The position numbers were made by a program, and so were the translations under genes. From a virus: 64,000 nucleotides of DNA. The notes below the pieces were generated by a model. The model was not told the origin of the DNA and did no database searches. It saw only the letters and a list, made by a program, of their open reading frames with translations. Shown one piece after another: positions 1-64,000 of this stretch; position 1 is the stretch's first letter; the number at the start of each line of letters is the position of its first letter. The stretch is taken from positions 1 to 64,000 of the IMG/VR virus record IMGVR_UViG_3300030329_004520. One strand, written 5' to 3'.

Positions 1-4
1 AAAA

Positions 5-382
5 ATGAAATTAAGTAGAGATATGTTAAAGGGTAGTGTTAGAGTGTTCTATGTTATACTATCAGTACTATTCATAAGGTTATTCGTAGTATATAGTATT
101 CCGTGGTGGGAGATAATAATACCTTCTTTGATATTAATAGGTATAATCAATATGTTACGAGTGTATAGTCTTACTGATGGTATGTTACATCAGATGTTAA
201 GAGAGAAGTTAGGTGACTTAAAGGACTTCGGTAATAAGCTCAATAAGACTTATCTGGAATATGAATATGATATGAAACTAGACGACGCAGACCCAATTAC
301 CGACAAAGTGTTGAATCATACACACAAGAAAAGTAATAAACGGTATAAAGTCAAGAAAAAGAGAACTAGAAGAAAGAACTAG
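5..382 (+). CDS. hypothetical membrane protein
   Basis: 125-aa ORF with two hydrophobic N-terminal segments and a basic tail. Confidence 0.6.
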   Translation: MKLSRDMLKGSVRVFYVILSVLFIRLFVVYSIPWWEIIIPSLILIGIINMLRVYSLTDGMLHQMLREKLGDLKDFGNKLNKTYLEYEYDMKLDDADPITDKVLNHTHKKSNKRYKVKKKRTRRKN

Positions 383-497
383 TTAATGATATACTATGGA
401 TAAAGTTATGATGAATATAGTGTTTGTAATGAAGAGAATTATATAGTGTGTATACATATCGAAAAAACAAGTTTTTTCTCAGAAAAAAATGTACACC

Positions 498-563
498 TGT
501 TACAATTTGTTACAAATAATGTGTAGAAAAACCTTGACTCATATGCGGTTTTATTCGTATATT
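498..563 (+). promoter_or_regulatory. TGTTACA-N3-TGTTACA box 1 plus sigma70-type promoter
   Basis: Box 498-514; TTGACT at 534, 18-nt spacer, TATATT; box-to--35 gap 19 nt. Confidence 0.7.
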
Positions 564-593
564 GTAGTGTAAAAATAAAAGATGTACGAGCTG

Positions 594-649
594 TGTTACA
601 ATTTGTTACAAATAAAAGCTTGTTTCATATAGTAAAAGTGTCGTATATT
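594..649 (+). promoter_or_regulatory. box 2 plus promoter upstream of the structured non-coding region
   Basis: Box 594-610; 9-nt gap; TTGTTT at 620, 18-nt spacer, TATATT 644-649. Confidence 0.7.
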
Positions 650-675
650 ATAGTATAAGATTTAGATTTTTGAAA

Positions 676-1056
676 TATTTCCTGGCCGGAATAGGGATTC
701 AGTATGAAAGTGACTGAATAATAGCTTCCTAAAAAGGTTATAAGGTGTCCGAGTAAGGCCTGTAGTGGGCGATACGAGAGTCAATCTGACGGAGTATCCT
801 AGGCGTAACTGCCTTCGAAAGGAACTTGGTAGAACAAAAAAGATACTTGGTATTTTTTAGCTACTAATGAGAGTAAACCAAAATCTCTCCCACACCAGAA
901 GAATCCCAAAAAATTAGAAATGAGAGAGGTGCTCATACTTGTAAGTAGTATTTATACTACCTCTACCAGTCCCTCAGCACTCTCTCCTCACATATTAAAA
1001 TAGGTTACAGACGGTGTACACCATGGCCCTTAGTTTTACTCCTTTCTCTGAGGGCC
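676..1056 (+). ncRNA. candidate structured non-coding RNA(s)
   Basis: No ORF in the track, GC above background, many stems (GGGATTC 694/GAATCCC 901; GATAC/GTATC; TTGGTAG/CTACTAA; GAGAGAGGTGCT/AGCACTCTCTC; GGCCCTTAG/CTGAGGGCC). Confidence 0.55.
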
Positions 1057-1064
1057 TAAAAACT

Positions 1065-1119
1065 TGTTACAAATTGTTACAATTCTTTTCTTGTTTCCTA
1101 CCTCAAATGTTCGTATATT
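1065..1119 (+). promoter_or_regulatory. box 3 plus promoter of the AAA+ ATPase
   Basis: Box 1065-1081; 9-nt gap; TTGTTT-N17-TATATT. Confidence 0.75.
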
Positions 1120-1154
1120 ATATTGTAAGTTAAATGATAAAAAAGGAGTTATAT

Positions 1155-2345
1155 ATGTCAAAACAAAATTCACCGGAAATCTTAGTTCAAGTCGAGAAAT
1201 CAGGTAATCGTTACAATGCGTATGATACTGATGGAATTAAGAGGACTTCTGAGATTTCTACAACTACTAGGAAACGAGCTTATGAGAATGATTCTTATAT
1301 AGGTAAGTTCCCTACTGCTACTGGTCGTCACTATTGGAGACTAGTTCCTAAATCTGCTGTTGATGTAGATTCTACAAATTCGGCGTCTAACGAAGAAATT
1401 TCGTCAGTTGATATACCTACTGAGCATGCCGAAGTTCTTAATTTTATTCACTCTTCTTACTCACTTAAGCCTAAGGCTTTGATGATGTCAGAACTTAAAT
1501 GGAAATATCTTGTTCGTTCTGCTGTTAGGGGTAAGAATATTATGATGACTGGTCCTGCTGGTTGTGGTAAAACAATGGCTGCCAAGTGTGCTGTTAATGC
1601 GTTGGATAGACCAGACTTTTATTTTAACTTGGGTGCTACTCAAGACCCAAGAGCTACTCTTATTGGTAATACTCACTTCTCTCAAGAAGACGGTACTTAC
1701 TTCTCAGAGTCAGCATTCGTTAAAGCGATTCAAACACCAAACGCTGTGATACTATTAGATGAGTTATCTAGGGCTCACCCAGACGCTTGGAACATCTTAA
1801 TGACGGTATTAGACTATGGTCAGAGATATCTTAGATTAGATGAACAAGATGGTCAGAAAACTATTAATGTGGCTGAGGGTGTAACATTCATAGCAACGGC
1901 TAACATCGGTAATGAGTACACTAGTACTAGAGTGATGGACAAAGCTTTAATGGATAGGTTTACTATTGTAGAGATGGATGTACTATCAGAGGAAGACGAA
2001 AACTCCTTACTTACATATATGTTTCCTAATGTTGATAGTACGGTAATAAGTAATGTAGCTAAGATAGCGACTCTAACGAGAACAGAGTCTAATAGTGAGA
2101 CAGCGAGAATAACTAGTGGGATATCTACTAGAACAACGGTTGAACTATGTGGACTACTATATGACGGGTTCTCTCTAGAAGAGGGTGCTGAAGTTACTAT
2201 CTATCCTCAATTCGATTCTACGGGAGGTGTAGATTCTGAAAGAACCTTTGTTAAACAGATTGTTCAAAAATTCTGTGACGATGGTTCATCTGATGAGTTG
2301 TTCAACGAGGACGAGATGGCTGAGGCGGAAGAGGATAGTTACTAA
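1155..2345 (+). CDS. MoxR/CbbQ/CobS-like AAA+ ATPase
   Basis: Walker A GPAGCGKT, Walker B ILLDE, ATAN, DKALMDRF Arg finger; start placed at 1155 after AAAGGAGT (ORF open from 1134). Confidence 0.9.
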   Translation: MSKQNSPEILVQVEKSGNRYNAYDTDGIKRTSEISTTTRKRAYENDSYIGKFPTATGRHYWRLVPKSAVDVDSTNSASNEEISSVDIPTEHAEVLNFIHSSYSLKPKALMMSELKWKYLVRSAVRGKNIMMTGPAGCGKTMAAKCAVNALDRPDFYFNLGATQDPRATLIGNTHFSQEDGTYFSESAFVKAIQTPNAVILLDELSRAHPDAWNILMTVLDYGQRYLRLDEQDGQKTINVAEGVTFIATANIGNEYTSTRVMDKALMDRFTIVEMDVLSEEDENSLLTYMFPNVDSTVISNVAKIATLTRTESNSETARITSGISTRTTVELCGLLYDGFSLEEGAEVTIYPQFDSTGGVDSERTFVKQIVQKFCDDGSSDELFNEDEMAEAEEDSY

Positions 2346-2353
2346 AAAGTGTA

Positions 2354-2373
2354 AGAGGGGCTTCGGCCCCTCT
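2354..2373 (+). terminator. GC-rich cUUCGg hairpin after the ATPase (terminator or stability element)
   Basis: AGAGGGGC-TTCG-GCCCCTCT; no immediate U-tract. Confidence 0.5.
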
Positions 2374-2486
2374 GCAACTTGAAAAGGTTAATCGCATAAG
2401 GCACGGACACTAGCTTCCGTCCTCTGAGTGATAAACATTTCGAGGCAAATTTTTTTACTATATAAATTAATAAACACTAATAGAAT

Positions 2487-2771
2487 ATGAATTATACTGA
2501 TAATACTAAAGGTTTTAGACGAAGAAATGTCCTAGTCAAGTTAGAACACCTATTACAAGATATCCTCTATAAAATAGAGTATATTGAAGATGTAATACAA
2601 TATGAGAAAAGTTACATGCCTGATGAGGAATACTTTGAATGGACTCTTGATTTGGAAGAATGGCAAAACTACTATTCACGAGTAAGGACTATGTATTGTC
2701 TTATGTCTCGTGGTAGTCGTCTTAGTAGAGTTGATTTAAAAGATTGTAATGATATAAGGAAGATGTTATAA
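2487..2771 (+). CDS. hypothetical protein
   Basis: 94-aa ORF, co-oriented with neighbours. Confidence 0.6.
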   Translation: MNYTDNTKGFRRRNVLVKLEHLLQDILYKIEYIEDVIQYEKSYMPDEEYFEWTLDLEEWQNYYSRVRTMYCLMSRGSRLSRVDLKDCNDIRKML

Positions 2772-2774
2772 TGT

Positions 2775-2829
2775 TGTTACATATTGTTACAATTTACTTA
2801 TTGACTAGTTCCTATATATGTCGTATATT
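2775..2829 (+). promoter_or_regulatory. box 4 plus promoter
   Basis: Box 2775-2791; 9-nt gap; TTGACT-N17-TATATT. Confidence 0.75.
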
Positions 2830-2864
2830 ATAATAGTAATTTTAATTAATAAAGGAGTTTATTT

Positions 2865-2975
2865 ATGTTAGGTTCAATTTTAGTTTTATTTATGTTATGT
2901 TTTGTTGTGAGTTTCAGTATAGGTACTATACTAGCTCATTTGACTTGGAGTCCACCAATAACGGAGGTTAAATAA
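2865..2975 (+). CDS. small membrane peptide (36 aa, not in ORF track)
   Basis: AAAGGAGT RBS; MLGSILVLFMLCFVVSFSIGTILAHLTWSPPITEVK. Confidence 0.6.
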   Translation: MLGSILVLFMLCFVVSFSIGTILAHLTWSPPITEVK

Positions 2976-2976
2976 T

Positions 2977-3135
2977 ATGTTACACGCTGTATGTATAACT
3001 ATCTTCTTAACTATCGTATTCGGTGTTCCGTTTTTCGTTTCTTTCTTCTTAGGAGTCTGTGTGTATATCAATCAACAGAACAAGAAGAATTGTAAGAGAT
3101 ATTGTAATCATTTAAATAATTGTCACAAATATTAA
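2977..3135 (+). CDS. small membrane peptide with Cys/His tail (52 aa, not in ORF track)
   Basis: GGAGG RBS; MLHAVCITIFLTIVFGVPFFVSFFLGVCVYINQQNKKNCKRYCNHLNNCHKY. Confidence 0.6.
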   Translation: MLHAVCITIFLTIVFGVPFFVSFFLGVCVYINQQNKKNCKRYCNHLNNCHKY

Positions 3136-3147
3136 AGGAGTTTTTTT

Positions 3148-3537
3148 ATGGGATATTATAATAGTAATCAAGGAATAGATTTTTCACGACTAGATATTAA
3201 CAAGACTCGTCAGAGTTTACAGAATGGTGGTAGTATAGTATATAAAGATTCATACTACAATCCAGGTAAGAAGGTTTATGTTAAATCTAAGTCACGACAG
3301 GTTGTCACATCTGAAATGCGTTCTGTTATTGTAGAATGTATTAAGGATAAAGTTGATAACTTTGATATAGTACTATCACGACTAGAATCATCAGGACTTG
3401 ATTCAGTTAAAGAATCTTATTGGGATATGGCTCTTCGAGCCTTTAGTTATCTTGATATTAATTCAGAGAGTGATGTAGATAATTGGATTAAGAGTCCTAA
3501 AGATATAAAGTCATATATGACAAAGGAGTGTGTGTAA
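3148..3537 (+). CDS. hypothetical protein
   Basis: 129 aa, AAAGGAGT RBS. Confidence 0.7.
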   Translation: MGYYNSNQGIDFSRLDINKTRQSLQNGGSIVYKDSYYNPGKKVYVKSKSRQVVTSEMRSVIVECIKDKVDNFDIVLSRLESSGLDSVKESYWDMALRAFSYLDINSESDVDNWIKSPKDIKSYMTKECV

Positions 3538-3758
3538 TGATAGAGAAAGCTAATGAATTTTTACAAGACAACGACATTATGGTTCGTATAGGTTCTATCT
3601 GGTATTGTCTAGATGAAATTGGACCTATTGGACATAATGAGTTTCCAATAATAGTTTCAGATGACGATGGTGGTGAACATCAATTTGATATGGCAGACAT
3701 AGATGAGTTTGACCCATCATTTGAATTAATGGATTTAAATCATATGGGGGTAGCGTAA
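3537..3758 (+). CDS. small acidic hypothetical protein
   Basis: AAGGAG RBS, TAATG coupling with upstream gene (ORF open from 3528). Confidence 0.6.
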   Translation: MIEKANEFLQDNDIMVRIGSIWYCLDEIGPIGHNEFPIIVSDDDGGEHQFDMADIDEFDPSFELMDLNHMGVA

Positions 3759-3898
3759 TGTTAGAGACAATTATAGTATGGGGTTTTATTATAGGTTTTA
3801 TTATGTTAGCTGCTTATGTTGTAGCTGATGATAGTTATGATAGTAAGGCTCATCGAGATTTACAAGAAACAATTTTAAATAGAAATGAGGATATATAA
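3758..3898 (+). CDS. small membrane peptide (46 aa, not in ORF track)
   Basis: TAATG-coupled; MLETIIVWGFIIGFIMLAAYVVADD... Confidence 0.55.
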   Translation: MLETIIVWGFIIGFIMLAAYVVADDSYDSKAHRDLQETILNRNEDI

Positions 3899-4008
3899 TG
3901 GTAGATGCAATTGTATGGTTCGGATGGACTGCGATAATATTTATAGGATTACTTGTACTAGTTAGTATGGTAGGATTACCAAAAAAAGGAGAACAAGATA
4001 ATGATTAA
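3898..4008 (+). CDS. small membrane peptide (36 aa, not in ORF track)
   Basis: TAATG-coupled, GAGG RBS; MVDAIVWFGWTAIIFIGLLVLVSMVGLPKK... Confidence 0.55.
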   Translation: MVDAIVWFGWTAIIFIGLLVLVSMVGLPKKGEQDND

Positions 4009-4378
4009 TGGAATTAAACCAGTAATAGGAAATACAACAAAGACTCAAAAGACAACTACGAAAAATGGTTTGTCATTTGATGAAGCGATGGATACATTAC
4101 TTGTTAAGATACAAGAGAATTATGATAAGTGGGGTGGTCTGGATAAGACATTAGATTTATCACTTAAAGTGGGTAGGAAATTTATTAAGGTTGTAGAAGG
4201 TGGTAGAGTATGGGGATTCGTTGCTAAAGTTGACGGAACTCATTGTGGATTACCAATGTTAAAAGGTGATATATTAAAAGCAGCTAGTTGGAGAGCACCT
4301 GCTAAACATTCAAGAGGTAGTATCTTTGATTCAGAGATGCACGAGAGTTTTAGTTGGACAGGTCCAAATTATTTATAA
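4001..4378 (+). CDS. conserved phage hypothetical protein
   Basis: GRKFIKV..VWGFV..GDILKAASWRAPAKH.RG pattern, which I recall from marine phage proteins. Confidence 0.7.
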   Translation: MINGIKPVIGNTTKTQKTTTKNGLSFDEAMDTLLVKIQENYDKWGGLDKTLDLSLKVGRKFIKVVEGGRVWGFVAKVDGTHCGLPMLKGDILKAASWRAPAKHSRGSIFDSEMHESFSWTGPNYL

Positions 4379-4387
4379 GGAGTAAGT

Positions 4388-4882
4388 ATGGCTACAAAAG
4401 ATTCAAACATAAAAGGTGATATTAGATTTTTAAATTTCTTATGGCCGTTTACAAAATGGTCTAATGAGAACAAGATAAACAAATCTGTATACGATGAATT
4501 AATATCAGCTGGTGAGATACAGATTGAAACATTATATGAGAACACTCTAGCTTATCAGAGTAATGGTAAGTTTATTAAAGAGAGTGGTGATGGTCGAGAC
4601 TTTAGTGATGGGTCAGATGCTAAAAAGTCTACCGTTCGATGGAGGAATAAAAGAAATCATTATGATGCACCTGTTACAGGTATATTAAATAAGATAGGTG
4701 ATTTGAGAGTATTGGTATATGAATGGAATTTAGATAAGTTCTATTTCTTTAAGATACCTCATTCTATATATACTGGTATGAAATATATAGAGATACCTTT
4801 TGATAAAGAAACTTATGAACCGAAAAGAAAAAATAAATGGTGGGGATATGAAGTCCCATCGTTTGAGGAGTTATGTAAATGA
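4388..4882 (+). CDS. possible PD-(D/E)xK nuclease-like protein
   Basis: E..RDFSDGSDAK arrangement; RBS AAGGAG. Confidence 0.45.
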   Translation: MATKDSNIKGDIRFLNFLWPFTKWSNENKINKSVYDELISAGEIQIETLYENTLAYQSNGKFIKESGDGRDFSDGSDAKKSTVRWRNKRNHYDAPVTGILNKIGDLRVLVYEWNLDKFYFFKIPHSIYTGMKYIEIPFDKETYEPKRKNKWWGYEVPSFEELCK

Positions 4883-5130
4883 AAAGTAGTAAAAGAGAAT
4901 GGAATTATGATTCACCATTAGGTAAATTAATTATGAAATTAAAAAAGTTAGCAACAGCTATTGAAGTTAAGAAAGGTCCTAGTATGGATATTGATGATGT
5001 TCAATATAGATGGGTTGATGATAGAATACAGATGATGGAGAAACGAAAGAATGGTGTTAAGGGTGGTAGAATGTTAACAAGAGCTGAAATGTCTCAAGCT
5101 AACGAACTATGGACTATGTATGGAAAATAA
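4879..5130 (+). CDS. hypothetical protein
   Basis: 83 aa, ATGA-coupled, GAGGAG RBS. Confidence 0.6.
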   Translation: MKSSKREWNYDSPLGKLIMKLKKLATAIEVKKGPSMDIDDVQYRWVDDRIQMMEKRKNGVKGGRMLTRAEMSQANELWTMYGK

Positions 5131-6019
5131 AGGTTGGATATTAGTAAAGGATAAGTTTTGGGATTCTTATGAAACTGAAAGATTAGTTGAAGAGTTCCAT
5201 AAACAGAATATTAATGTTCAATTAGTAGACCCAAACACTATTGATATATTTGTAAACAAAGAAAATAAAAAGTCAATACTTGTTAATGGTATTTCAAGTG
5301 AAGCTCCTAAGTTTGTCTTCCCAAGAACTGGTAGTGGAACAACTTATTACATCAAGGCTGTGATTAGACACTTCGAAAGAATGGGAGTACCTGTTATAAA
5401 TGGTAGTGATGCTATTGATAGTGTAAAGGATAAGTTATATTCACATCAGATATTAGCAGAATCAAATTTAGATATACCAAAAACAATGTTATTAAAACAT
5501 CCTATTGATGTTGAGTTTGTTCAAAAGAATTTAGGATTCCCTGTCATTGTAAAAACTATAAGTGGTAGTTATGGTAAAGGTGTCTTCTTAGCAGAAACAA
5601 AAAAACAATTGAAACAATTATTGACTATGGCTGAGTTAACAAAAAAATCTTATAACATTATCATACAGGAGTTTATTAAGGACACTTGGGGTAAGGACTT
5701 ACGAGTATTAGTGGTAAATAATAAAGTAGTTGGTTGTATGATGAGACAAGCTACTGATGATGACTTTAGAGCGAACATCACACGAGGTGGTGAAGGTATA
5801 CCTTATGAGGTTAATGAACAGATTGAATGGTTATCAACAGAAGCTTCTAAAGCACTTAGTTTAGATATATCAGGTGTTGACTTATTATTTGATAATGGTG
5901 GTTACAAGATATGTGAAGTTAATTCCAATCCTGGTTTTGAAGGTATGGAAAACTTTACAAAGAAAAATATAGCAGAAGAGATTGTATCATTTATAAAATT
6001 AAAGGTAGGTATAGAATGA
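5120..6019 (+). CDS. rimK: RimK/LysX-family ATP-grasp alpha-L-glutamate ligase
   Basis: DKLYSHQIL, GFPVIVK..GSYGKGV, IIQEFI, DLRVLVV, FRANITRGG, GVDLL, EVNSNPGFEG. Confidence 0.9.
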   Translation: MENKGWILVKDKFWDSYETERLVEEFHKQNINVQLVDPNTIDIFVNKENKKSILVNGISSEAPKFVFPRTGSGTTYYIKAVIRHFERMGVPVINGSDAIDSVKDKLYSHQILAESNLDIPKTMLLKHPIDVEFVQKNLGFPVIVKTISGSYGKGVFLAETKKQLKQLLTMAELTKKSYNIIIQEFIKDTWGKDLRVLVVNNKVVGCMMRQATDDDFRANITRGGEGIPYEVNEQIEWLSTEASKALSLDISGVDLLFDNGGYKICEVNSNPGFEGMENFTKKNIAEEIVSFIKLKVGIE

Positions 6020-6156
6020 AAAAAGGTGAAATATTATTTAAAAGAAAAAGTAATATAAGTTGTAAAGCAGTTCCATTTAAAACAATAATTTGGAACTATT
6101 TATGTTGGGTACTTGCAGGTAAACCAGATGAATGGAAAACAAAATGCCGAGGATAG
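6016..6156 (+). CDS. small hypothetical protein (46 aa, not in ORF track)
   Basis: ATGA overlap with rimK stop; fills the gap to the next gene. Confidence 0.45.
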   Translation: MKKGEILFKRKSNISCKAVPFKTIIWNYLCWVLAGKPDEWKTKCRG

Positions 6157-6353
6157 AAGAATTAGATTTACACGGAATCAAACACGAAGATGTAGATAGA
6201 CTAGTAGAAAATTTTGTGTTATTAAAATCTTTACCAATAAGAATAATAACAGGTAATTCAAATAAGATGAGGGAGTTAGTTATAGAAGTATTAAATAGAC
6301 ACGATATTGAATATGAACAATTCGTATCAAGTCATATAACTATATTAAAATAA
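6132..6353 (+). CDS. stand-alone Smr/MutS2-domain protein
   Basis: LDLHG and IITGNS motifs. Confidence 0.75.
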   Translation: MENKMPRIEELDLHGIKHEDVDRLVENFVLLKSLPIRIITGNSNKMRELVIEVLNRHDIEYEQFVSSHITILK

Positions 6354-6628
6354 TGTGGCCATTTAAAAATAAAATAAAAGAAGAGACTAAACGAGGATTA
6401 TATGGTAACAGATACAATTCAAGTAAGAATGTATCTGGATGGGATGGACTTGGATTGATAGAACAATTATGTTTGATAGTATTACCTTGTCTGTTAGTAT
6501 TTATATTTTATATAATGTTAGAGATGACTGGATTAATTTGGTGGGTAAGATTGATGATAGCTATCGGTAGTGTAGCTATCTTGATGAGTATAATAACACT
6601 ATTAGTTAATTATTTAGTGGAGAAATAA
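6353..6628 (+). CDS. membrane protein
   Basis: two C-terminal hydrophobic helices. Confidence 0.6.
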   Translation: MWPFKNKIKEETKRGLYGNRYNSSKNVSGWDGLGLIEQLCLIVLPCLLVFIFYIMLEMTGLIWWVRLMIAIGSVAILMSIITLLVNYLVEK

Positions 6629-6847
6629 ATGGCTAAGATTTTAGACATAAATACTGGTAAAGAAAAAGAAACAGAATACTTTAATTGCTCGTTGTGTAAT
6701 TGTAAATTCTCAGAAGAAGAAGGTGGTTTAATAAAAGGATTAATAGGAATAATGTTAGTATTTTTTTGTCCTACTTGTTTCTCAGGATTATTAGATATGG
6801 CTGATTACTTTAGAGGAAGAAATGATGATGAAGAAGAAGAAGAGTAA
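6629..6847 (+). CDS. small Zn-ribbon protein with poly-Glu C-terminus
   Basis: CSLC...CPTC; ends NDDEEEEE. Confidence 0.65.
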   Translation: MAKILDINTGKEKETEYFNCSLCNCKFSEEEGGLIKGLIGIMLVFFCPTCFSGLLDMADYFRGRNDDEEEEE

Positions 6848-7028
6848 AAAGAGAAATATGAAATCAGAGATGAAGACTCCTCAACAACACGACCCCCTTA
6901 AAGTCGTTAAAGCGTTTAGCCGTGAATTGACGAAGCTGATGAACACAAGTACCAAAGCCCACAAAGACAAAAAGAAATACTCACGAAAAGAAAAACACAA
7001 AAAAAATTTTTCTTCTGATTTAGATTAA
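6822..7028 (+). CDS. small basic protein
   Basis: HKDKKKYSRKEKHK motif. Confidence 0.55.
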   Translation: MMMKKKKSKKRNMKSEMKTPQQHDPLKVVKAFSRELTKLMNTSTKAHKDKKKYSRKEKHKKNFSSDLD

Positions 7029-7035
7029 AAAAAGC

Positions 7036-7065
7036 TTGACTCGCATTGGGTTTTTTTCGTATATT
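7036..7065 (+). promoter_or_regulatory. sigma70-type promoter without box; probably leaderless mRNA
   Basis: TTGACT-N18-TATATT, ATG follows after 5 nt. Confidence 0.65.
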
Positions 7066-7070
7066 AAAAG

Positions 7071-7484
7071 ATGACAAGAATTAATATAATCAATCCACAG
7101 GAATTGACAGACCAACATTTAATAGCTGAGTATCGTGAAATAACAATGGTACCTGGTTCTCTTAATAGAACACTTAATAGTAAAACAGGTTATCAAGAAT
7201 CAAGAGTTCCTAAACAATATACTTTAAATAGTGGGCATGTATATTTCTTTTATAATAAAGGTAAATACTTACATAAAAGATATAAAGAATTAATTAATGA
7301 AATGAAACGAAGAGGATTTAATCCTGATTCTAATAGATTGTTTCCTGATAAAATATTTAAAGATAATAATTTATATAATGATTGGATACCCACTATAGAA
7401 GATTACAAAATTATAAGACAACGGATAGAAGAACGAATAGCTGATAAACCTGAATGGTATAGGAGAACAGAATATGTTATATGA
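7071..7484 (+). CDS. denV: pyrimidine-dimer DNA glycosylase / endonuclease V
   Basis: MTRIN, LTDQHLIAEYREI, GHVYFFYNK, RI..KP.WYR. Confidence 0.92.
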   Translation: MTRINIINPQELTDQHLIAEYREITMVPGSLNRTLNSKTGYQESRVPKQYTLNSGHVYFFYNKGKYLHKRYKELINEMKRRGFNPDSNRLFPDKIFKDNNLYNDWIPTIEDYKIIRQRIEERIADKPEWYRRTEYVI

Positions 7485-7701
7485 GATAATAGGATGGACA
7501 GCAACATCATTAATATTGATAGGATATTATTTAAATGCTAAAAAATACATAAGTAGTTGGACACTTTGGTTTTTAGGTAATTTATTAATGATGATTTATA
7601 GTATAGGAATAGGAGCTAACCCACAAATAGTTCTAGCATTTATATTAATGGTACTTAACATATATGGATACATTAAATGGAAAAAAGATAATTCGTTTTA
7701 G
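7474..7701 (+). CDS. half-size PnuC-like 3-TM membrane protein
   Basis: GYYLNAKK..SWTLW..GN, NIYGYIKWKK. Confidence 0.55.
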   Translation: MLYEIIGWTATSLILIGYYLNAKKYISSWTLWFLGNLLMMIYSIGIGANPQIVLAFILMVLNIYGYIKWKKDNSF

Positions 7702-7737
7702 AATTTGAATTTATATTTATATAAGAGGGAGGTTATT

Positions 7738-8352
7738 ATGATGAAACATAAAATAATACAAATCGCTATAGTTGAAAATCTCATATGCTTCTTAGATGAA
7801 ATACAAGAGGAAGCACTTATGGATTCTTCTTTGCCTGACAATAAAGAAAAGATTAGATTTTGTAGTTGGGCTATAAAAAAATTATTAGATGCTAAAGATG
7901 CTATCATTACTATTCACGATGATAAGAAAGATTCTGATATAGAAAAAATAGCTAATCGTTATGATAAGATAGATGAAAAGTTTTTTGATTGGAAACTACC
8001 CTCTGATATGTCTGAAAAAGAATTTGATAAAATGTTAGACCAGTTTGACGCTTTCCTACGAGGTTGGGAAAAAGAATACAATAAAAAACATCCTGATAAA
8101 CCCGCGCCAAAAAGAAAACAAAAATTTAAACCACCTCATATAAATGATGTAGCAGAATATATGTCACTTGAAGAAATAAAAGAATATCTTTTAGATGACC
8201 CTGAGCTTACGAATGAAGAACGATTCGAATTATATTATGAAGAGTATAGAAGAGAACAACAGAAGAAAGAAGATAAGAAAGCTGCTAGAGGAGCTCTGTC
8301 ATATGATGAGATGTTGAAGAAATTAAAAATATTACCGTCTAAGAAGAAGTAA
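7738..8352 (+). CDS. charged hypothetical protein
   Basis: GGGAGG RBS before ATG 7738; ATATTTATA motif upstream (ORF open from 7705). Confidence 0.65.
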   Translation: MMKHKIIQIAIVENLICFLDEIQEEALMDSSLPDNKEKIRFCSWAIKKLLDAKDAIITIHDDKKDSDIEKIANRYDKIDEKFFDWKLPSDMSEKEFDKMLDQFDAFLRGWEKEYNKKHPDKPAPKRKQKFKPPHINDVAEYMSLEEIKEYLLDDPELTNEERFELYYEEYRREQQKKEDKKAARGALSYDEMLKKLKILPSKKK

Positions 8353-9457
8353 ATAATTCGTACTCTTTATCTCTAACATAATCACCAATATCTTTACCTC
8401 TTAATCCTTGTTTCATAGCATCTCTAGACGATACAGATAATTTCCAATTCCATATCTTTAATATCTTTTTACCAGAAGTTCCCCACATCTTTGCCCACTC
8501 TTTAATATCAGATGTAGATAACTTAACATTCTTTTGTAGGTTTTTAATCATATGTAGATTATCAATAGGCCAAGTAGGTAAACTTATCACTATTAAAAAC
8601 CATATATCATTAACTTCTTGATTGGTATATTTTAAACTATTTAATTTTCTCTTAACTTTATCGGCACCATTGGTATATAACATATCAGCTATTTGTAATT
8701 TATAATTATTTGTTTTATTAGAAGTAAGAGCATTTACTCTTAAACCAGGAAAGATTTGTTTGAACATTCCTAACTTAGATAACATCTTAAAATAGTTAGG
8801 AACTGATTTAGATTTTTTTATTCCTTTAATAAACTCATCTCTAATTCTTTCTTTAGATATCCCAGATATGTCTGGGTTTTTTCTTAATGCATTCCAAGTA
8901 TCTTTATCCATTCTACCACCAACACTACCAGCAAACCTCACTGCTCGAAGCTTACGCAACGGGTCCTCATCAAATCGTTGTTCAGGAACTCCGACGGTTC
9001 TAATTTTCTTTTTCTTTAAGTCAGCTATTCCTCCTACCAAATCTACAATCTCACCTCTACCCATATCATAGAACAAAGCATTAATAGTTAAGTCTCTCCT
9101 CATTACATCACCTTTGATATCTGTATAGTCTACAGCATTAGGTCTTCTACCTTTACCTATATCCTTTCTGAATGTAGCTATCTCGTGACCGCCAACGATT
9201 ACAACACCAAATTGTTTCCCAACTTCTACCGTTTTAAATCCACCTTGCTTAGCTATCTTTAATACTTCATCAGGTTTAGCGTCTGTAGCTAAGTCAAAGT
9301 CTTTAGGTGACTTACCTAATATAGCATCACGGACAGCACCGCCAACTACGAATAGTTGTTTACCATTCTTCTTAAATAGTTTATATATCTTCTTGATATC
9401 AGAAGGTATATTTAATTTAAGTTTAGATTCTGCTAGTAGTGTACTTAGGTATATCAT
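8339..9457 (-). CDS. cca: CCA-adding tRNA nucleotidyltransferase / poly(A) polymerase family (class II)
   Basis: VVGGAVRD, DFDLAT, EIATFR, RRDLTINA, EDPLR, ISKERIRDE. Confidence 0.88.
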   Translation of the reverse strand: MIYLSTLLAESKLKLNIPSDIKKIYKLFKKNGKQLFVVGGAVRDAILGKSPKDFDLATDAKPDEVLKIAKQGGFKTVEVGKQFGVVIVGGHEIATFRKDIGKGRRPNAVDYTDIKGDVMRRDLTINALFYDMGRGEIVDLVGGIADLKKKKIRTVGVPEQRFDEDPLRKLRAVRFAGSVGGRMDKDTWNALRKNPDISGISKERIRDEFIKGIKKSKSVPNYFKMLSKLGMFKQIFPGLRVNALTSNKTNNYKLQIADMLYTNGADKVKRKLNSLKYTNQEVNDIWFLIVISLPTWPIDNLHMIKNLQKNVKLSTSDIKEWAKMWGTSGKKILKIWNWKLSVSSRDAMKQGLRGKDIGDYVRDKEYELFTSS

Positions 9458-10002
9458 ACTTTAGTTGTTCCTAAAAATTTTAAATATTTCATATTAAACC
9501 AAGCTGTTGATTCTACATCCCATTCGTGAACACCAGGAATGAAATCACGAGAACCTCTCATTGTCAATCTGAATCCATCATAGTCTTTTGCTAACTTATG
9601 CCAATCTAAATAATATTCTCCAGCCTTACCACATATTTTAGAAAAATCATTTCGATATTTCTTCAATAACTTTTCGTAATCTTTATTGTTATTGACTATA
9701 GCAAGTTTAGGATTACCTACTACTTCAAATACAGCTCCCATACCAGTTCTCCAACTTGGTTGATTCATTCTTTTCCATTCACTCCAATCAGAAGCTTTTA
9801 TTTTTTTTCTATAACCAGATGTCCAGAATGCACCATTAGGTTTATTTAGACACGCTAACATAATACCAATTCTTAATTTACCTGTTGGGATTTTACTTGG
9901 ATTGAATTTGAAATTACCAGAACCTTTACCACCTGTTCCGGGGGTAAATATTTGAAGTCGATGAACCTTTGCTTCTGTTATTAAATCTTTTAGTTTAATC
10001 AT
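9454..10002 (-). CDS. hypothetical protein with MIKLKDLITE leader
   Basis: KPNGAFWTS, DWHKLAKDYDG, WDVES conserved-looking motifs. Confidence 0.65.
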   Translation of the reverse strand: MIKLKDLITEAKVHRLQIFTPGTGGKGSGNFKFNPSKIPTGKLRIGIMLACLNKPNGAFWTSGYRKKIKASDWSEWKRMNQPSWRTGMGAVFEVVGNPKLAIVNNNKDYEKLLKKYRNDFSKICGKAGEYYLDWHKLAKDYDGFRLTMRGSRDFIPGVHEWDVESTAWFNMKYLKFLGTTKV

Positions 10003-10319
10003 TATGTTATCTCAATACTATATCGTTCTTCAAATACTTTTGTTGGCATCATTCTAATTGCATTCCAAGTTAGTTTATCACAAGCCTTTGCACATAATTG
10101 ACAACCAATACATTCATCAAACCTAACTTGAACTGGTGGTATAGGAGCGTCATCATACTTGTCTTTATCAACTGGTTCAATACAATCAACAGGACAGAAT
10201 GGAACACATACTTGACAACCAGTACAATTGTCCTCATCAACCACAGCCATCAGTCTTGGTTTGTTTCTCTTTGACTTTACATTGGGTGCAAGTTCAGGTA
10301 TTGATTTCATAAAATCCAT
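10002..10319 (-). CDS. 2x[4Fe-4S] ferredoxin (RnfB C-terminal-like)
   Basis: CTGCQVCVPFCP and CIGCQLCAKAC. Confidence 0.88.
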   Translation of the reverse strand: MDFMKSIPELAPNVKSKRNKPRLMAVVDEDNCTGCQVCVPFCPVDCIEPVDKDKYDDAPIPPVQVRFDECIGCQLCAKACDKLTWNAIRMMPTKVFEERYSIEIT

Positions 10320-10320
10320 A

Positions 10321-10428
10321 TTACCACTCCTTCATTGACTTATAAGCTAAATAACAAAGTAGAAGAGTTCCTACAATCATTGTAAAGGAAAATCCTATTG
10401 AAACAAGAAGTATTGCTAAGTCTTTCAT
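10321..10428 (-). CDS. small membrane peptide (35 aa, not in ORF track)
   Basis: MKDLAILLVSIGFSFTMIVGTLLLCYLAYKSMKEW; contains the AAGGAG RBS of the ferredoxin. Confidence 0.55.
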   Translation of the reverse strand: MKDLAILLVSIGFSFTMIVGTLLLCYLAYKSMKEW

Positions 10429-10841
10429 TTACATTCTTTTCTAACTTTATCTAAATATTTTTTTACAACCCCATCCAGGGATTTTGGTAATGAATCTTCA
10501 ATTAGTCAGAAATAACTCCAGTGTGTATGTTCTCTACTTAATACAGGAACTAGTTTATGTTCTATATCACATCTAAATATTTGGAAAGCTCCACCTTCAT
10601 CATTTGTACCGAGATAAGCTCTCTTAACACCTGTATGGAAAGAACCAGCTTTAGGTTGTAACATAATATCAGTTTCTTCTTCAGTTTCTCTTAACGCGGC
10701 CTGTAACATACCTTCACCACATTTTACATGCCCTTTAGGTATACTCCATTCACCACACTTGTCTTTTAATAATAAAACATTTCTACCTTTATGGAGAATA
10801 CATATTCCAGCTGTATCTTTTGTATCTACTAAATTTTTCAT
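10425..10841 (-). CDS. Nudix hydrolase with internal TGA at 10506-10508
   Basis: Nudix box GHVKCGE..QAALRETEEETD; frame stays open 26 codons past the TGA and ends in an ATGA overlap with the next gene. Confidence 0.75.
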
Positions 10842-10996
10842 TTTATCCTCAACATTTTTTTATTTGTTTTTTCTATATGACAACAGGGTTTACAATATGG
10901 TCGTTTTATTGAATACACGATAGATGCACAATATTCACATATCCACTTCTTACCAAATAATCTATTAATTATATTATTTATAAATGTATATATCAT
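10838..10996 (-). CDS. small Zn-finger protein (52 aa, not in ORF track)
   Basis: CEYC...CKPC; ATGA overlap with the Nudix start; first gene after the minus-strand ATATTTATA. Confidence 0.55.
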   Translation of the reverse strand: MIYTFINNIINRLFGKKWICEYCASIVYSIKRPYCKPCCHIEKTNKKMLRIK

Positions 10997-11002
10997 ATCA
11001 CT

Positions 11003-11011
11003 TATAAATAT
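11003..11011 (-). promoter_or_regulatory. late-type ATATTTATA motif for the minus-strand operon
   Basis: Same motif as before + strand structural operons, here on the minus strand. Confidence 0.55.
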
Positions 11012-11018
11012 CAAATAA

Positions 11019-11073
11019 TGTTACAAATTGTTACAATTTATATATTGATAGTATCGTATAAATGTCGTATTTT
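11019..11073 (+). promoter_or_regulatory. box 5 plus promoter
   Basis: Box 11019-11035; 9-nt gap; TTGATA-N17-TATTTA. Confidence 0.7.
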
Positions 11074-11098
11074 ATAGTATATTAAAGGAGTAAAAATT

Positions 11099-11569
11099 AT
11101 GAGTAGATGGAATAATAAAATAGTTATCTTTGATTTAGATGGTACTCTCGCTGATATTTCAGCTCGTAGAAATCTGGCCACTAAAGATGATGGTAAACTA
11201 GATTGGGATATATTTCTAAATAGAGATAATATCAAATTAGATGTTCCGAATCAAAAAGTTGTTGATATGGCTAGAATGATTAATGATACAGATAGATATC
11301 AAATATGGATATTATCAGGTCGTACAAAAGCTACTTACAGAACAACACAACAATGGTTGATTGAGAATGATATTCCATTTGACCATCTTATGATGAGGCC
11401 GACAGATAATCACCATCATTATAAAAAAGATTCAGATTTAAAAGAAATGTGGTTAAATGAAATTGGTGTTAATAATGTTGCTATGGTTTTTGATGACAGA
11501 CAACAAGTTGTTGATATGTGGAGAGATAATGGTTTAACTTGTTTTCAAGTTGCCGATGGAGATTTTTAA
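11099..11569 (+). CDS. HAD phosphatase, T4 polynucleotide kinase 3'-phosphatase-like
   Basis: FDLDGTLAD, LSGR, LMMRP, KKD..LK, FDDRQQVVDMWR..GLTCFQVA.GDF. Confidence 0.85.
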   Translation: MSRWNNKIVIFDLDGTLADISARRNLATKDDGKLDWDIFLNRDNIKLDVPNQKVVDMARMINDTDRYQIWILSGRTKATYRTTQQWLIENDIPFDHLMMRPTDNHHHYKKDSDLKEMWLNEIGVNNVAMVFDDRQQVVDMWRDNGLTCFQVADGDF

Positions 11570-11850
11570 TGAAAACAATACAATTAAAAGATGGTAGAAA
11601 AAAACATACATTACCTGGTTGGATAGGTTATCAACCTAAAGGTAAACCTATGAGTAAAACAAAATGGATAAATCTTAATATGCCTGTTTCAGAAGAGTGG
11701 ACATTTGAAGCTTCTGAAAGGTCTAAAAAAGCTGGATTTAAAGAATGGAAAGTTACTCTTGTTAATGGTAAATTAATGTGTGATTGTGGTGGTTATAGAT
11801 TTCAAAGACAATGTAAACACACTACACAAGTAGAAAGTGGAGATTTTTAA
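11569..11850 (+). CDS. SWIM Zn-finger protein
   Basis: CDC.G.RF.R.CKH; TAATG-coupled start at 11569. Confidence 0.65.
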   Translation: MKTIQLKDGRKKHTLPGWIGYQPKGKPMSKTKWINLNMPVSEEWTFEASERSKKAGFKEWKVTLVNGKLMCDCGGYRFQRQCKHTTQVESGDF

Positions 11851-11950
11851 TTGAGGTGTTGCGTCCTCAATATGAATGGGAATACACAACGGACAAGGCT
11901 TAGGCATCTTCGGATGGTGGGTAGCGAGTGGTTGACCAGTATTCCCATTC
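11850..11950 (+). ncRNA. candidate structured RNA element
   Basis: 7-bp hairpin plus perfect 12-bp stem GAATGGGAATAC/GTATTCCCATTC enclosing CAAC/GTTG and CATC-TTCG-GATG. Confidence 0.5.
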
Positions 11951-11961
11951 TGTAACATTCT

Positions 11962-12016
11962 TGTTACATATTGTTACAATTTAATTCTTGTAGTTATGCT
12001 AAATATTCACTAAATT
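11962..12016 (+). promoter_or_regulatory. box 6 plus promoter of the VWA gene
   Basis: Box 11962-11978 (extra inverted TGTAACA at 11951); 9-nt gap; TTGTAG-N17-TAAATT. Confidence 0.7.
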
Positions 12017-12051
12017 AGTATATGATTGAAAGAAAAGAAAAAAGGAGTTTT

Positions 12052-14124
12052 ATGAGTTTTAATTCAAGAGATTTTAAAGGGTTTACTTTTCGTAGTGGTC
12101 CTGTTAAAAAAGATACTAAACAAAATTCATCTTTCTGGTGGAATGATAATAATGATGTTGATGTTGATGATTTTTTAGGTTTAGATACTGATGTTAAGAA
12201 AGGTAGAGATTTAGTTGCTTTAGCTGGTTATAAAAGAGCTATTAGTAACTTTGTTCAGATTGTTACAGAACAATCTATTCCAGTTGTTTTTAATAACAAT
12301 GATGAAAGTTTTACTGATGGTAAGAAAGTTGTTATCGGTGCTAACATTGATGATAAGAAATTTGATGTGGCTGTTGGACTTGCTCTTCACGAGGGTTCTC
12401 ACATTAAACTTTCTGATTTCAGTTTACTTAGAAATTTAGAGATTGAAATACCTCAAGAACTTTATGTTCAAGCTGAGAGTGTTGGTGTTGATAGAATGAC
12501 TACTATTTCAACTATCAAAAATTTATTAAACTACATAGAAGATAGAAGAATTGACTCTTTCATTTTCAGAACTTCTCCTGGTTACAAATCTTATTATCAC
12601 GCTATGTATGACAAGTATTTTTATTCAAAGAATGTAGATAAAGGTTTATTGTCTGATGAGTTCAGAACAGAAGAGATTGATTCTTATATGTTCAGAATTA
12701 TTAACTTACATAACAAGAACAGACAACTAACTGCTCTTAAAGGTTTAAAAGAAATCGCTTCTTTAATTAGTCTAGGTTCTATTTCAAGATTAAAAGATTC
12801 AGAAGATTGTTTCAAAGTTGCTTGTGATTGTATGTCAGTTATTCTTAATTCAATTGACCCTATCAAAACTAAATCACAAGATAGTGATTCTGATGACGAG
12901 AATAGTGATTCTCAAGAAGATAATAGTTCAGATGGTAGTAACACTATCTCTGATGAAGAACTTCAAGATAAGCTAGATTCTGATTCAGTTGTTCCTTCTG
13001 AAAATTCAGGTAACGATGATGGTTCTGATTCTGTTGAATTATCAGAGAGACAAAAATCTATGTTGAAAAAACACTTTGAGAAACAAGAAAAGTTTCTTGA
13101 TGGTGATGTTCAAAAAACAAAATTAAATAAAAAAGAGGTTTCAGATATTAAAGCTATCGATGAGTCGGGTGCTACTTATGAGAATGTTGGTTCTGATGTT
13201 CCTAAGTATTCTTGGGGTGGTGAAACTGGTAAAGGTACTAAATGTTTAGTTGTTAAAAACTTAACTCAATCACTTATTGAGTCAAGTCAATTCAGTTGTG
13301 CTTCTTCTTGGAATCAAAGAAGTTATTCTAATTATGAAGAATATAACTTTGTTGAAGAAGGTTTGAGACTTGGTTCTATGTTGGGTAGAAAACTTCAAGT
13401 TAGAGGTGAGGAGTCTCAGTTGAAATTTACAAGACAAGATTCAGGTAAGATTGACAAGAGATTGATTTCTGAATTAGGTTTCGGAAACTCAAATGTTTTC
13501 TCTCACACTCTTACTGAAAGATATAACAAAGCTTACTTACACATTTCGGTTGACGCTTCTGGTTCAATGGGTGGTAAGAAATGGAACAAGGCTATGACAT
13601 CAGCGGTGGCTATGATTAAGGCTTGTGATATGGCTGGAAACATTGATGTAGTTGTTTCAATTAGAACTACTCATAGTAAAAATAAATCTGATGTTCCTTT
13701 AATCTTAGTGGCTTATGATTCAAGAAAAGATAAATTAGTTAAAGTTAAAAATCTTTTCTCTTCTCTTGGTGTGAGTGGAACTACTCCTGAGGGATTATGT
13801 TTCGAGGCCATTGAGAAAGATTTGATTCCTGGAAATTCTAATCAAGATAGTTACTTTGTGAACTATTCAGATGGACAACCTTACTACTCTAACAATGAAA
13901 TTTATTATTCAGGTATAGAAGCTGAGAGACACACTAAAAAAATGTGTGATGGTATGAGAGCTAAAGGTATTAGTGTGTTGAGTTACTTCATTGGTGGTAG
14001 TTATGAGTCTGAAAGAGATAACAAAGCTTTCACAGCGATGTATGGGAAAGACGCTGAGTTTATCAACGCTACTAATATGATGAGTGTGGCTAAAACAATG
14101 AACAAAAAGTTTTTAAGTAAATAA
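12052..14124 (+). CDS. CobT/NorD-like VWA protein with N-terminal HExxH domain
   Basis: LHEGSH, EDRRI, acidic linker, MIDAS DASGSM, GTTPEG, SDGQP; AAAGGAGT RBS (ORF open from 12022). Confidence 0.85.
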   Translation: MSFNSRDFKGFTFRSGPVKKDTKQNSSFWWNDNNDVDVDDFLGLDTDVKKGRDLVALAGYKRAISNFVQIVTEQSIPVVFNNNDESFTDGKKVVIGANIDDKKFDVAVGLALHEGSHIKLSDFSLLRNLEIEIPQELYVQAESVGVDRMTTISTIKNLLNYIEDRRIDSFIFRTSPGYKSYYHAMYDKYFYSKNVDKGLLSDEFRTEEIDSYMFRIINLHNKNRQLTALKGLKEIASLISLGSISRLKDSEDCFKVACDCMSVILNSIDPIKTKSQDSDSDDENSDSQEDNSSDGSNTISDEELQDKLDSDSVVPSENSGNDDGSDSVELSERQKSMLKKHFEKQEKFLDGDVQKTKLNKKEVSDIKAIDESGATYENVGSDVPKYSWGGETGKGTKCLVVKNLTQSLIESSQFSCASSWNQRSYSNYEEYNFVEEGLRLGSMLGRKLQVRGEESQLKFTRQDSGKIDKRLISELGFGNSNVFSHTLTERYNKAYLHISVDASGSMGGKKWNKAMTSAVAMIKACDMAGNIDVVVSIRTTHSKNKSDVPLILVAYDSRKDKLVKVKNLFSSLGVSGTTPEGLCFEAIEKDLIPGNSNQDSYFVNYSDGQPYYSNNEIYYSGIEAERHTKKMCDGMRAKGISVLSYFIGGSYESERDNKAFTAMYGKDAEFINATNMMSVAKTMNKKFLSK

Positions 14125-14134
14125 AGGAGAACAG

Positions 14135-14281
14135 ATGGAAAAATATTTTTTTATTTTAATTGGAATACCAATTGTTTGGATGTTAATGTGTTTGGGTTAC
14201 CAACTAGGAGAACTTATTTATATCTGGATGAAAAGTAAATGGAGTGATATTAAAGATAAGGAGACTAGTTTATGGGATTAA
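14135..14281 (+). CDS. small membrane protein (48 aa, not in ORF track)
   Basis: AAAGGAG RBS; MEKYFFILIGIPIVWMLMCLGYQLG... Confidence 0.55.
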   Translation: MEKYFFILIGIPIVWMLMCLGYQLGELIYIWMKSKWSDIKDKETSLWD

Positions 14282-14838
14282 GAATAGGTTTTGATTGTGA
14301 TGGTGTGTTAAGAGATTTTATTCCTGATTTGATTGAATGTATCAAAACAACTCATCCAGAACATACAGATAAAATACTTGTACCCGAGTCTTGGGATTGG
14401 GACCAGTGGTTGCCATTTTGGACAAATGATGAAACAGAGAAATATGTTTTCGAAGATAACTATTTAGATTTCTTTGGTATAGATGCTAGTCCAATTAAAT
14501 CATCTGTAGATGATTGGATAAAAATAAAAAGGTGGGCAGAAGATAACGGTCATAAATTAGTTTTAGTTTCAGCTCAAAGAGACCATTGTAAAGAACCTAC
14601 TACTGAATGGTTGAAAAAATATGGATTTGATTTTGAAGAAATCCATTATACAAAAAACAAATGGGGTATTGATGTTGATGTATTGATTGATGACTCACCT
14701 GAAAAACTAAATGACTTTAGATATAAAAGTATATCAGGTGGTGTACCTATTTGTTATAAACAAACTTGGAACCAGGAATGTCATAATGATTATATTTCTA
14801 TTGACAGGTTGTCAGAAATTATGACAAAAGTATTCTAA
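14272..14838 (+). CDS. 5'(3')-deoxyribonucleotidase (NT5C-type HAD)
   Basis: FDCDGVLRDF, T.EWL, DVLIDDSP, WN. Confidence 0.8.
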   Translation: MGLRIGFDCDGVLRDFIPDLIECIKTTHPEHTDKILVPESWDWDQWLPFWTNDETEKYVFEDNYLDFFGIDASPIKSSVDDWIKIKRWAEDNGHKLVLVSAQRDHCKEPTTEWLKKYGFDFEEIHYTKNKWGIDVDVLIDDSPEKLNDFRYKSISGGVPICYKQTWNQECHNDYISIDRLSEIMTKVF

Positions 14839-14962
14839 AAAAAACTTTTTTGTAGTTTTGTACGATTTTTGTACTATATATAATAGTAATAGTGATTGTA
14901 GCTCAAGTGAGGACAATCCATTTAGTTAGACTAAATAGTTAATTAAACATAGGAGAAATAAA

Positions 14963-15430
14963 ATGACAAAAGTATTTGTTAACCCCAAACATCTCAACCG
15001 AGATGAATTTATAACACCATTCGATAGAATATTTGATGAACTGATGAGTAAATCATTTCCAACATTTCAAGATGAAGTCGGAGTATCTTTTAATCAAGGT
15101 GCTTATCCTAAAGTGAATGTGTATGAGTATGATGACACAATTGGTATCATAGCAGAGATTCCAGGCCTGGATAAGAAAGATGTAACCGTTGATGTAGAGG
15201 AACAAGTTCTCACGATATCAGGTGATAAACATGCTGGTGGCTTTGATACTACTGGTGCAAAATGTATCACAAGAGAATTAAAACAATCATCATTTAAAAG
15301 GTCTTTCAATCTTGGAGAACACTTAGATGGTGAAAGTGTATCAGCTAAATTTAAAGATGGTTTGTTAGAGATATTGATTCCCAAAAAAGAACCAGAGAAA
15401 CCTAAAAAGACATTTGTAAAAATTTCTTAA
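14963..15430 (+). CDS. small heat-shock protein Hsp20
   Basis: YPKVNV, AEIPG, LTISG, SFKRSF.L, A.FKDGLLEI.IPK. Confidence 0.92.
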   Translation: MTKVFVNPKHLNRDEFITPFDRIFDELMSKSFPTFQDEVGVSFNQGAYPKVNVYEYDDTIGIIAEIPGLDKKDVTVDVEEQVLTISGDKHAGGFDTTGAKCITRELKQSSFKRSFNLGEHLDGESVSAKFKDGLLEILIPKKEPEKPKKTFVKIS

Positions 15431-15612
15431 TGTTTGAGACATTAGAATTTCAGGGTAGGTTATGGAGAGTGTGTGCGAAAGTGGATGGGTCCTTAGTTGA
15501 GAACCCATCCACACTAAAAGAAAATTACAGATGTGATATGGTTATACGCAACAATCAAAATGTATATTTTATTCTTGATGAAATAATAGATGCAGAGTTT
15601 GAAGAAATCTAA
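15430..15612 (+). CDS. hypothetical protein
   Basis: 60 aa, TAATG-coupled to hsp20. Confidence 0.6.
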   Translation: MFETLEFQGRLWRVCAKVDGSLVENPSTLKENYRCDMVIRNNQNVYFILDEIIDAEFEEI

Positions 15613-15642
15613 ATAGGTTATATTATGTTATCTACATCACAC

Positions 15643-15671
15643 AAAAGGTTTCGTTTTTCGAAACCTTTTTT
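15643..15671 (+). terminator. intrinsic terminator
   Basis: AAAAGGTTTCG-TTTTT-CGAAACCTTTTTT. Confidence 0.8.
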
Positions 15672-15718
15672 GTTTATAGTATTCTAAGACTATTTATATA
15701 AAAGAAGAGGAGATAATA

Positions 15719-16123
15719 ATGTGGTACATAATATTTCTATTAGTTACATTAAGTTTTTCTCAAGAGCTAGGCAAGTGGAGATGGGCTGATGATACAGCTG
15801 AGTTCACTATGGATAAAGAAGCTCATTTCGTTGGAAGTGCCGGTGCTTATTTCTTTTTTAGACACAAAGAGTATAACGAACTCGAATCAATTAGAAATTC
15901 ATTCTATCTAGGATTAGCTAAAGAATGTATTGACGCTTTGTTACCTTGGGAAAAATATGGGAGATGGGGTGGAGATGGATTTTCTAAATATGATTTAGCA
16001 TATGACATTGCTGGAATAGGTTTAGCATTTCTGATTGATAAGGTTTGGACACCGGAGAAGAAGAGTGATTTCACAATCAGATTTAATAATGATAGTATTG
16101 GCCTTTCTTATAGGATACATTGA
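15719..16123 (+). CDS. YfiM-like exported/membrane protein
   Basis: signal peptide; DKEAHF, KE..D, GFS..DL..D..G. Confidence 0.6.
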   Translation: MWYIIFLLVTLSFSQELGKWRWADDTAEFTMDKEAHFVGSAGAYFFFRHKEYNELESIRNSFYLGLAKECIDALLPWEKYGRWGGDGFSKYDLAYDIAGIGLAFLIDKVWTPEKKSDFTIRFNNDSIGLSYRIH

Positions 16124-16319
16124 TGATGTTACCGGACCACAACTTCATCAGTATCACGATGGTGTAGTAAATGTTTATAAAAAGTATCAATGTCCAAAAC
16201 ATTGTCAAGTAAATCATCCACACTTTGTTTACTTTAACTCTGATACAAATGGGATGGTTATAGATAAATCAGACCTCGGCAAAAAAATCAAGAAAAAAAA
16301 ATCTCGTAGAAAAAAATAA
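16089..16319 (+). CDS. hypothetical Cys/His protein
   Basis: CPKHC...HPH; basic tail; start uncertain (ORF open from 16035). Confidence 0.5.
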   Translation: MIVLAFLIGYIDDVTGPQLHQYHDGVVNVYKKYQCPKHCQVNHPHFVYFNSDTNGMVIDKSDLGKKIKKKKSRRKK

Positions 16320-16322
16320 TCC

Positions 16323-16352
16323 TTGACATATATATAGAAAAAGTCTTATATT
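16323..16352 (+). promoter_or_regulatory. sigma70-type promoter
   Basis: TTGACA-N18-TATATT. Confidence 0.65.
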
Positions 16353-16367
16353 AAAAGGTGATAAAAA

Positions 16368-16778
16368 ATGTCAAAGAAAAAAACACAAGAGTGGTTAAGT
16401 TTTGTTGAAGATGGTCAACGATGGATGTTATGTAAGCATTGTCAATCTGATTATGTTAAGGTTGATGAAGGTACAGCTGCTATAACTTGTTCATCGTGTG
16501 TCATTAAAAAAACTTTAACATTAAAACCACTTGATGAATTTTTTGCTAAGAAACATAAGAGAACAGGTAGACCAGCAGGTTGGCATTTTATGAAAGAGTT
16601 TGTTGACAAAGATGGTAATGTGTTTCACAAAGGTAAAGAACAACCTGAATTAAAGGGAACTCTTAAACCAACAAAAGTGAAACCACCTAAGAAAAGAAAA
16701 AAGTTGACAAAGGATGAAAAGTTATATAAAAGAATTAGTGATTATAAAAAAAGAAAAAAGGCAAGAAAGAAAAAATGA
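16368..16778 (+). CDS. Zn-finger basic phage protein
   Basis: CKHC...CSSC; RPAGWHFMKEFVD.DGNVFHKG. Confidence 0.7.
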   Translation: MSKKKTQEWLSFVEDGQRWMLCKHCQSDYVKVDEGTAAITCSSCVIKKTLTLKPLDEFFAKKHKRTGRPAGWHFMKEFVDKDGNVFHKGKEQPELKGTLKPTKVKPPKKRKKLTKDEKLYKRISDYKKRKKARKKK

Positions 16779-17353
16779 TAATAAAAGATAAAAACGAATT
16801 AAAAAAACCTTGTGAAGAAATAAAAGATTACAATGAAGCAGAACAGATAGCTTTAAAATTATTAAAAACACTAGCCACTTCAAAAAAAGGTATTGGTCTA
16901 GCAGCGAATCAAATTGGTATTAATAAAAGAGTTTGTGTTATTAATGTTAAAGAACCCATAGTTTTGATTAATCCAAAAATTGTAGATAATTCTAAAGAGA
17001 CATTTACATTTCCAGAAGGTTGTTTATCATTTCCAAATAAAAAAGTAAAAACAACAAGATATATATCAGTATCAGTAGAATGTGATAATATTGATGATAC
17101 ATTATTTTTCACAGCTGATTCAAACAATTTAGCTGATGCTATGGAATGTGTTTGTGTTCAACACGAGATAGACCATCTAGATGGTATAACAATGTTTGAT
17201 AGACAAGTAAAAGGTATTACTATAAAACGAGAAGGTAAAAAAATTGGTAGAAATGATAAGGTTTTAATTGCATGTGGTGTTGAATCTAGAACTATGAAAT
17301 ACAAAAAAGCACTACCACTATTGGAGAATGGATGGACATTAGTAGAACATTAA
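16775..17353 (+). CDS. def: peptide deformylase
   Basis: GIGLAANQIG, EGCLS, QHEIDHLDG. Confidence 0.95.
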   Translation: MIIKDKNELKKPCEEIKDYNEAEQIALKLLKTLATSKKGIGLAANQIGINKRVCVINVKEPIVLINPKIVDNSKETFTFPEGCLSFPNKKVKTTRYISVSVECDNIDDTLFFTADSNNLADAMECVCVQHEIDHLDGITMFDRQVKGITIKREGKKIGRNDKVLIACGVESRTMKYKKALPLLENGWTLVEH

Positions 17354-17476
17354 AAGATGTGATATTAATCACACCATGGTTATTATGTTTATTAGTTTAT
17401 AGTGTTACTCTAGGTTTTATACATTTATTTCTATTATTCATTAGTAACTTGATATTTATATATGAGAGCATAAATA

Positions 17477-17866
17477 ATGGAAATAAATATGAAAAAAGAA
17501 AAACATAGTAGTGATAAAATTTCTGAACAAACACTTCACGAAATATTAGTTGATATAAAATATAGTTTAAATCATCTTGAAGATATTGAAGCTGATAATA
17601 GAGCTATAATTGTAAAGCTAGTTAAACAAAATAATCAAATAGTTGAATTCCTAAAACAAATAGAAATAGAAGAAGTTAATACTGATTATGATACACTTAC
17701 TCAACCTATTTTATCAGAAGAAGAAGAAACTAAAATTAAAAAATTTGAATCACTTAAAGAATTACTTGATGACTTTATGAGTAAGCGAAATGAATTAAAA
17801 GAATTTGAAGAAGAACTAGAAAAACATAGAGATAAATTAACTCCAGGTCAAATAGGAGAAAGTTAA
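17477..17866 (+). CDS. coiled-coil hypothetical protein
   Basis: 129 aa; ATATTTATA upstream. Confidence 0.65.
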   Translation: MEINMKKEKHSSDKISEQTLHEILVDIKYSLNHLEDIEADNRAIIVKLVKQNNQIVEFLKQIEIEEVNTDYDTLTQPILSEEEETKIKKFESLKELLDDFMSKRNELKEFEEELEKHRDKLTPGQIGES

Positions 17867-18104
17867 AAAAAAGTCACTTTTTGAAAAAAAAGTTTATATT
17901 TATACTAAATGGTTACAAAAAGAATTATATGAATAGCGAAGTACACATCTAAAGAATCAATTCTTGATTCTGTAAAACCCTCGGTTAATATAGCGTTTTT
18001 AAAGTAAAGCAAATTAATTGTGGTTTATTGTGTGCTTTTTTATTATATAATAGGATAGAAAAAAAAAACAAAACGAGTAAGTTAATAGTTAAGGAGAAAA
18101 CTAA

Positions 18105-18989
18105 ATGAAGAAGCTAAGTATGAAGACTCTAATCATCACAGGCCTAGTAATAGTAGGTTTGTTTGGTATTGTTAGAGCTGAAGAAACAGCTGTTGAAATT
18201 CCTGATTCAGTAATTTCAATTAGTGGTGAACTTAGTACTGACATTACCTTCGGTGACGCTACGACATTTACAAGTCCATATACGGGACTAGTGTTTAGTA
18301 GTGACGGATGGGTTGTTAGTACAAATCTATCAGATGGTATGGTTAACATCGAAGAAGCGAAATATTCGTGGAATGTAATAGAAGATGTTTTAACTTTAAC
18401 ATTTGGTAGTCAAGCAGAACCATATGGATTAGCATGGGGCTTACATAGACCATCTAACAACTGGTTTGTTTCAACTCCAAGAGAACACACGATTTCAAAT
18501 GGTGTGGGATTTGGATTAAACAAATGGGGTGTTGGAGCTGATTTATTTTGGGGTGGAAGTACAGAAGATGTTCTTGATGAAGAAACTAGTGAAGTTCTTG
18601 AAGAAGGCTCACTATATTGGGCATCAAGATTTTCTTATGAACTTTCTTTTGCTGGAATAGATTCCAAATTCGGACTATCATTAAATAGTAACGAAGCTCA
18701 ACTAATAGATGTGTCAATGGGTAATGACCTATTTGAAACATCTCTTGAGTATGATTTGTCAGAAGAGGCAGATGGTGCGTATTGGTTGAGAGGTGTAGTA
18801 ACACCTCCTCAAGCTCAAGGTGCATTTCTACTTCTCGGATATAATTCCGATGAAGTTGTGACATATGGAGTTGGGTATAAATGCTCAGATAATATGAAAG
18901 TTATGTCTGAGTTCACATCAGGATTAAAAGATGCTGATGGTAACGAAGTAACGAATGACTTTAATATCAGAGCAAGTTATTCATTCTAA
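18105..18989 (+). CDS. exported porin/beta-barrel-like protein
   Basis: signal peptide, alternating aromatic/Gly beta-strands, C-terminal IRASYSF. Confidence 0.65.
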   Translation: MKKLSMKTLIITGLVIVGLFGIVRAEETAVEIPDSVISISGELSTDITFGDATTFTSPYTGLVFSSDGWVVSTNLSDGMVNIEEAKYSWNVIEDVLTLTFGSQAEPYGLAWGLHRPSNNWFVSTPREHTISNGVGFGLNKWGVGADLFWGGSTEDVLDEETSEVLEEGSLYWASRFSYELSFAGIDSKFGLSLNSNEAQLIDVSMGNDLFETSLEYDLSEEADGAYWLRGVVTPPQAQGAFLLLGYNSDEVVTYGVGYKCSDNMKVMSEFTSGLKDADGNEVTNDFNIRASYSF

Positions 18990-19013
18990 TAAATAAACAA
19001 TGGAGGAAATAAA

Positions 19014-19253
19014 ATGAATGTAAAAAGTATTTTCGGAATGGTCGGTGATTTTCTTGGTGGTATTGGTGCAGTTCTTGGTGGACTAATATCAGTAGGTGTA
19101 TTATCACAGATAGTATTCGGTACTGGTTGGTTAGGTATCGATGTTATCGGAAATCTTACAGGTATCGTTAATGGATTCTTAGGCGGTGGATTAACAGGTC
19201 TTATTGTACTTGTTGTTCTTGTAGGTCTATGGGATTCTAAACCAGGTAAGTAA
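19014..19253 (+). CDS. small Gly-rich membrane protein
   Basis: GGAGG RBS; GIDVIGNL..IV..F.GGG..GLI.L. Confidence 0.75.
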   Translation: MNVKSIFGMVGDFLGGIGAVLGGLISVGVLSQIVFGTGWLGIDVIGNLTGIVNGFLGGGLTGLIVLVVLVGLWDSKPGK

Positions 19254-19275
19254 GTGATATAAATCACAATAAATT

Positions 19276-19305
19276 ATGGGGCTTGAAATATAGCCCCATT
19301 TTTTT
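19276..19305 (+). terminator. intrinsic terminator
   Basis: ATGGGGCT-N8-AGCCCCAT followed by T-tract. Confidence 0.85.
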
Positions 19306-19382
19306 ATATTTAATTCAGAAAAAAAGATACCTACTATAATATTTATAGTAAACCGATAAAGGTTAATATAGGAGAGTTACTT

Positions 19383-20246
19383 ATGAGTAAAACAAGAAGT
19401 TCTCAAAAAAAGGTTACCCTTTCTGAATTAAATAATCATACCATTAATAATAAACGCCAGGCATTGAAAGACTTGAAGATGTTAAACTTCGATGATATTC
19501 AATTTAAGAATCCAGCACAAAGACGATTTTATAAAACTATATCAAACAAAGATATTACATTTGGAATCGGTCCAGCTGGTTGTGGTAAAACATATCTATC
19601 AGTTCATAGAGCTTTAAGAGAGTTAGGTGATAAAGATAATTACATCGATGGAATTGTAATTGTCAAACCACTCGTAGAAGCAGCAGGTGAAAAGATAGGT
19701 TATCTACCAGGTGATGTCGAAGAAAAGACAGCACCCTTTATGATGTCGTTTTATTATAATATGGAACAGATTATTGGTAAACAACGATTACAAATCCTAA
19801 AGGAAAGTAATACAATTCAAGTAATACCATTAGCATTTATGAGAGGTATTACTCTAGCCAATAAATTCGTTATACTTGATGAAGCACAGAATGCTACACC
19901 TGAACAAATAAAAATGTTTGTTACAAGAATCGGTGAGAATAGTAAATATATAATCACAGGTGACTTGGAACAATCTGATATATCTAAACACAAAAGTGGA
20001 TTAGAAGACGCAATCAAAAGATTTGCTGGTGTACACGGAGTAGGTTTAGCTTCATTTAAAGAAAAAGATGTTGTTAGACATTCTTTAGTAAAACGACTAC
20101 TAAAAAGATATAGAGAGTCATTTAATATAATTGATGATGTATCAGCTGAAAAAACTATTTCTATGTGGATACACGAACAGGGTTTAGATTCAATAAACGA
20201 TGGTTCATTAGATATTAAAGAGACATTTTATAAATTAAAAAAATAA
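19383..20246 (+). CDS. phoH: PhoH family ATPase
   Basis: GPAGCGKTYL, GYLPGD, PLAFMRG, LDEAQN, TRIG, GD..QSD, VRH. Confidence 0.95.
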   Translation: MSKTRSSQKKVTLSELNNHTINNKRQALKDLKMLNFDDIQFKNPAQRRFYKTISNKDITFGIGPAGCGKTYLSVHRALRELGDKDNYIDGIVIVKPLVEAAGEKIGYLPGDVEEKTAPFMMSFYYNMEQIIGKQRLQILKESNTIQVIPLAFMRGITLANKFVILDEAQNATPEQIKMFVTRIGENSKYIITGDLEQSDISKHKSGLEDAIKRFAGVHGVGLASFKEKDVVRHSLVKRLLKRYRESFNIIDDVSAEKTISMWIHEQGLDSINDGSLDIKETFYKLKK

Positions 20247-20254
20247 AAAAAACC

Positions 20255-20284
20255 TTGACTTATGCGTCCAAGAAGTTGTATATT
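20255..20284 (+). promoter_or_regulatory. sigma70-type promoter
   Basis: TTGACT-N18-TATATT. Confidence 0.6.
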
Positions 20285-20296
20285 GTATAATATATA

Positions 20297-20821
20297 ATGG
20301 AGAATAATATGTTTAAAGATTATATTTCAATATCTATAGCTATAATACCAGCTATGATTATAACTTTTTTTGCTAGTGATATGCTAGATGAAAATTATGA
20401 TGAGATAAGAATATTACGAGAACAGATATCTGAATTAGAAGAAAATTGTGGTAATACTTTAACAAACAGAATATCTTACAAGGTTACGGTAACTACTTAT
20501 AACCCAACATATGCTCAATGTGATGATACACCAAATATTACAGCTGATGGTACGAAGTTTAATAGATGGAGAGCTACTTCTTATAGATATGTAGCTTTAT
20601 CTCGTGACTTAATAGCTCGTTGGGGAGGTCCATTTGAGTACGGAGATTACATCGTAATCGAAGGAACTGGTGAATGGGATGGTGTATATCAAGTAAGAGA
20701 TACTATGAATCCTAAATGGACAAACAGAGTTGATATACTTACAACTAATAGTAGATTTAAATATAATAATATTACTATGTATAAATATGTAGATGATGAA
20801 TACATAGTAGCAAACAATTAA
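20297..20821 (+). CDS. membrane-anchored 3D-domain (lytic transglycosylase-like) protein
   Basis: TM helix; VTTYNP..QCDDTP.ITADG, VALSRDL, VRDTMN..RVDI. Confidence 0.8.
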   Translation: MENNMFKDYISISIAIIPAMIITFFASDMLDENYDEIRILREQISELEENCGNTLTNRISYKVTVTTYNPTYAQCDDTPNITADGTKFNRWRATSYRYVALSRDLIARWGGPFEYGDYIVIEGTGEWDGVYQVRDTMNPKWTNRVDILTTNSRFKYNNITMYKYVDDEYIVANN

Positions 20822-20837
20822 AATAAGGAAGCACAAT

Positions 20838-21059
20838 ATGAAATGTATGATGAGTGTGGATGGTTCTAACATCGTTAGAGTATCTGATGAAAAAGCGTCT
20901 AAATTATATGAAGAGGGATTCAGATATGTTCCAAAATCAATGTGGAAAGAAAAGGTTCGTGATGTAGAATCCACAGAAGAAGAAGTAACTAAATCACAGA
21001 AAAATAATAAATTATCTAAATCACAGAAAAGACATTTGAGAAAATCTAAAAAGAAATAA
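20838..21059 (+). CDS. small basic phage protein
   Basis: IVRVSD..A......G..YVPKS.WK. Confidence 0.65.
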   Translation: MKCMMSVDGSNIVRVSDEKASKLYEEGFRYVPKSMWKEKVRDVESTEEEVTKSQKNNKLSKSQKRHLRKSKKK

Positions 21060-21140
21060 TATATAATAATATTATTATATAATATATAATATATAATATA
21101 ATAGTATATAATATAACAATATATAATATAATAGTATATA
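21055..21140. repeat. A/T-rich tandem repeat (~15-nt unit TATATAATATAATAG)
   Basis: about three imperfect copies plus degenerate flanks just before an RBS. Confidence 0.6.
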
Positions 21141-21149
21141 GGAGACTAA

Positions 21150-21887
21150 ATGAAATTATCAGCTGAACAAATAAAAGAAAATTGGAATAAATTAATACAA
21201 CTAATTGAGAATACATTTGAAGGTGAACGAAAAGAAAAACTTTTAAAAATGTACAAACATTTTGAAGATAGAATGATGTTCGCTCCTGCCTCAGGACAAG
21301 AACATTTTCATCTTTGTACACCAGGAGGTTATGTTCAACACATTTTAAATATCGTAAAATATTCTTTATCTTTCTATCAGATATGGAAAGACAATGGAGC
21401 TTATGTCGATGACTATACGGTTGAAGAATTAATCTTCGCGGCTTTACATCACGACTTAGGTAAAGTCGGTGACTTAAACGAAGACCATTATATTCCAAAT
21501 CCATCAGAGTGGCATAGAAAAAACCAAGGAAAGATTTATACAAGTAATCCTGATTTAAAATTTATGACACCACCTGATAGAGGTATTTGGATTTTAAACC
21601 AGTTCGGAATTACAATGACAGAGAATGAGTACATCGGAATTAAATTAACTGATGGAATGTATGATGAAGGTAATATACAATATCTTAAATCATATGCTCC
21701 TGAAAGAAAATTAAAATCTAACATGCAACATATTTTACATCAAGCTGATATGACAACAACTCGTATTGAATTTGAAGATTGGTTACATGCTAAAGAGGGA
21801 ATGGTTAATACGAGTGTTCCTAAAACAAAACAAGAACAAACAAAAGTTGACAATATGAAAAAAGCTTTTGATGAGTTGTTCGCTTAG
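21150..21887 (+). CDS. HD-domain hydrolase (YhaM-like)
   Basis: APAS...H....GGY.QH, LHHDLGK, LHQAD. Confidence 0.8.
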   Translation: MKLSAEQIKENWNKLIQLIENTFEGERKEKLLKMYKHFEDRMMFAPASGQEHFHLCTPGGYVQHILNIVKYSLSFYQIWKDNGAYVDDYTVEELIFAALHHDLGKVGDLNEDHYIPNPSEWHRKNQGKIYTSNPDLKFMTPPDRGIWILNQFGITMTENEYIGIKLTDGMYDEGNIQYLKSYAPERKLKSNMQHILHQADMTTTRIEFEDWLHAKEGMVNTSVPKTKQEQTKVDNMKKAFDELFA

Positions 21888-21896
21888 GAGATAAAT

Positions 21897-22175
21897 ATGT
21901 GGTGGTTATTTTTTATATTATTTTTAATAATTAGTGTAGCATCTTCTACATTATTATTTTATGCTATGAAAAGAATAAATTTATATGAGAATATGTTAGT
22001 CGAGATTGAACAGATAATAAAATTCTCATCAACAAAAATGAAACAAGTTGATGGTTTAGGACATTATGAATCAGATGATGAAACACAATTTTTCTTTGAA
22101 CAATTAAAGGACATGCAAAAATTATTAGATTCTATTTTTGTTAAAGAAGAATCGGAGGAGAAAAAAAATGGGTAG
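21897..22175 (+). CDS. membrane-anchored hypothetical protein
   Basis: N-terminal TM; G.YESDDE..FFF. Confidence 0.65.
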   Translation: MWWLFFILFLIISVASSTLLFYAMKRINLYENMLVEIEQIIKFSSTKMKQVDGLGHYESDDETQFFFEQLKDMQKLLDSIFVKEESEEKKNG

Positions 22176-22866
22176 AAAGAAAACAAAAAATTATTATTGG
22201 ACAGATGATACTGAACAAGCTATAATAAAATATAATAGTGGAGACTTGAATGAGAGTGAAAAGAATAAATTATATAATGATGAAATAGAATATCCATTTA
22301 ATAAATTAGCAGAAAATATAATTAACACATTTAAGTTTACATACTTTGATGATGTATTTAAAGATGTTCAACACGAAGTTGTAGTATTCTTGATAATGAA
22401 CATGCATAAGTATGACCATACAAAAGGTTCAAAAGCTTTTAGTTATTTTTCAGTCGTAGCTAAGAATTATTTAATATTAAATAATAATGCTAATTATAAA
22501 AAATATAAATCTCACGATTCAGTAGATGCCGCACGAGGATTACAATCACATACACCTAGTGAAGACCCCGCTATTATAGTAGAAGAATCAATTCGTTATT
22601 TCGAAGCCAAGACACCCGAAATATTTTCAAAACATAGAGATAGAGTTATAGCATATGCTATAATAGATTTAATGAAATCACGAGAGACAATAGAAGATTT
22701 TAATAAAAAAGCAATCTATATTCTTCTACGCGAAATGACAGATGTTGAAACGGCTCATATAACAAAAGTTTTAAATGTTTTGAGAAAACATATGAAAACA
22801 CTTCAGAATAACTTCCATACACGCGGTTCCGTATTTCCGATATCTAAATTAGATAAGTTTTCTTAA
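22168..22866 (+). CDS. phage sigma factor, gp55/sigma70 region 2-like
   Basis: KYDHTKGSKAFSYFSVVAKNYL resembles the region-2.3/2.4 segment of T4 gp55-type sigmas; GGAGGAG RBS (ORF open from 22138). Confidence 0.65.
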   Translation: MGRKKTKNYYWTDDTEQAIIKYNSGDLNESEKNKLYNDEIEYPFNKLAENIINTFKFTYFDDVFKDVQHEVVVFLIMNMHKYDHTKGSKAFSYFSVVAKNYLILNNNANYKKYKSHDSVDAARGLQSHTPSEDPAIIVEESIRYFEAKTPEIFSKHRDRVIAYAIIDLMKSRETIEDFNKKAIYILLREMTDVETAHITKVLNVLRKHMKTLQNNFHTRGSVFPISKLDKFS

Positions 22867-22899
22867 AAAATATATATTTATTCATATAGGAGAATTTAT

Positions 22900-23295
22900 A
22901 TGAGTAAAAATGAAATATTTGATGGAAAATCTTTCGAAGACTTGACGAAAGATATATACGAAAACCAACAGAACAAAAAGTTACAATTAGATTTATTAAT
23001 TCAAGAGATTCACGGAATGATTCAAACACTTGATGATGCCGTAATGGTTACACCTATGATTAAAGAACTCTTTGATGTTTCAGTAAAAAATGATGAGCAT
23101 TTAGTTAAGTTAGCTAGTGTATGGCAACGAATATTATCAAAATCTGGTAATGAATCTACTGATAGTATGTTATTAACTGAAGCCGAAAAAGAAGATTTAA
23201 TTAATGCTCTTCAAGAAGATGTGCATGACATCCAAAGAAAAAGTGAAGAAATTCAAGCACTCAAAGAAAAAAAAAGTCTAAATAATTATGAGTAA
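22900..23295 (+). CDS. helical phage protein
   Basis: 131 aa, first gene after a late-type motif. Confidence 0.7.
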   Translation: MSKNEIFDGKSFEDLTKDIYENQQNKKLQLDLLIQEIHGMIQTLDDAVMVTPMIKELFDVSVKNDEHLVKLASVWQRILSKSGNESTDSMLLTEAEKEDLINALQEDVHDIQRKSEEIQALKEKKSLNNYE

Positions 23296-24607
23296 CTATA
23301 TAAATAGAGAAAATGATGTAACTGGTAAGGATTATATAATTGATAGTCCTGGTAGAATTACAGATTACTTACAATTTATACCTGCTACCGTAACTGGTGT
23401 AATAAACTCTGAAGAAGCTTTACTTTCTCAACCATCTAATGCATATGAAAGTAATTTAATAACGGTTCGTATGAGTATATGGACTGAAGATGCTGGGACA
23501 ATGGGAGATGATTTAAGAAAAGCTAGACCATTAATCCGAGGATTTAGTGATAGTATTACGATAGATGAATCCGTATTAGTTACTGAAATTGGTGGTCAAC
23601 TATATTATTTAGGTCCGTTAAATATAAAAAACAATCCAAGTTATAATTGGGATGATACACAAAAAAAAGATACTCTACCGAGTGATAGTAGTACTAAAAC
23701 AACATCTGTCAGTTTCCCTACAGGAACAAAGTTCACTAGACTTAACAAAAATTTTAAAGTAGATTTAGATGACCCATCGGGAAAGATAACTCCATTTCAA
23801 CATGCAGCTAGTGGAAATGATGTATTTACTGATTTATTTACTGATTTAACATTAGAGGGAAGACACGGTAATAGTATCAATATTGGTAGTAGAAATATAA
23901 ATCCTCATATATTCATATCTAATGGAAGAAATCCATCTCAAATTGAAGAAAGTATTAATGATAGTTCTATCCTCGCGATGATTAAGAGTGGTACTATCAA
24001 TCAACATTTCAATCGAGAAAAATTAGATGATTCTCCATATGAATTTAAATTAGCTGATGAAGAAATAGAAAGTCCTGAACAAACTATAAGGAATAGTTAT
24101 TTATCAGCTTTAGGTCGAGGTCAAGGTATAGACGGAACAGATGATGAAGATGTAGATAGTACTATATATGAATATGCGTTACCACAAACAATATTAAATT
24201 CTGACCGTGTAATTATAAATTCAAGGAGAGATAACATATATATTTCTTCATTTAAACATATACATTTAGGTTCAGGTAATACGATGACTTTTTCAACTAG
24301 TAATAATGTTTTATTTAATGTTAAAGATACTTTTGTTGTTAATTCACCAGAAATTAAATTAGGTTCTCAAAATGATGATGAAACACAACCCATTCCATTA
24401 GGAGATACATTAGTAGAGAAGTTAGAAGAGTTATGTGACCACTTAACACAATTATGTACTGATATATCAAGTATGACACATCCAACCCCAGCTGGTCCAT
24501 CAGGTCCACCAGTAAACGCAGCATCGTTTTCTAGTTTATCTTCTAAGATAGGTTCGACTAAAGGTGCTTTAGAAGATATATTGAGTATTCAAAATAGGAC
24601 AAAATAA
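23288..24607 (+). CDS. baseplate hub/central spike (gp5-like) protein
   Basis: LEGRHGNSI..GS, ILNSDRVIINSR, IKLG..QPIPLGD, THPTPAGPSGPP tip; next to gp25. Confidence 0.65.
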   Translation: MSNYINRENDVTGKDYIIDSPGRITDYLQFIPATVTGVINSEEALLSQPSNAYESNLITVRMSIWTEDAGTMGDDLRKARPLIRGFSDSITIDESVLVTEIGGQLYYLGPLNIKNNPSYNWDDTQKKDTLPSDSSTKTTSVSFPTGTKFTRLNKNFKVDLDDPSGKITPFQHAASGNDVFTDLFTDLTLEGRHGNSINIGSRNINPHIFISNGRNPSQIEESINDSSILAMIKSGTINQHFNREKLDDSPYEFKLADEEIESPEQTIRNSYLSALGRGQGIDGTDDEDVDSTIYEYALPQTILNSDRVIINSRRDNIYISSFKHIHLGSGNTMTFSTSNNVLFNVKDTFVVNSPEIKLGSQNDDETQPIPLGDTLVEKLEELCDHLTQLCTDISSMTHPTPAGPSGPPVNAASFSSLSSKIGSTKGALEDILSIQNRTK

Positions 24608-25083
24608 TGCCATTAAATCCAATGACTTTGAAAAATGGTTTATTAGATGTATGTAAGAGAGCCGAAAGCGGTGAAGATGTATCCTTTGTTGATATGGTAG
24701 ATGCTATTGAAAAATATGCATTGGACTTACAATATCCTCCTCCAGTAGGAGTTAGTGCTGCGGCCGCCGCGATGAAAGGTACTTTAGCTGGTATAACTCA
24801 TCAAATGGGTCCTCAAGCAGCTGGAATGATTGGTAGTGCTTTTATTCAATTCGGTACAGCTGTAGCAGCTGGAATGCCTATAGGTGGAAGTGCTGTCTTT
24901 CCGACTATGCCACCACCCGGTCCACCCAATTTAGCATCTGCATTTTCAGGTCCTCAAGATGCTCAGTTATTTGCTACAAAATTTTCTACTATTGTTGATG
25001 CTTGGATGAGAACAGGTATGTATGACGCATTCGGTGTCATCACTCCTACAGGACCAGTACCCGGACCATCACCTTGGATGTAA
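24607..25083 (+). CDS. Pro/Gly-rich baseplate-associated protein
   Basis: coupled to the spike gene. Confidence 0.55.
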   Translation: MPLNPMTLKNGLLDVCKRAESGEDVSFVDMVDAIEKYALDLQYPPPVGVSAAAAAMKGTLAGITHQMGPQAAGMIGSAFIQFGTAVAAGMPIGGSAVFPTMPPPGPPNLASAFSGPQDAQLFATKFSTIVDAWMRTGMYDAFGVITPTGPVPGPSPWM

Positions 25084-25149
25084 AAAAATAAACAAATTTC
25101 TTAAAAATTTATATTTATATATGAATAGGTTTATACAACAGGAGGCCAG

Positions 25150-25590
25150 ATGAAAAAATCAGAATTAAGATTAATGATAAGAAAAATAGTTAGAGAAGAA
25201 GTCGCTATGTCAATTCAAGAAGTAATAACTGAATTAAAACAACCGACTAATCAAATAACAGAACAAAAAGTTTCAAAACCGATACCGAAAAGACAAATTA
25301 GAAAAGAAAAACAAAGTTTTTCAAATAATTCTATAATCAATGATGTTTTAAATGAAACAGCTGAAGCGGCAGATGAATGGGCAAGTTTAGGTGGAGGAAC
25401 ATTTGATTCGGGTAGAATGAATGAAGTTATGGCTAGACAATATGGAGATATGGGAACTAAAGAAAGTAGTCAAGCTCATTTAGCAGCTTCTTTAGGAGCA
25501 GACCCGTCAAGTCCACCAGACTTTCTAACAAAAGACTATAGTCAACTTTTAAAGAAAGTTGATGAAAAGGCTAAACAGACTAGGGGATAA
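25150..25590 (+). CDS. putative virion protein
   Basis: MKKSELRLMIRKIVREEV N-terminus, LNETA motif; late-type motif upstream. Confidence 0.55.
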   Translation: MKKSELRLMIRKIVREEVAMSIQEVITELKQPTNQITEQKVSKPIPKRQIRKEKQSFSNNSIINDVLNETAEAADEWASLGGGTFDSGRMNEVMARQYGDMGTKESSQAHLAASLGADPSSPPDFLTKDYSQLLKKVDEKAKQTRG

Positions 25591-25592
25591 CA

Positions 25593-26030
25593 ATGGCATA
25601 TGTGATAGATGACAATCTATACAATCCAGATGATTATGATGTACAATGGATAGGATTCCGTATACCGTTTTCTTTCGGGGAACCGGGTGATACAATGAAT
25701 GATGATACTATGGATAATATAGAAGATAATCTAGAAAATTTATTTAATACAGAACCAGGAGATAGATTATTTCATCCGAAATTAGGTGTAAGTTTTAGAA
25801 AACATTTATTCGAGCAGATGGATAGAGATTTAGATGAATGGCAAGCAGTCGTTAAAGAAGATATAGAAACACAAGTTAAACGGTGGATGCCTTTTTTATC
25901 TGTAGATAGAGTTAAAGTATCTGAGAGTCCAGATAGAAATCAATACAGAATCGCAGTAGATTTTCACATAACACGAAATCCTAAAATGTTTAGTTCAGTA
26001 GAGATAACAACCCCAGCAGGAGCTTATTAA
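25593..26030 (+). CDS. baseplate wedge subunit, gp25-like
   Basis: NL.NL..T.PGDRLFHP.LG...LFE, ..WMP. Confidence 0.85.
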   Translation: MAYVIDDNLYNPDDYDVQWIGFRIPFSFGEPGDTMNDDTMDNIEDNLENLFNTEPGDRLFHPKLGVSFRKHLFEQMDRDLDEWQAVVKEDIETQVKRWMPFLSVDRVKVSESPDRNQYRIAVDFHITRNPKMFSSVEITTPAGAY

Positions 26031-28231
26031 TGGCAAACAATACTATACAAAATGGATACTCTCAACAAATTACAAATTATCTTTCAAGAGATTTCAATAA
26101 ATTAAAACATTCTTTAGTAGAATATACTAAAACTTATTTTCCTAATGTATACCAAGATTTCAATGAAACATCACCAGGTATGATGTTATTAGAATTAAAT
26201 GCGTATGTTGGAGATGTTCTTAACTATTATGTTGATGATTCTTTTAAAGAAATGATGTTACCATTAACAGAAGACCGAAGGAATCTGTTAAATCTTTCTA
26301 AAGCTACTGGTTACAAACCTAGACCAGTTGTTCCTAGTTTTGTTGATTTAACTTTTGAATTGATAGTCGATGCCGATACATCAGATTTAAATAATGTATC
26401 AGCTAATGCTAGTCAATTTTTAACTTTAGATGCTGGAGTTAGAGTTCAATCGACATCTAATCCTGATATATTTTTTGAAACTCTACAACCGATAGATTTT
26501 AAAACTAGTTCTTCTATCGATGATGATTTTAAAATAGATTCTATCGATGCTGATAGTGGTATAGTAGCTAAGTTTAAAGGGAAACGAAAAGTTATGGCCG
26601 TTTCAGGAGAATCTAAAACTACAACTATTCAAGTAGGTACAGCCGAACAATTTAAAAAAATAGTTTTACCTGAAACAAATGTTATAGAAATATTAAATGT
26701 AACAGATGATAATAATAATGTTTGGTACGAAGTAGACTATCTAGCACAAGAAAAAGTTCCTATTTCTACTTATTATGCTCAAGACCCTAATAGAGTCAGT
26801 GCCTATACAGACCCAAATGATTCTAACTTACCTGTACCATATAGTCTTTCGTTTATCAGAACTACTAAAAGATTTACAACAGAAATGCAAGAGGATAATA
26901 GAATGGCTTTAGTGTTCGGTAATGGTATAAAAAGACAGGGACAAACTTTTGAAACTACTTTCTTAGATATAGAACAAGAAGGTATCAGTTTACCTAAAAC
27001 TAATTTTTCTCCAGAACCTTTGAATACAAGAGTTGGTCAATTCTATGCATCGTTAGGAGAAGCTCCCGCTAATACTTCTTTAACAATAAAATATAGAGTT
27101 GGTGGAGGTAGTGTTTCGAATGTAGCATCTAATGATTTAGTTACTATTCAAAGTGCGACAACAATTCCAGCGAGTTTATCAATAAGTAACTTATCAGTTA
27201 AAAATGAGACACCATCACAAGGTGGACGAAATTCAGATTCTGTAAGTGAAATACGACATAGTGCGATAGCTAACTTCGCGACACAAGGTAGATGTGTAAC
27301 TAAAGAAGACTATGAAGCGAGGGTTATGTCAATGTTACCTAGATATGGAAGTATCGCGAAAGTATATTGTACAACGGGAGGTGAATTGTGGTCTCAGGAT
27401 AATAATGATTTAGTGACTAGACTGAAAGACTTGATGAGTGTAATGATGACACGAATGTTAGATGCGGGTCAAGGAGCATATGCATCTCAAGAAGATGTTA
27501 AATCGGTAGATTTATCTGATTTATTTACTGATTTAGTAGGAATTGATAATCAGTATTTTACGGCAAATGATAAAGATGAATGGTTAGCGAGATATGAAAC
27601 TTTAAGACAATTTACTAGTAATAATAATAATTTACCTACCGTAGATATCTATATTCTTTCGTATGACTTTAATGGTAATCTATGTTTACCGACGGCATTA
27701 ATTAAACAAAATATAAAAAATTATCTAGCACAATTCAGAATATTGTCAGATAAGATTAGATTAATAGATGGTTACATAATAAACTTTGGTGTATTGTTTG
27801 ATGTGTTAGCGTATCCTAATTATGACAAAAATATTATTAAAGCTAAGTGTATTGAAAAAATTAAAAAACATTATGATATTAAAACAATGCAATTTAAAGA
27901 AATATTATACACTACAGAAATACAAAGTTTATTAACACAAGTAGAAGGTGTTAAAGCAGTAAATGATGTAATTTTCACACAGGATAGAGATTTTTCATTA
28001 CCTGAATCTTCTCCACAAGCATTTGATAATTTACTATATAGTAAAACTATAAACATCGATGGTGAGACAATTAATATTAATGACAGAGGATATGGTAATC
28101 TTTATGATTTTGAACAATTTTTCAATATAGAAAATGCACCTCAAGGTAGAGGAGTAGTATTACCATCAGTAGACCCAAGTGTTTTTGAAATAAAAAATAT
28201 GGATACTGATATAAAGGGGGTAGTTAGATAA
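26030..28231 (+). CDS. baseplate wedge protein, gp6/J-like
   Basis: YLSRDF, AYVGDVLNYY.D, GYKP, FGNG, YRVGGG..SN, RCVTKEDY. Confidence 0.88.
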   Translation: MANNTIQNGYSQQITNYLSRDFNKLKHSLVEYTKTYFPNVYQDFNETSPGMMLLELNAYVGDVLNYYVDDSFKEMMLPLTEDRRNLLNLSKATGYKPRPVVPSFVDLTFELIVDADTSDLNNVSANASQFLTLDAGVRVQSTSNPDIFFETLQPIDFKTSSSIDDDFKIDSIDADSGIVAKFKGKRKVMAVSGESKTTTIQVGTAEQFKKIVLPETNVIEILNVTDDNNNVWYEVDYLAQEKVPISTYYAQDPNRVSAYTDPNDSNLPVPYSLSFIRTTKRFTTEMQEDNRMALVFGNGIKRQGQTFETTFLDIEQEGISLPKTNFSPEPLNTRVGQFYASLGEAPANTSLTIKYRVGGGSVSNVASNDLVTIQSATTIPASLSISNLSVKNETPSQGGRNSDSVSEIRHSAIANFATQGRCVTKEDYEARVMSMLPRYGSIAKVYCTTGGELWSQDNNDLVTRLKDLMSVMMTRMLDAGQGAYASQEDVKSVDLSDLFTDLVGIDNQYFTANDKDEWLARYETLRQFTSNNNNLPTVDIYILSYDFNGNLCLPTALIKQNIKNYLAQFRILSDKIRLIDGYIINFGVLFDVLAYPNYDKNIIKAKCIEKIKKHYDIKTMQFKEILYTTEIQSLLTQVEGVKAVNDVIFTQDRDFSLPESSPQAFDNLLYSKTINIDGETININDRGYGNLYDFEQFFNIENAPQGRGVVLPSVDPSVFEIKNMDTDIKGVVR

Positions 28232-29355
28232 TGCATTATTTCATTTTTCCTACAGCAGATACATGGATATCAAGTGGTTCTAGTCACATAGATGGTACTG
28301 ATTTCAAAGACCAAAATTTTGGTAAAGACCAAGTATTAGAGATAAAAAAAGAATTTTGGAATAAAGCTTTTGATTATCCTACAAGAACATTAATTACATT
28401 TGCGGGTGAGGGTTTTACAGAAATGTCTCAATCAATAGTAGATGGTGATATACCAACTGATGCTAAATTCTATCTTAGAATGTTTGAAGCACAAGGTAAT
28501 ACAGATATGTCTTTAGAATATACTTTAGGTATACAACCAATCTCACAATCTTGGATAGAAGGGACAGGTAAATATCTTGACGACCCTAAAACAACAAATG
28601 GTGTGAGTTGGGATAATAGGAGTTATCCAGATGGTGGTTCAGAAACTGAGTGGGTAACAAAAGGTGGTGCCATTTATTATAAACCATCTAGTGTATTAGT
28701 ACTTAGTGGTTCAACACAAGCTTTTTCAAATGAATCACCTGATGTAAATGTTGAAGTAACTGATATGGTGAATATGTGGTTAAAAGGACAAGAAAATAAT
28801 AATGGTATGTTAATTAGATTCAATGCCGGTTCAGAGACAGATGATTCAACTTTCGGTAAACTTAAATTTTTCGGTAAAGATACTCATACAATATATGCAC
28901 CTCGTTTAGAAGTAAGATGGGATGGTCACAAACCAGTTACTGGTTCGAACACAGGTTCCTTAACACAATTAGATGTTTCAGGACAAGTAGATAATCATAT
29001 TTATACTATAGCTTGGAATGATAAGTATAGAGAAACAGATAAACCTAAATTTAGAATTGGAGCTAGAAAACAATTTATACAAAAAAGTTTTTCAACATCA
29101 TATAATACAATATCTGGTTCTTTTATACCAGAGGGTAGTGGTTCATATGCGATTGTAGATGTAGCAACAGGAGAAAAGGTTATTGACTTTTCAGACAATT
29201 CAAAATTATCTTGTGATTCAAAGAGTAATTATTTTATTGAATATATGAATGGACTATTTCCAGATAGGACTTATAAAGTATTAATAAAAGTTAAATACAA
29301 TGATGGACAAGAAAGAATATATGATAATGATTTTGAATTTAAATTAGTGAGATAA
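28231..29355 (+). CDS. virion structural protein (DNRLRE-like beta-sandwich)
   Basis: ADTWI..NFG, SW.EG.G, V.VTDMV..W...NNG, P.LEV.W. Confidence 0.6.
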   Translation: MHYFIFPTADTWISSGSSHIDGTDFKDQNFGKDQVLEIKKEFWNKAFDYPTRTLITFAGEGFTEMSQSIVDGDIPTDAKFYLRMFEAQGNTDMSLEYTLGIQPISQSWIEGTGKYLDDPKTTNGVSWDNRSYPDGGSETEWVTKGGAIYYKPSSVLVLSGSTQAFSNESPDVNVEVTDMVNMWLKGQENNNGMLIRFNAGSETDDSTFGKLKFFGKDTHTIYAPRLEVRWDGHKPVTGSNTGSLTQLDVSGQVDNHIYTIAWNDKYRETDKPKFRIGARKQFIQKSFSTSYNTISGSFIPEGSGSYAIVDVATGEKVIDFSDNSKLSCDSKSNYFIEYMNGLFPDRTYKVLIKVKYNDGQERIYDNDFEFKLVR

Positions 29356-29358
29356 TAA

Positions 29359-32300
29359 ATGGCTAATCAATATAAAAATCTAGCTACTTTTAATGCATAC
29401 AAAGATAGAATATCAGAATATATTTCAGAAGAGTTAGTAAAGACTCAGAACTATCTTAATATAATGCAAAAAGTTGTAAGTGGTATAGGTTACACACCAG
29501 AACCACCTGAAACTAGACAACCAGTTTGGTTTGAAGATTATGATGCTAATAATGATGGTCGTATTGATGATACTGATGTTTTACTTTGGAATACAAATAA
29601 TATCAGACCAGATATAGCTGAAGAAATACAACAGATGTTAGATGGTACGATACCCTTTCCTCCACATCATCCGTCACACGATTATATGCACATGCAACGA
29701 GCGGGTGGTATATTTCAAAAAACTTTAAAAGATGGTAAAGTTTTTGTAGGTAGAAAAGTTGATGAAATAATGGTTGCATATGATGATGAGTTTTCTAGTC
29801 AACCTGAAGATGTATATATTATAGACTATATCGCATATAGATTGGGGGGTAATGAACCTAAGGATGCTATAAGTATAGGTATATTAGACCCTAATGATGA
29901 TGGTAATCCTGAGTGGCACTGGTTACCGACACCTATTCCTTATCTTATTATAAATAATGATGAAAAACTAGTATTAGCTCCTGATAGATTACAATTATTA
30001 TTTGAAGGTACGGATTGGCAAGATACAGAATTAGGTCAACATAATAATCTAAATAATAGTTCAGACCCACTAGCCGCATTTGAAGCTGAACTTCAAATCC
30101 ATGGTTTTAAAGCTTTTACTAAAGATGATTATAAATTATGGGATAATACAAGTCAATATTTACCTGTAGGTCTTAAAAGAAGACCCACGAGTAGAAAAAT
30201 CTTAGAAGATTTAGTTGATACAGAAATTGTTGAACTATTACCTGGTGATTTAAATGAACAGATAGATAGATTGTTCGCGTTATGGAATAACATAAAAGAT
30301 AAAATGCCTGTAGGTTGGAAAGAAACATCAAATATTAATCTTATATCAAATGGAGATTTCGGTGGAGGTATAGGTCCAGGTGATTATATAGGTCAAAGTG
30401 ACGATACAATAATTGGTACGGTAGTGAAAGAGAATCCAGGATTTTCACCGTATGTATTGAGGACTTCAAATAATAGTACAGACTTATATTATAATATAGA
30501 AATTCCTTTAGCCGATTGGCAAGCGGGTAATGATTTAGTTTTATCTGGTTGGGTAGCTAAGGGTCCAGGTTATCCTCAGCAATATACACCTCATTTTTTT
30601 GGAAGACGGTGGGAATGGATGTATAGTAATGAAGAAGTAGTCACTACCGTACAAGAACAGGGTAATAATTTATATGGTACAATAGTAGATGATTGGACAG
30701 AAAATGCTGAAGAACAAGAATGGCGAAGATGGAAAAAAGGAATAAGTATTCCAACAGCACCAGCATCATCAGACCCCAACGCAACTATAATTAGTTGTAA
30801 ATTAATTTGGAAATTAGGTAAAGTAACAGATGATTTATTAAATGATGAAAGTACTAGTTTTAGATATTTTACTGGACTCAGAGTAGAATATGGTGATAAT
30901 TTAAATGATAGTAATTATATACAACTAACTAATCCATCACAAAAAACTATTTTAAAATTAGCGAGAGACATACAAGATTTAGTAAGTCCTGGAAATGTTC
31001 CTATTTTTTCTACAAATAATGTAGAAAATCTTGTAGATGCTCAAAAGATTAGTGGTATTTTAGAAGAATTATTTTTAGAAATAAAAGAAACTTTATCAAA
31101 TCTTTTAGAAGAATTTACATCACAATCTGCTGGAACAATAAATCAATTATCATCTACATTCGGTAAAGCTATAGAACAAGCTACTGATGAAGACCAAACT
31201 TTAAGTTCGTTAGACCAAAATTTTAGTGTAACTTTACAAAATTTTTTAAATAGTATAGTTACATATAATAATTGGAATTGGGAAAATAATCCAGATGTAG
31301 GTATACCCACAGAACAAGAAATGTTAGATAATAATATCACAATCGAATCAGGTTTTGTCCATCAAATAACAGAATTAAAAGCCAAAATAGATAATATTGA
31401 AAATTGGATAACTGCTTTAAATGCTGTTGAACAACAACCATATATAGATGTTAATCCAGAAGATACTTACGATGATGCATCATATAATGCGGGATATACA
31501 GCTGGTGAGACAGCTGGTTACGATGCCGCTTACGCAGAATACGCTGGTATAGAGGTAGCACAAAGTCAATATGATATGAACTTAGAATTGTTTGATTTAA
31601 ATAATGATGGTATAATAAATTTTGAAGAAATACAAATGTTACAAGATACAAGTATAGACCATATTTGGTTAACAAGTACAGACCTTCAAAATCCGTATCG
31701 TACTGACCAGCAATTTTATATATCATTTTATAATCCGTGGGAGACAGATGAAGATGACGGTGGGATATTTAATACTGAAGACTATATTGTACAATATCAA
31801 TATAATAGACAGATTTTAATAGATATTATTCAAAGAATAATATCAGGAGATGCTAACAAACATCCATATTCATTTGAAAATAATAATGAAGTTGTAGATA
31901 CAAAAGATGTATTTGCTTTGTTATCATTGAGACCTTGGATGATGGCGGACGGATATGAAGGTGGAATGCGATGTCATTATGAATATGGTACTTTTAAGAA
32001 TTATGGTTTAGTACCTGTTGTATTAGATATGATGAAAGTAATGACAAGAAGAGCTATAGAAAAAGGTTGGAGTCAACAACATCAACTTATTAGTCCATAT
32101 ACATCTAAGACGGTAGGTACTAGAATGACTGATGATATAACAATGATGTTACAAAATTTTGATAATGTGGCGATTAGAAATTGGCATAATTATGCTCCAT
32201 TTGAAGATGGTTCAAATAGTTGGCTTTGGGGTGGAGTAGTAGAAGATTCTTCTGACCACTCAAGTCAAGATGGTTCAGATGGTCAAGGTCCTGAATCAAT

Positions 32301-33474
32301 GATGTTCTCTGATGATGACATTATGCATACTTGGGCAAAACACGCTAGAATTACTGGAACTAATGGACAACCCACAGAATGGAATTTATACGCGGAACTA
32401 GACCCAGTAAACACTTTTATGGAAAATTTATATGGATGGCCTGGTCTAGAAGCAGCGTTAGACACTACTCCACCATACGATGCTATCAATTGGACTTGGC
32501 CTTATCATCCGAATGTAGAATATGATGGTGATGGTGGTCATCACGGTGAAATATGGGAAAGAAGATGGCATCCTTATACTTTCGCTCAGCCATTTACGGT
32601 TGAAGGTTCAGACCCACTTGATGATGCTCATCACGAATACGATGATATTAGGACTGGTTGGGTACCACCTAATACATCTGGATTTATAACGAATTATCCT
32701 AGTTATGATGATAATTACGGACATATATACATATGCTTTAAAGATATACTATCTGCTATGTATTTATATCATCCTAATGTTTATTATCGTACTGATATTT
32801 TAGCAAGAGGAGGACCAGGTTCTTCTGAAAATGTCTGTGGACATATGGAATGGCATGATGGTAGAGGACTACCACAACTAGTTATTGAAGAGATGATACT
32901 TCAATATACAAAAGACCATTTATTGTGGACACAATATCCAACTTGGGATGCTAAATTTCCTTTCCCTGATGATGATGATGATGATACTGGTCATGGAGAT
33001 GGTGAACGACATTGGGAGAAAAGTAATGCTGAAAATCAATGGGGTCCTGGTTGTTTTAGAGCTGGAACAAAAATTAATACACCTGATGGATATAAAGTAA
33101 TAGAAGAAATTAAAGTAGGTGATATAGTTAAGTCTTATGATATTTATAAAAAAGAAGTTGTAAATAGAAAAGTAATTAAGACATTTGTACATTTAGATGA
33201 TACTGATGGATTAATACTAAACAATAAAATAAATACAACACAAGAACATAGATTTTACACATCAGAAAATAAATGGGTACACGCTAAAGATTTAAATATA
33301 GGTGATAAGATATTAAATATAGATGGTTCATATAAATCAATTGAATCTATTGAATTAGATTCAGAAGCGTATACGGTATATAATTTTAGAGTTATAGGAA
33401 CAGAAAATTATTTTGTTGAAGATATTTTAGCACATAACAGAAAAAATGAAAATGGTAACATTGGTCAATACTAG
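29359..33474 (+). CDS. large virion protein with EF-hand/dockerin-like loops, CBM-like domain and C-terminal Hint domain
   Basis: DANNDGRIDDTD, DLNNDGIINFEE, NLISNGDF; Hint CFRAGTKI...TQEHRFY...VYNFRV..NYFV..ILAHN. Confidence 0.7.
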   Translation: MANQYKNLATFNAYKDRISEYISEELVKTQNYLNIMQKVVSGIGYTPEPPETRQPVWFEDYDANNDGRIDDTDVLLWNTNNIRPDIAEEIQQMLDGTIPFPPHHPSHDYMHMQRAGGIFQKTLKDGKVFVGRKVDEIMVAYDDEFSSQPEDVYIIDYIAYRLGGNEPKDAISIGILDPNDDGNPEWHWLPTPIPYLIINNDEKLVLAPDRLQLLFEGTDWQDTELGQHNNLNNSSDPLAAFEAELQIHGFKAFTKDDYKLWDNTSQYLPVGLKRRPTSRKILEDLVDTEIVELLPGDLNEQIDRLFALWNNIKDKMPVGWKETSNINLISNGDFGGGIGPGDYIGQSDDTIIGTVVKENPGFSPYVLRTSNNSTDLYYNIEIPLADWQAGNDLVLSGWVAKGPGYPQQYTPHFFGRRWEWMYSNEEVVTTVQEQGNNLYGTIVDDWTENAEEQEWRRWKKGISIPTAPASSDPNATIISCKLIWKLGKVTDDLLNDESTSFRYFTGLRVEYGDNLNDSNYIQLTNPSQKTILKLARDIQDLVSPGNVPIFSTNNVENLVDAQKISGILEELFLEIKETLSNLLEEFTSQSAGTINQLSSTFGKAIEQATDEDQTLSSLDQNFSVTLQNFLNSIVTYNNWNWENNPDVGIPTEQEMLDNNITIESGFVHQITELKAKIDNIENWITALNAVEQQPYIDVNPEDTYDDASYNAGYTAGETAGYDAAYAEYAGIEVAQSQYDMNLELFDLNNDGIINFEEIQMLQDTSIDHIWLTSTDLQNPYRTDQQFYISFYNPWETDEDDGGIFNTEDYIVQYQYNRQILIDIIQRIISGDANKHPYSFENNNEVVDTKDVFALLSLRPWMMADGYEGGMRCHYEYGTFKNYGLVPVVLDMMKVMTRRAIEKGWSQQHQLISPYTSKTVGTRMTDDITMMLQNFDNVAIRNWHNYAPFEDGSNSWLWGGVVEDSSDHSSQDGSDGQGPESMMFSDDDIMHTWAKHARITGTNGQPTEWNLYAELDPVNTFMENLYGWPGLEAALDTTPPYDAINWTWPYHPNVEYDGDGGHHGEIWERRWHPYTFAQPFTVEGSDPLDDAHHEYDDIRTGWVPPNTSGFITNYPSYDDNYGHIYICFKDILSAMYLYHPNVYYRTDILARGGPGSSENVCGHMEWHDGRGLPQLVIEEMILQYTKDHLLWTQYPTWDAKFPFPDDDDDDTGHGDGERHWEKSNAENQWGPGCFRAGTKINTPDGYKVIEEIKVGDIVKSYDIYKKEVVNRKVIKTFVHLDDTDGLILNNKINTTQEHRFYTSENKWVHAKDLNIGDKILNIDGSYKSIESIELDSEAYTVYNFRVIGTENYFVEDILAHNRKNENGNIGQY

Positions 33475-33489
33475 AGGAGAAAAAATATA

Positions 33490-34104
33490 ATGTCAAACTT
33501 AATAAATATATATGATGATGACCAAAGTGAATTGATTATTGATAACACAGATTTTGACCCAACAAATACTAGAATTTTCCATAACTTAGGTGAAAAACCC
33601 GTAACACTAAATAATCCAGCTGGTGTATGGTCAGAATTTAATACTAAAGCTAATAAATATCAAAATGCATCATTTGTAGAATTACACATATATGATGAGG
33701 GTGACAATTTTATATTAACTTTAAATAGTGGAAAACCTTTATTACAACAACCTAGTACAGGTAAATTTTATTTCGGTGATTATCATATATATAATGATAC
33801 ATATATGACAGGCATTAAACATACAGCATATCCCCACGAAGAATTAGCATTAGTAAGAGATACACAAATAATACCATATCCATTTGACCAACTTACTCCC
33901 GGTGATGAAAAAACAGGTCAGAGGTATGCTATTAAAATATCCGAAATTTTTGAGATTTTAAAAGTTAATTATAGTCTAAAAAAAGATACAAAGTTCAAAT
34001 TTAAATATGCAATATTCGGAGATTTATTTTTACAAGCAGCTACTCATTTTACAATAGCAGCTAGTGATAATATGGATATTGTAGACCAAGATGAGCCATT
34101 ATAA
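33490..34104 (+). CDS. putative structural protein
   Basis: position in baseplate operon; FVELHIYD. Confidence 0.55.
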   Translation: MSNLINIYDDDQSELIIDNTDFDPTNTRIFHNLGEKPVTLNNPAGVWSEFNTKANKYQNASFVELHIYDEGDNFILTLNSGKPLLQQPSTGKFYFGDYHIYNDTYMTGIKHTAYPHEELALVRDTQIIPYPFDQLTPGDEKTGQRYAIKISEIFEILKVNYSLKKDTKFKFKYAIFGDLFLQAATHFTIAASDNMDIVDQDEPL

Positions 34105-37100
34105 TGAGTAGTTTTTTTCCACAATTAACTCCTTCGGGTATTCGTTTCTTCGTTAAGAAGATAGCTAATTCAAAAAAAGAAGTACAAGTCAGTATTATTG
34201 ATAATTCAATAACTTCATATGAAACTGGAATGTTTAGCTGGTTTAATTTAACAACAGGTACTGAACATACTAATAAGACACATCTTTATAATATATTTAC
34301 TTCTTTAGCTACCACATCTAATTGGGCTATTAACCAAAATGAATATGAACTTGTAATTTCAGTTGGAGAAGGTAAGTATATACCTATTTTAAATTCTTTA
34401 TTTGTTCTAGACCCAGCTGCAGATAATAGTGATGTGAATGGTTATCATATGGTATACAAAACAAATGAAGCTATACCAGCCACGATTAAGAAAAATCAAA
34501 CTATAGATATATTAATATTAAAATCTGAATATTTAAATCAAGAAGTATTTTATGCGGGTAAACGACCACCCATTATTAAAAAATTCGGTAATCCGTTAAT
34601 AACAGATTATTCTCAAACAATTCCATATCAAAAAGAAAAATTAGTTGAAGATTTTGAAAATTTTAATGAACTTACTGGTTCAGTAGGAAAGGAAAAATTA
34701 ATACATACACTTTCTAGTTCTCTTCAAGAAAGATTAGTTGATTATTCAGATTTCAAAAATTTTGTACATTTTGGTTCAGCTGAACAAAGAATTAAAAATT
34801 ATAAAACAAAAGTAGCTGATATTGAAAATCTTCAAATTAATATTTCTAAGTCTTTATATACAACCGGTCAAAGTGACCCTGATACATCTGATTTTAATCC
34901 GTCAAATCAAGAATCTGTAACATCAATTCGTAGTCAATATTTTAATGAACTGCGTACTATACTTAATGGTTTTACAGATTATGAAAAGTTTTTATATTAT
35001 GATAATCAAATAAACTTTACTGGTTCATCACCTGGTATAGGTATGAACTATATTGAATCTGAACCGTTAGTTACATCAGATGCTATAGAGAAGAAAGCTG
35101 ATTTCGAAGGTTTTCCTTACGCATATTTTATTTCTGCTTCTACTGATAAAGAAGTAGCATTCACAGCTGGTAAATATATGGCTGAGGGGAACCATTTTAA
35201 TAACCAAACAGGTTCTTTCTATTTATCATTTTTAATGAAAGCATCTGGTTCATTTGACGAGAGATTTAAACATATTAATACTCAAACAAGTTCTCTTGTT
35301 AATTATCCAGAAAATAGTTTAAATGTTAATAATATTTTAAAACCATCATCAACGGGTAGTGAATATCGTAGATATGTATTTGCAGCATCAGCATCATATT
35401 GGTTACCGAATACTGGTTATCAAATCAGTCACCCTGGAGGTAATCCAATAACTGATTGGAGTAGTGATAGTAATCAAGTAAAAATAATTAAAGAAGGAAC
35501 TTCAGTTACTGGTTCTTTAGTTCAAGGATTTGGTGATTATGCTAATTTACTTACAACACCCGTAAATGCAGGTGAAAGTATTACTGGAAGTTTTGTACCG
35601 AAAGGAGATTTATTTAATATATCAATAAAAGATACAAGTATAGGTAAAGCTACTTCTGCTGTTGTAACTGATATTAAAGTAACTAAAACAAATCCACTTG
35701 ATTTTCTACCATTCGCTATTCAGTATTCAGTTTCATCTTCAACTTTCAATAATTGGTATGATGGTATATTATCTTCAGCTTCTTTTTTCGATACTCATAA
35801 TATACATAGATTATATAATAATATTCCTCCTACTTTCCAAACAATGGATACAGAGACAAGTAATAGAGATATGTTACAATATGTTGATATGATGGGAGAA
35901 TTTTTTGATGAATATAAGGTATTAATTGATGATTATTATAGAGTATTTGATTTAGGATTTTCAGATTATGAAATGGTACCACCGAAATTTAATGCATTAC
36001 TAGCTAATTCTTTAGGTTATGATTTCCTTTCAGAACAAAGTGGTAGTATTTTAGAAAAATTTGGTCTATTTGATTCATTCAGTTCTGAACAAAAAGAATA
36101 CAATAATAAACTTTTTAATAATATATTAAATAATATTCATTACATTTATAAATCAAAAGGTACTGATAACAGCATCAGAGCTCTTTTGAATTGTTATGGT
36201 TTACCATCTAATGTTTTAAAAATAAAAGAAACAGGTCAAAATCTTAAATCATATGAGCAAACATTTTTATCTAATGATACACATTTAACAGCTGTAAATA
36301 AATTATCTGAGATGACTGGTAGTGTTAGTTTCGAACAATATACTGAAGCATTTTTTACTTTAATAATGCATCCGATGATGAACTTGACAACAGAATGGAA
36401 CTCTTCTAATGTTATATCTCAGTCAGCGGTTGAGGGTGTATTTAAAATGGAAACTACTCCGAATACTATGAGTTTATTTTCTAGTAAAGTTACAACTGGT
36501 GGAAATGACTTGTGGAGAGTTATTGTAATACCATCAGGTTCAAGTCAACCTAAAAAGGCAAAAGTTAAATTTCAATTAAATAAGTCAAATAAAGGAGTAT
36601 CTCCTATCACAACACACGGAGACACTTATTCTATAGAAACACCTTATTTAGATATTCTTGATAGTAAATTAACTAATATTTTAATACAAAAAAGTGCATC
36701 ATTGGCTAATGCATATCCTAAGACGGGTACTTATGATTATGAACTAATAGTAGGTAAGTTGGATGGAGAACGACTTAAATTTGTAACAGGAAGTAAAATA
36801 CAAGTTGCCGGTGGAACATTGGCTGGAGGAAGAGCTAATCAAAATTGGCTTAGTGGTAGTATCAATCAATTTTATATTTGTCCAGATTATACTGGTTCAG
36901 TAGCGGAAGTAAGAAGTTGGAAAGAACCTCTTTCAGTCGGAGCATTTAAACAGCATGTTTATAATCCAAAAAACATTGTAGGTAATCATTTCTCAAGTTC
37001 ATTAGATGATTTAGAGTGGCATTATTATATGGGTGAAAATTATAAATCAGGTTCAGATAAGTTTGAGGTAATTGATGTATCACCAAATACTCCGGACTAT

Positions 37101-38516
37101 ACAATAGTTGTTGATAAAAATTTATTTAATTCACAATCATTTTGGTATGATATGACTACTATTGAGACATTTAATTTTCCATTATATGGTAGTGGGGCAG
37201 GTACTTTAGTTTATAATGAAAACTCAATTTTAATACCAGATACATTTACATTAAAAGATGATTTGAGATATGACCAAAGTGTTATAAAACAAAATCACGA
37301 TTTATTAAGTCACGATATAATTAATACACCACAATTAGATTTTTCCAGGTCTCCACAGAATGTTATTAACGATTTCTTAAAAGATAATTTGGGTAATTTA
37401 GATTTTAATGATTTGTTCGCCGACCCTAGAGATGAGTTTGAAGATTCCTATGAAGCCTTAGATAAATTTAATCATAACTTAATTAATAAATTTGATATAT
37501 CAATTAATATTAATAAATTTAAAAGAGGAGTATCAAGAATATTTAATTCATCACTTATAGAAAGTACTAAAAAAATGTTACCGGCTAGAGCGAAGTTAAT
37601 AGATGGACTCGTTTTAAAACCAACATATACTGAACGAATTAAAATAAAACCATTAAAAGAAAGACCTTCTGTTGAAAAGTTAGGTGACAATGAAGGAGTA
37701 TTACCAGATACAAGTTGGACTTTTACACCCGGAGAAGAACATAAACCATATGCATATTCATTTAATGATTTAGATGCTGATTTTGAAGAGACTTTCTATC
37801 CATGGTATGAGAATAAAGGTGATAGTACAGGTATAATTTTAGATGCGAGAGAATATCCAGATAGAATATTTGATGACAGACCGGAATTGTCTTGGGGTAC
37901 TACACTTAATGATACTCATTTCGTTAGTCATTTAGATGCTGGTATAAATAATGATTATAATACTGGATATTATGAAACTCAAGATGTATTTCATATGATT
38001 GGAGATATTGAATTTATATCTGGTTCATTACATTGGGGTTTACCTCAAATTGATTATATGAAAGATAGTACTTTTAAAAATAAAAAATTATTGAAAACAA
38101 GTGATGCTGTAGCTAGTAGAGAATTAGGAACTACTTTACAATATGTTTCTGTAAATAGTTCTTCTTATTATGGTAAACTAATTGATAATGAATTTAGAAG
38201 ACCACAAAATCATCATACAACTTTTGGTGGTCATAGTCATATGAATTTAGGTAGAATATATGAAGGATATCAACATCGTGGTGATATAGACAATAATACT
38301 TATTCTAATAATACTAAAGTTTCTTATGTTGCTCCAGCTGTAAGTGATTTGGCACATAAAGTAGTTGTACCTAAAGGAGCGATGACTGATACAACAAGTA
38401 AATTAGCATATGAAGATTTAACTACACAGGCATTTTATCGTATACAAATTGATAATAAAGGTAAAGGAAAATTAAAAGTTATTAGGAATGATGAGATAGA
38501 AGGTACCGCATCTTAA
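34104..38516 (+). CDS. large baseplate wedge-like structural protein
   Basis: NFVHFGSAE.R..N, M.GE.FD, NN..YIYKSKGT..SI.ALLNCYG.P..L.IKE; LamG-like G.VAEVR.W segment. Confidence 0.7.
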   Translation: MSSFFPQLTPSGIRFFVKKIANSKKEVQVSIIDNSITSYETGMFSWFNLTTGTEHTNKTHLYNIFTSLATTSNWAINQNEYELVISVGEGKYIPILNSLFVLDPAADNSDVNGYHMVYKTNEAIPATIKKNQTIDILILKSEYLNQEVFYAGKRPPIIKKFGNPLITDYSQTIPYQKEKLVEDFENFNELTGSVGKEKLIHTLSSSLQERLVDYSDFKNFVHFGSAEQRIKNYKTKVADIENLQINISKSLYTTGQSDPDTSDFNPSNQESVTSIRSQYFNELRTILNGFTDYEKFLYYDNQINFTGSSPGIGMNYIESEPLVTSDAIEKKADFEGFPYAYFISASTDKEVAFTAGKYMAEGNHFNNQTGSFYLSFLMKASGSFDERFKHINTQTSSLVNYPENSLNVNNILKPSSTGSEYRRYVFAASASYWLPNTGYQISHPGGNPITDWSSDSNQVKIIKEGTSVTGSLVQGFGDYANLLTTPVNAGESITGSFVPKGDLFNISIKDTSIGKATSAVVTDIKVTKTNPLDFLPFAIQYSVSSSTFNNWYDGILSSASFFDTHNIHRLYNNIPPTFQTMDTETSNRDMLQYVDMMGEFFDEYKVLIDDYYRVFDLGFSDYEMVPPKFNALLANSLGYDFLSEQSGSILEKFGLFDSFSSEQKEYNNKLFNNILNNIHYIYKSKGTDNSIRALLNCYGLPSNVLKIKETGQNLKSYEQTFLSNDTHLTAVNKLSEMTGSVSFEQYTEAFFTLIMHPMMNLTTEWNSSNVISQSAVEGVFKMETTPNTMSLFSSKVTTGGNDLWRVIVIPSGSSQPKKAKVKFQLNKSNKGVSPITTHGDTYSIETPYLDILDSKLTNILIQKSASLANAYPKTGTYDYELIVGKLDGERLKFVTGSKIQVAGGTLAGGRANQNWLSGSINQFYICPDYTGSVAEVRSWKEPLSVGAFKQHVYNPKNIVGNHFSSSLDDLEWHYYMGENYKSGSDKFEVIDVSPNTPDYTIVVDKNLFNSQSFWYDMTTIETFNFPLYGSGAGTLVYNENSILIPDTFTLKDDLRYDQSVIKQNHDLLSHDIINTPQLDFSRSPQNVINDFLKDNLGNLDFNDLFADPRDEFEDSYEALDKFNHNLINKFDISININKFKRGVSRIFNSSLIESTKKMLPARAKLIDGLVLKPTYTERIKIKPLKERPSVEKLGDNEGVLPDTSWTFTPGEEHKPYAYSFNDLDADFEETFYPWYENKGDSTGIILDAREYPDRIFDDRPELSWGTTLNDTHFVSHLDAGINNDYNTGYYETQDVFHMIGDIEFISGSLHWGLPQIDYMKDSTFKNKKLLKTSDAVASRELGTTLQYVSVNSSSYYGKLIDNEFRRPQNHHTTFGGHSHMNLGRIYEGYQHRGDIDNNTYSNNTKVSYVAPAVSDLAHKVVVPKGAMTDTTSKLAYEDLTTQAFYRIQIDNKGKGKLKVIRNDEIEGTAS

Positions 38517-38611
38517 TTTTTTTTAACATAAAATGAAAAAAAACTATATTTATATATGAAAACATATATGCAGTTAAGTTATAGTACATTTCATAATATA
38601 GGAGAACATTA

Positions 38612-39334
38612 ATGGGATATTTAGATAATTCAACTATTGTAGTTGATGCAGTTTTAACAAAAGAAGGTCGAAGATTATTGAGTGAAGGTCAAGGCCTAGA
38701 TATTCAATATTTTACTTTATCTGATTCCGGTATAGATTATACTTTATGGAATCCAGACCATCCAAGCGGTTCAGCTTATTATGGAGAAGCAATTGAAAAT
38801 TTACCATCTTTAGAAGCTTTACCTAGAGGTCAATTTTATATGCGTAACAAACTAATAACTTTAGGAAAAGGTGTTACGAGTATACCATATTGGGAAGTAA
38901 ATGGTAACACAGATTTACAGATTATACCAATAAAAACATCAGATGATAGTGACCCAAATACAGGTACATCAGATAATCCATCTTATTTAGGTGTAGAAGT
39001 TAACTTTGAAATAAAAGGTAGTACTGGTGAAGGTAATTATCAATTAACAATACCAAATGCTACTGCTTTAAGTAGTATTCAGGCTGGTGATTGGGGTAAT
39101 AATACTAATAACAATTGGCAAATAAATCCATTGAGTAACGAAGATGGTCAGAGTGTAACTTATCTTCAAAATATAGAAGCGGCTGATGCAGCATTTTATA
39201 ATTTACAACCTGGAAGTAATCAATTTTCAATTAGATTTAAAAGAACAAATGTATCAGCTGTAATGGATTGTTCACTTATTAGTCTACAGACTGGTATAAC
39301 AAAAACTTTTAGACTAGATATAGAAGCAATTTAA
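38612..39334 (+). CDS. baseplate/tail-collar protein
   Basis: MGYLDN..VDAVLT..GR.LL...I..F.LSD..IDY. Confidence 0.65.
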   Translation: MGYLDNSTIVVDAVLTKEGRRLLSEGQGLDIQYFTLSDSGIDYTLWNPDHPSGSAYYGEAIENLPSLEALPRGQFYMRNKLITLGKGVTSIPYWEVNGNTDLQIIPIKTSDDSDPNTGTSDNPSYLGVEVNFEIKGSTGEGNYQLTIPNATALSSIQAGDWGNNTNNNWQINPLSNEDGQSVTYLQNIEAADAAFYNLQPGSNQFSIRFKRTNVSAVMDCSLISLQTGITKTFRLDIEAI

Positions 39335-39353
39335 TAATTAGGAGAATAATACT

Positions 39354-40628
39354 ATGCCAAATCATTATGGAAATGCCGGTGGAAATAGAGGAAGAGGAAA
39401 TCTAGCTTCTAACACCCAAAGATTGAATCAAGGAGCGAGTCAAGGCACTGCATTCAGTCAACAAACTCAAGACCAATCTATCAATCTATCTTTCGGAGCA
39501 GCATTGTCAGTCGGTGATGTTTTGACAACTCAAACTAAAGTAACCAAAGGGTATTTTACTGGTGATACTGGCTTATTAACTGGAAATTTGATTCACACTG
39601 GAAGTTTAGGTTCTACTAATTTACCATACTATTATAATTTAACAAATAATCATCCTTTGTCATCAAGTGTAGCTACACAATTCGCAATAACATTTGGTCA
39701 TAGAGGAGGTTCTGGTTCTCAATGTCTAGATGGTACTGGTAATGAAACTTTAGTTGGTCCTAGTAAAGCTATTTATAATCAATTAGCTACTTTAGTATTA
39801 CCGGAAGGTGAAGTATCGGGTGGTTTCGAAATATCAAAACAAGGTAATCACGCAGAAACTGCAGCTGGTCCTTTAACAGGTCCTGATGAATATATTTATG
39901 CATTAATTGGTCAACGAGGTCGTTTTAAAGATGAATTAGATTATGGTAATTGGACATTAAAATTAAAAGGACAAAACTCTGATGGTACTGATACAAGAAC
40001 ATTATACTTAACTGATGATAGTAAAGATACAAGTGCTACCGTTAAAAATAGTATTTATGGTAGAAAATTTAATATCGTAAGTGGTTCAGTAGGTAATACA
40101 ATAAGTAGTTCAGCATACAGAACATTTGGTTGGTATTATCCAGAAGCGGGTATGATGATATTAAGTGGTCACGAATTATCTGCTAGTATACCTGGACAAA
40201 CAAACACCAAACATATGACTGCTAGTTTTGATGCATCTGTAACAGCTGGAACACATTTAACACATAGTGGCTTCGCTCCTAACTTACATAATGGTGGTAA
40301 TCCACAAAATGCACTGAGATTAGCTACTTGTATGAGATATATTAATACTGCAGAACAAAGATTTAGAAGTGCTCAAATTCAAAACAAGAAAAGTTATTTT
40401 TTAACCGTACCACCATCGGCTTGTAATTTTTCCACTAACCCGACATTTACTTCTGGTTCAGCTGGAAAAATTCGACATAAATCTATGTATGGTAATCCGA
40501 ATGTATTTATAACTACCGTTGGTTTACATCGTAGTGATGGACGATTAGTAGCAGTTGCTAAATTGTCATCACCAATTATAAAAAACTTTGGAGTACAGAC
40601 AACGATAAAAGTAAACTTAACTTATTAA
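39354..40628 (+). CDS. baseplate/tail structural protein (paralog 1)
   Basis: C-terminal N.STNPTF...ITTVGL...LVAVAKLS.P..K. Confidence 0.65.
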   Translation: MPNHYGNAGGNRGRGNLASNTQRLNQGASQGTAFSQQTQDQSINLSFGAALSVGDVLTTQTKVTKGYFTGDTGLLTGNLIHTGSLGSTNLPYYYNLTNNHPLSSSVATQFAITFGHRGGSGSQCLDGTGNETLVGPSKAIYNQLATLVLPEGEVSGGFEISKQGNHAETAAGPLTGPDEYIYALIGQRGRFKDELDYGNWTLKLKGQNSDGTDTRTLYLTDDSKDTSATVKNSIYGRKFNIVSGSVGNTISSSAYRTFGWYYPEAGMMILSGHELSASIPGQTNTKHMTASFDASVTAGTHLTHSGFAPNLHNGGNPQNALRLATCMRYINTAEQRFRSAQIQNKKSYFLTVPPSACNFSTNPTFTSGSAGKIRHKSMYGNPNVFITTVGLHRSDGRLVAVAKLSSPIIKNFGVQTTIKVNLTY

Positions 40629-40643
40629 GGTTGGAAAAATGAT

Positions 40644-41633
40644 ATGGCTACATTTTATAAAGGCATTGAATATGTATCAAATCCACGAGAAAGAGTAGTT
40701 TATTACAAAAACCAATCATTTACTAATACAGATGAGGGTATTTCTTCCGTACAATTCAGGTCAGAATCTTTACAATATGAATCAGCGACTGGTTTAAAAC
40801 AACATACAATTTCTGGTAGTCATTATCAGTTCGCAGATAATTTTTTAAATTCTGATAAAGAATCTCAATTTGATGGATATGTAAACATACATAGAAATAA
40901 ATTTTATACATCAGGTTCAGTACTTTATATTCCTCAACAATATTTCGGAGAGCAGATAAAACCAAAATCTTTTACTTTAACTGATGACTCTACAGCTAAA
41001 CAAGTAATAATAAAAGATGATGGAAGAGGTAACTTGTTTTCATCTAATGCACATAATTCAAGAAGTGTAAGTTCCGTTTCGTCTTCAGATAATTATGTAG
41101 GAAATATTCATTATCAGAGTGGTGTAGTTTTACTTACAGAAACAGCTTCGTGGTCAGGTTCTGGATTAAATACAACAGATATAAATTATAGTGATGTTAC
41201 ACGAGGTAGTTATAGAGTTGATTTTAATTCAACACAAACAATTACACAAAATGAAATAATTGTAAAGATTAAATCACACGAGTTCAACGCAACAGGTAAT
41301 CAAAGTATTTATAAAAACCATGACGCGGTCAGGTCATCAGAAATAATAGAAAATATTTCTAAAAGTATAGATGATTTTTCACCATACGCAACAGGTATAG
41401 CATTTTATAAAGATATACCATCTGTTTTATCTATTAGAACGATAGATACAGGTGAGAGGACTATAGTATCAAAGTCATATGATGAATCGTATAATCCTAT
41501 AGATGAATATGTAGGAGATGATGTAGTTTTTTATGTTCCTGAAACTGAACCATTAATGGTGGCCAAATTTCCTAGACCAATTAAAATAGATAGTACTGGT
41601 GATATAACATTAATTATTAGATATGATACATAA
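40644..41633 (+). CDS. baseplate/tail structural protein (paralog 2)
   Basis: GEQIKP.SF, DDG.GNL, VGNI.Y..G, EFN.T.N, MVAKFPRPIK. Confidence 0.65.
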   Translation: MATFYKGIEYVSNPRERVVYYKNQSFTNTDEGISSVQFRSESLQYESATGLKQHTISGSHYQFADNFLNSDKESQFDGYVNIHRNKFYTSGSVLYIPQQYFGEQIKPKSFTLTDDSTAKQVIIKDDGRGNLFSSNAHNSRSVSSVSSSDNYVGNIHYQSGVVLLTETASWSGSGLNTTDINYSDVTRGSYRVDFNSTQTITQNEIIVKIKSHEFNATGNQSIYKNHDAVRSSEIIENISKSIDDFSPYATGIAFYKDIPSVLSIRTIDTGERTIVSKSYDESYNPIDEYVGDDVVFYVPETEPLMVAKFPRPIKIDSTGDITLIIRYDT

Positions 41634-41644
41634 AAGAGAAAAAG

Positions 41645-44600
41645 ATGGCACAAAATAATCAAAATCAACAAACTGATACTGGTGGTAATAATAATATAGA
41701 TTATACAATAAATTTATTTTTACACGGAGTAGATGTAGGAACTATTGTAGAAATAGGAACAGCCAATTCATTTTTTGGTAATCAACGACTTACAAATGTA
41801 CCTTCAGTAGAAGAATTAGAATTAGTTAGTCAAATAAATCCTATAAGTAGTGCACATCCACAGATGTTAAACAAATGTTTTCAATTTCCGGGATATCGTC
41901 TTTCTACTAATAGTGCAGATACTTATGAAGAATCTTTAATTAATCCATTAGGTGGTTATGGAGCTTTAAGTCATACTAGTTGGAACACTTATTTTGCTGA
42001 TTCAAGTTGGAAATATGAAGGTAGTAATAGTTCTGTTTATTTTACAGCACCGGCTCAGAATAATACTTGGAATTGGACTACATATTTACAAGTTCTTTTA
42101 AATCACAATAGAATAAGTGGACTACCTATGTTACTTGATGAAAGTAGTCATTTAACTCGTTGTAAACAAATTATAAGAGGTGTTGGTAATGGAAATCCTC
42201 CATATGAGTGGATACCAGTAACTACACCATTAATAAAAACTAGAATGTTATTACGAGAATGGCATGACACTAGTTTACAGACAACAGACGATTGGGTAGA
42301 ATTTTATTGGGTAGCACAATGTAATGGGCATGTTAATGGAATAACTGGAGACCCTACTACTGATTTTCGTTTATTAGATAGTTCTGGTACTCCTATAGAA
42401 TTTGGTACTTTTCCTGGTATGGAATTCGGAGCTGCATTGACTGGTACATATACTAATCCAAATGGCCAAACTTTTGGTATAGAAGGTAACATATATGATT
42501 TATATCAAGTAGCATTACCATATGGTATGCCGAAATTAGTAATACCATTTAGACGACCTTTATCAGTTACTTTTGATGATTGTTTTGCGGACGGAGCTGA
42601 GTACCAAGGAGCACTTGATGGTGAAGGAATTACATTCGGAGATTTTTCAGAAACTTTAGGATTCAGACAACCACGAGTTTTCCCGTTCACTGGATTACAT
42701 AATCCAACAGGACAAGTAACTGATGGCTTTCCACATAAAGGTTTTGCACCGGGTGATGAACCAAACGATGCTTTAATAAATGCATATGAGTCACAGGACA
42801 ATTATATACAAGATACAGCTGACCAATGGGGACCTTACATATGGGGTATAGGAGAATTTTCTTCTTATCAAGATAGACACCGATTATTTGGGATAAATAA
42901 TGGAAATCTTTCATTACAAGGATTTTTCATTAATGATTATGATTTAGCTAACATATACGAATATGATTCACATACAGGTTTCCCTATAAATCATAATGCA
43001 GATACTTATCAAGCCAATATGAATATATATAATCAAATAATAAATCATCCTAATATATCTCTACAAAATAAACAGAAAGTTTATTTAATGCGACAAAGAT
43101 ATGCTATGACTGCACTTGATGGTTGGGGACAAGCGACTGGTGGATTTTTACCATCTATACAATCAGTATTAGATGCGTATCAAATGAGTTCTGGATTAAA
43201 TTCATCTAATAGTTTAATGATTGATATTAATGAAAAACTATGTCCATTAGGTCCTCCGGCACCAGCTGGTTATGACCCAATAGTAGGTCATAATTGGGAA
43301 CAATTTTTTGGAATATCAGCTGATGAGAATATATCATTTTCAGATGGATATGTTCCATTTTATTTTTCTAATTCATTAAATTTTAATGTTACAGATGAAA
43401 CTACTACAGATGGTTTTAACAACTCAGCTCTTATAAATAGTTTTAATAATTATTGTGCCGAACATTCTATTCAGATAAGTGGAGCAAATTTAACAAATTT
43501 ATTCCATTTATGTCAAGAATTTGTAGATAGAAAAATATGGGAATGGTGTTTCGATGCATATGTAGTAGCTAGACAACTTTATAGTGGTTCAAGTCCAACA
43601 CCAACTCCGACAGAATTATTCATATTAAGTGAATCTGGAACAGGAGCTATAACATTACAAATGATACAAGAAAATGAATCACTATCAGCGGCTGATAAAG
43701 ATAAAGTTACTTTATTTAGATTAATAGTGATGACATTGTATAGTATGTGGTTACAACAATATAATAGTGAAAATGGACCCGCGTTTAATCATCCTAATCA
43801 TTTATTCGCTCCGTTTACAGGTCAATGGTCAGAATCAGAAGGAGCGACAACTGAAGAACAAAGCACTTTAAATGATATTAGTTATCCACCACATGCGGCA
43901 TGGGAAACTTATGTTGAGAATGGTTGGTCAGATTGGATAAAATTAGCTATAATAACTCTACCGACGAATTATGGTGGTATACAAATGTTTGAAACTTATA
44001 ATTTTATAATATATTGTGCCTCAGGTGGAACAATATATATACCAAATGATACATATCAAGCTACACCGAGTGATAATTTCTTACCAGATGCGATGACAAG
44101 TGATGTAGATTGGGGAGTCTTTTATCAACCAATGGGATATATTCTTGAACCTGGATGGAATACTATCACTTACTATGGTCCCGATTTTACAGGAACAAAT
44201 CCGTGGGCAGAAGCTGCTTATATAAATGAAAATTTTGATGGACTAAATGGTCAAATAGAATTTATTAATTTTGGTAGTTCTCAATCTTTAATATATTCAT
44301 ATGAATCTATTACTACTGATGAAGGTAACTTCGTCACAGGTTTCTATCCTTCGAGTGCAACAGGTGAAACTATTTTAAAATATGGTCAAGAAATACAAGT
44401 TAAAGTTAGTGAACAACAAGTTGAGTTTGAAACTATGGCATTCGGTAGTCCTATTGAAAATGTTTATAATTATTGGTTTAGTACGAATACTACTATGTAT
44501 CAAATGGTACAAACTTTGATGATGGCCGGTTATAATGGTACAACATTAGATGCTAATGGTGATGGAGATATAACTTTAGCTGACGGAATGGCTATAGCTA

Positions 44601-46054
44601 ATGCATTGGATGATTATAGACCATATCAATTTATTCAATGGGCTCAACAGATTGGCCAAAGTGATATTATATATCAATATTTTCCACCGAATGGTATGAC
44701 GATAAATCCTTTAACACAAGATGAAATACAAGAATTTGGTTTACCTCCAATGCCAAGTTTATTTTACGCACCAGCTGGCTCAGTAAAAACATTTGACGCA
44801 ATACAAAATTTAACACATAATAGAACACGAGGTTACTTTAAAGGTAATCCAGCATTGAATGAAATCGGTGCTACAACAATGTTAACAGCTACTAATGGTA
44901 ATTCTACATTACCCAACTATGAAGGTACGAATGCATCACAGAATGAAATTGGAGCACGATACATTAATGGTAACCAAATATTTACTCAAAGTCGTAACCC
45001 AAGTAATGACCCATATAATTATGTTATTTTAGATGGTGACCCTAGTAACGCCGATTCAGAACCTATCTTTTCTGTTAGTTTTGGTCAAAGAGAGGGTTCG
45101 GGTTCAAGAGTTAGTGGAAATGGTAAATCGGCGGCATATGCTATATATAAACAATGGGCTAATACACTACTTGGTACGGAACGAGGAGAATTTTTCTCAA
45201 TATCAGGTTCTTTGAGAGGTACAGATTTAGCTCCTTCAGATAATGTCAATAGTAATTCACCTATTTCTGATTCAAATAGAAATCCTGACGAATATATCTA
45301 TGTTTTATCTTCTATTAAAAAAGGTGATGCTATTTTAGATAAAAATATACCAGATTGGCAAATAACTTTAAGTGGTTCCAATCTTACAGGAGGAGGAGCT
45401 ACCGTAAGTTTTGTTAGTGATTATGAATTTAATAAAGGTGGTTACTATCAAAGTAATGGTTTACTAAGATATAATATAATTAGAAAACAAATACAGGGAG
45501 ATGGTTCTAATCAAGGCTTAACGCCACCAAGTTCAGCTTCTTATGGTCATTTTTATCCAGATATGGGAGTTTGGGTATTCAATGAAATGGTAGTAAGACA
45601 TTTTGGAGGACAAGGAAGTACTGATGTAGTTGATTTCAATAGACCTGGTAAATCTCATAATGGTTTAGCGATGAATGGAGCAGCAAGAAGTGATAAAGAA
45701 TATAATAATGCATTAAAATTTGTAAATGCTCTTAGAAATAGAGGAACAAGTAAATGTATTGAAAGTTTAGTTTACCAAAATGAAGAAAACTTAAAATTAT
45801 GTGTAGCTAGAATAAAGCCTGAAGAATTAAATTATACTTTGAATCAAACAAGATTAGAAAAAAATGGTAAATTAAATACTTTTAGTAATACTATGAATTA
45901 TGAAGAAAATACTGATAATACTCCTACATCGTTTGCTAATAGTATTCAAATATATGATAAATATGGTTATATGGTGGCTGTAGGTAATTTAAGTACACCA
46001 TTAAAAAAAGATTTTAATTCAGAAATAGTTATTAAAGTTGTAGTACCAACATAA
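41645..46054 (+). CDS. paralog 3 with ~1050-aa N-terminal extension
   Basis: last ~410 aa align by eye with 39354-40628; DANGDGDITLAD loop. Confidence 0.65.
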   Translation: MAQNNQNQQTDTGGNNNIDYTINLFLHGVDVGTIVEIGTANSFFGNQRLTNVPSVEELELVSQINPISSAHPQMLNKCFQFPGYRLSTNSADTYEESLINPLGGYGALSHTSWNTYFADSSWKYEGSNSSVYFTAPAQNNTWNWTTYLQVLLNHNRISGLPMLLDESSHLTRCKQIIRGVGNGNPPYEWIPVTTPLIKTRMLLREWHDTSLQTTDDWVEFYWVAQCNGHVNGITGDPTTDFRLLDSSGTPIEFGTFPGMEFGAALTGTYTNPNGQTFGIEGNIYDLYQVALPYGMPKLVIPFRRPLSVTFDDCFADGAEYQGALDGEGITFGDFSETLGFRQPRVFPFTGLHNPTGQVTDGFPHKGFAPGDEPNDALINAYESQDNYIQDTADQWGPYIWGIGEFSSYQDRHRLFGINNGNLSLQGFFINDYDLANIYEYDSHTGFPINHNADTYQANMNIYNQIINHPNISLQNKQKVYLMRQRYAMTALDGWGQATGGFLPSIQSVLDAYQMSSGLNSSNSLMIDINEKLCPLGPPAPAGYDPIVGHNWEQFFGISADENISFSDGYVPFYFSNSLNFNVTDETTTDGFNNSALINSFNNYCAEHSIQISGANLTNLFHLCQEFVDRKIWEWCFDAYVVARQLYSGSSPTPTPTELFILSESGTGAITLQMIQENESLSAADKDKVTLFRLIVMTLYSMWLQQYNSENGPAFNHPNHLFAPFTGQWSESEGATTEEQSTLNDISYPPHAAWETYVENGWSDWIKLAIITLPTNYGGIQMFETYNFIIYCASGGTIYIPNDTYQATPSDNFLPDAMTSDVDWGVFYQPMGYILEPGWNTITYYGPDFTGTNPWAEAAYINENFDGLNGQIEFINFGSSQSLIYSYESITTDEGNFVTGFYPSSATGETILKYGQEIQVKVSEQQVEFETMAFGSPIENVYNYWFSTNTTMYQMVQTLMMAGYNGTTLDANGDGDITLADGMAIANALDDYRPYQFIQWAQQIGQSDIIYQYFPPNGMTINPLTQDEIQEFGLPPMPSLFYAPAGSVKTFDAIQNLTHNRTRGYFKGNPALNEIGATTMLTATNGNSTLPNYEGTNASQNEIGARYINGNQIFTQSRNPSNDPYNYVILDGDPSNADSEPIFSVSFGQREGSGSRVSGNGKSAAYAIYKQWANTLLGTERGEFFSISGSLRGTDLAPSDNVNSNSPISDSNRNPDEYIYVLSSIKKGDAILDKNIPDWQITLSGSNLTGGGATVSFVSDYEFNKGGYYQSNGLLRYNIIRKQIQGDGSNQGLTPPSSASYGHFYPDMGVWVFNEMVVRHFGGQGSTDVVDFNRPGKSHNGLAMNGAARSDKEYNNALKFVNALRNRGTSKCIESLVYQNEENLKLCVARIKPEELNYTLNQTRLEKNGKLNTFSNTMNYEENTDNTPTSFANSIQIYDKYGYMVAVGNLSTPLKKDFNSEIVIKVVVPT

Positions 46055-46064
46055 GGAAAATAAA

Positions 46065-46577
46065 ATGGTTACATTAGGATTAGATGCATCTACGACTTGT
46101 GTCGGATATGCATTCACACAAGATAAGAAGATTCTCGATATGGGATTCATCGACATCAAAAAAGAAAAAACACCAAAAGATAAAGTTCAGAAAGTTCTTG
46201 GATTTCTCAATGAAAGTTCGTATATTGATGAAGTTATGGATATTAACATTGAAGATAATCTATCAGGATTTGCTGGTGGAAGAACTTCACAACAAGTTAT
46301 TATCAAATTAGCTAAGTTTAATGCTATACTATGTTTTATGTTAGAAGAAATGTTTGAGTTTAATGTTCATAGTATAAATCCAATGACTGCTAGAAAACAA
46401 GTGTTTGGAAAAGCTAGAGTCAAAGGAATCAAAGCTAAAGATTTAGTTAAAATGAAAATAGAAGAAATGTATAACACAAAGAAATGGTGTAAAGAAACTA
46501 CACGAGGTAATTGGGATAAAAGAAATATCGATATGTACGATGGTTTAGTAATGTCACTTTTTAAAAATAAAGCTTGA
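46065..46577 (+). CDS. RuvC-like Holliday junction resolvase
   Basis: LGLDASTT..G, IED, LAKFN, ARK.V.G, D..D. Confidence 0.8.
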   Translation: MVTLGLDASTTCVGYAFTQDKKILDMGFIDIKKEKTPKDKVQKVLGFLNESSYIDEVMDINIEDNLSGFAGGRTSQQVIIKLAKFNAILCFMLEEMFEFNVHSINPMTARKQVFGKARVKGIKAKDLVKMKIEEMYNTKKWCKETTRGNWDKRNIDMYDGLVMSLFKNKA

Positions 46578-46603
46578 CTTTTATACTAAAACCTTCGTAT
46601 ATT
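46574..46603 (+). promoter_or_regulatory. sigma70-type promoter; probably leaderless primase mRNA
   Basis: TTGACT-N18-TATATT, ATG follows after 7 nt, no SD. Confidence 0.65.
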
Positions 46604-46610
46604 GTATTAA

Positions 46611-47531
46611 ATGTATAAATACGAATTAGTCACATTATTAGAAAAAGTATTAATGAAGAGTTACCAAATGAAAAATGGTGAGCATGCTTTTCATTGTCCT
46701 TTCTGTAATCATCACAAAAAGAAATTACAAGTAAACTTTGACACCCAAAAATGGCATTGTTGGGTTTGTAATGCTGGTGGTCATAAGATTGGTATATTAC
46801 TCAGAAAGATAAATGCACCTAAACAAATCATTTCAGAGGTATTGAAAATACTCGGTGATTATAGAGGTGTCAAACACGAAAAAGATGAAAAAACAGAATA
46901 TAATGTTAGTTTACCACAATGTTATAAACCTCTTTGGAAAAAATCAGATGATACATTATATAAGCATGCGATACATTATTTGAAACAAAGAAATATCGGT
47001 CCGATAGATATTCTTCGTTATTCAATAGGATATTGTTCATCAAATGGATACTCTAATCGTATTATTATTCCGAGTTATGATGCTGATGGTAAATTGAATT
47101 ATTTTATAGCACGAGATATGTTTCCAAATTCAAAGTTTAAATATAAGAATCCACCAATGTCAAAAGACACGGTGTGTTTTGAGATGTTTATAAATTGGAA
47201 AGAACCAATTGTTTTATGTGAAGGAGCATTTGATGCTATAGCTATTAGAAATAATGTAATACCTTTATTAGGTAAATTTCCAAGTAAAACATTAGTTATG
47301 AGATTAGTGGAAAAGAAAGTAAAAAAGATTTATATCGCACTTGATGAAGATGCGAGACAAGATGCCATTAAGTTAAGTAAGTTTTTAATGGATTATGGTA
47401 TTGAAACATATTTAATAGACTTGAAAGATAAAGACCCTTCAGAAATGGGATTTAATAAATTTTGGAATTTATTACACGATACAAAACAAACAAAATTTTC
47501 AGATATAGTTAAGGGGAGATTATATGCGTAG
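46611..47531 (+). CDS. DnaG-type DNA primase
   Basis: CPFC..HCWVC Zn finger, RIIIP, KYKNP, TOPRIM CEG.FD and ALDEDA. Confidence 0.9.
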   Translation: MYKYELVTLLEKVLMKSYQMKNGEHAFHCPFCNHHKKKLQVNFDTQKWHCWVCNAGGHKIGILLRKINAPKQIISEVLKILGDYRGVKHEKDEKTEYNVSLPQCYKPLWKKSDDTLYKHAIHYLKQRNIGPIDILRYSIGYCSSNGYSNRIIIPSYDADGKLNYFIARDMFPNSKFKYKNPPMSKDTVCFEMFINWKEPIVLCEGAFDAIAIRNNVIPLLGKFPSKTLVMRLVEKKVKKIYIALDEDARQDAIKLSKFLMDYGIETYLIDLKDKDPSEMGFNKFWNLLHDTKQTKFSDIVKGRLYA

Positions 47532-48033
47532 AAATTGGAACGAAAATTGGAGAAAATCAATCATAGTATTAAGTGGTGGATTCGACCCAGTACACAAAGG
47601 ACATTTGAGAATGTTCAGAGAAGCGAGTTGGTTAGGACACCAAGTAATTGTAGGATTAAATTCAGATGATTGGTTGACTCGTAAAAAAGACAAACCATTT
47701 ATGAAGTTTGAAGAAAGAAAAGAAATACTTGAAGGATTTAAATACATAAATCAAGTATTACCATTTGATGATTCAGATGATACGGCTAGTGATTTAATTA
47801 GAAGAGTTCATAATATTTATGATAGTGAATCACACGAACACGAATATGAAGATGCGGGTCATATGGGTATGGTGGGTTATTATCAAATTTATTTCGCTAA
47901 TGGTGGTGATAGAACTTCAGATAATGTACCTGAGATGAATATTTGTCGAGAATTAGATGTAACTATGTTATGGGGTGTCGGTGGAGGAAAAATCCAATCA
48001 TCATCTTGGTTAATAGGAGGAAAAGATGAGTAA
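47524..48033 (+). CDS. cytidylyltransferase-family (RfaE/TagD-like) nucleotidyltransferase
   Basis: SGGFDPVHKGH, GLNSD.WL.RKK, FANGGDR, K.QSSS. Confidence 0.88.
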   Translation: MRRNWNENWRKSIIVLSGGFDPVHKGHLRMFREASWLGHQVIVGLNSDDWLTRKKDKPFMKFEERKEILEGFKYINQVLPFDDSDDTASDLIRRVHNIYDSESHEHEYEDAGHMGMVGYYQIYFANGGDRTSDNVPEMNICRELDVTMLWGVGGGKIQSSSWLIGGKDE

Positions 48034-48169
48034 AGATACAACACCAGAACAATATTTAGAAATGTGGTTATCAGAACAGATACCTACAGGTGAATGGTTA
48101 CGATTATTGGAATGGAGAGAAGATATTAAAGAGGTATATGAAAAACATTTAGAGGCTAAAGATGAATAG
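48026..48169 (+). CDS. small hypothetical protein (47 aa, not in ORF track)
   Basis: AGGAGG RBS; overlaps both neighbours. Confidence 0.55.
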   Translation: MSKDTTPEQYLEMWLSEQIPTGEWLRLLEWREDIKEVYEKHLEAKDE

Positions 48170-48911
48170 AGTTTATATATTTGATGTAGATGGAACATTA
48201 ACACCATCAAGACAACCGATGACAAAAAAGTTTAGAGATTTTTTTAAAAAATGGGCTTTAGAAAACACATTTTATTTAGTTACAGGTTCTGATTTACCTA
48301 AACTTCAAGAACAAATGGAAGGTCTAGAAATACACGCCGATGGAATCTTCACTTGTTGTGGAAATGAATTTTGGCAAGCGGACCCAGCAGTACATCCAAA
48401 ATATTGTGATTTAATTTATCAAAATAGATTTACTCCACCCGATTCTCTAATTGAATACTTAGAAGAAAAATTAAAAGAAAGTAAATATTATCATAGAGCG
48501 GGTAATCATATTGAAAATAGAAAGTCTTTATTAAATTTTAGTGTAGTTGGTAGAAATTGTACATTAGAACAAAGAAAAGATTATTTTGAATGGGATAAAG
48601 AAAGAAATGAAAGAAAAAGTATAGCTACTGGTATAAAGTTTGGTTGGTCAAAACTAGATGCTGTCATAGGTGGCCAAATATCTATAGACATATATCCAAA
48701 GGGTAGAGATAAATCACAGATATTGGATATCATAGAACAAGAAAGACTTGTAAAACCTGATGAATATATTTTTATAGGTGATGGTATCAATAATAAGGGC
48801 AATGATTGGCCATTAGCAAAATTAATGCTTACTAAAAAAGATTATTGTTCATCATATCAAACAGATGGTTGGAAAGAAACACAAAAAATATTGGAGAATT
48901 TAATTGATTAA
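48162..48911 (+). CDS. HAD-IIB phosphomannomutase-like protein
   Basis: FDVDGTLTPSR, VTGSD, IENR..LNFS..GR, GGQISIDI.P.G.DK, GND.PL. Confidence 0.85.
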   Translation: MNRVYIFDVDGTLTPSRQPMTKKFRDFFKKWALENTFYLVTGSDLPKLQEQMEGLEIHADGIFTCCGNEFWQADPAVHPKYCDLIYQNRFTPPDSLIEYLEEKLKESKYYHRAGNHIENRKSLLNFSVVGRNCTLEQRKDYFEWDKERNERKSIATGIKFGWSKLDAVIGGQISIDIYPKGRDKSQILDIIEQERLVKPDEYIFIGDGINNKGNDWPLAKLMLTKKDYCSSYQTDGWKETQKILENLID

Positions 48912-51900
48912 AACAATAGCACATTTAGCAGATATACATATTCGTAAACTACATAGGTTTGTAGAATACAGACAAGTATTTAAAAAACTATACAAACAAT
49001 TAAAAGATTTAAAACCAGACGCTATATACATTGGTGGAGATGTTGTTCACGGAAAACTTGATACATCACCCGAAGAAGTCAGAATGGTTGCAAACTTCTT
49101 TTTAGAATTATGTAAGATAGCTCCAACGATTGTTATACCAGGTAATCACGATTGTAATTTAAATAACAAATCAAGAGAAGATACTCTTTCACCTATCGTA
49201 GATTTAGTACAAAAGATTACACCTAATTTACATTATTGGAAAAAGTCAGGTGTTTATACAATTGATAATGTAGATTTTGGACATATGTCAATATTTGACC
49301 ACGATAAAGAAGGTAATCAATTAACAGATGGTTTACCTAATCCAGATGATTTAAAAAATAAACATAAAGTTGCGTTGTTTCACGGTGGAGTAGATAAACA
49401 TTTATATGATAATGGGTTCGCTGTTAGAGATGAGCATGTTAAACTTGACACATTTGCTGGATATGATATGGTGTTGTTGGGTGACATACATAAAAGACAA
49501 TTCTTAAATGAAGAAGAAACAATTGCATATCCTGGTTCATTAATTCAACAGAATTATTCAGAAGAACCAAGTCACGGATTCTTATTATGGAATGTAGAAA
49601 CAAAGAAAGCTGAATATCACGAAGTAGAGAATGATTATGGTTATAAAATATTAAAAGTAGAAGAGGGTGAAATAAAAAATTCTACAACAAATGATAATCC
49701 ATTTGAATTAACATTTATGCCACCAAAAGGTAGAGTAAAGATAAAATTTTGGGATACAACACTTGAACAAATTAAAGATATACAAATCGGTTTGAGAAAA
49801 CAATATCCTAAACTTAAAGAAATAATAACAGAAAGACAAGATAATATATCAATAGGAAGTGACAGAGAAAATAAATTAGATATTGGTGATGTGAGAGATG
49901 TTAATTATCAGAATGAATTATTAGAAGATTTCTTGAAAAGAAATGTTGATGGTATAGATGATAAAACAATACAAAGAGTTCAAAAGATAAATGAAATGAC
50001 AAATGATTCACCAGAGATATATGATGGTGATATTACAAGGAATGTGGATTGGAAAATAAAGTCGTTTGAGTTTGATAATATGTTTTGTTATGGTAAAGGT
50101 AATAAAATAGATTTTAGTAAATTAGATGGAACGGTAGGAGTTGTAGCTCCTAATCATTCAGGTAAATCATCTATAATGGATGCTATTGCTTATACAATAT
50201 ATGATGTATGTAGTAGAACAACACGAGCGTTGGATGTAATGAATAAGAAAAGACAAACATTCAGAGCTAAATTAAATCTTGAAATCAATGGTATAGATTA
50301 TTGGATTGAAAGAGATGCTCAATATAAGAAAAGACAACACAAAGATGGTACAAAAACTCATATGTGTCCAGTTAAAGTTAAATTTTATATGATTGATGAT
50401 GCTGGTGAAGAAGTAGATTTAAGTGGAGCGGCAAGATTTAATTCAGCATATGGAAGTGGTACAAACGAAGAAATCAAGAAAGTGTTAGGAACATTTGACG
50501 ACTTCATCCTTACCTCGTTATCGCTACAAACCAATGGTATGAACTTCCTCGATAAGAAACAAGCCGAGAGAAAAAAAATTCTTTCTACTTTTATGGATAT
50601 TGAGGTGTTTGAACAACTTGAAACCATTGCCAAATCTGATTCCAATGAAGAGAGAATTATGTTACGACAATTTCAAAAGAAAGATTCGTATAAAGAAATA
50701 GGTACGATAAATCAAAGAATTACTGAATTAGAAAAAGATGAAAAAGAATTAGCTAATAAAGATAAACAAATAGATGATAAATTAACTGATTTAGAAACAA
50801 AAAAAATTGAATTAGTTAAAAAATTATATAAGATAGATGAGACTTATGATATAGATGAATTACAAACATTAAAAAATTCTAGTTATAGTGAAAAACAAGA
50901 TATAGAAAAAAAACTTAAAGAAGATAAAGAATATAAAGAAACTTTACGACCAATGTATATGGATTACCACAAAAAACTCGCAGAAGTTGATGAAGAGAAA
51001 ATACAATCAGATTATGAAGATTATAAAGAAATTAAAAAAGCTTTAAGAGAAATCAAAAGTCAAATGAAATTAATTGAAACTAAATCTAAATCATTGAATA
51101 GACATGCTGATGATTTAAAGAAATTTGAGTATGATGAAAATTGTGAATATTGTATTAAGAATGGTAAAGAACAAATACACGAACAAGAAGAAATACAATC
51201 TCAATTAATGGATTTAGATGAAGAATATAAAGAGTGGGAAACACACTTTAAATTAAAATCTTACGCTCTTGAAAAATTAGGTGACGCTGAGAAAAGAAAT
51301 AGAGATTACAAAATATTTTCAGATGAATTAAATCAAATATCTCACGACGCTGTTAAAATAGGTGGTAAGATAGATAAGAATGAAGCTAGATTAAAACATT
51401 TAGAAAGTAATTTAAATAACATAGATAGTAAGATTAGTAGATATTATGAATTAGAACAAAAGATTGAAACAAATAATGATTTAAATGAACAAATATCCAC
51501 ACTTACAGATAAGATATCTCAACTACAGATAGAATCAATATCAGTTGATAAAGAATATAAAAAAGTATTATCGACTTTATCAGTAGCTAAAAATCAAAAA
51601 CAACAAATAGAAGATGATATTCAAAAACTTGTTGATATAGAACAGAAAATATTAGATTATGATTTATATCTTTTAGCACTATCTAAAGATGGTGTTCCGT
51701 ATGAGTTAATCTCAAAAGCAATTCCAGCTATTGAAAGAGAAATCAATTATGTATTAGAAAATATGAATGCTGGTTTCCATATTGAATTAGAGATGAAAGA
51801 TAAAATGATTGACGCCTTTATATGTTATGGTGATGATAAATGGAATCTTGAATTATCAAGTGGTATGGAAAGGTTTGTTTCATCATTAGCAATTAGAATA

Positions 51901-52131
51901 GGATTAATCAATGTATCAACATTACCTCGTCCTAACTTCATTATAGTAGATGAGGGATTCGGTGCTTTAGATTCGGATAATATTGCTAATATGCAAGGAG
52001 CGTTTCAATACTTGAGAACTCAATTTGATTTCACTATGATTATAACTCACTTAGATACAATCAAAGATTATATGGATACATTGATTCCTATTGATGTAGA
52101 GAATGGAATTAGTAAAGTTACTTATGTATAA
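48904..52131 (+). CDS. fused Mre11/SbcD nuclease - Rad50/SbcC ATPase (gp47-gp46-like)
   Basis: DIH, GD, GNHD, GDIH, YPGS; Walker A PNHSGKSS, CEYC hook, SSGME, DEGFGALD, IITH. Confidence 0.92.
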   Translation: MIKTIAHLADIHIRKLHRFVEYRQVFKKLYKQLKDLKPDAIYIGGDVVHGKLDTSPEEVRMVANFFLELCKIAPTIVIPGNHDCNLNNKSREDTLSPIVDLVQKITPNLHYWKKSGVYTIDNVDFGHMSIFDHDKEGNQLTDGLPNPDDLKNKHKVALFHGGVDKHLYDNGFAVRDEHVKLDTFAGYDMVLLGDIHKRQFLNEEETIAYPGSLIQQNYSEEPSHGFLLWNVETKKAEYHEVENDYGYKILKVEEGEIKNSTTNDNPFELTFMPPKGRVKIKFWDTTLEQIKDIQIGLRKQYPKLKEIITERQDNISIGSDRENKLDIGDVRDVNYQNELLEDFLKRNVDGIDDKTIQRVQKINEMTNDSPEIYDGDITRNVDWKIKSFEFDNMFCYGKGNKIDFSKLDGTVGVVAPNHSGKSSIMDAIAYTIYDVCSRTTRALDVMNKKRQTFRAKLNLEINGIDYWIERDAQYKKRQHKDGTKTHMCPVKVKFYMIDDAGEEVDLSGAARFNSAYGSGTNEEIKKVLGTFDDFILTSLSLQTNGMNFLDKKQAERKKILSTFMDIEVFEQLETIAKSDSNEERIMLRQFQKKDSYKEIGTINQRITELEKDEKELANKDKQIDDKLTDLETKKIELVKKLYKIDETYDIDELQTLKNSSYSEKQDIEKKLKEDKEYKETLRPMYMDYHKKLAEVDEEKIQSDYEDYKEIKKALREIKSQMKLIETKSKSLNRHADDLKKFEYDENCEYCIKNGKEQIHEQEEIQSQLMDLDEEYKEWETHFKLKSYALEKLGDAEKRNRDYKIFSDELNQISHDAVKIGGKIDKNEARLKHLESNLNNIDSKISRYYELEQKIETNNDLNEQISTLTDKISQLQIESISVDKEYKKVLSTLSVAKNQKQQIEDDIQKLVDIEQKILDYDLYLLALSKDGVPYELISKAIPAIEREINYVLENMNAGFHIELEMKDKMIDAFICYGDDKWNLELSSGMERFVSSLAIRIGLINVSTLPRPNFIIVDEGFGALDSDNIANMQGAFQYLRTQFDFTMIITHLDTIKDYMDTLIPIDVENGISKVTYV

Positions 52132-52285
52132 CAGATAATTTCTTACCAACCTTCTTACCATTTGAAAGATGTTCAAATAATATTCTTGAAAGATTAGCTG
52201 ATACGGTTAATCCTCTCATTTTACTATCTTCTTCTAATAGTTCATCTATTTCATTACTTATTGATATTGACCTGATTTTCTTCAT
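52118..52285 (-). CDS. ribbon-helix-helix (CopG/Arc-like) DNA-binding protein, 55 aa, not in ORF track
   Basis: MKKIRSISISNEIDELLEEDSKMRGLTVSANLSRILFEHL...: beta strand, helix, G turn, S-capped helix. Confidence 0.65.
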   Translation of the reverse strand: MKKIRSISISNEIDELLEEDSKMRGLTVSANLSRILFEHLSNGKKVGKKLSVIHK

Positions 52286-52371
52286 ATTAATAAATATTAA
52301 TAATTTTTATTAATCTTTAAAAGATTCTCATAAAATTAATATTTATAGATGTAGAATCATGGAGAATTTAT

Positions 52372-55300
52372 TTGGCAATTAAAAGATATCCACCTTCGTT
52401 TGATAAGAATAAGAAGTATCCACCACAATATGATTTAGAAAATATAGATGTGTTTCTAGAATCACCTGTAGGTGATTACTTTAATATTAGTGGTCTGCCT
52501 AGTGAGATTGGATTTGGTAAACACGCATTTAGTCTTTATGTTACAGAACCACTAAATGGTTTACCATTAAAAGACTATGGAAATATTTTAATAGAAGCAA
52601 AAGATGCAGCAGGTACCTTAATATGGTCTGGTGTAACACAACATTCTGATATTAGTGGAGCAGCTGTTTGTTATATTTGGGTAAAACAAGACCCTCTTAG
52701 AACTGAAAAAAATATAATTGATGGAACTGGAACATTAACTATTGTAGGGCAATTATCTAATGTACCAAATCAATATAGAGATGTATATAATTTAAGAACT
52801 ACTATACCATTAAATATACGAAAAAGTTTTTCAAATCTCTCTCCTTTATTTTTTCAAAGTTCATCTTTAATTCAAAGTACTTTAGCAATTTCAGAACAAC
52901 TTGAAGCTGATATTGATAATGCTAACTTTAATAGGTCATATGCTGACATAACAATTAAAAATTTAGAAACTTATGGTGGTCAAGTAGATTCAATTCAAAT
53001 AAGTTACTTAGAAAGTGGTTCTTTATCGACTTTAACAGATAATGACTATACATTTTTAACGCAACATACAATACAAACAACAAGTGCTTCTTTTGAAGAT
53101 GAAATTGACTTTAAGATATCAGAAGGATTAAATCCTACTAGTCAATCATTTAGAGTATTAATGCCACCTATGGCAAATCAATCTGGTAGTGATTTTGGAT
53201 TAGATAATAATAAATTTAAATTTAAGTTTGAATTTTTAAATAAAAATAATGAAAAAGCTAAAGCAGTTACTACTAATACTGATTTAATTATTACTTCTTC
53301 TTGGATTGAGTTCGCCGGACCTGCTACGGTTATTACTGGTGAAGATAATTTAATAGCGGGTCAGATGTTTATTGGTAATTCAGTAGGTGATGGTATTGAA
53401 GTTAGTGGTCAATCTTCAGCATTTTTAAGAAGTATAGGTTATTTAGGATTTAATAGTGCATCGGCTGGTAGTGGTTCTGGATTTATGTTATATTCTGGTT
53501 CTGTTCTCGGAGCTAATACAGATGAATATTCAAATGGTGGTATAGGATTTGAATTTGTTCAAGATTCTAGTTCTTATATGAAATTTGGCAGTGCTAATAA
53601 TTTATTCGATATTAGAGCTAAAACATTTTTCGTAGGTAGTGAAACAACACAATTTATTAGTGGTTCTAGTGGTAAAGTAGAAATAAGTTCATCTAAATTT
53701 CATTTGAAACCTGATGGTAGTGTTACTATGTCAGGACAATTAGCTGTAGAAGCTGGTGGTACAATTGGTGGTTTTACAATATCAGATGATGCCCTTTCAA
53801 CAGATACTTTTATACTTAGTAGTAGTCAAGTTCTTAATGACCCTGTTTCATTTATTTCTTCTAGTGCGTTTAAAGTAAGCGCCGCCGGTAAATTAACAGC
53901 ATCAGAAGCATATATAGCAGGAGCTGTTATAACAGGCTCAACTGGTGATTTCAAATCTATAGTAGCTAGAGGAGTTAGTATAGGTGGTAGTGGTGATACT
54001 ACTGAAGGACAGATTTCAACTACACAAGTTACTGCTAGTGTTATTTCTGCGTCAAGTACATTACTTACAGGTGAATTGACAGCTTCTTCGTTAGATGTGA
54101 CAGGTACATCTACTTTTGATGGAGCAGTAACATTTAATGGTGATGTAGGTGCAGTCAGTTCTAGTAAGATAATAAGTGCTTCTCGTATTCACGGTGAATT
54201 AGGAGCAACTTTTAATGGAAATGTAATTGTAAATGGAGATGTAAAGGCAGAGAATTATATAACAGAAGAAATAACTATTATTACTTCTGAAGGTTCAACA
54301 CGATTCGGTGATACACAAGATGATAGACACGAATTTACTGGGTCTTTAGAAATTCATCACACAGGTTCAATTGGTTTTCATTTAACTGGTTCTGACGCAC
54401 GAGTAGATGGAAACATAAGTGCGAGTGGATATGTCGCTGCAAGTTCATTAAAAGGAATAAGTCCATCTGGTGGAGATTTAATAGATATTGTCAAAGCCTC
54501 AAATTCTCAAATAATTGTCGGTGATAGTGGACTGAATAACCCATTAATTCTTAATGGAAACTTATGTTCTATACAAATAGGACCTGATATTAATGAATCT
54601 TATGCCGGTGGGACTCCGGGTGATAATAAAATTACTTTTAGTACACAGAATAGTTATTTTTATGGTAAAGCTATGTTTGGAGGAATCAATACAGATTCTA
54701 GAGTACTTAGTGATACATTAACCGTAGCAGGTTCATATAGTGGAAGTGGTGATTTAAAAATATCGAATGGAACAAATACTTTACATTATGATGTATCACG
54801 ACACGCAATTTCATCAAGTGGAGCTACTCTTGATTTTATGGGAACAGATTTCTCATTCAATACAAATGATTTATTTATTGACCAATCTACAAGTAGAATT
54901 GGTATCGGAACGACAAGTCCAACAACAACATTAGAAGTAGTTGGTGACATCAGTGCGAGTGGTGTTGTATATGCTAGTAGATTCGAAGCTAGTGGTTCTG
55001 GAACAGCCATTGACATTGTTGATAATTTAGATATAACAGGAGCTCTAACGGCGAGTGCAGGTATTAGTGCTAGTGGACATATTGTTACAACTAGAGGGAT
55101 TAAATCAAAAGAAATAGATGCCAACGGTGACTTAACTCTACATAAACTTAACGCTGGCACTAGAAATATAGTATTTAAAACTGATGGTGATTCATCTGGT
55201 GATATGGATGCAGCTATAACATTAGGTTCTTCTGAAGATTTAACAATACGAACTCAAAATGATGGTGGTGATATAGAAATAAAAACTACTAATTTTGATG

Positions 55301-58251
55301 ATGCAATTTATATAGATGATTCGACACAAAGAGTTGGTATTGGAACAAATGTTCCCGGTGATAAATTTACCGTAGCCGGAAACATAAGTTCAAGTGGTGT
55401 TGGAATATTCAGTAGTTTAGATATATCTGGTAATATAGATGTCGATGGAACAACTAATTTAGATGTAGTTGACATAGACGGAAATGTAGATGTAGCTGGA
55501 ACACTTACTTTAAATAATACGACAACAACAACAGATTATATTTCATCACCATTTTATCAAAGTGGTTTCGCGGGAACAGGTTGGAGAATAGAATCAGGCT
55601 CTGAAGCAACTTCTTTGACCGTTGATGATTTAACCGTTCGTGGTAATATGAGTGTCTATGAATTACTAATACATCAAATAAGAGCTACTAATGGTAATTT
55701 ATTTATTTCAAATACAGGTAAAATAATATCGGCCAGTATAACAAATACCAGTGAACAAGAATTTAAATTATTTTTTGATACAGGTTCAGGGTATGGTCAT
55801 TCATTTAGACCAGGAGATTTAATACGAGCACAAAGATGGCAACCAGATGCTAATGGTTCAGGCTCTCAAGTTTATAAATCAGATTTAGCTATTATATCTG
55901 TTACTGATACTACTTCATCTATAGCTAGACTTACTGGTTCAATGGATGCAGGTTCAACAGATATACCACAAGCAGGTTATGAATATGTAAGAATAGGAAA
56001 CTATACTACTTCAAGTAGACAAGGTTCAATTTATATGACAGCTGATGATGGTAATGCACCATTCATTGATGTAGTTGATGATGTTACTAAACATTCAGAA
56101 TTTGGTTCAAAAGTTAAAACAAGAATTGGTAGATTATCAGGTATTACTTCTACTACTTTCCCAAGTATAGGTACAGGACTTGATGAATATGGTTTTTATG
56201 CATCTGGTTCAGCTTTCTTAGAAGGTGGTATCAATGCCACAAAGGGAAGTATTGGTAATTGGTATATAGGAACAAGTGTAATATCAAGTTCTAATATAAC
56301 ACTTGATTCTACTAATCAAAAAATAACTATACAAAATACAACTTTTGGAAATGCCGGTGTTCAATTAGAATATGCAGGTAGTAAAGGTAAATTTTCTGCC
56401 GGTGATGGTTCAAATAAATTTATAAAATTTGATGGTACAAGAGCTACAATTAAATCAGATAATTTTGAACTTGATAGTAGTGGTAATATTACAGCCTCAG
56501 ATGCATTACTAAGTGGTAAATTAACTTCAACAGAAGGTGCCATAGGTGGTTTTACAATAAATGATACAAGTTTATCAAGTACTAATTTTACTTTATCAGC
56601 GTCATCTGTCGCGGAAGAATTATTTATTTCACATTCTTCATTTAAAGTTAAAAATACAGGACAGATAACTGCTTCAGCTTTATTCTTGACTGGTTCTGGT
56701 GGTTCAAATTATTTACAATATAAAAATGGTACATTGACCGTTCGTGGTGATGTAGCAGCTACAACAATCTCAACACCAAGTGCTTCAATTAATGCAGATG
56801 GTTATTTATCAGCTACATCTGGTTCAATCGCTGATTGGATAATTGATGGTACTAATGGTACATTAACAGGTGGTAACATTGTATTAGATTCTAATTCTGA
56901 TAATGGAATAATTGCAGTCGGTAGTGGTGTATCTAAAACAGCAGGAGATGGTGTCTATATAGACGGAAATGGAAACTTTAGAGTTGGTGACTTTGATGGT
57001 GATAGAATACATTTTGATGGAAGTAGTCTTAATATAACATCTTCTAAAGTAGACATAAGTGGTAGTAAAGTAATATTAGGTGCACCGAGATTTTTACTCG
57101 GTGATAATACAAATTATATTAGTGGGTCAAATGGAAATTTAAAAATAGTAACAGGTGATGCTACATTAAGTGGTTCATCTGTTGATATATTAACAAACAA
57201 TTTTTATTTTGGTGGTGAAACAAATTATATTAGTGGGTCTTCTGATGGTATAAAATTAGTAGCTACTAATACTACTTTAAGTGGTTCTAGTGTTGATATT
57301 AAAACACCAAAGTTTTTATTCGGAACACCAAGTGGAGAATTTGCTCAATTTATAAGTGGTGCTAATGGTAATATAGAAATTTCTTCATCTAAATTCCATC
57401 TTCAAAATGATGGTGATTTAGTTATGAAAAATATGACGGCATCAAATGCTAATATACAAGGTATACTTAGTTCAAGTCAAGGTGATATAGGTGGGTTTAA
57501 AATTGGTTTAACTTCAATCGAATCAAATCAAGGAACTTTAAAACTAAAATCAAATGGTCAAATAACAGCCTCTGCAGTATCAATGTCAGGAACAATTGTA
57601 ACAGATGATATAGATGCTACAGGTGGAACGATAGGTGGATTTACACTTAATACCACATCGATAAGTGCAAGCAATTTATTTATGAAATCATCAGGACAAA
57701 TAACAGGTTCAGATGTATTATTTGATGGTGGTGAAATTGGTGGATTTTCAATAAGTAGTAATGAATTAAGTGCGAGTGGATTAATATTAAGAACAGCTCA
57801 AAGATTTACAGATGGTCAGATAACTAGTTCTAATGTACTATTTGACGGTGGTAAAATAGGTGGATTTAATATATCAGATTCTGTACTTAGTATAGATAAT
57901 ATTAAATTATCAAGTGTAGAAAAAGGTTTAGTAATTAGTAGTAGTCAAGGTACTGGTAAAGTAAAACTTTCTTCTGGAAGTTTATCTGATACGACAGGTA
58001 CTGCAACTAGTTTAATTAATAACGGGGGATTTGAAGAAGATACTGATGGTGATACAGGACAAGATGTTAAGGATTGGGGTGTAAATTCATCTACTATAGC
58101 TATAAATAGTACTAATCAATATTTCTTATGGAACTCCGGTTCAATAAAAGTGAATGTAACTGCTTCTAATCCAGCTGCTGGAAATAGATGTTTTCAAATA
58201 TCTGTACAAGCAGAACAAGGTAGTGGAGGCGGAGGTTTAGAGTCAGAGTAA
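52372..58251 (+). CDS. giant tail-fibre-like protein 1 (1959 aa)
   Basis: G.IGGF.I repeats, GIGTTSP..L.V.G.ISASG repeats; TTG start after GGAG. Confidence 0.75.
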   Translation: MAIKRYPPSFDKNKKYPPQYDLENIDVFLESPVGDYFNISGLPSEIGFGKHAFSLYVTEPLNGLPLKDYGNILIEAKDAAGTLIWSGVTQHSDISGAAVCYIWVKQDPLRTEKNIIDGTGTLTIVGQLSNVPNQYRDVYNLRTTIPLNIRKSFSNLSPLFFQSSSLIQSTLAISEQLEADIDNANFNRSYADITIKNLETYGGQVDSIQISYLESGSLSTLTDNDYTFLTQHTIQTTSASFEDEIDFKISEGLNPTSQSFRVLMPPMANQSGSDFGLDNNKFKFKFEFLNKNNEKAKAVTTNTDLIITSSWIEFAGPATVITGEDNLIAGQMFIGNSVGDGIEVSGQSSAFLRSIGYLGFNSASAGSGSGFMLYSGSVLGANTDEYSNGGIGFEFVQDSSSYMKFGSANNLFDIRAKTFFVGSETTQFISGSSGKVEISSSKFHLKPDGSVTMSGQLAVEAGGTIGGFTISDDALSTDTFILSSSQVLNDPVSFISSSAFKVSAAGKLTASEAYIAGAVITGSTGDFKSIVARGVSIGGSGDTTEGQISTTQVTASVISASSTLLTGELTASSLDVTGTSTFDGAVTFNGDVGAVSSSKIISASRIHGELGATFNGNVIVNGDVKAENYITEEITIITSEGSTRFGDTQDDRHEFTGSLEIHHTGSIGFHLTGSDARVDGNISASGYVAASSLKGISPSGGDLIDIVKASNSQIIVGDSGLNNPLILNGNLCSIQIGPDINESYAGGTPGDNKITFSTQNSYFYGKAMFGGINTDSRVLSDTLTVAGSYSGSGDLKISNGTNTLHYDVSRHAISSSGATLDFMGTDFSFNTNDLFIDQSTSRIGIGTTSPTTTLEVVGDISASGVVYASRFEASGSGTAIDIVDNLDITGALTASAGISASGHIVTTRGIKSKEIDANGDLTLHKLNAGTRNIVFKTDGDSSGDMDAAITLGSSEDLTIRTQNDGGDIEIKTTNFDDAIYIDDSTQRVGIGTNVPGDKFTVAGNISSSGVGIFSSLDISGNIDVDGTTNLDVVDIDGNVDVAGTLTLNNTTTTTDYISSPFYQSGFAGTGWRIESGSEATSLTVDDLTVRGNMSVYELLIHQIRATNGNLFISNTGKIISASITNTSEQEFKLFFDTGSGYGHSFRPGDLIRAQRWQPDANGSGSQVYKSDLAIISVTDTTSSIARLTGSMDAGSTDIPQAGYEYVRIGNYTTSSRQGSIYMTADDGNAPFIDVVDDVTKHSEFGSKVKTRIGRLSGITSTTFPSIGTGLDEYGFYASGSAFLEGGINATKGSIGNWYIGTSVISSSNITLDSTNQKITIQNTTFGNAGVQLEYAGSKGKFSAGDGSNKFIKFDGTRATIKSDNFELDSSGNITASDALLSGKLTSTEGAIGGFTINDTSLSSTNFTLSASSVAEELFISHSSFKVKNTGQITASALFLTGSGGSNYLQYKNGTLTVRGDVAATTISTPSASINADGYLSATSGSIADWIIDGTNGTLTGGNIVLDSNSDNGIIAVGSGVSKTAGDGVYIDGNGNFRVGDFDGDRIHFDGSSLNITSSKVDISGSKVILGAPRFLLGDNTNYISGSNGNLKIVTGDATLSGSSVDILTNNFYFGGETNYISGSSDGIKLVATNTTLSGSSVDIKTPKFLFGTPSGEFAQFISGANGNIEISSSKFHLQNDGDLVMKNMTASNANIQGILSSSQGDIGGFKIGLTSIESNQGTLKLKSNGQITASAVSMSGTIVTDDIDATGGTIGGFTLNTTSISASNLFMKSSGQITGSDVLFDGGEIGGFSISSNELSASGLILRTAQRFTDGQITSSNVLFDGGKIGGFNISDSVLSIDNIKLSSVEKGLVISSSQGTGKVKLSSGSLSDTTGTATSLINNGGFEEDTDGDTGQDVKDWGVNSSTIAINSTNQYFLWNSGSIKVNVTASNPAAGNRCFQISVQAEQGSGGGGLESE

Positions 58252-58303
58252 AAATAATGAAAAATAACAAAAAATATATATATATATCTAATAGAGAGAT
58301 TTA

Positions 58304-61300
58304 ATGTCAACAAAAGTAAATATAAGTACTCTTCAATTTGAATTATCACAATCAGTTACCGCTAGTGGTGAAACGAAATTTACTACGGGTGAAACGGTTG
58401 AGGTTAGTTTTCTTACAAAAGGTTCTTCTCAGAATGGTGCCTTTACGAATCAAAATTTAGATTTATTCTATGCAGCAGATAAAGAATCACCTTCTTGGAC
58501 AAGATTTACTAATTATCCGAAAGCATTTTATTCACCATCTACTACAAATTATGTTACAAGAAGTTTTGTAGCGGGTGTTCCTACACCTATAGAAGCTGTT
58601 AAAATGGTAATAACAGGTTCAGTACATTCAACAGCTTCATATAATGTATCATTATCAGATGATGGTAATTATCCTGAAGTCAAATTAAATTATGATAATA
58701 TAGCTGTAAAAATACATACACCTAAAACAGAAATAACTGATGAGGGAGTTCTAATTTGGAATTCACCTAACAAGTATATCAAAGCAGATTCAGATGGTAT
58801 TGAAATTAAAGGTGGAGCAGCTGAAGTAGAAACTTTGATAGCGGACACTATCCAAGTATATGGTGATGTTACTGCATTTGGTCAAATGGTAACAACTAAT
58901 CTAGAACCATACACAGATAATCCAACTAACATAGGAACTACATCTACTCCAGGAGCAGCGGCCGAAACAAAATATGCCAAAGGAGACCATCAACACGATT
59001 TACCATTTTCAATTTTAAATTCAGTTGCACAAGAAGGAGAGTTTACAAATATAAGTGGTTCAGTATATTCAACCGGTTCATTTGGTAGAGTACAATTACC
59101 TGATAGTGGAAAAATAACTTTAGGAACAGGTAGAGATTTACAAATATATCATAATGGAACTAATTCATACATTCACGACGCTGGTTATGGTAATTTAAAA
59201 ATATTAGCTTCAAATCTAGACATACAAGACAAAGATGGAGCTAATTATATAACAGCTGTTGATAACTCTGGTGTTACGATATATCACAATGGTAATCAAA
59301 AATTTCAAACTCAAGTCGGTGGTGTAGAAATTCAAGGACATATAACTGCAAGTAATTTAGCTGCTGGTAATAATATAAGTGCGAGTGGAACAATAGTTGG
59401 TTCAAATTTAAGTGGAACAAATACAGGTGATGTTACATTAGCTGGTACAAGAGATTATATAACAATCAGTAATCAAGTGATTACACGAAATGAAATTGAT
59501 ATAATGGATGATACAAATTTATCTGTTTCAGATACAAGTGGTCAGACTGGTATTAATATGACATTTACTAGTGATAACATTTCAGGTGTTGTATCGGGTT
59601 TGACTACAACTTCTGATGTTCAATTCGCTAGTGTTACTGCCTCTAATATAACTAGTTCGAAAACGGGTTCAATAAGTCATATTGATGTAGATAAAATTTT
59701 AATTGGTGGTGCCCCCGTTTCAGATTCTGTAGTAAATATTAGACAAAATGCAGCTGTACCAATTACAAGTGATAGACAAGATAATGGAGACCACATTGTT
59801 TTAAAAAGAAGTGGAACAACAAGAGGAACTATACACACATCAGCAGCTTCAGGTCACGAATTTGAATTATATAGTGTAGGAGATTTAATTTTAAACAAAA
59901 CAGATGGTGACAATGTTGGTATTGGAAAACTATCTCCAACAAAAAAATTAGAAGTAGAAGGTGACATAAGTGCTAGTACAACAATATATGCTAACACATT
60001 TGATGGAAAAGATGTCACTACTACATTAGCCGACAAAGTTATTGACAGACTAACAGCCGGTAAAATAGTAAATGATAGATTAGCTAATAGTACAATAACA
60101 ATAGCGGGTTCATCAACAGCTTTAGGTACAAGTATATCAGCTAATACAATAGCAGGTCAAATAGGTAATGACCAAATAAGTGGTGACCAAATAAATGGTG
60201 GAACAATCGATTCAACTACAATTACACATTTATCATCTTCCAATATTACAGCCAGTGCAAACATAAGTGCAAGTGGTGATATTTTATCTGATGGTACTGG
60301 TTCATTTAAATATATAGAAGTTGTTGGAGATATATCAGCTAGTGGAACAATAACAGCAGATAACTTTGTTTCGACTGGAGCAGATGATATAATTGATTTC
60401 GGTGATAGTCTTTCTATAACAGGTAATATATCTGCTAGTGGTGATATAAGTGGAAGTGGAACTGGTTCATTTGGACATCTAATTGTTAAAACAGATTCTG
60501 CTGGAAGTTCAGGTTCATCTCTTTCTGTTGCCGTAGGCGGAGCTGCTAATAATACATTGACGATAAAAGATGTAGATACTAAAATAGGACATCCAAATAT
60601 ATCTTCAACTGGAACTTTATTCTTACAAGGAGGTGGTGGTGCCACACAAATTGGTGGAGACTTATTACCAACAGCTACTCGTGATGGTGATGATTTAGGT
60701 TCTTTAACTAGAGAATTTTCAAAATTATATGTTGTATCATCATCAGTAAGTCGTTCATTAGTAAATGAAAATTTAGAAGTAGGTCAAACAGGTTCATTCG
60801 GAAGAATCGGTATCGGAACATCAAATCCAATAGCACCATTAAATATAGCTCATGCATCTAATACTAGTGGCACTACTACTGGAACGACACTTCTAAGTCT
60901 TACACATTATGTCGGTTCAGGTTCAGCAGCTGAAGAAGAAGCTGATTCATCTGGTGATTTAAGAGCTCAAAAAACATTTATAGATTTTAATTTAAAAGAC
61001 GGAAATTCAAACTCTACACCACAAGTTAGGGTAGGAGCAGAAGTTGGAATCGATGATATGAATGCTAGTAATCTAGGAGAAGAGGGTGCGGGAGCATTTG
61101 TAGTTTATACAAATTCAGGTTCAAGTACTAATAACGATACAACTTATTTACTAGAAAGAATGAGAGTTAATCATATTGGTAATGTTGGTATTGGAACATC
61201 AAGTCCAACAGAAACATTGCATGTTGAAGGTTCAAAAGTTAGAGTTAAAATGGGTTCTGATTCTCTTGATATGCAACCATTAGCTTCAGAGTTTGCAGAC

Positions 61301-64000
61301 CATCCATATTTTGAAATAAAAGATTTTTCTGGTTCTCGCGCCGCATATTTTGGTGGAGGTGTTAGCGGTTCTTATACACATCTTTATACAGCACAGGGAA
61401 CTAATTTAGTATTAGCATCTGCTGGAGCAAATGTTGGTATTGGAACAATAGCACCAACAAAAGCATTACAGGTAAATGGTGACATAAGTGCAAGTGGTGA
61501 TTTATATGTTACAGATATACAATTTACAGGAACTACAAATTATATTAAAGATAAAGATGGTGATAATAGAATTTCATTAACAAGTGGTGGTGATACAATA
61601 TTTTATGACCACGATGGAACTGCAGCATTTTATATTGATACTACATCACCTCGTGTTGGTGTCGGAACAGCGACTCCTGATAAAGAATTACAAGTAGCTG
61701 GTGAAATATCATCAAGTGGTGATGTATATGTAGGTGGTAATCATTTAAGATTTACAGGAACTAACAATCACATCGATGCATCAACAGCAGGAACTATAAA
61801 GATAACATCACAAGGTACTGAAACAGCTACATTTACTGGAACAGCATCTACTTTAAGAAATCCGAATATAACAGATACAATTTCTTTATCTGGAACACAA
61901 ATAGTTGATGCATCAAGAAATTTAAATAATATAAATAATATAACAGCGACAGGAAACATAAGTGCAAGTAATAAAAGTGGAGTTCATACACTTGGTGGAA
62001 ATGTCGGTATCGGAGTAACAGACCCAGACAGACCTTTAGAAGTTGTATCAGGTAATGACAATATAGCTAAATTTTATTCAACTGATGATATAGCTATTGT
62101 AGAAGTAAGAGATAATGATACCACTACACATATTGTTGCAAAAGATAGTTATATGTCTTTAGGAGGAACTGGAGGACTTAACGCAAATAATTTAAATATA
62201 AATACATCTGATGGTAAAGTTGGTATCGGAACAACAAGTCCAGATAATCTATTACATCTTCGCGAAGCTGGCAATAGTAATGCACAACTTTACATATATG
62301 CTACAGGTTCTGCTGGTAATGAAAATGCAGCAGGTATTAAATTTAATGCATCAAATAACTATTCACAAGTAGGATTTATAAAAATTGATGATAATGGTTT
62401 CCAATTTGGAACAACTGATAACGAAGATATTAAATTTTTTACAGATGATAATGTAGAATCACTTAGATTAAAACACGCTTCTAATCAATCTGCAGATGTA
62501 CACTTTCACCCAGCTTCTGTGACTTTGTTTGTTTCACAAAGTGGAGCTGTTGGTATCAACACAACATCTCCTGGTAATTCATTACCAATTGGTTTTAATT
62601 CATCAACTCCAAAATTATTAGAGATTAAATCTGAAACAACTTCAGTTGATAGTGGTCTTCTCTTACGAAGAAGTGATAACGCTACTGGTTTAGATTTATG
62701 GTCTGATAGTCACAATGGTAAAGTGTTTATTGATAGTCTTCATAACGATGACGCTTCAGAAATGCACTTCAGAACAAGAACTTATAGTAGTGGAGATGCT
62801 GATAGTGCTATAACTATACTTGGTAGTGGAAATGTCGGTATCGGAGATACAGGTCCAGCTGAAAAATTAGTTGTTGATGGTAAAATACTTACAGATGATT
62901 CTGTTATGACACCAAAAGTTCAAGCAGCTGGCTCAACTGGATTATATTTAACTGATGATAGTGGTACAACGACAAGTGGTATTTTTGTACAAGATGGTGG
63001 TAATGTTGGTATCAACATAATAACTCCGAGTGAAAAATTAGATGTTAATGGAAACATAAAAACACACGGAAATATTTCATCACCAACTTTTGAAAGTGGG
63101 TTCGCTGGTAGTGGATTTAGAATCACATCTGGTTCAGATGGAAAAACATCTTTTGCAGTTGATGATTTAACCGTTAGAGGTTCAATGTCAGTATTTGAAT
63201 TATTGATTCACCAAATTAGAGCAACAAATGGTTCTCTATTCGTTTCTAATACTGGTAAATTAAATTCAGCTAGTTTAGATGATGGTGATAAAAAATATAC
63301 TTTATTTTTTGATACTGGAAGTCAATATGGTCATTCATTTGTAGTTGGTGATTTAATCAGAGCTCAAAGATTTAAACCTGATGCTAATGGTTCAGGTTCT
63401 CAAATTTTTAAATCAGACTTGCATGTTATTTCTACTAATACAACACAATCATTAGTAGCTGTATTATCAGGTTCAGATACTCCAGAAATAGGATATGATT
63501 ATGTAAGAATTGGAAATACTTCAAATGCTGATAGACAGGGTTCTGTTTATTTAACAGCTGATGATGCTAATGCACCATTCATTGATGTTGTTGATAATAT
63601 AAGTTCTCACTCTCATTGGAATACATCAGGTAGAGTAAAAGTTAGAATGGGTAAACTAGATGGTATAACAACATCTACTTTTGGTACACTTGATAAATAT
63701 GGATTCTATGCAAGTGGTAGTGCATATCTTGAAGGTTCAATAAATGCAACATCTGGTAAGATAGCTGAATTTTCAATAGATAGTTCTTCAATATCAAGTT
63801 CAAATGATAATTTAAAATTATTTAGTGATGGTGTAATATCAGGTTCAGATGTATTTTTTGATGGTGGACAAGTCGGTGGATTCACAATAGATACAAGTGA
63901 AATAAAATCAAATAATGCAAGTGGAGAGACAGGACTAAGATTAAAAGCAGGCGGACAGATAACTGGTTCAAATGTGTTAATTGGAGGTGATTCAGAAATA
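58304..64000 (+). CDS. giant tail-fibre-like protein 2 (runs off the window; absent from ORF track)
   Basis: ATG 58304; same frame at the window end (..TGSNVLIGGDSEI); NVGIGT..P..L.V.G repeats. Confidence 0.8.
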   Translation, partial: MSTKVNISTLQFELSQSVTASGETKFTTGETVEVSFLTKGSSQNGAFTNQNLDLFYAADKESPSWTRFTNYPKAFYSPSTTNYVTRSFVAGVPTPIEAVKMVITGSVHSTASYNVSLSDDGNYPEVKLNYDNIAVKIHTPKTEITDEGVLIWNSPNKYIKADSDGIEIKGGAAEVETLIADTIQVYGDVTAFGQMVTTNLEPYTDNPTNIGTTSTPGAAAETKYAKGDHQHDLPFSILNSVAQEGEFTNISGSVYSTGSFGRVQLPDSGKITLGTGRDLQIYHNGTNSYIHDAGYGNLKILASNLDIQDKDGANYITAVDNSGVTIYHNGNQKFQTQVGGVEIQGHITASNLAAGNNISASGTIVGSNLSGTNTGDVTLAGTRDYITISNQVITRNEIDIMDDTNLSVSDTSGQTGINMTFTSDNISGVVSGLTTTSDVQFASVTASNITSSKTGSISHIDVDKILIGGAPVSDSVVNIRQNAAVPITSDRQDNGDHIVLKRSGTTRGTIHTSAASGHEFELYSVGDLILNKTDGDNVGIGKLSPTKKLEVEGDISASTTIYANTFDGKDVTTTLADKVIDRLTAGKIVNDRLANSTITIAGSSTALGTSISANTIAGQIGNDQISGDQINGGTIDSTTITHLSSSNITASANISASGDILSDGTGSFKYIEVVGDISASGTITADNFVSTGADDIIDFGDSLSITGNISASGDISGSGTGSFGHLIVKTDSAGSSGSSLSVAVGGAANNTLTIKDVDTKIGHPNISSTGTLFLQGGGGATQIGGDLLPTATRDGDDLGSLTREFSKLYVVSSSVSRSLVNENLEVGQTGSFGRIGIGTSNPIAPLNIAHASNTSGTTTGTTLLSLTHYVGSGSAAEEEADSSGDLRAQKTFIDFNLKDGNSNSTPQVRVGAEVGIDDMNASNLGEEGAGAFVVYTNSGSSTNNDTTYLLERMRVNHIGNVGIGTSSPTETLHVEGSKVRVKMGSDSLDMQPLASEFADHPYFEIKDFSGSRAAYFGGGVSGSYTHLYTAQGTNLVLASAGANVGIGTIAPTKALQVNGDISASGDLYVTDIQFTGTTNYIKDKDGDNRISLTSGGDTIFYDHDGTAAFYIDTTSPRVGVGTATPDKELQVAGEISSSGDVYVGGNHLRFTGTNNHIDASTAGTIKITSQGTETATFTGTASTLRNPNITDTISLSGTQIVDASRNLNNINNITATGNISASNKSGVHTLGGNVGIGVTDPDRPLEVVSGNDNIAKFYSTDDIAIVEVRDNDTTTHIVAKDSYMSLGGTGGLNANNLNINTSDGKVGIGTTSPDNLLHLREAGNSNAQLYIYATGSAGNENAAGIKFNASNNYSQVGFIKIDDNGFQFGTTDNEDIKFFTDDNVESLRLKHASNQSADVHFHPASVTLFVSQSGAVGINTTSPGNSLPIGFNSSTPKLLEIKSETTSVDSGLLLRRSDNATGLDLWSDSHNGKVFIDSLHNDDASEMHFRTRTYSSGDADSAITILGSGNVGIGDTGPAEKLVVDGKILTDDSVMTPKVQAAGSTGLYLTDDSGTTTSGIFVQDGGNVGINIITPSEKLDVNGNIKTHGNISSPTFESGFAGSGFRITSGSDGKTSFAVDDLTVRGSMSVFELLIHQIRATNGSLFVSNTGKLNSASLDDGDKKYTLFFDTGSQYGHSFVVGDLIRAQRFKPDANGSGSQIFKSDLHVISTNTTQSLVAVLSGSDTPEIGYDYVRIGNTSNADRQGSVYLTADDANAPFIDVVDNISSHSHWNTSGRVKVRMGKLDGITTSTFGTLDKYGFYASGSAYLEGSINATSGKIAEFSIDSSSISSSNDNLKLFSDGVISGSDVFFDGGQVGGFTIDTSEIKSNNASGETGLRLKAGGQITGSNVLIGGDSEI

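Follow-up and report, generated by a model that had tools for sequence, protein, structure and literature searches.

A GC-clamped hairpin at positions 1025–1056 of a 64,000-nucleotide (nt) stretch of uncultured marine phage DNA, hereafter the window, is confirmed here as a real RNA element of the plus strand, and counterparts with covarying stems and a conserved loop accompany one type of AAA-ATPase gene in related phages. We consider it, with a probability of about 0.55, to be an anti-Shine-Dalgarno (anti-SD) hairpin that ends a manA-like non-coding RNA (ncRNA) and would control translation of the ATPase and of similar early genes, a reading drawn from sequence.

1025–1056, plus strand: GC-clamped hairpin, stem 1025–1033/1048–1056 with a 14-nt open loop at 1034–1047
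1038–1045, plus strand: anti-SD core ACTCCTTT in the loop, assigned from its sequence; the core is kept in relatives

The 5′ arm GGCCCTTAG and the 3′ arm CTGAGGGCC form nine base pairs, six of them G-C, which makes the stem as rich in G+C as that of a terminator, and together they present the loop TTTTACTCCTTTCT. One pair is a T·G wobble whose minus-strand equivalent is a C·A mismatch. Folded as RNA, the plus strand reaches −15.7 kcal/mol (z −3.2; equalled by 1 of 200 shuffles), against −11.3 kcal/mol (z −0.5; equalled by 49 of 200) for the minus strand. The 9-bp stem and 14-nt loop claimed in an earlier, sequence-only reading of this DNA are therefore present, with a significant plus-strand fold. 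GC-rich hairpins are scarce in this phage (8 on the plus strand of the 82.5-kb contig in a hairpin scan), ACTCCTTT has its sole plus-strand copy at 1038–1045, and a fold of 657–1062 leaves the hairpin loop unpaired. The stem is followed by TAAAAAC and hence by no U-tract, so the RNA may not terminate at the hairpin here. Its loop exceeds the 3–8 nt loop range of the terminator scan, which found three terminator-like sites in 1–4000, the hairpin not among them. Rfam gave no family in the window at gathering score, and at E ≤ 10 over 400–1200 the hairpin was covered only by a chance PK-BYV match; no tRNA or tmRNA was detected in the window.

The hairpin stands between a structured RNA and the ATPase gene, among a set of recurring boxes.

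499–515, plus strand: upstream box, first promoter of the ncRNA unit (box search)
595–611, plus strand: box, second promoter of the ncRNA unit (box search)
657–1024, plus strand: body of the ncRNA, putatively ended by the hairpin, with a manA-like domain at 687–896 and a covarying 'domain 2' at about 918–992
1066–1082, plus strand: box of the ATPase promoter, with −35 at 1091–1096 and −10 at 1114–1119
1155–2345, plus strand: AAA-ATPase gene, AAA_5/MoxR type (PHROG 249 'porphyrin biosynthesis', CobS-like)

Six boxes were found (499, 595, 1066, 2776, 11020 and 11963); the search returned seven matches against 0.18 expected, one of the seven being the 1066 box read in reverse. Judging by a −10 element at 644–649, the ncRNA would start at about 657. 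Its first domain matches RF01745 (manA) over 687–896 with 38.4 bits, short of the gathering score (55.2), and the hairpin lies outside this match, starting 129 nt past the model end; the covariation of 'domain 2' comes from alignment A4. According to PMC2864571, manA RNAs occur in 5′ UTRs, both in T4-like cyanophages and among marine metagenomes, and the hairpin-ended RNA resembles them in its manA-like domain. The class is described as a candidate riboswitch, PMC2864571 (2010) and PMC9964418 (2023) giving it no established function. The best reading of the window hairpin is that it forms the 3′ end of this manA-like structured RNA of about 400 nt, which replaces the free-standing small RNA (sRNA) first proposed.

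Small shares of 400–2500 are present in three metatranscriptome runs, and RNA-library contigs from those runs and a fourth cover parts of 731–999 and of the ATPase open reading frame (ORF), one 162-nt contig being identical over 740–901. Their coverage of 1039–1464 is zero; they carry neither strand nor end information, may reflect DNA carry-over, and are uninformative on the hairpin either way. A DNA similarity search with 400–1200 against 50,697 phage records gave no match and the best identity in an ATPase protein search was 50.6%, so the phage has no annotated close relative.

Relatives were compared in 81 sources assembled around a MoxR/CobS-like AAA-ATPase gene. A covariance model (CM) built from five equal-length hairpins, with which the window hairpin scores 48.5 bits, gave 47 matches at E ≤ 1 in 41 of the 81, all on the ATPase strand. 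Pairing holds in 96.4% of the cells of alignment A3, compared with 57.8% after shuffling; double changes occur in all nine pairs, the covariation score is reached by none of 500 shuffles, and pairing falls to 42–57% when the partner is slid by 1–3 columns. Conservation is highest in the loop, where T12, C18, T20 and T21 never vary among 35 hairpins (MAFFT alignment A1, in which the stems are out of register and which served for loop conservation only), and the loop core in relatives is A/U-C/U-UCCUUU. Of 161 GC-rich hairpins found on the ATPase strand in 80 loci, 19 have CTCCT in the loop and one has AGGAG. Homologous loci thus keep the loop while the stem covaries, and the plus orientation proposed from sequence is borne out by the better fold and the strand of the CM matches. 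Known members whose stems are interrupted or whose loops are very long (L001, L004, L030 and L044) escaped model R1, so its zero matches in G002 and G003 count as misses and do not show absence; with R2, G003 was recovered and G002 was not. No such hairpin was seen in L024, L046, L059 or L071, and Rfam at gathering score returned tRNAs only in 20 related loci.

A mechanical ORF list contains frames at 1014–1133 (plus, 39 amino acids) and 1036–1173 (minus), and an ATG stands 14 nt downstream of AGGAG on the minus strand, so that the region might be coding or the AGGAG a ribosome-binding site (RBS). We rejected both readings as hardly conceivable: that ATG, the sole one downstream on the minus strand, opens a frame of only nine codons, both ORFs cross the ATPase promoter, and relatives, whose stems vary, preserve pairing through double changes and not a reading frame, with G·U pairs tolerated on the plus strand only.

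What the hairpin accompanies is the ATPase gene. In G000, of 82.5 kb, and eight contigs of 67–169 kb, 8 of the 11 listed matches adjoin this gene, and the other three are weak (G005, E 0.06; G000, E 0.8 and 6.8). The element sits either before the ATPase promoter, as in the window clade, or just past the ATPase stop codon; in the majority of relatives it lies in the ATPase 3′ UTR, 10–50 nt past the stop, and 21 distinct hairpins fall within 60 nt of it. Tandem pairs of the element are confined to L007, L009/L010 and L011. The proposed link to the box regulon was not upheld, the conserved link across relatives being to the ATPase gene, with the element on either flank. Such a position at the ends of transcription units, after the manA-like RNA, a tRNA (L009/L010) or the ATPase ORF, is also what an ordinary terminator or 3′-end-stabilising hairpin would show, its pyrimidine loop kept by descent or for an RNA-binding protein (S1, Hfq), and a U/T run does directly follow the stem in many relatives (L003, L005, L007, L011, L026–29, L030 and L075). 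We think this explanation unlikely, if worth keeping in mind: loops of 10–22 nt are long for intrinsic terminators, the terminator scan passed over the hairpin, the other terminator-like hairpins of the same phage (2354–2373, with loop TTCG, and 19276) have unrelated loops, and in G000 and the eight contigs, the three weak matches aside, the type is found beside one gene only.

Our preferred reading, an anti-SD role, draws on the match between the loop and the RBSs of early genes.

1142–1149, plus strand: RBS AAAGGAGT of the AAA-ATPase gene, 8-nt loop complement, 5 nt before the ATG at 1155
2851–2858, plus strand: RBS AAAGGAGT of the first gene of the box-2776 unit, 8-nt complement
3134–3141, plus strand: RBS AAAGGAGT of gene 3148–3537, 8-nt complement
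11084–11095, plus strand: RBS region of the HAD/PNKP-phosphatase gene (ATG 11099), 12-nt loop complement (AAAGGAGTAAAA)
12041–12048, plus strand: RBS AAAGGAGT of the 690-amino-acid gene of the box-11963 unit, 8-nt complement

The complement of ACTCCTTT, AAAGGAGT, occurs at seven plus-strand sites in the window (1142, 2851, 3134, 3522, 11084, 12041 and 36591), six of them within the first 12.1 kb; both strands together hold eight against 3.25 expected, a count reached by 1 of 100 shuffles. Those at 1142, 2851, 3134, 11084 and 12041 each lie 3–6 nt before an ATG. The 12-nt match claimed at 11084 is present and is the best loop match in the contig (−14.1 kcal/mol, rank 1 of 89); the duplex with the ATPase RBS has −10.0 kcal/mol. 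At 8 nt the ATPase match equals those of several other early genes and falls below the one at 11084, and therefore no ATPase specificity is seen in the window. The split of RBS classes noticed earlier also holds, plus-strand AGGAGT sites lying before 13.5 kb and AGGAGA sites nearly all after 14 kb (exceptions 3987 and 7461). Eight of the ten best loop:RBS duplexes of the window fall in the first 13.5 kb, and mean duplex energy is −7.6 kcal/mol for early against −6.0 for later genes (Mann–Whitney p 0.015); a control with a generic 16S tail motif in place of the loop gave p 0.13. In G002 the loop is UUUAACUCCUUUU, unlike that of the window, and three box-driven genes, including the homologue of gene 11099, carry 11–12-nt complements of it. 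The loop and these three box-driven RBSs have shifted together. Of the co-induced feedback sRNA first envisaged, this complementarity and the strand stand, whereas the box-regulon link and the free sRNA do not.

Across relatives, the loop fits the RBS of its own ATPase gene better than those at other loci. Across 28 distinct primary hairpins, the mean length of the longest exact loop complement in the 25 nt upstream of the ATPase gene is 8.86 nt for the own locus against 7.46 nt for others, and the duplex energy −9.97 against −8.19 kcal/mol, with neither observed value reached in 20,000 permutations; anchored on the GGA core the lengths are 8.68 and 7.33 nt (0 of 20,000). Single matches extend to 15 nt in L044, 13 nt in L030, 12 nt in L026, L037, L001 and L004, and 11 nt in L020. 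The ATPase site is the longest or joint-longest loop match within its own 4–7 kb locus for 16 of the 28 hairpins, the other 12 having a better match elsewhere in the locus, and it ranks first or second in three 20-kb regions. The 45 nt past the hairpin are complementary to the loop of their own locus as well (7.0 versus 6.37 nt, reached in 55 of 20,000 permutations), so the loop partner is not unique. Loop and RBS are both of low complexity (A-rich or U-rich), which inflates matches.

Joint changes of SD core and loop appear several times on the ATPase tree. The deepest split separates GGAG/CUCC from GGAA/UUCC, with L026 back to G-C, and GGG/CCC arose separately in L033 and in L039+L018. As we read the tree, about four co-changes are concordant and one discordant (L009, C·A), while three cases are wobble-compatible only (L022, L050 and the downstream copy of L007); a loop A facing an RBS A persists in L015, L019, L043 and L048. 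Phylogenetically independent contrasts at two loop/RBS positions were not significant, with just 2–4 pairs and a sign test without power, and the tree-corrected support for complementarity is weak. If the hairpin were simply a terminator, its SD complementarity would be a by-product of two constrained, low-complexity motifs, with which a cross-locus complementarity of already 7.5 nt and the non-significant tree-corrected covariation agree; the lineage-specific extensions of 11–15 nt that reach past the SD core and match the own RBS do not.

The loop includes CUCCUUU, which is presumably near the usual 3′ tail of 16S rRNA, and a loop that mimics this tail could act as a global decoy, titrating host SDs and shutting down host translation. 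This is very improbable, since the loops track the RBS variants of their own phage (GGAG, GGAA, GGG), for which a fixed host target gives no need, and each genome has 1–2 copies.

Another possibility is masking confined to cis, in which an RNA from an upstream promoter carries the anti-SD and closes the next RBS, whereas an RNA from the gene's own promoter lacks it and is translated. PMC3014915 describes such masking of the RBS in upstream-promoter transcripts for T4 e, soc, 49 and I-TevI. The order in the window agrees, the ATPase promoter (1066–1119) lying between the anti-SD (1038–1045) and the RBS at 1142, so that, as in the early/late arrangement of T4 e and I-TevI, the complement is upstream of the gene's proximal promoter; read-through is likely here because no U-tract follows the hairpin. 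Elements after the ATPase gene often have a complementary AGAAAGG-type tract about 10 nt past the stem, and L058 has a 13-nt complement 6 nt past it; a pseudoknot with the tract just past the hairpin accordingly finds some support in relatives, with no partner in the window. We nevertheless judge masking in cis only to be rather improbable. Where the element lies downstream, the match to the ATPase RBS upstream spans 9.0 nt and that to the following 45 nt only 7.0 nt, and upstream-position relatives mostly have a strong U-tract that should halt read-through. A fold of 1015–1175 (z −1.6) pairs the RBS with the U/C tract at 1083–1093 and not with the loop, by a program that cannot predict loop–RBS pseudoknots. 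In the T4 cases the RBS is held in a simple local helix, whereas here a hairpin loop carries the complement, at a distance of 86 nt, and most relatives have it downstream of the gene.

In the anti-SD reading that we favour, the two boxed promoters (499 and 595) would produce the manA-like ncRNA of about 400 nt, closed by the hairpin, whose strong GC stem would give it a stable 3′ end; in most relatives the hairpin would double as an intrinsic terminator, though not in the window. The 14-nt single-stranded loop would then serve as the anti-SD, pairing with the SD and spacer of the adjacent ATPase mRNA and with other early mRNAs that bear a AAAGGAGT-type site. We infer that this pairing hinders 30S binding and so represses translation, damping or timing it, in cis or in trans. 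Relatives with a copy in the 3′ UTR may pair it with the 5′ UTR of their own mRNA or may release it as a stable 3′ fragment.

In T4, the shut-off of early translation is the job of the RegB and RegA proteins. A bolder and quite tentative extension of our reading is an RNA-only timer, in which early genes would carry private RBS tags (SD plus spacer) that are titrated by nuclease-resistant hairpins with mirror-image loops. Such hairpins would stand at the end of the ncRNA or of the ATPase mRNA, and their 3′ fragments would accumulate until early protein synthesis is switched off; tag and loop would co-evolve by lineage within a large group of uncultured marine phages.

Several known systems share parts of this arrangement. 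RNAIII of Staphylococcus aureus pairs with target SDs through C-rich hairpin loops, including that of its terminator hairpin. The phage element would likewise use a 3′-terminal hairpin loop as its anti-SD seed, in a different organism, with a different motif (UCCC in RNAIII) and in a different RNA. In the icaR mRNA of S. aureus, according to PMC3868564 and PMC7821165, a pyrimidine anti-RBS motif in the 3′ UTR pairs with the SD and blocks initiation. In most phage relatives, similarly, the motif complements the RBS of the gene in whose 3′ UTR it lies, and complementarity to the own SD, as in icaR, spans 8 nt in the window and reaches 15 nt in relatives (0 of 20,000 permutations). Unlike in icaR as described there, the phage motif occupies the loop of a hairpin with a GC clamp, often a terminator, and the window copy precedes the ATPase promoter, where another RNA would end, and is not in a 3′ UTR of the gene. 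The icaR type comprises an initiation block with RNase III cleavage, whereas the phage counterpart is seen as complementarity of sequence.

Cuckoo/αr14 (CcsR) sRNAs of Alphaproteobacteria combine variable, covarying stems with one conserved anti-SD-like loop motif, as PMC4615179 and PMC8034643 report, and the phage hairpins share both traits. Each Cuckoo hairpin has CCUCCUCCC (PMC4615179), however, whereas the phage loop motif is ACUCCUUUCU or AUUCCUUUCU; the window loop UUUUACUCCUUUCU departs from the Cuckoo motif, and its relatives have the A/U-C/U core given above. Cuckoo RNAs carry 2–4 adjacent hairpins, against one in the window and two in a few relatives, and the phage element further differs in its phage context and in having no Rfam match.

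Anti-SD RNAs and 3′UTR–5′UTR pairing are thus known already from a few bacterial cases; a full-text literature search for phage anti-SD elements found no published description of a phage hairpin of this kind that is conserved and linked to a gene. The hairpin also gives one manA-like RNA a putative 3′ end. In practice the gain is modest, namely improved annotation of intergenic regions in phages and a compact part for translational control. If the pairing is real, the natural variants of loop and RBS are a ready-made series of compensatory mutations, many uncultured marine phages would control an auxiliary AAA-ATPase (CobS/MoxR-like) through a short RNA–RNA contact, and the early gene class would probably be under the same control.

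The contig, recovered in sequencing runs that are marine metagenomes, is 82.5 kb long with a G+C content of 31.7%; the window is its first 64 kb, and CheckV puts its completeness at ~46% (95% for a 169-kb relative). GC-rich hairpins are scarce in this AT-rich DNA, with 8 on the + strand in a hairpin scan. The element studied here is the hairpin that precedes an AAA-ATPase gene, and the + strand features needed to follow it are these:

~918-992, + strand: second RNA domain, between a manA-like domain and the hairpin
1025-1056, + strand: hairpin, with 5′ stem GGCCCTTAG, loop TTTTACTCCTTTCT and 3′ stem CTGAGGGCC
1066, + strand: third promoter box, which begins the ATPase promoter ten bases past the hairpin
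1155-2345, + strand: AAA-ATPase gene of AAA_5/MoxR type (PHROG 249, 'porphyrin biosynthesis', and therefore CobS-like)
11084, + strand: ribosome-binding site (RBS) of a HAD/PNKP-type phosphatase gene (gene 11099), complementary to the loop over 12 nt

As + strand RNA, the hairpin folds at -15.7 kcal/mol (z -3.2), equalled by 1 of 200 shuffles. Read on the reverse strand, where it is one pair short because a U·G wobble turns into C·A, it folds no better than shuffles. Folding 657-1062 yields the hairpin with an unpaired loop, in the MFE and the centroid structure alike. It is followed directly by TAAAAAC, without a U-tract.

Upstream lie two sigma-70-like promoters with TGTTACA-N3-TGTTACA boxes (499 and 595) and then ~400 nt without a credible open reading frame. 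The manA RNA model (RF01745) matches 687-896 over its full length, with 38.4 bits and an E value of 2.8e-8, under the gathering score of 55.2; the hairpin falls outside this match. Sub-threshold manA matches likewise occur in the related ATPase loci L011 (49.6 bits), L004 and L001, and an RNA-library contig of 162 nt matches window positions 740-901 exactly. In the second domain, the long stem is changed on both sides among relatives, some having GAGAGAGGTGCT/AGCACTCTCTC and others GAGAGAAACCTG/CAGGTTCTCTC, and the motifs CAGTCCCTC and TCTCTCCTCA are invariant, the pair being present in 10 of 80 related loci. Its single-stranded CUCCUCAC tail is itself anti-Shine-Dalgarno (anti-SD)-like, complementing the AGGAGA class of RBSs, and presumably resembles the conserved motif of cyanobacterial Yfr1.

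Relatives were 80 IMG/VR loci retrieved with the ATPase protein (61-78% identity). In the closest loci (L001, L003, L004, L005, L012 and L014) the hairpin also lies immediately 5′ of a box, with stems that vary and the loop TTTWACTCCTTT; a T-run follows it in the first four. Five hairpins served to build a covariance model, which at E ≤ 1 matched 47 times in 41 of 81 sources, always on the ATPase strand. Paired cells in the resulting alignment reach 96.4%, versus 57.8% when shuffled, and pairing falls to 42-57% when the partner is shifted by 1-3 columns; the alignment is fitted to the model and so biased toward the structure, and unaligned sequences give the same picture. All nine stem pairs have changes on both sides, with a covariation score reached by none of 500 shuffles, and across 35 hairpins the loop is the most conserved portion. 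This comparative evidence demonstrates a + strand RNA hairpin whose stem is under selection and whose loop sequence is under stronger selection still.

The position of the element varies. In the majority of relatives it lies 10-50 nt past the ATPase stop codon, not upstream of the gene; copies flank the gene on both sides in L003, L005 and L007, and tandem pairs occur in L007, L009/L010 and L011. In L009/L010 a tRNA gene, instead of a manA-like RNA, precedes it. Further promoter-like elements separate the upstream hairpin from the ATPase gene in L007:2195-2980, L011:2628-2980 and L002:2387-2980, together with short non-coding units of which some begin with GATGAGAGAGA, so that an array of small RNA genes precedes the ATPase there.

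Scanning the whole window contig (G000) and eight contigs of 67-169 kb gave 11 listed model matches, of which 8 flank the ATPase gene by coordinate arithmetic; the remaining three are weak (E 0.06 in G005; 0.8 and 6.8 in G000). Neither G002 nor G008 had a match, the known G002 copy having an interrupted stem that the models missed. Unrelated loops are seen in the window phage's other hairpins, such as the UUCG hairpin at 2354-2373 directly 3′ of the ATPase gene. The element is therefore not the phage's generic terminator. A plain terminator would account for the U-tracts in relatives, but it explains neither the restriction to one gene nor a long, conserved loop that tracks the RBS. The GC-rich hairpin at 2354-2373, a UUCG tetraloop with no U-tract after it on the + strand, occupies the spot where most relatives have the anti-SD hairpin; the ACAACTTGAAAAG tract on its 3′ side, conserved also by L003 and L005, could be a -35 element.

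Loops were compared with the 25 nt upstream of the ATPase start, placed per locus by simple rules. For 28 distinct gene-near hairpins, the longest exact complement averages 8.86 nt at the own site versus 7.46 nt at those of other loci, and duplex energy -9.97 versus -8.19 kcal/mol, each value reached by 0 of 20,000 permutations, which ignore relatedness; low-complexity sequence inflates complementarity. Anchoring on the GGA core, used against poly-A/poly-U artefacts, gives 8.68 versus 7.33 nt (0 of 20,000), or 8.93 versus 7.78 nt with G·U allowed (1 of 20,000). The longest matches span 15 nt (L044), 13 nt (L030), 12 nt (L026, L037, L001 and L004) and 11 nt (L020); L030 and L044 are separated by one spacer base, and the matching base differs in their loops. 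At the deepest split of the ATPase tree, SD core and loop have shifted together (GGAG/CUCC versus GGAA/UUCC), with further joint changes in L026 and, as GGG/CCC, separately in L033 and in L039 plus L018. In 16 of 28 cases no complement on the same strand of the 4-7-kb locus is longer than that at the ATPase site, and in 12 another site matches better; across three 20-kb regions the ATPase site ranks first or second. L009 has a C·A clash, L022, L050 and the downstream L007 copy are only wobble-compatible, and several loops retain an A facing an A. A sister-pair test had just 2-3 independent pairs and no power, independent evolutionary events being few. Comparison of loci establishes that the hairpin is linked to the ATPase gene and that its complementarity to the gene's ribosome-binding region is lineage-specific. 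Pairing between the two is probable rather than shown because of the clashes, the non-best sites, the powerless sister-pair test and the kinship-blind permutations. At L058:4170-4227 a 13-nt perfect loop complement 6 nt past the stem would form an H-type pseudoknot, and nine other loci have AGAAAGG-type tracts ~10 nt past the stem.

The window loop also complements other early genes. Its octamer ACTCCTTT (1038-1045) has no second copy on the + strand; the complement AAAGGAGT has seven + strand copies, six within the first 12.1 kb. The five RBSs that the sequence-only reading had assigned to AAAGGAGT (1142, 2851, 3134, 11084 and 12041) each lie 3-6 nt upstream of an ATG, its 12-nt match at 11084 holds, and its two RBS classes are borne out, with + strand AGGAGT before 13.5 kb and AGGAGA almost entirely past 14 kb. 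At 8 nt, the ATPase match does not exceed the ones at 2851, 3134 and 12041 and falls short of that at 11084. In a crude survey of 89 genes, the 10 best loop:RBS duplexes included 8 within the first 13.5 kb, and mean energies were -7.6 (early) versus -6.0 kcal/mol (later; p 0.015), the control, a generic 16S tail, giving p 0.13. The G002 loop differs by one base (UUUAAC versus UUUUAC), and complements of it, 11-12 nt long, occur at three box-driven genes of that phage: the ATPase, the gene 11099 homologue and a 706-aa gene. The G006 loop mirrors a tag, AGGAAATAAAA, that is common to three start regions there. The proposed match between loop and early RBS class thus fits the window, G002 and G006, but the conserved genomic link is to the ATPase gene. 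The box regulon is kept in G002 (L161 and L162), G001 (L163 and L164) and G007 (L165), with 5-8 boxes per 20-35-kb stretch; the homologous genes it drives encode the ATPase, the HAD/PNKP phosphatase and a protein of ~700 aa that has no Pfam match.

The nearest known mechanism is that of Staphylococcus aureus icaR mRNA, whose 3′ UTR carries a UCCCC motif that base-pairs with this mRNA's own SD (PMC3868564, PMC7821165). The nearest anatomy is that of the cuckoo/CcsR family, with covarying stems, a constant anti-SD-like loop and some members processed from 3′ UTRs (PMC4615179, PMC8034643). The hairpin departs from the defining features of that family in its loop motif, in being one hairpin versus 2-4 and in having no Rfam match. 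In T4, RegB cleaves GGAG/U within early RBSs (PMC3014915). Our search of full texts, in a literature collection with few subscription journals, listed no description of a phage anti-SD hairpin of this kind.

A possible variant acts only in cis, with read-through RNA masked and promoter-proximal RNA unmasked. It would suit an ATPase promoter that sits between hairpin and RBS and a window hairpin open to read-through for want of a U-tract; T4 genes e and I-TevI have the same arrangement (PMC3014915). Against it, folded 1015-1175 pairs the RBS with a U/C-rich tract at 1083-1093 (z -1.6), by a program that cannot predict loop pairings. This modelled pairing, 1083-1093 with 1141-1150, could possibly be a second mask for long transcripts; the tract overlaps the -35 region of the ATPase promoter. 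In the mechanism we favour, the loop would pair with the SD and spacer of the ATPase gene and hinder 30S binding. The window's anti-SD loop, placed at a non-coding RNA's 3′ end, would work in trans, and in relatives with the 3′-UTR version pairing would take place within or between ATPase mRNAs.

What the first reader, a model, noticed from the sequence alone, without database searches (positions are those of the whole stretch)
676..990. Large multi-stem non-coding RNA candidate behind two tandem boxed promoters
Seen: a GC-enriched tract without a long ORF in an otherwise gene-dense genome. Domain 1 (694-907) can be closed by GGGATTC/GAATCCC and holds stems ATAGCTT/AGGTTAT, GTGGG/CCCAC, GATAC[GTCA-ATC-TGAC]GTATC, AGGC/GCCT, TTGGTAG[AAAAGATAC/GTATTTTT]CTACTAA and GAGAG/CTCTC. 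An alternative hairpin ATTCAGT/ACTGAAT competes with the closing stem. Domain 2 (920-990) is a long interrupted hairpin. I do not recognise tRNA, tmRNA, RNase P or SRP hallmarks.
Basis: partly seen in the sequence, partly recalled or inferred. Interest (0 to 1): 0.7.

Follow-up and report, generated by a model that had tools for sequence, protein, structure and literature searches.

The report
Phage manA-type RNA fused to second module
The flagged stretch is a real folded, non-coding RNA gene of an uncultured marine phage, but its large part is a divergent relative of the already catalogued manA RNA, joined to a second conserved hairpin module that is in no RNA catalogue.

Summary
Window 679-907 folds into a ten-helix RNA and 922-990 into a long interrupted hairpin. 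Both are strongly supported by compensatory changes in relatives.

The novelty claim holds only in part.
- **Domain 1** is a divergent member of the manA RNA family, RF01745. It scores 38.4 bits against a cut-off of 55.2, with E 2.9e-8 over the full-length model. Related phage records carry manA copies above the cut-off (9 of 78 records).
- **Domain 2** is a separate module with no Rfam match. It occurs in 13 viral stretches and at least 65 marine metagenome contigs. It is nearly always followed by a hairpin whose loop resembles the 3' end of 16S rRNA (68 of 71), and usually by a T-run.
- **Upstream slot.** manA is only one of several modules found in front of domain 2 (12 of 62).
- **Loop pairing.** The loops of helices 8 and 9 of the manA part stay complementary through six different sequence states. 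This fits the kissing loops that a 2026 cryo-EM preprint reports for manA cages.

My reading is a stand-alone composite RNA, not a switch for the next gene. Its biological role is inferred, not shown. This scan has noted manA-like RNAs many times before, and this 3' module once, on other DNA.

The parts
498..563 (+). Distal boxed promoter: box 498-515, -35 TTGACT 534-539, -10 TATATT 558-563
   Evidence: Box repeat: one search gives 7 matches, 6 of them on the + strand, against 0.03 expected. Consensus promoter scan scores 10 of 12. No transcription start was mapped.
594..649 (+). Proximal boxed promoter: box 594-611, -35 TTGTTT 620-625, -10 TATATT 644-649
   Evidence: The same -10 and the same leader stand in front of the RNA in relatives. 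The start site, near 660, is inferred.
665..691 (+). Conserved 5' leader GATTTTTGAAATA (665-677) and a possible short hairpin TTCC/GGAA (679-682 with 688-691)
   Evidence: The leader is conserved in 14 of 14 aligned relatives. It also precedes other cargo RNAs. The short hairpin was not tested by pair counts.
694..907 (+). manA-type RNA core (window type). Closing stem 694-700/901-907. Conserved strand 701-720 with TGACTGAATAA. Hairpin 721-741. Junction stem 748-750/821-823 enclosing hairpins 758-770, 771-798 and 801-814. Long hairpin 826-867. Hairpin 869-889.
   Evidence: cmscan RF01745 at 687-896, 38.4 bits, E 2.9e-8. Covariation in all helices except 721-741, which changes on one side only. 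Coordinates.
845..851 (+). Apex of long hairpin 8; TTGGT (847-851) is complementary to ACCAA in loop 9
   Evidence: complementarity is kept through six sequence states in 16 relatives.
874..884 (+). Loop of hairpin 9 (TAAACCAAAAT), holding ACCAA
922..990 (+). Domain 2, a separate conserved module. Outer stem 922-933 with 976-986. Invariant CATACTT 934-940 and CAGTCCCTC 967-975; ACT pairs with AGT. Variable hairpin 941-966. Tail CTCA 987-990.
   Evidence: G-U pairs (14 of 25 at one position) fit only the + strand. No Rfam match.
1025..1056 (+). Hairpin GGCCCTTAG/CTGAGGGCC with loop TTTTACTCCTTTCT, which resembles the 3' end of 16S rRNA. It sits at the terminator position, but in this window no T-run follows.
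   Evidence: Fold. Relatives keep the loop while the stems differ completely. 68 of 71 instances have the motif and 56 of 71 have a T-run. The terminator scan found 0 in the window stretch.
1065..1119 (+). Third boxed promoter, serving the AAA ATPase gene (1134/1149-2345)
   Evidence: AAA_5 domain, E 3.4e-18.

Best explanation
Window ~660-1056 is one stand-alone non-coding RNA gene of an uncultured marine myovirus. It is driven by two tandem sigma-70-type promoters and built from modules.

**Module 1 (679-907)** is a divergent form of the manA RNA. A closing stem encloses a conserved single strand, one hairpin, a three-hairpin junction, a long hairpin and a short hairpin.

**Module 2 (922-990)** is a separately conserved hairpin with an invariant internal loop. 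In marine phage DNA it is almost always followed by one or two hairpins. These show a CU-rich loop resembling the 3' end of 16S rRNA, here at 1025-1056.

**Shown:** the fold, the family resemblance, the modular make-up, and the co-varying complementarity between the apex of hairpin 8 and the loop of hairpin 9.

**Inferred, manA part:** it self-associates through that 8-9 loop pairing, as reported for manA pentamers, decamers and a 60-mer cage in vitro.

**Inferred, CU-rich loop:** it pairs with Shine-Dalgarno sequences such as the AAAGGAGT sites of the neighbouring box-driven genes. The RNA would then act in trans on translation rather than as a switch for the next gene.
For: **Identity of module 1.**
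- Full-length match to RF01745.
- The same lineage holds manA above the cut-off: 7 of 49 and 2 of 29 records. At E <= 0.01 the counts are 13 of 49 and 3 of 29.
- Fold: 97.4% of cells paired, 29 of 55 pairs compensatory, 0 of 500 shuffles.

**Loop 8 to loop 9.**
- All 16 sequences keep 4-7 Watson-Crick pairs, through six states: TTGGT/ACCAA here, and five others.
- Own partners give a mean run of 5.4 pairs and -5.0 kcal/mol. Swapped partners give 4.2 pairs and -2.6 kcal/mol. 0 of 20000 permutations do as well.
- The Rfam consensus also shows complementary letters in these two loops (consensus lines).
- The preprint 10.64898/2026.07.01.735769 names L8-L9' and L5-L7' kissing loops as pentamer contacts (section 8 read).

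**Module 2.**
- 65 of 80 fetched metagenome loci carry the full motif with a paired outer stem.
- 99.2% of cells paired, 7 of 15 pairs compensatory.
- 13 hits in 96 viral sources.

**Independence of the modules.**
- In L014 a promoter stands directly in front of module 2.
- Among 62 instances with enough upstream DNA, manA precedes it in 12, a GCGGARTAAG element in 23 and a double T-loop element in 6.

**A gene of its own.**
- It has its own promoters.
- A third promoter lies between it and the AAA gene.
- T-run terminators follow in 56 of 71 relatives.

**RNA libraries.** Marine RNA-library contigs from two studies cover 691-901 and 842-999. One matches 740-901 exactly, and one bridges the module 1/2 joint.

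**Possible targets.** AAAGGAGT occurs 8 times against 3.25 expected. 6 of the 7 plus-strand sites lie in the first 12.1 kb.
Against: - The manA score is below Rfam's cut-off (38.4 against 55.2).
- Rfam's own closing stem is not matched. The window closes 10 bases further out.
- The second reported contact (L5-L7) is not supported here. Loop 7 GTAACT is invariant, while loop 5 varies (A, G or C) without compensation.
- The 8-9 pairing needs the top two pairs of hairpin 8 to open.
- Sequence alone cannot tell pairing between molecules from pairing within one.
- One relative (L272) has an uncompensated change.
- The permutation test does not correct for relatedness.
- The window's last hairpin has no T-run, so read-through into the AAA gene is likely.
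- RNA-library contigs can hold DNA and show neither strand nor ends. One such contig includes a -10 box.
- No experiment links the CU-rich loop to any target.
- The host is unknown.
Confidence: 0.6

Rival explanations
1. Cis-acting leader or riboswitch. The manA-type fold senses a ligand or condition and sets read-through at the 1025-1056 hairpin into the AAA (CobS-like) ATPase gene. This is how manA was first proposed to work.
For: - Rfam files manA as cis-regulatory, and Weinberg 2010 rates it a probable riboswitch (passages read).
- The RNA lies upstream of a gene on the same strand.
- The window's last hairpin lacks a T-run, so transcripts may run on.
- The same order, manA before the AAA gene, is seen in L004, L005 and L010.
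Against: - A complete boxed promoter (1065-1119) lies between the RNA and the gene.
- 8 of the other 12 viral instances of module 2 lack manA, most of them upstream of the same AAA gene.
- Most canonical manA copies of the lineage lie about 2.5 kb downstream of that gene or elsewhere.
- 56 of 71 relatives have a T-run after the 3' hairpin.
- No alternative pairing between the manA part and the terminator was found.
Confidence: 0.12
2. Two unrelated RNAs that merely share a promoter. The primary transcript is cut between 907 and 922. manA and the module 2 plus CU-loop RNA then act separately, the latter as an ordinary base-pairing small RNA.
For: - Module 2 with its hairpin is a gene of its own in L014.
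- Upstream modules are interchangeable.
- An A-rich linker at 908-921 could be a nuclease site (sequence).
Against: - One RNA-library contig runs across the joint at 842-999, though contigs cannot exclude processing.
- The fusion recurs in 12 of 62 instances.
- No processing signal was identified.
Confidence: 0.2
3. Y-RNA-like or tRNA-like particle. The upstream module is its effector end.
For: - A conserved bulged stem formed by the 5' and 3' strands carries a variable far end.
- Sister loci carry two T-loop motifs upstream (6 of 62).
- The phage encodes a CCA-adding-type enzyme (PolyA_pol head domain, E 4.9e-31).
Against: - No TROVE/Ro protein was found. The 700-aa VWA-type protein gives only a weak CobT_C hit (E 0.0034) and no PDB relative.
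- No Rfam Y-RNA match.
- ARAGORN finds no tRNA in these modules.
Confidence: 0.08

Closest known systems
manA RNA motif (Rfam RF01745; Weinberg et al. 2010, PMC2864571; cryo-EM preprint 10.64898/2026.07.01.735769)
   Same: - Full-length alignment to the model.
- Shared blocks: TGACTGAATAA, TAAGGT, GTAGTG, GTAAC, and TGAGAGTAAAC...AATCTCTC.
- The same order of hairpins: one hairpin, a three-hairpin junction, a long hairpin and a short hairpin inside a closing stem.
- Found in marine phages.
- Complementary loops 8 and 9.
   Different: - Scores below the cut-off (38.4 against 55.2).
- The closing stem is moved outwards, with about 10 extra bases on each side.
- Hairpin 6 is extended with an internal loop instead of ending in the consensus GAAA loop.
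- Loop 7 is GTAACT, not the consensus ACCA, so the L5-L7 match is lost.
- It is its own transcription unit and is fused to a 3' module. Neither feature appears in the manA passages of the three papers I read.
Modular marine phage RNA with double T-arm
   Same: It has the same 3' core (module 2) and the same end hairpin with a 16S-3'-end-like loop. I found this architecture in L013, L237, L240, L259, L265 and L275.
   Different: There the upstream slot holds a tRNA-like element with two T-arms. Here it holds a manA-type RNA.
C/U-rich-loop base-pairing small RNAs of Gram-positive bacteria (RsaE/RoxS, RNAIII hairpins); recalled, not checked in any call
   Same: A CU-rich loop is displayed on a terminator-type hairpin and is complementary to Shine-Dalgarno sequences.
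   Different: No sequence relation. This one is phage-encoded and is preceded by large structured modules. No target has been shown.
RNA-only multimers ROOL, GOLLD and OLE; recalled from the introduction of the preprint and from memory
   Same: Phage-associated structured RNAs that assemble without protein.
   Different: Those are several hundred nucleotides long and unrelated in sequence. No Rfam match to them was found here.

Membership tests
manA RNA (RF01745) | Covariance-model score at or above Rfam's gathering score (55.2 bits) | tested here: not met
   38.4 bits, E 2.9e-8 for the 821-base search. E 6.9e-10 for the 82.5-kb record. No hit at curated thresholds.
manA RNA (RF01745) | Match over the whole model with the conserved sequence blocks | tested here: met
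   Model positions 1-192 of 192 are aligned. The blocks TGACTGAATAA, TAAGGTG, GTAGTG and TGAGAGTAAAC..AAAATCTCTCC align with high posterior probability.
manA RNA (RF01745) | Order of helices: closing stem; hairpin; stem enclosing three hairpins; long hairpin; short hairpin | tested here: met
   All these helices are supported by pair counts on 16 sequences. The closing stem lies at 694-700/901-907, not where the Rfam model places it.
manA RNA (RF01745) | Loop 8 to loop 9 complementarity (L8-L9' kissing loop of the cryo-EM preprint) | tested here: met
   16 of 16 sequences have 4-7 Watson-Crick pairs, through six co-varying states. I mapped my helix numbers onto the preprint's from the Rfam consensus. 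Its supplementary figures could not be seen.
manA RNA (RF01745) | Loop 5 to loop 7 complementarity (L5-L7' kissing loop) | tested here: inconclusive
   Only AGT/ACT (3 pairs) is possible. Loop 7 is invariant. Loop 5 reads A in 9, G in 3 and C in 2 of 14 sequences, without compensation.
manA RNA (RF01745) | Position in the 5' untranslated region of a gene (proposed, not proven, for the family) | tested here: not met
   Its own promoters, a hairpin at the terminator position, and a separate promoter in front of the next gene.
manA RNA (RF01745) | Assembly into pentamer-based RNA-only oligomers | not testable with these tools
   Needs native gels, SEC or cryo-EM of the transcript.
Any Rfam family, for module 2 (922-990) | A covariance-model match | tested here: not met
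   Nothing significant overlaps 922-990 at E up to 10: only two chance-level matches, to eukaryotic snoRNA and lncRNA models (E 6.1 and 9.1), reach its first bases. Nothing matches in seven relatives at E up to 0.1.
Y RNA / YrlA | Partner Ro (TROVE) protein encoded nearby, plus an Rfam Y-RNA match | tested here: not met
   No TROVE domain in the 8 proteins scanned. Searches agree. No Y-RNA hit.

The most novel reading that the evidence does not exclude
The fusion is functional. The manA part assembles through its co-varying loop 8-loop 9 contact into pentamer-based particles or cages inside the infected cell. Each subunit then carries a module 2 arm ending in a loop like the 3' end of 16S rRNA. 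The result would be a multivalent RNA particle that captures Shine-Dalgarno sequences, or factors that bind the 16S 3' end, to reprogramme translation. This would give a first biological role to RNA-only cages.
Probability: 0.12. Interest if true: 0.85.

Novelty: new variant of a known kind. Interest (0 to 1): 0.45.

Why it matters
manA has been an orphan RNA since 2010, and the passages read of a 2023 cyanophage paper still call its role unverified. A 2026 preprint shows that it builds RNA-only cages in vitro, with no known role in cells.

This locus adds three things:
- **A gene, not a leader.** In a marine myovirus lineage, a manA variant is a promoter-driven gene rather than a leader of another gene.
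- **A contact kept by selection.** One of the contacts seen by cryo-EM (loop 8 with loop 9) is maintained through compensatory changes. This argues that the pairing matters in nature.
- **Part of a kit of RNA modules.** manA is one interchangeable module placed in front of a widespread marine RNA core and a 16S-like loop, neither of which is in Rfam.

Each point can be tested directly with in-vitro transcripts and compensatory mutants.

Tried and rejected
- **Nucleotide search of 50,697 phage records** with 400-1200 found no match.
- **tRNA and tmRNA.** ARAGORN found none in the window. In ten relatives it found none in the RNA slot; its 3 tRNA genes lie elsewhere in L010 and L014, although L013-type loci carry T-loop motifs.
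- **nhmmer with the single window sequence** found the whole region in only 3 of 80 loci.
- **MAFFT plus RNAalifold on 14 sequences** lost helices 4, 8 and 9 through misalignment and predicted only 38 pairs. I therefore used a model-fitted alignment and say so.
- **The stem GGTG 744-747 with CACC 893-896**, predicted from 4 sequences, is 87% paired with no covariation and mismatches in 7 of 54 cells. I dropped it.
- **The pattern CATACTT-N18-48-CAGTCCCTC in viral contigs** gave mostly chance matches. Only 9 of 86 matches had a paired outer stem, and 2 of those were new.
- **The exact 3' pattern in viral contigs** gave 11 stretches. Ten were already known, and one (L103) sat in unrelated, probably coding DNA.
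- **The metagenome scan.** 15 of the 80 fetched loci failed my filter. Some are cut by contig ends, some carry variants, and about 6 are chance matches.
- **A profile of the canonical manA copies** of the lineage found nothing beside module 2.
- **The Ro/Y-RNA idea** found no TROVE protein.
- **Literature.** A full-text search for phage small RNAs mimicking the anti-Shine-Dalgarno sequence listed nothing on this module (listing only). Searches for manA gave three relevant papers: Weinberg 2010 and the S-CREM1 paper (passages read) and the cryo-EM preprint (outline, section 8 and passages read).
- **Supplementary files were closed.** The manA alignments and gene contexts of Weinberg 2010, and the preprint's secondary-structure figures, may bear on my helix numbering.
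- **Read laying.** The window bins 300-512, 584-654 and 1010-1435 had no cover in four RNA-library runs. That is no evidence of absence. Depths there cannot rank expression.
- **Not examined.** I did not check systematically whether canonical copies of the lineage keep the loop 8-loop 9 match.

Full report
**What is there.** The window is the first 64 kb of an 82.5-kb IMG/VR virus record, estimated 46% complete.
- Its genes mark it as a marine myovirus. They include a baseplate wedge protein, PhoH, peptide deformylase, primase, RimK, a CCA-adding-type enzyme and an AAA_5 ATPase.
- The ATPase is 48-51% identical to proteins of Microcystis phage Mel-JY01 and of an uncultured 484-kb phage.
- Between the gene ending at 382 and the ATPase gene (1134/1149-2345) no ORF exceeds 47 aa.
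- The stretch holds three copies of an 18-base box, each followed by TTGnnn, 17-18 bases and TATATT. Two stand in tandem before the flagged region (498-563 and 594-649). One stands after it (1065-1119).

**Checking the observation.** The single-sequence fold reproduces most of them, but its energy is only modestly better than shuffles: z -1.94 on the plus strand and -1.16 on the minus strand. The proof comes from relatives.
- Through the ATPase protein I fetched 80 related viral loci; 129 of 136 candidates were confirmed and the best 80 kept. Three of them (L004, L005, L010) hold the whole region.
- RNAalifold on the four sequences predicted 58 pairs, 16 of them with compensatory change.
- I turned this into a covariance model with 55 pairs. 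It found 16 strong matches: the window, the three viral loci and 12 metagenome loci, two of them cut by contig ends.
- On their alignment 97.4% of 796 cells are standard pairs and 29 of 55 pairs change on both sides. No shuffle of 500 reaches this, and sliding the partners by 1-3 columns drops pairing to 39-49%. The alignment is fitted to the model, which favours the structure. The unfitted result points the same way.
- Frequent G-U pairs fix the strand as plus.

**What domain 1 is.** At Rfam's curated thresholds the window has no hit.
- With E-value reporting, 687-896 aligns to the entire manA model RF01745: 38.4 bits against a cut-off of 55.2, E 2.9e-8. Over the whole record E is 6.9e-10.
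- The conserved blocks of manA are all present and in order.
- The same model run on the relatives' records finds manA in 13 of 49 and 3 of 29 at E <= 0.01. It exceeds the cut-off in 7 and 2 of them, at 57-73 bits. L022 and L053 could not be searched.
- So the lineage carries bona fide manA RNAs, and the window has a divergent form that I call the window type.
- It differs from the Rfam consensus in four ways: an outward-shifted closing stem (694-700/901-907), an extended hairpin 6 in place of a GAAA-capped one, loop 7 reading GTAACT, and a conserved strand CACACCAGAAG before the 3' half of the closing stem.
- Canonical copies in sister phages mostly lie about 2.5 kb downstream of the ATPase gene. 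They are often preceded by a weak window-type match overlapping them, that is, tandem or double cores.

**What is known of manA.**
- Weinberg et al. 2010 described it as a probable cis-regulatory RNA and riboswitch candidate of marine bacteria and cyanophages (passages read).
- A 2023 cyanophage paper still calls its role unverified (passages).
- A July 2026 preprint reports by cryo-EM that manA RNAs form pentamer-based decamers and a 60-subunit cage. These are held by kissing loops L5-L7' and L8-L9', or in another variant by L6-P6', L5-L7' and L3-L8' (outline, section 8 and passages read).
- In the Rfam consensus the loops of the long hairpin and the last hairpin are mutually complementary, as are those of the first and third hairpins of the junction (consensus lines). 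I took these to be L8/L9 and L5/L7.

**A test of the contacts.** In all 16 window-type sequences the apex of hairpin 8 can pair with the loop of hairpin 9 over 4-7 Watson-Crick pairs. The letters differ between groups:
- TTGGT/ACCAA (window)
- ATTGTAT/ATACAAT
- CTTGT/ACAAG
- TCGTA/TACGA
- CTTTGT/ACAAAG
- GATTAT/ATAATC

Own partners beat swapped partners: mean run 5.4 against 4.2 pairs, duplex energy -5.0 against -2.6 kcal/mol, 0 of 20000 permutations as good. There are caveats. The test ignores relatedness. One sequence (L272) has an uncompensated extra base. Pairing needs the two top pairs of hairpin 8 to open. Hairpin 8 is about 18 pairs long and hairpin 9 has 5 pairs, with one base between them, so a contact within one molecule looks strained. 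A contact between molecules, as in the preprint, is my inference. The L5-L7 contact is not supported: loop 7 never varies, while loop 5 varies without compensation.

**What domain 2 is.** The 3' strand of domain 2 (CAGTCCCTC, five free bases, TCTCTCCTCA) recurs in ten of the closest viral relatives, but only three of them have manA upstream.
- A metagenome scan with the 3' pattern returned at least 120 stretches. Of the 80 fetched, 68 have CATACTT within 130 bases upstream and 65 also have at least four contiguous pairs in the outer stem.
- On 25 sequences with short inserts, aligned without reference to structure, 99.2% of cells pair and 7 of 15 pairs are compensatory. The invariant pairs are partly fixed by my search pattern.
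- The fold has five parts. An 11-pair outer stem carries one bulge. An internal loop reads CAT against CCCTC. Three invariant pairs join ACT to AGT. A U-C mismatch follows. Last comes a hairpin of any length from 20 to over 110 bases.
- A model of it finds 13 instances in 96 viral sources and no weaker ones.
- Rfam has nothing for it.

**The larger unit.** Among 75 distinct instances, 71 have at least 150 bases downstream.
- 68 of these 71 show a YTCCTYTY motif within 260 bases. I estimate about 4% would by chance.
- 56 of the 71 have a run of five or more T.
- In the viral relatives this motif sits in the loop of a hairpin whose stem differs completely from phage to phage. That marks the loop as the selected part. 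It reads like the 3' end of 16S rRNA.
- In the window this hairpin is 1025-1056, with loop TTTTACTCCTTTCT, but no T-run follows.
- Upstream of module 2, among 62 instances with enough sequence, I found manA in 12, a GCGGARTAAG element in 23 (six of those together with manA) and a double T-loop element in 6.
- In L014 a promoter fires straight into module 2.
My counts agree with its outline.

**Transcription.** Five marine RNA-library runs from two studies hold small shares of the stretch.
- When four were laid, their contigs covered 691-901 and 842-999 as well as parts of the ATPase gene.
- One 162-base contig is identical to 740-901. One contig runs from hairpin 8 into module 2, across the joint.
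- These are assembled contigs. They show presence in RNA libraries, not strand, ends or level. One contig contains a -10 box, so DNA carry-over or upstream transcription cannot be excluded.

**How it most likely works.** The shown steps are the fold, the family, the modules and the co-varying loop pair. The inferred steps follow.
1. RNA polymerase starts near 660 and, from the distal promoter, near 570.
2. The manA part folds and associates with other copies through loop 8 and loop 9.
3. The 3' arm presents a CU-rich loop that can pair with Shine-Dalgarno sequences.

The octamer AAAGGAGT, the complement of the loop, occurs 8 times against 3.25 expected. 6 of the 7 plus-strand copies lie in the first 12.1 kb, just before start codons of box-driven genes. 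I rate the identity of the parts at about 0.85 and the proposed mode of action at about 0.3.

**Rivals.**
- A cis-acting riboswitch for the ATPase gene is weakened by three points: the intervening promoter, the interchangeability of the upstream module, and terminators in most relatives.
- Two separately acting RNAs made from one precursor.
- A Y-RNA-like particle, for which no Ro-type protein was found.

**Novelty and score.** The manA family is known, and its self-assembly is in a preprint. This scan has already flagged manA-like RNAs in at least 275 genomes and the 3' core once. What this locus adds is:
- a window-type variant below Rfam's threshold;
- natural covariation at one cage contact;
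- the fusion of manA to an uncatalogued marine RNA core with a 16S-like loop.

I class it as a new variant of a known kind and give it moderate interest.

Noticed in passing
L002:2655-2725, L006:2600-2675, L007:2415-2575 (two copies): A roughly 75-base element runs from GCGGAGTAAGAATCAAGAGAGATTCG through GGGGCAGTTCC to CTCCGC. Its ends pair. It fills the slot before module 2 in 23 of 62 marine instances, sometimes after manA. It has no Rfam match and ARAGORN calls no tRNA there.
   Followed up: partly
L013:2560-2650 and metagenome loci L237, L240, L259, L265, L275: Two tRNA-like T-loop motifs (GGTTCGAnTCC) lie upstream of module 2, yet ARAGORN calls no tRNA.
   Followed up: partly
L092/L095 (G044:15713-16092), L097/L099 (G057:6092-6479), and L082, L085, L087, L089: In sister phages the canonical manA copy is directly preceded by a second, weak manA-like match (19-31 bits). 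The two overlap by as little as 2 bases (G044) and up to about 50 (L097/L099, L082), so these look like tandem or double-core manA RNAs.
   Followed up: no
window 1142, 2851, 3134, 3522, 11084, 12041: The ribosome-binding octamer AAAGGAGT is concentrated in the first 12 kb, before start codons of genes behind boxed promoters. It is the exact complement of the loop at 1034-1047.
   Followed up: partly
window 999-1009 and many relatives: A conserved AATAGGTTAYA motif lies 5-15 bases after module 2 in 29 of 71 instances. Its role is unknown.
   Followed up: no
window 1134-2345 and 12022-14124: An AAA_5 (MoxR/CobS-like) ATPase and a 700-aa protein with a weak CobT-type VWA match each sit behind a boxed promoter. 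This may be a CobS/CobT-like pair, as in cyanophages.
   Followed up: partly
variable hairpin of module 2 in L111, L253, L256, L261, L262, L286: Many inserts share a sub-motif, TCTGG-stem-TTCGG-stem-CTAGATTAACTG. The variable arm therefore comes in recurring types.
   Followed up: no
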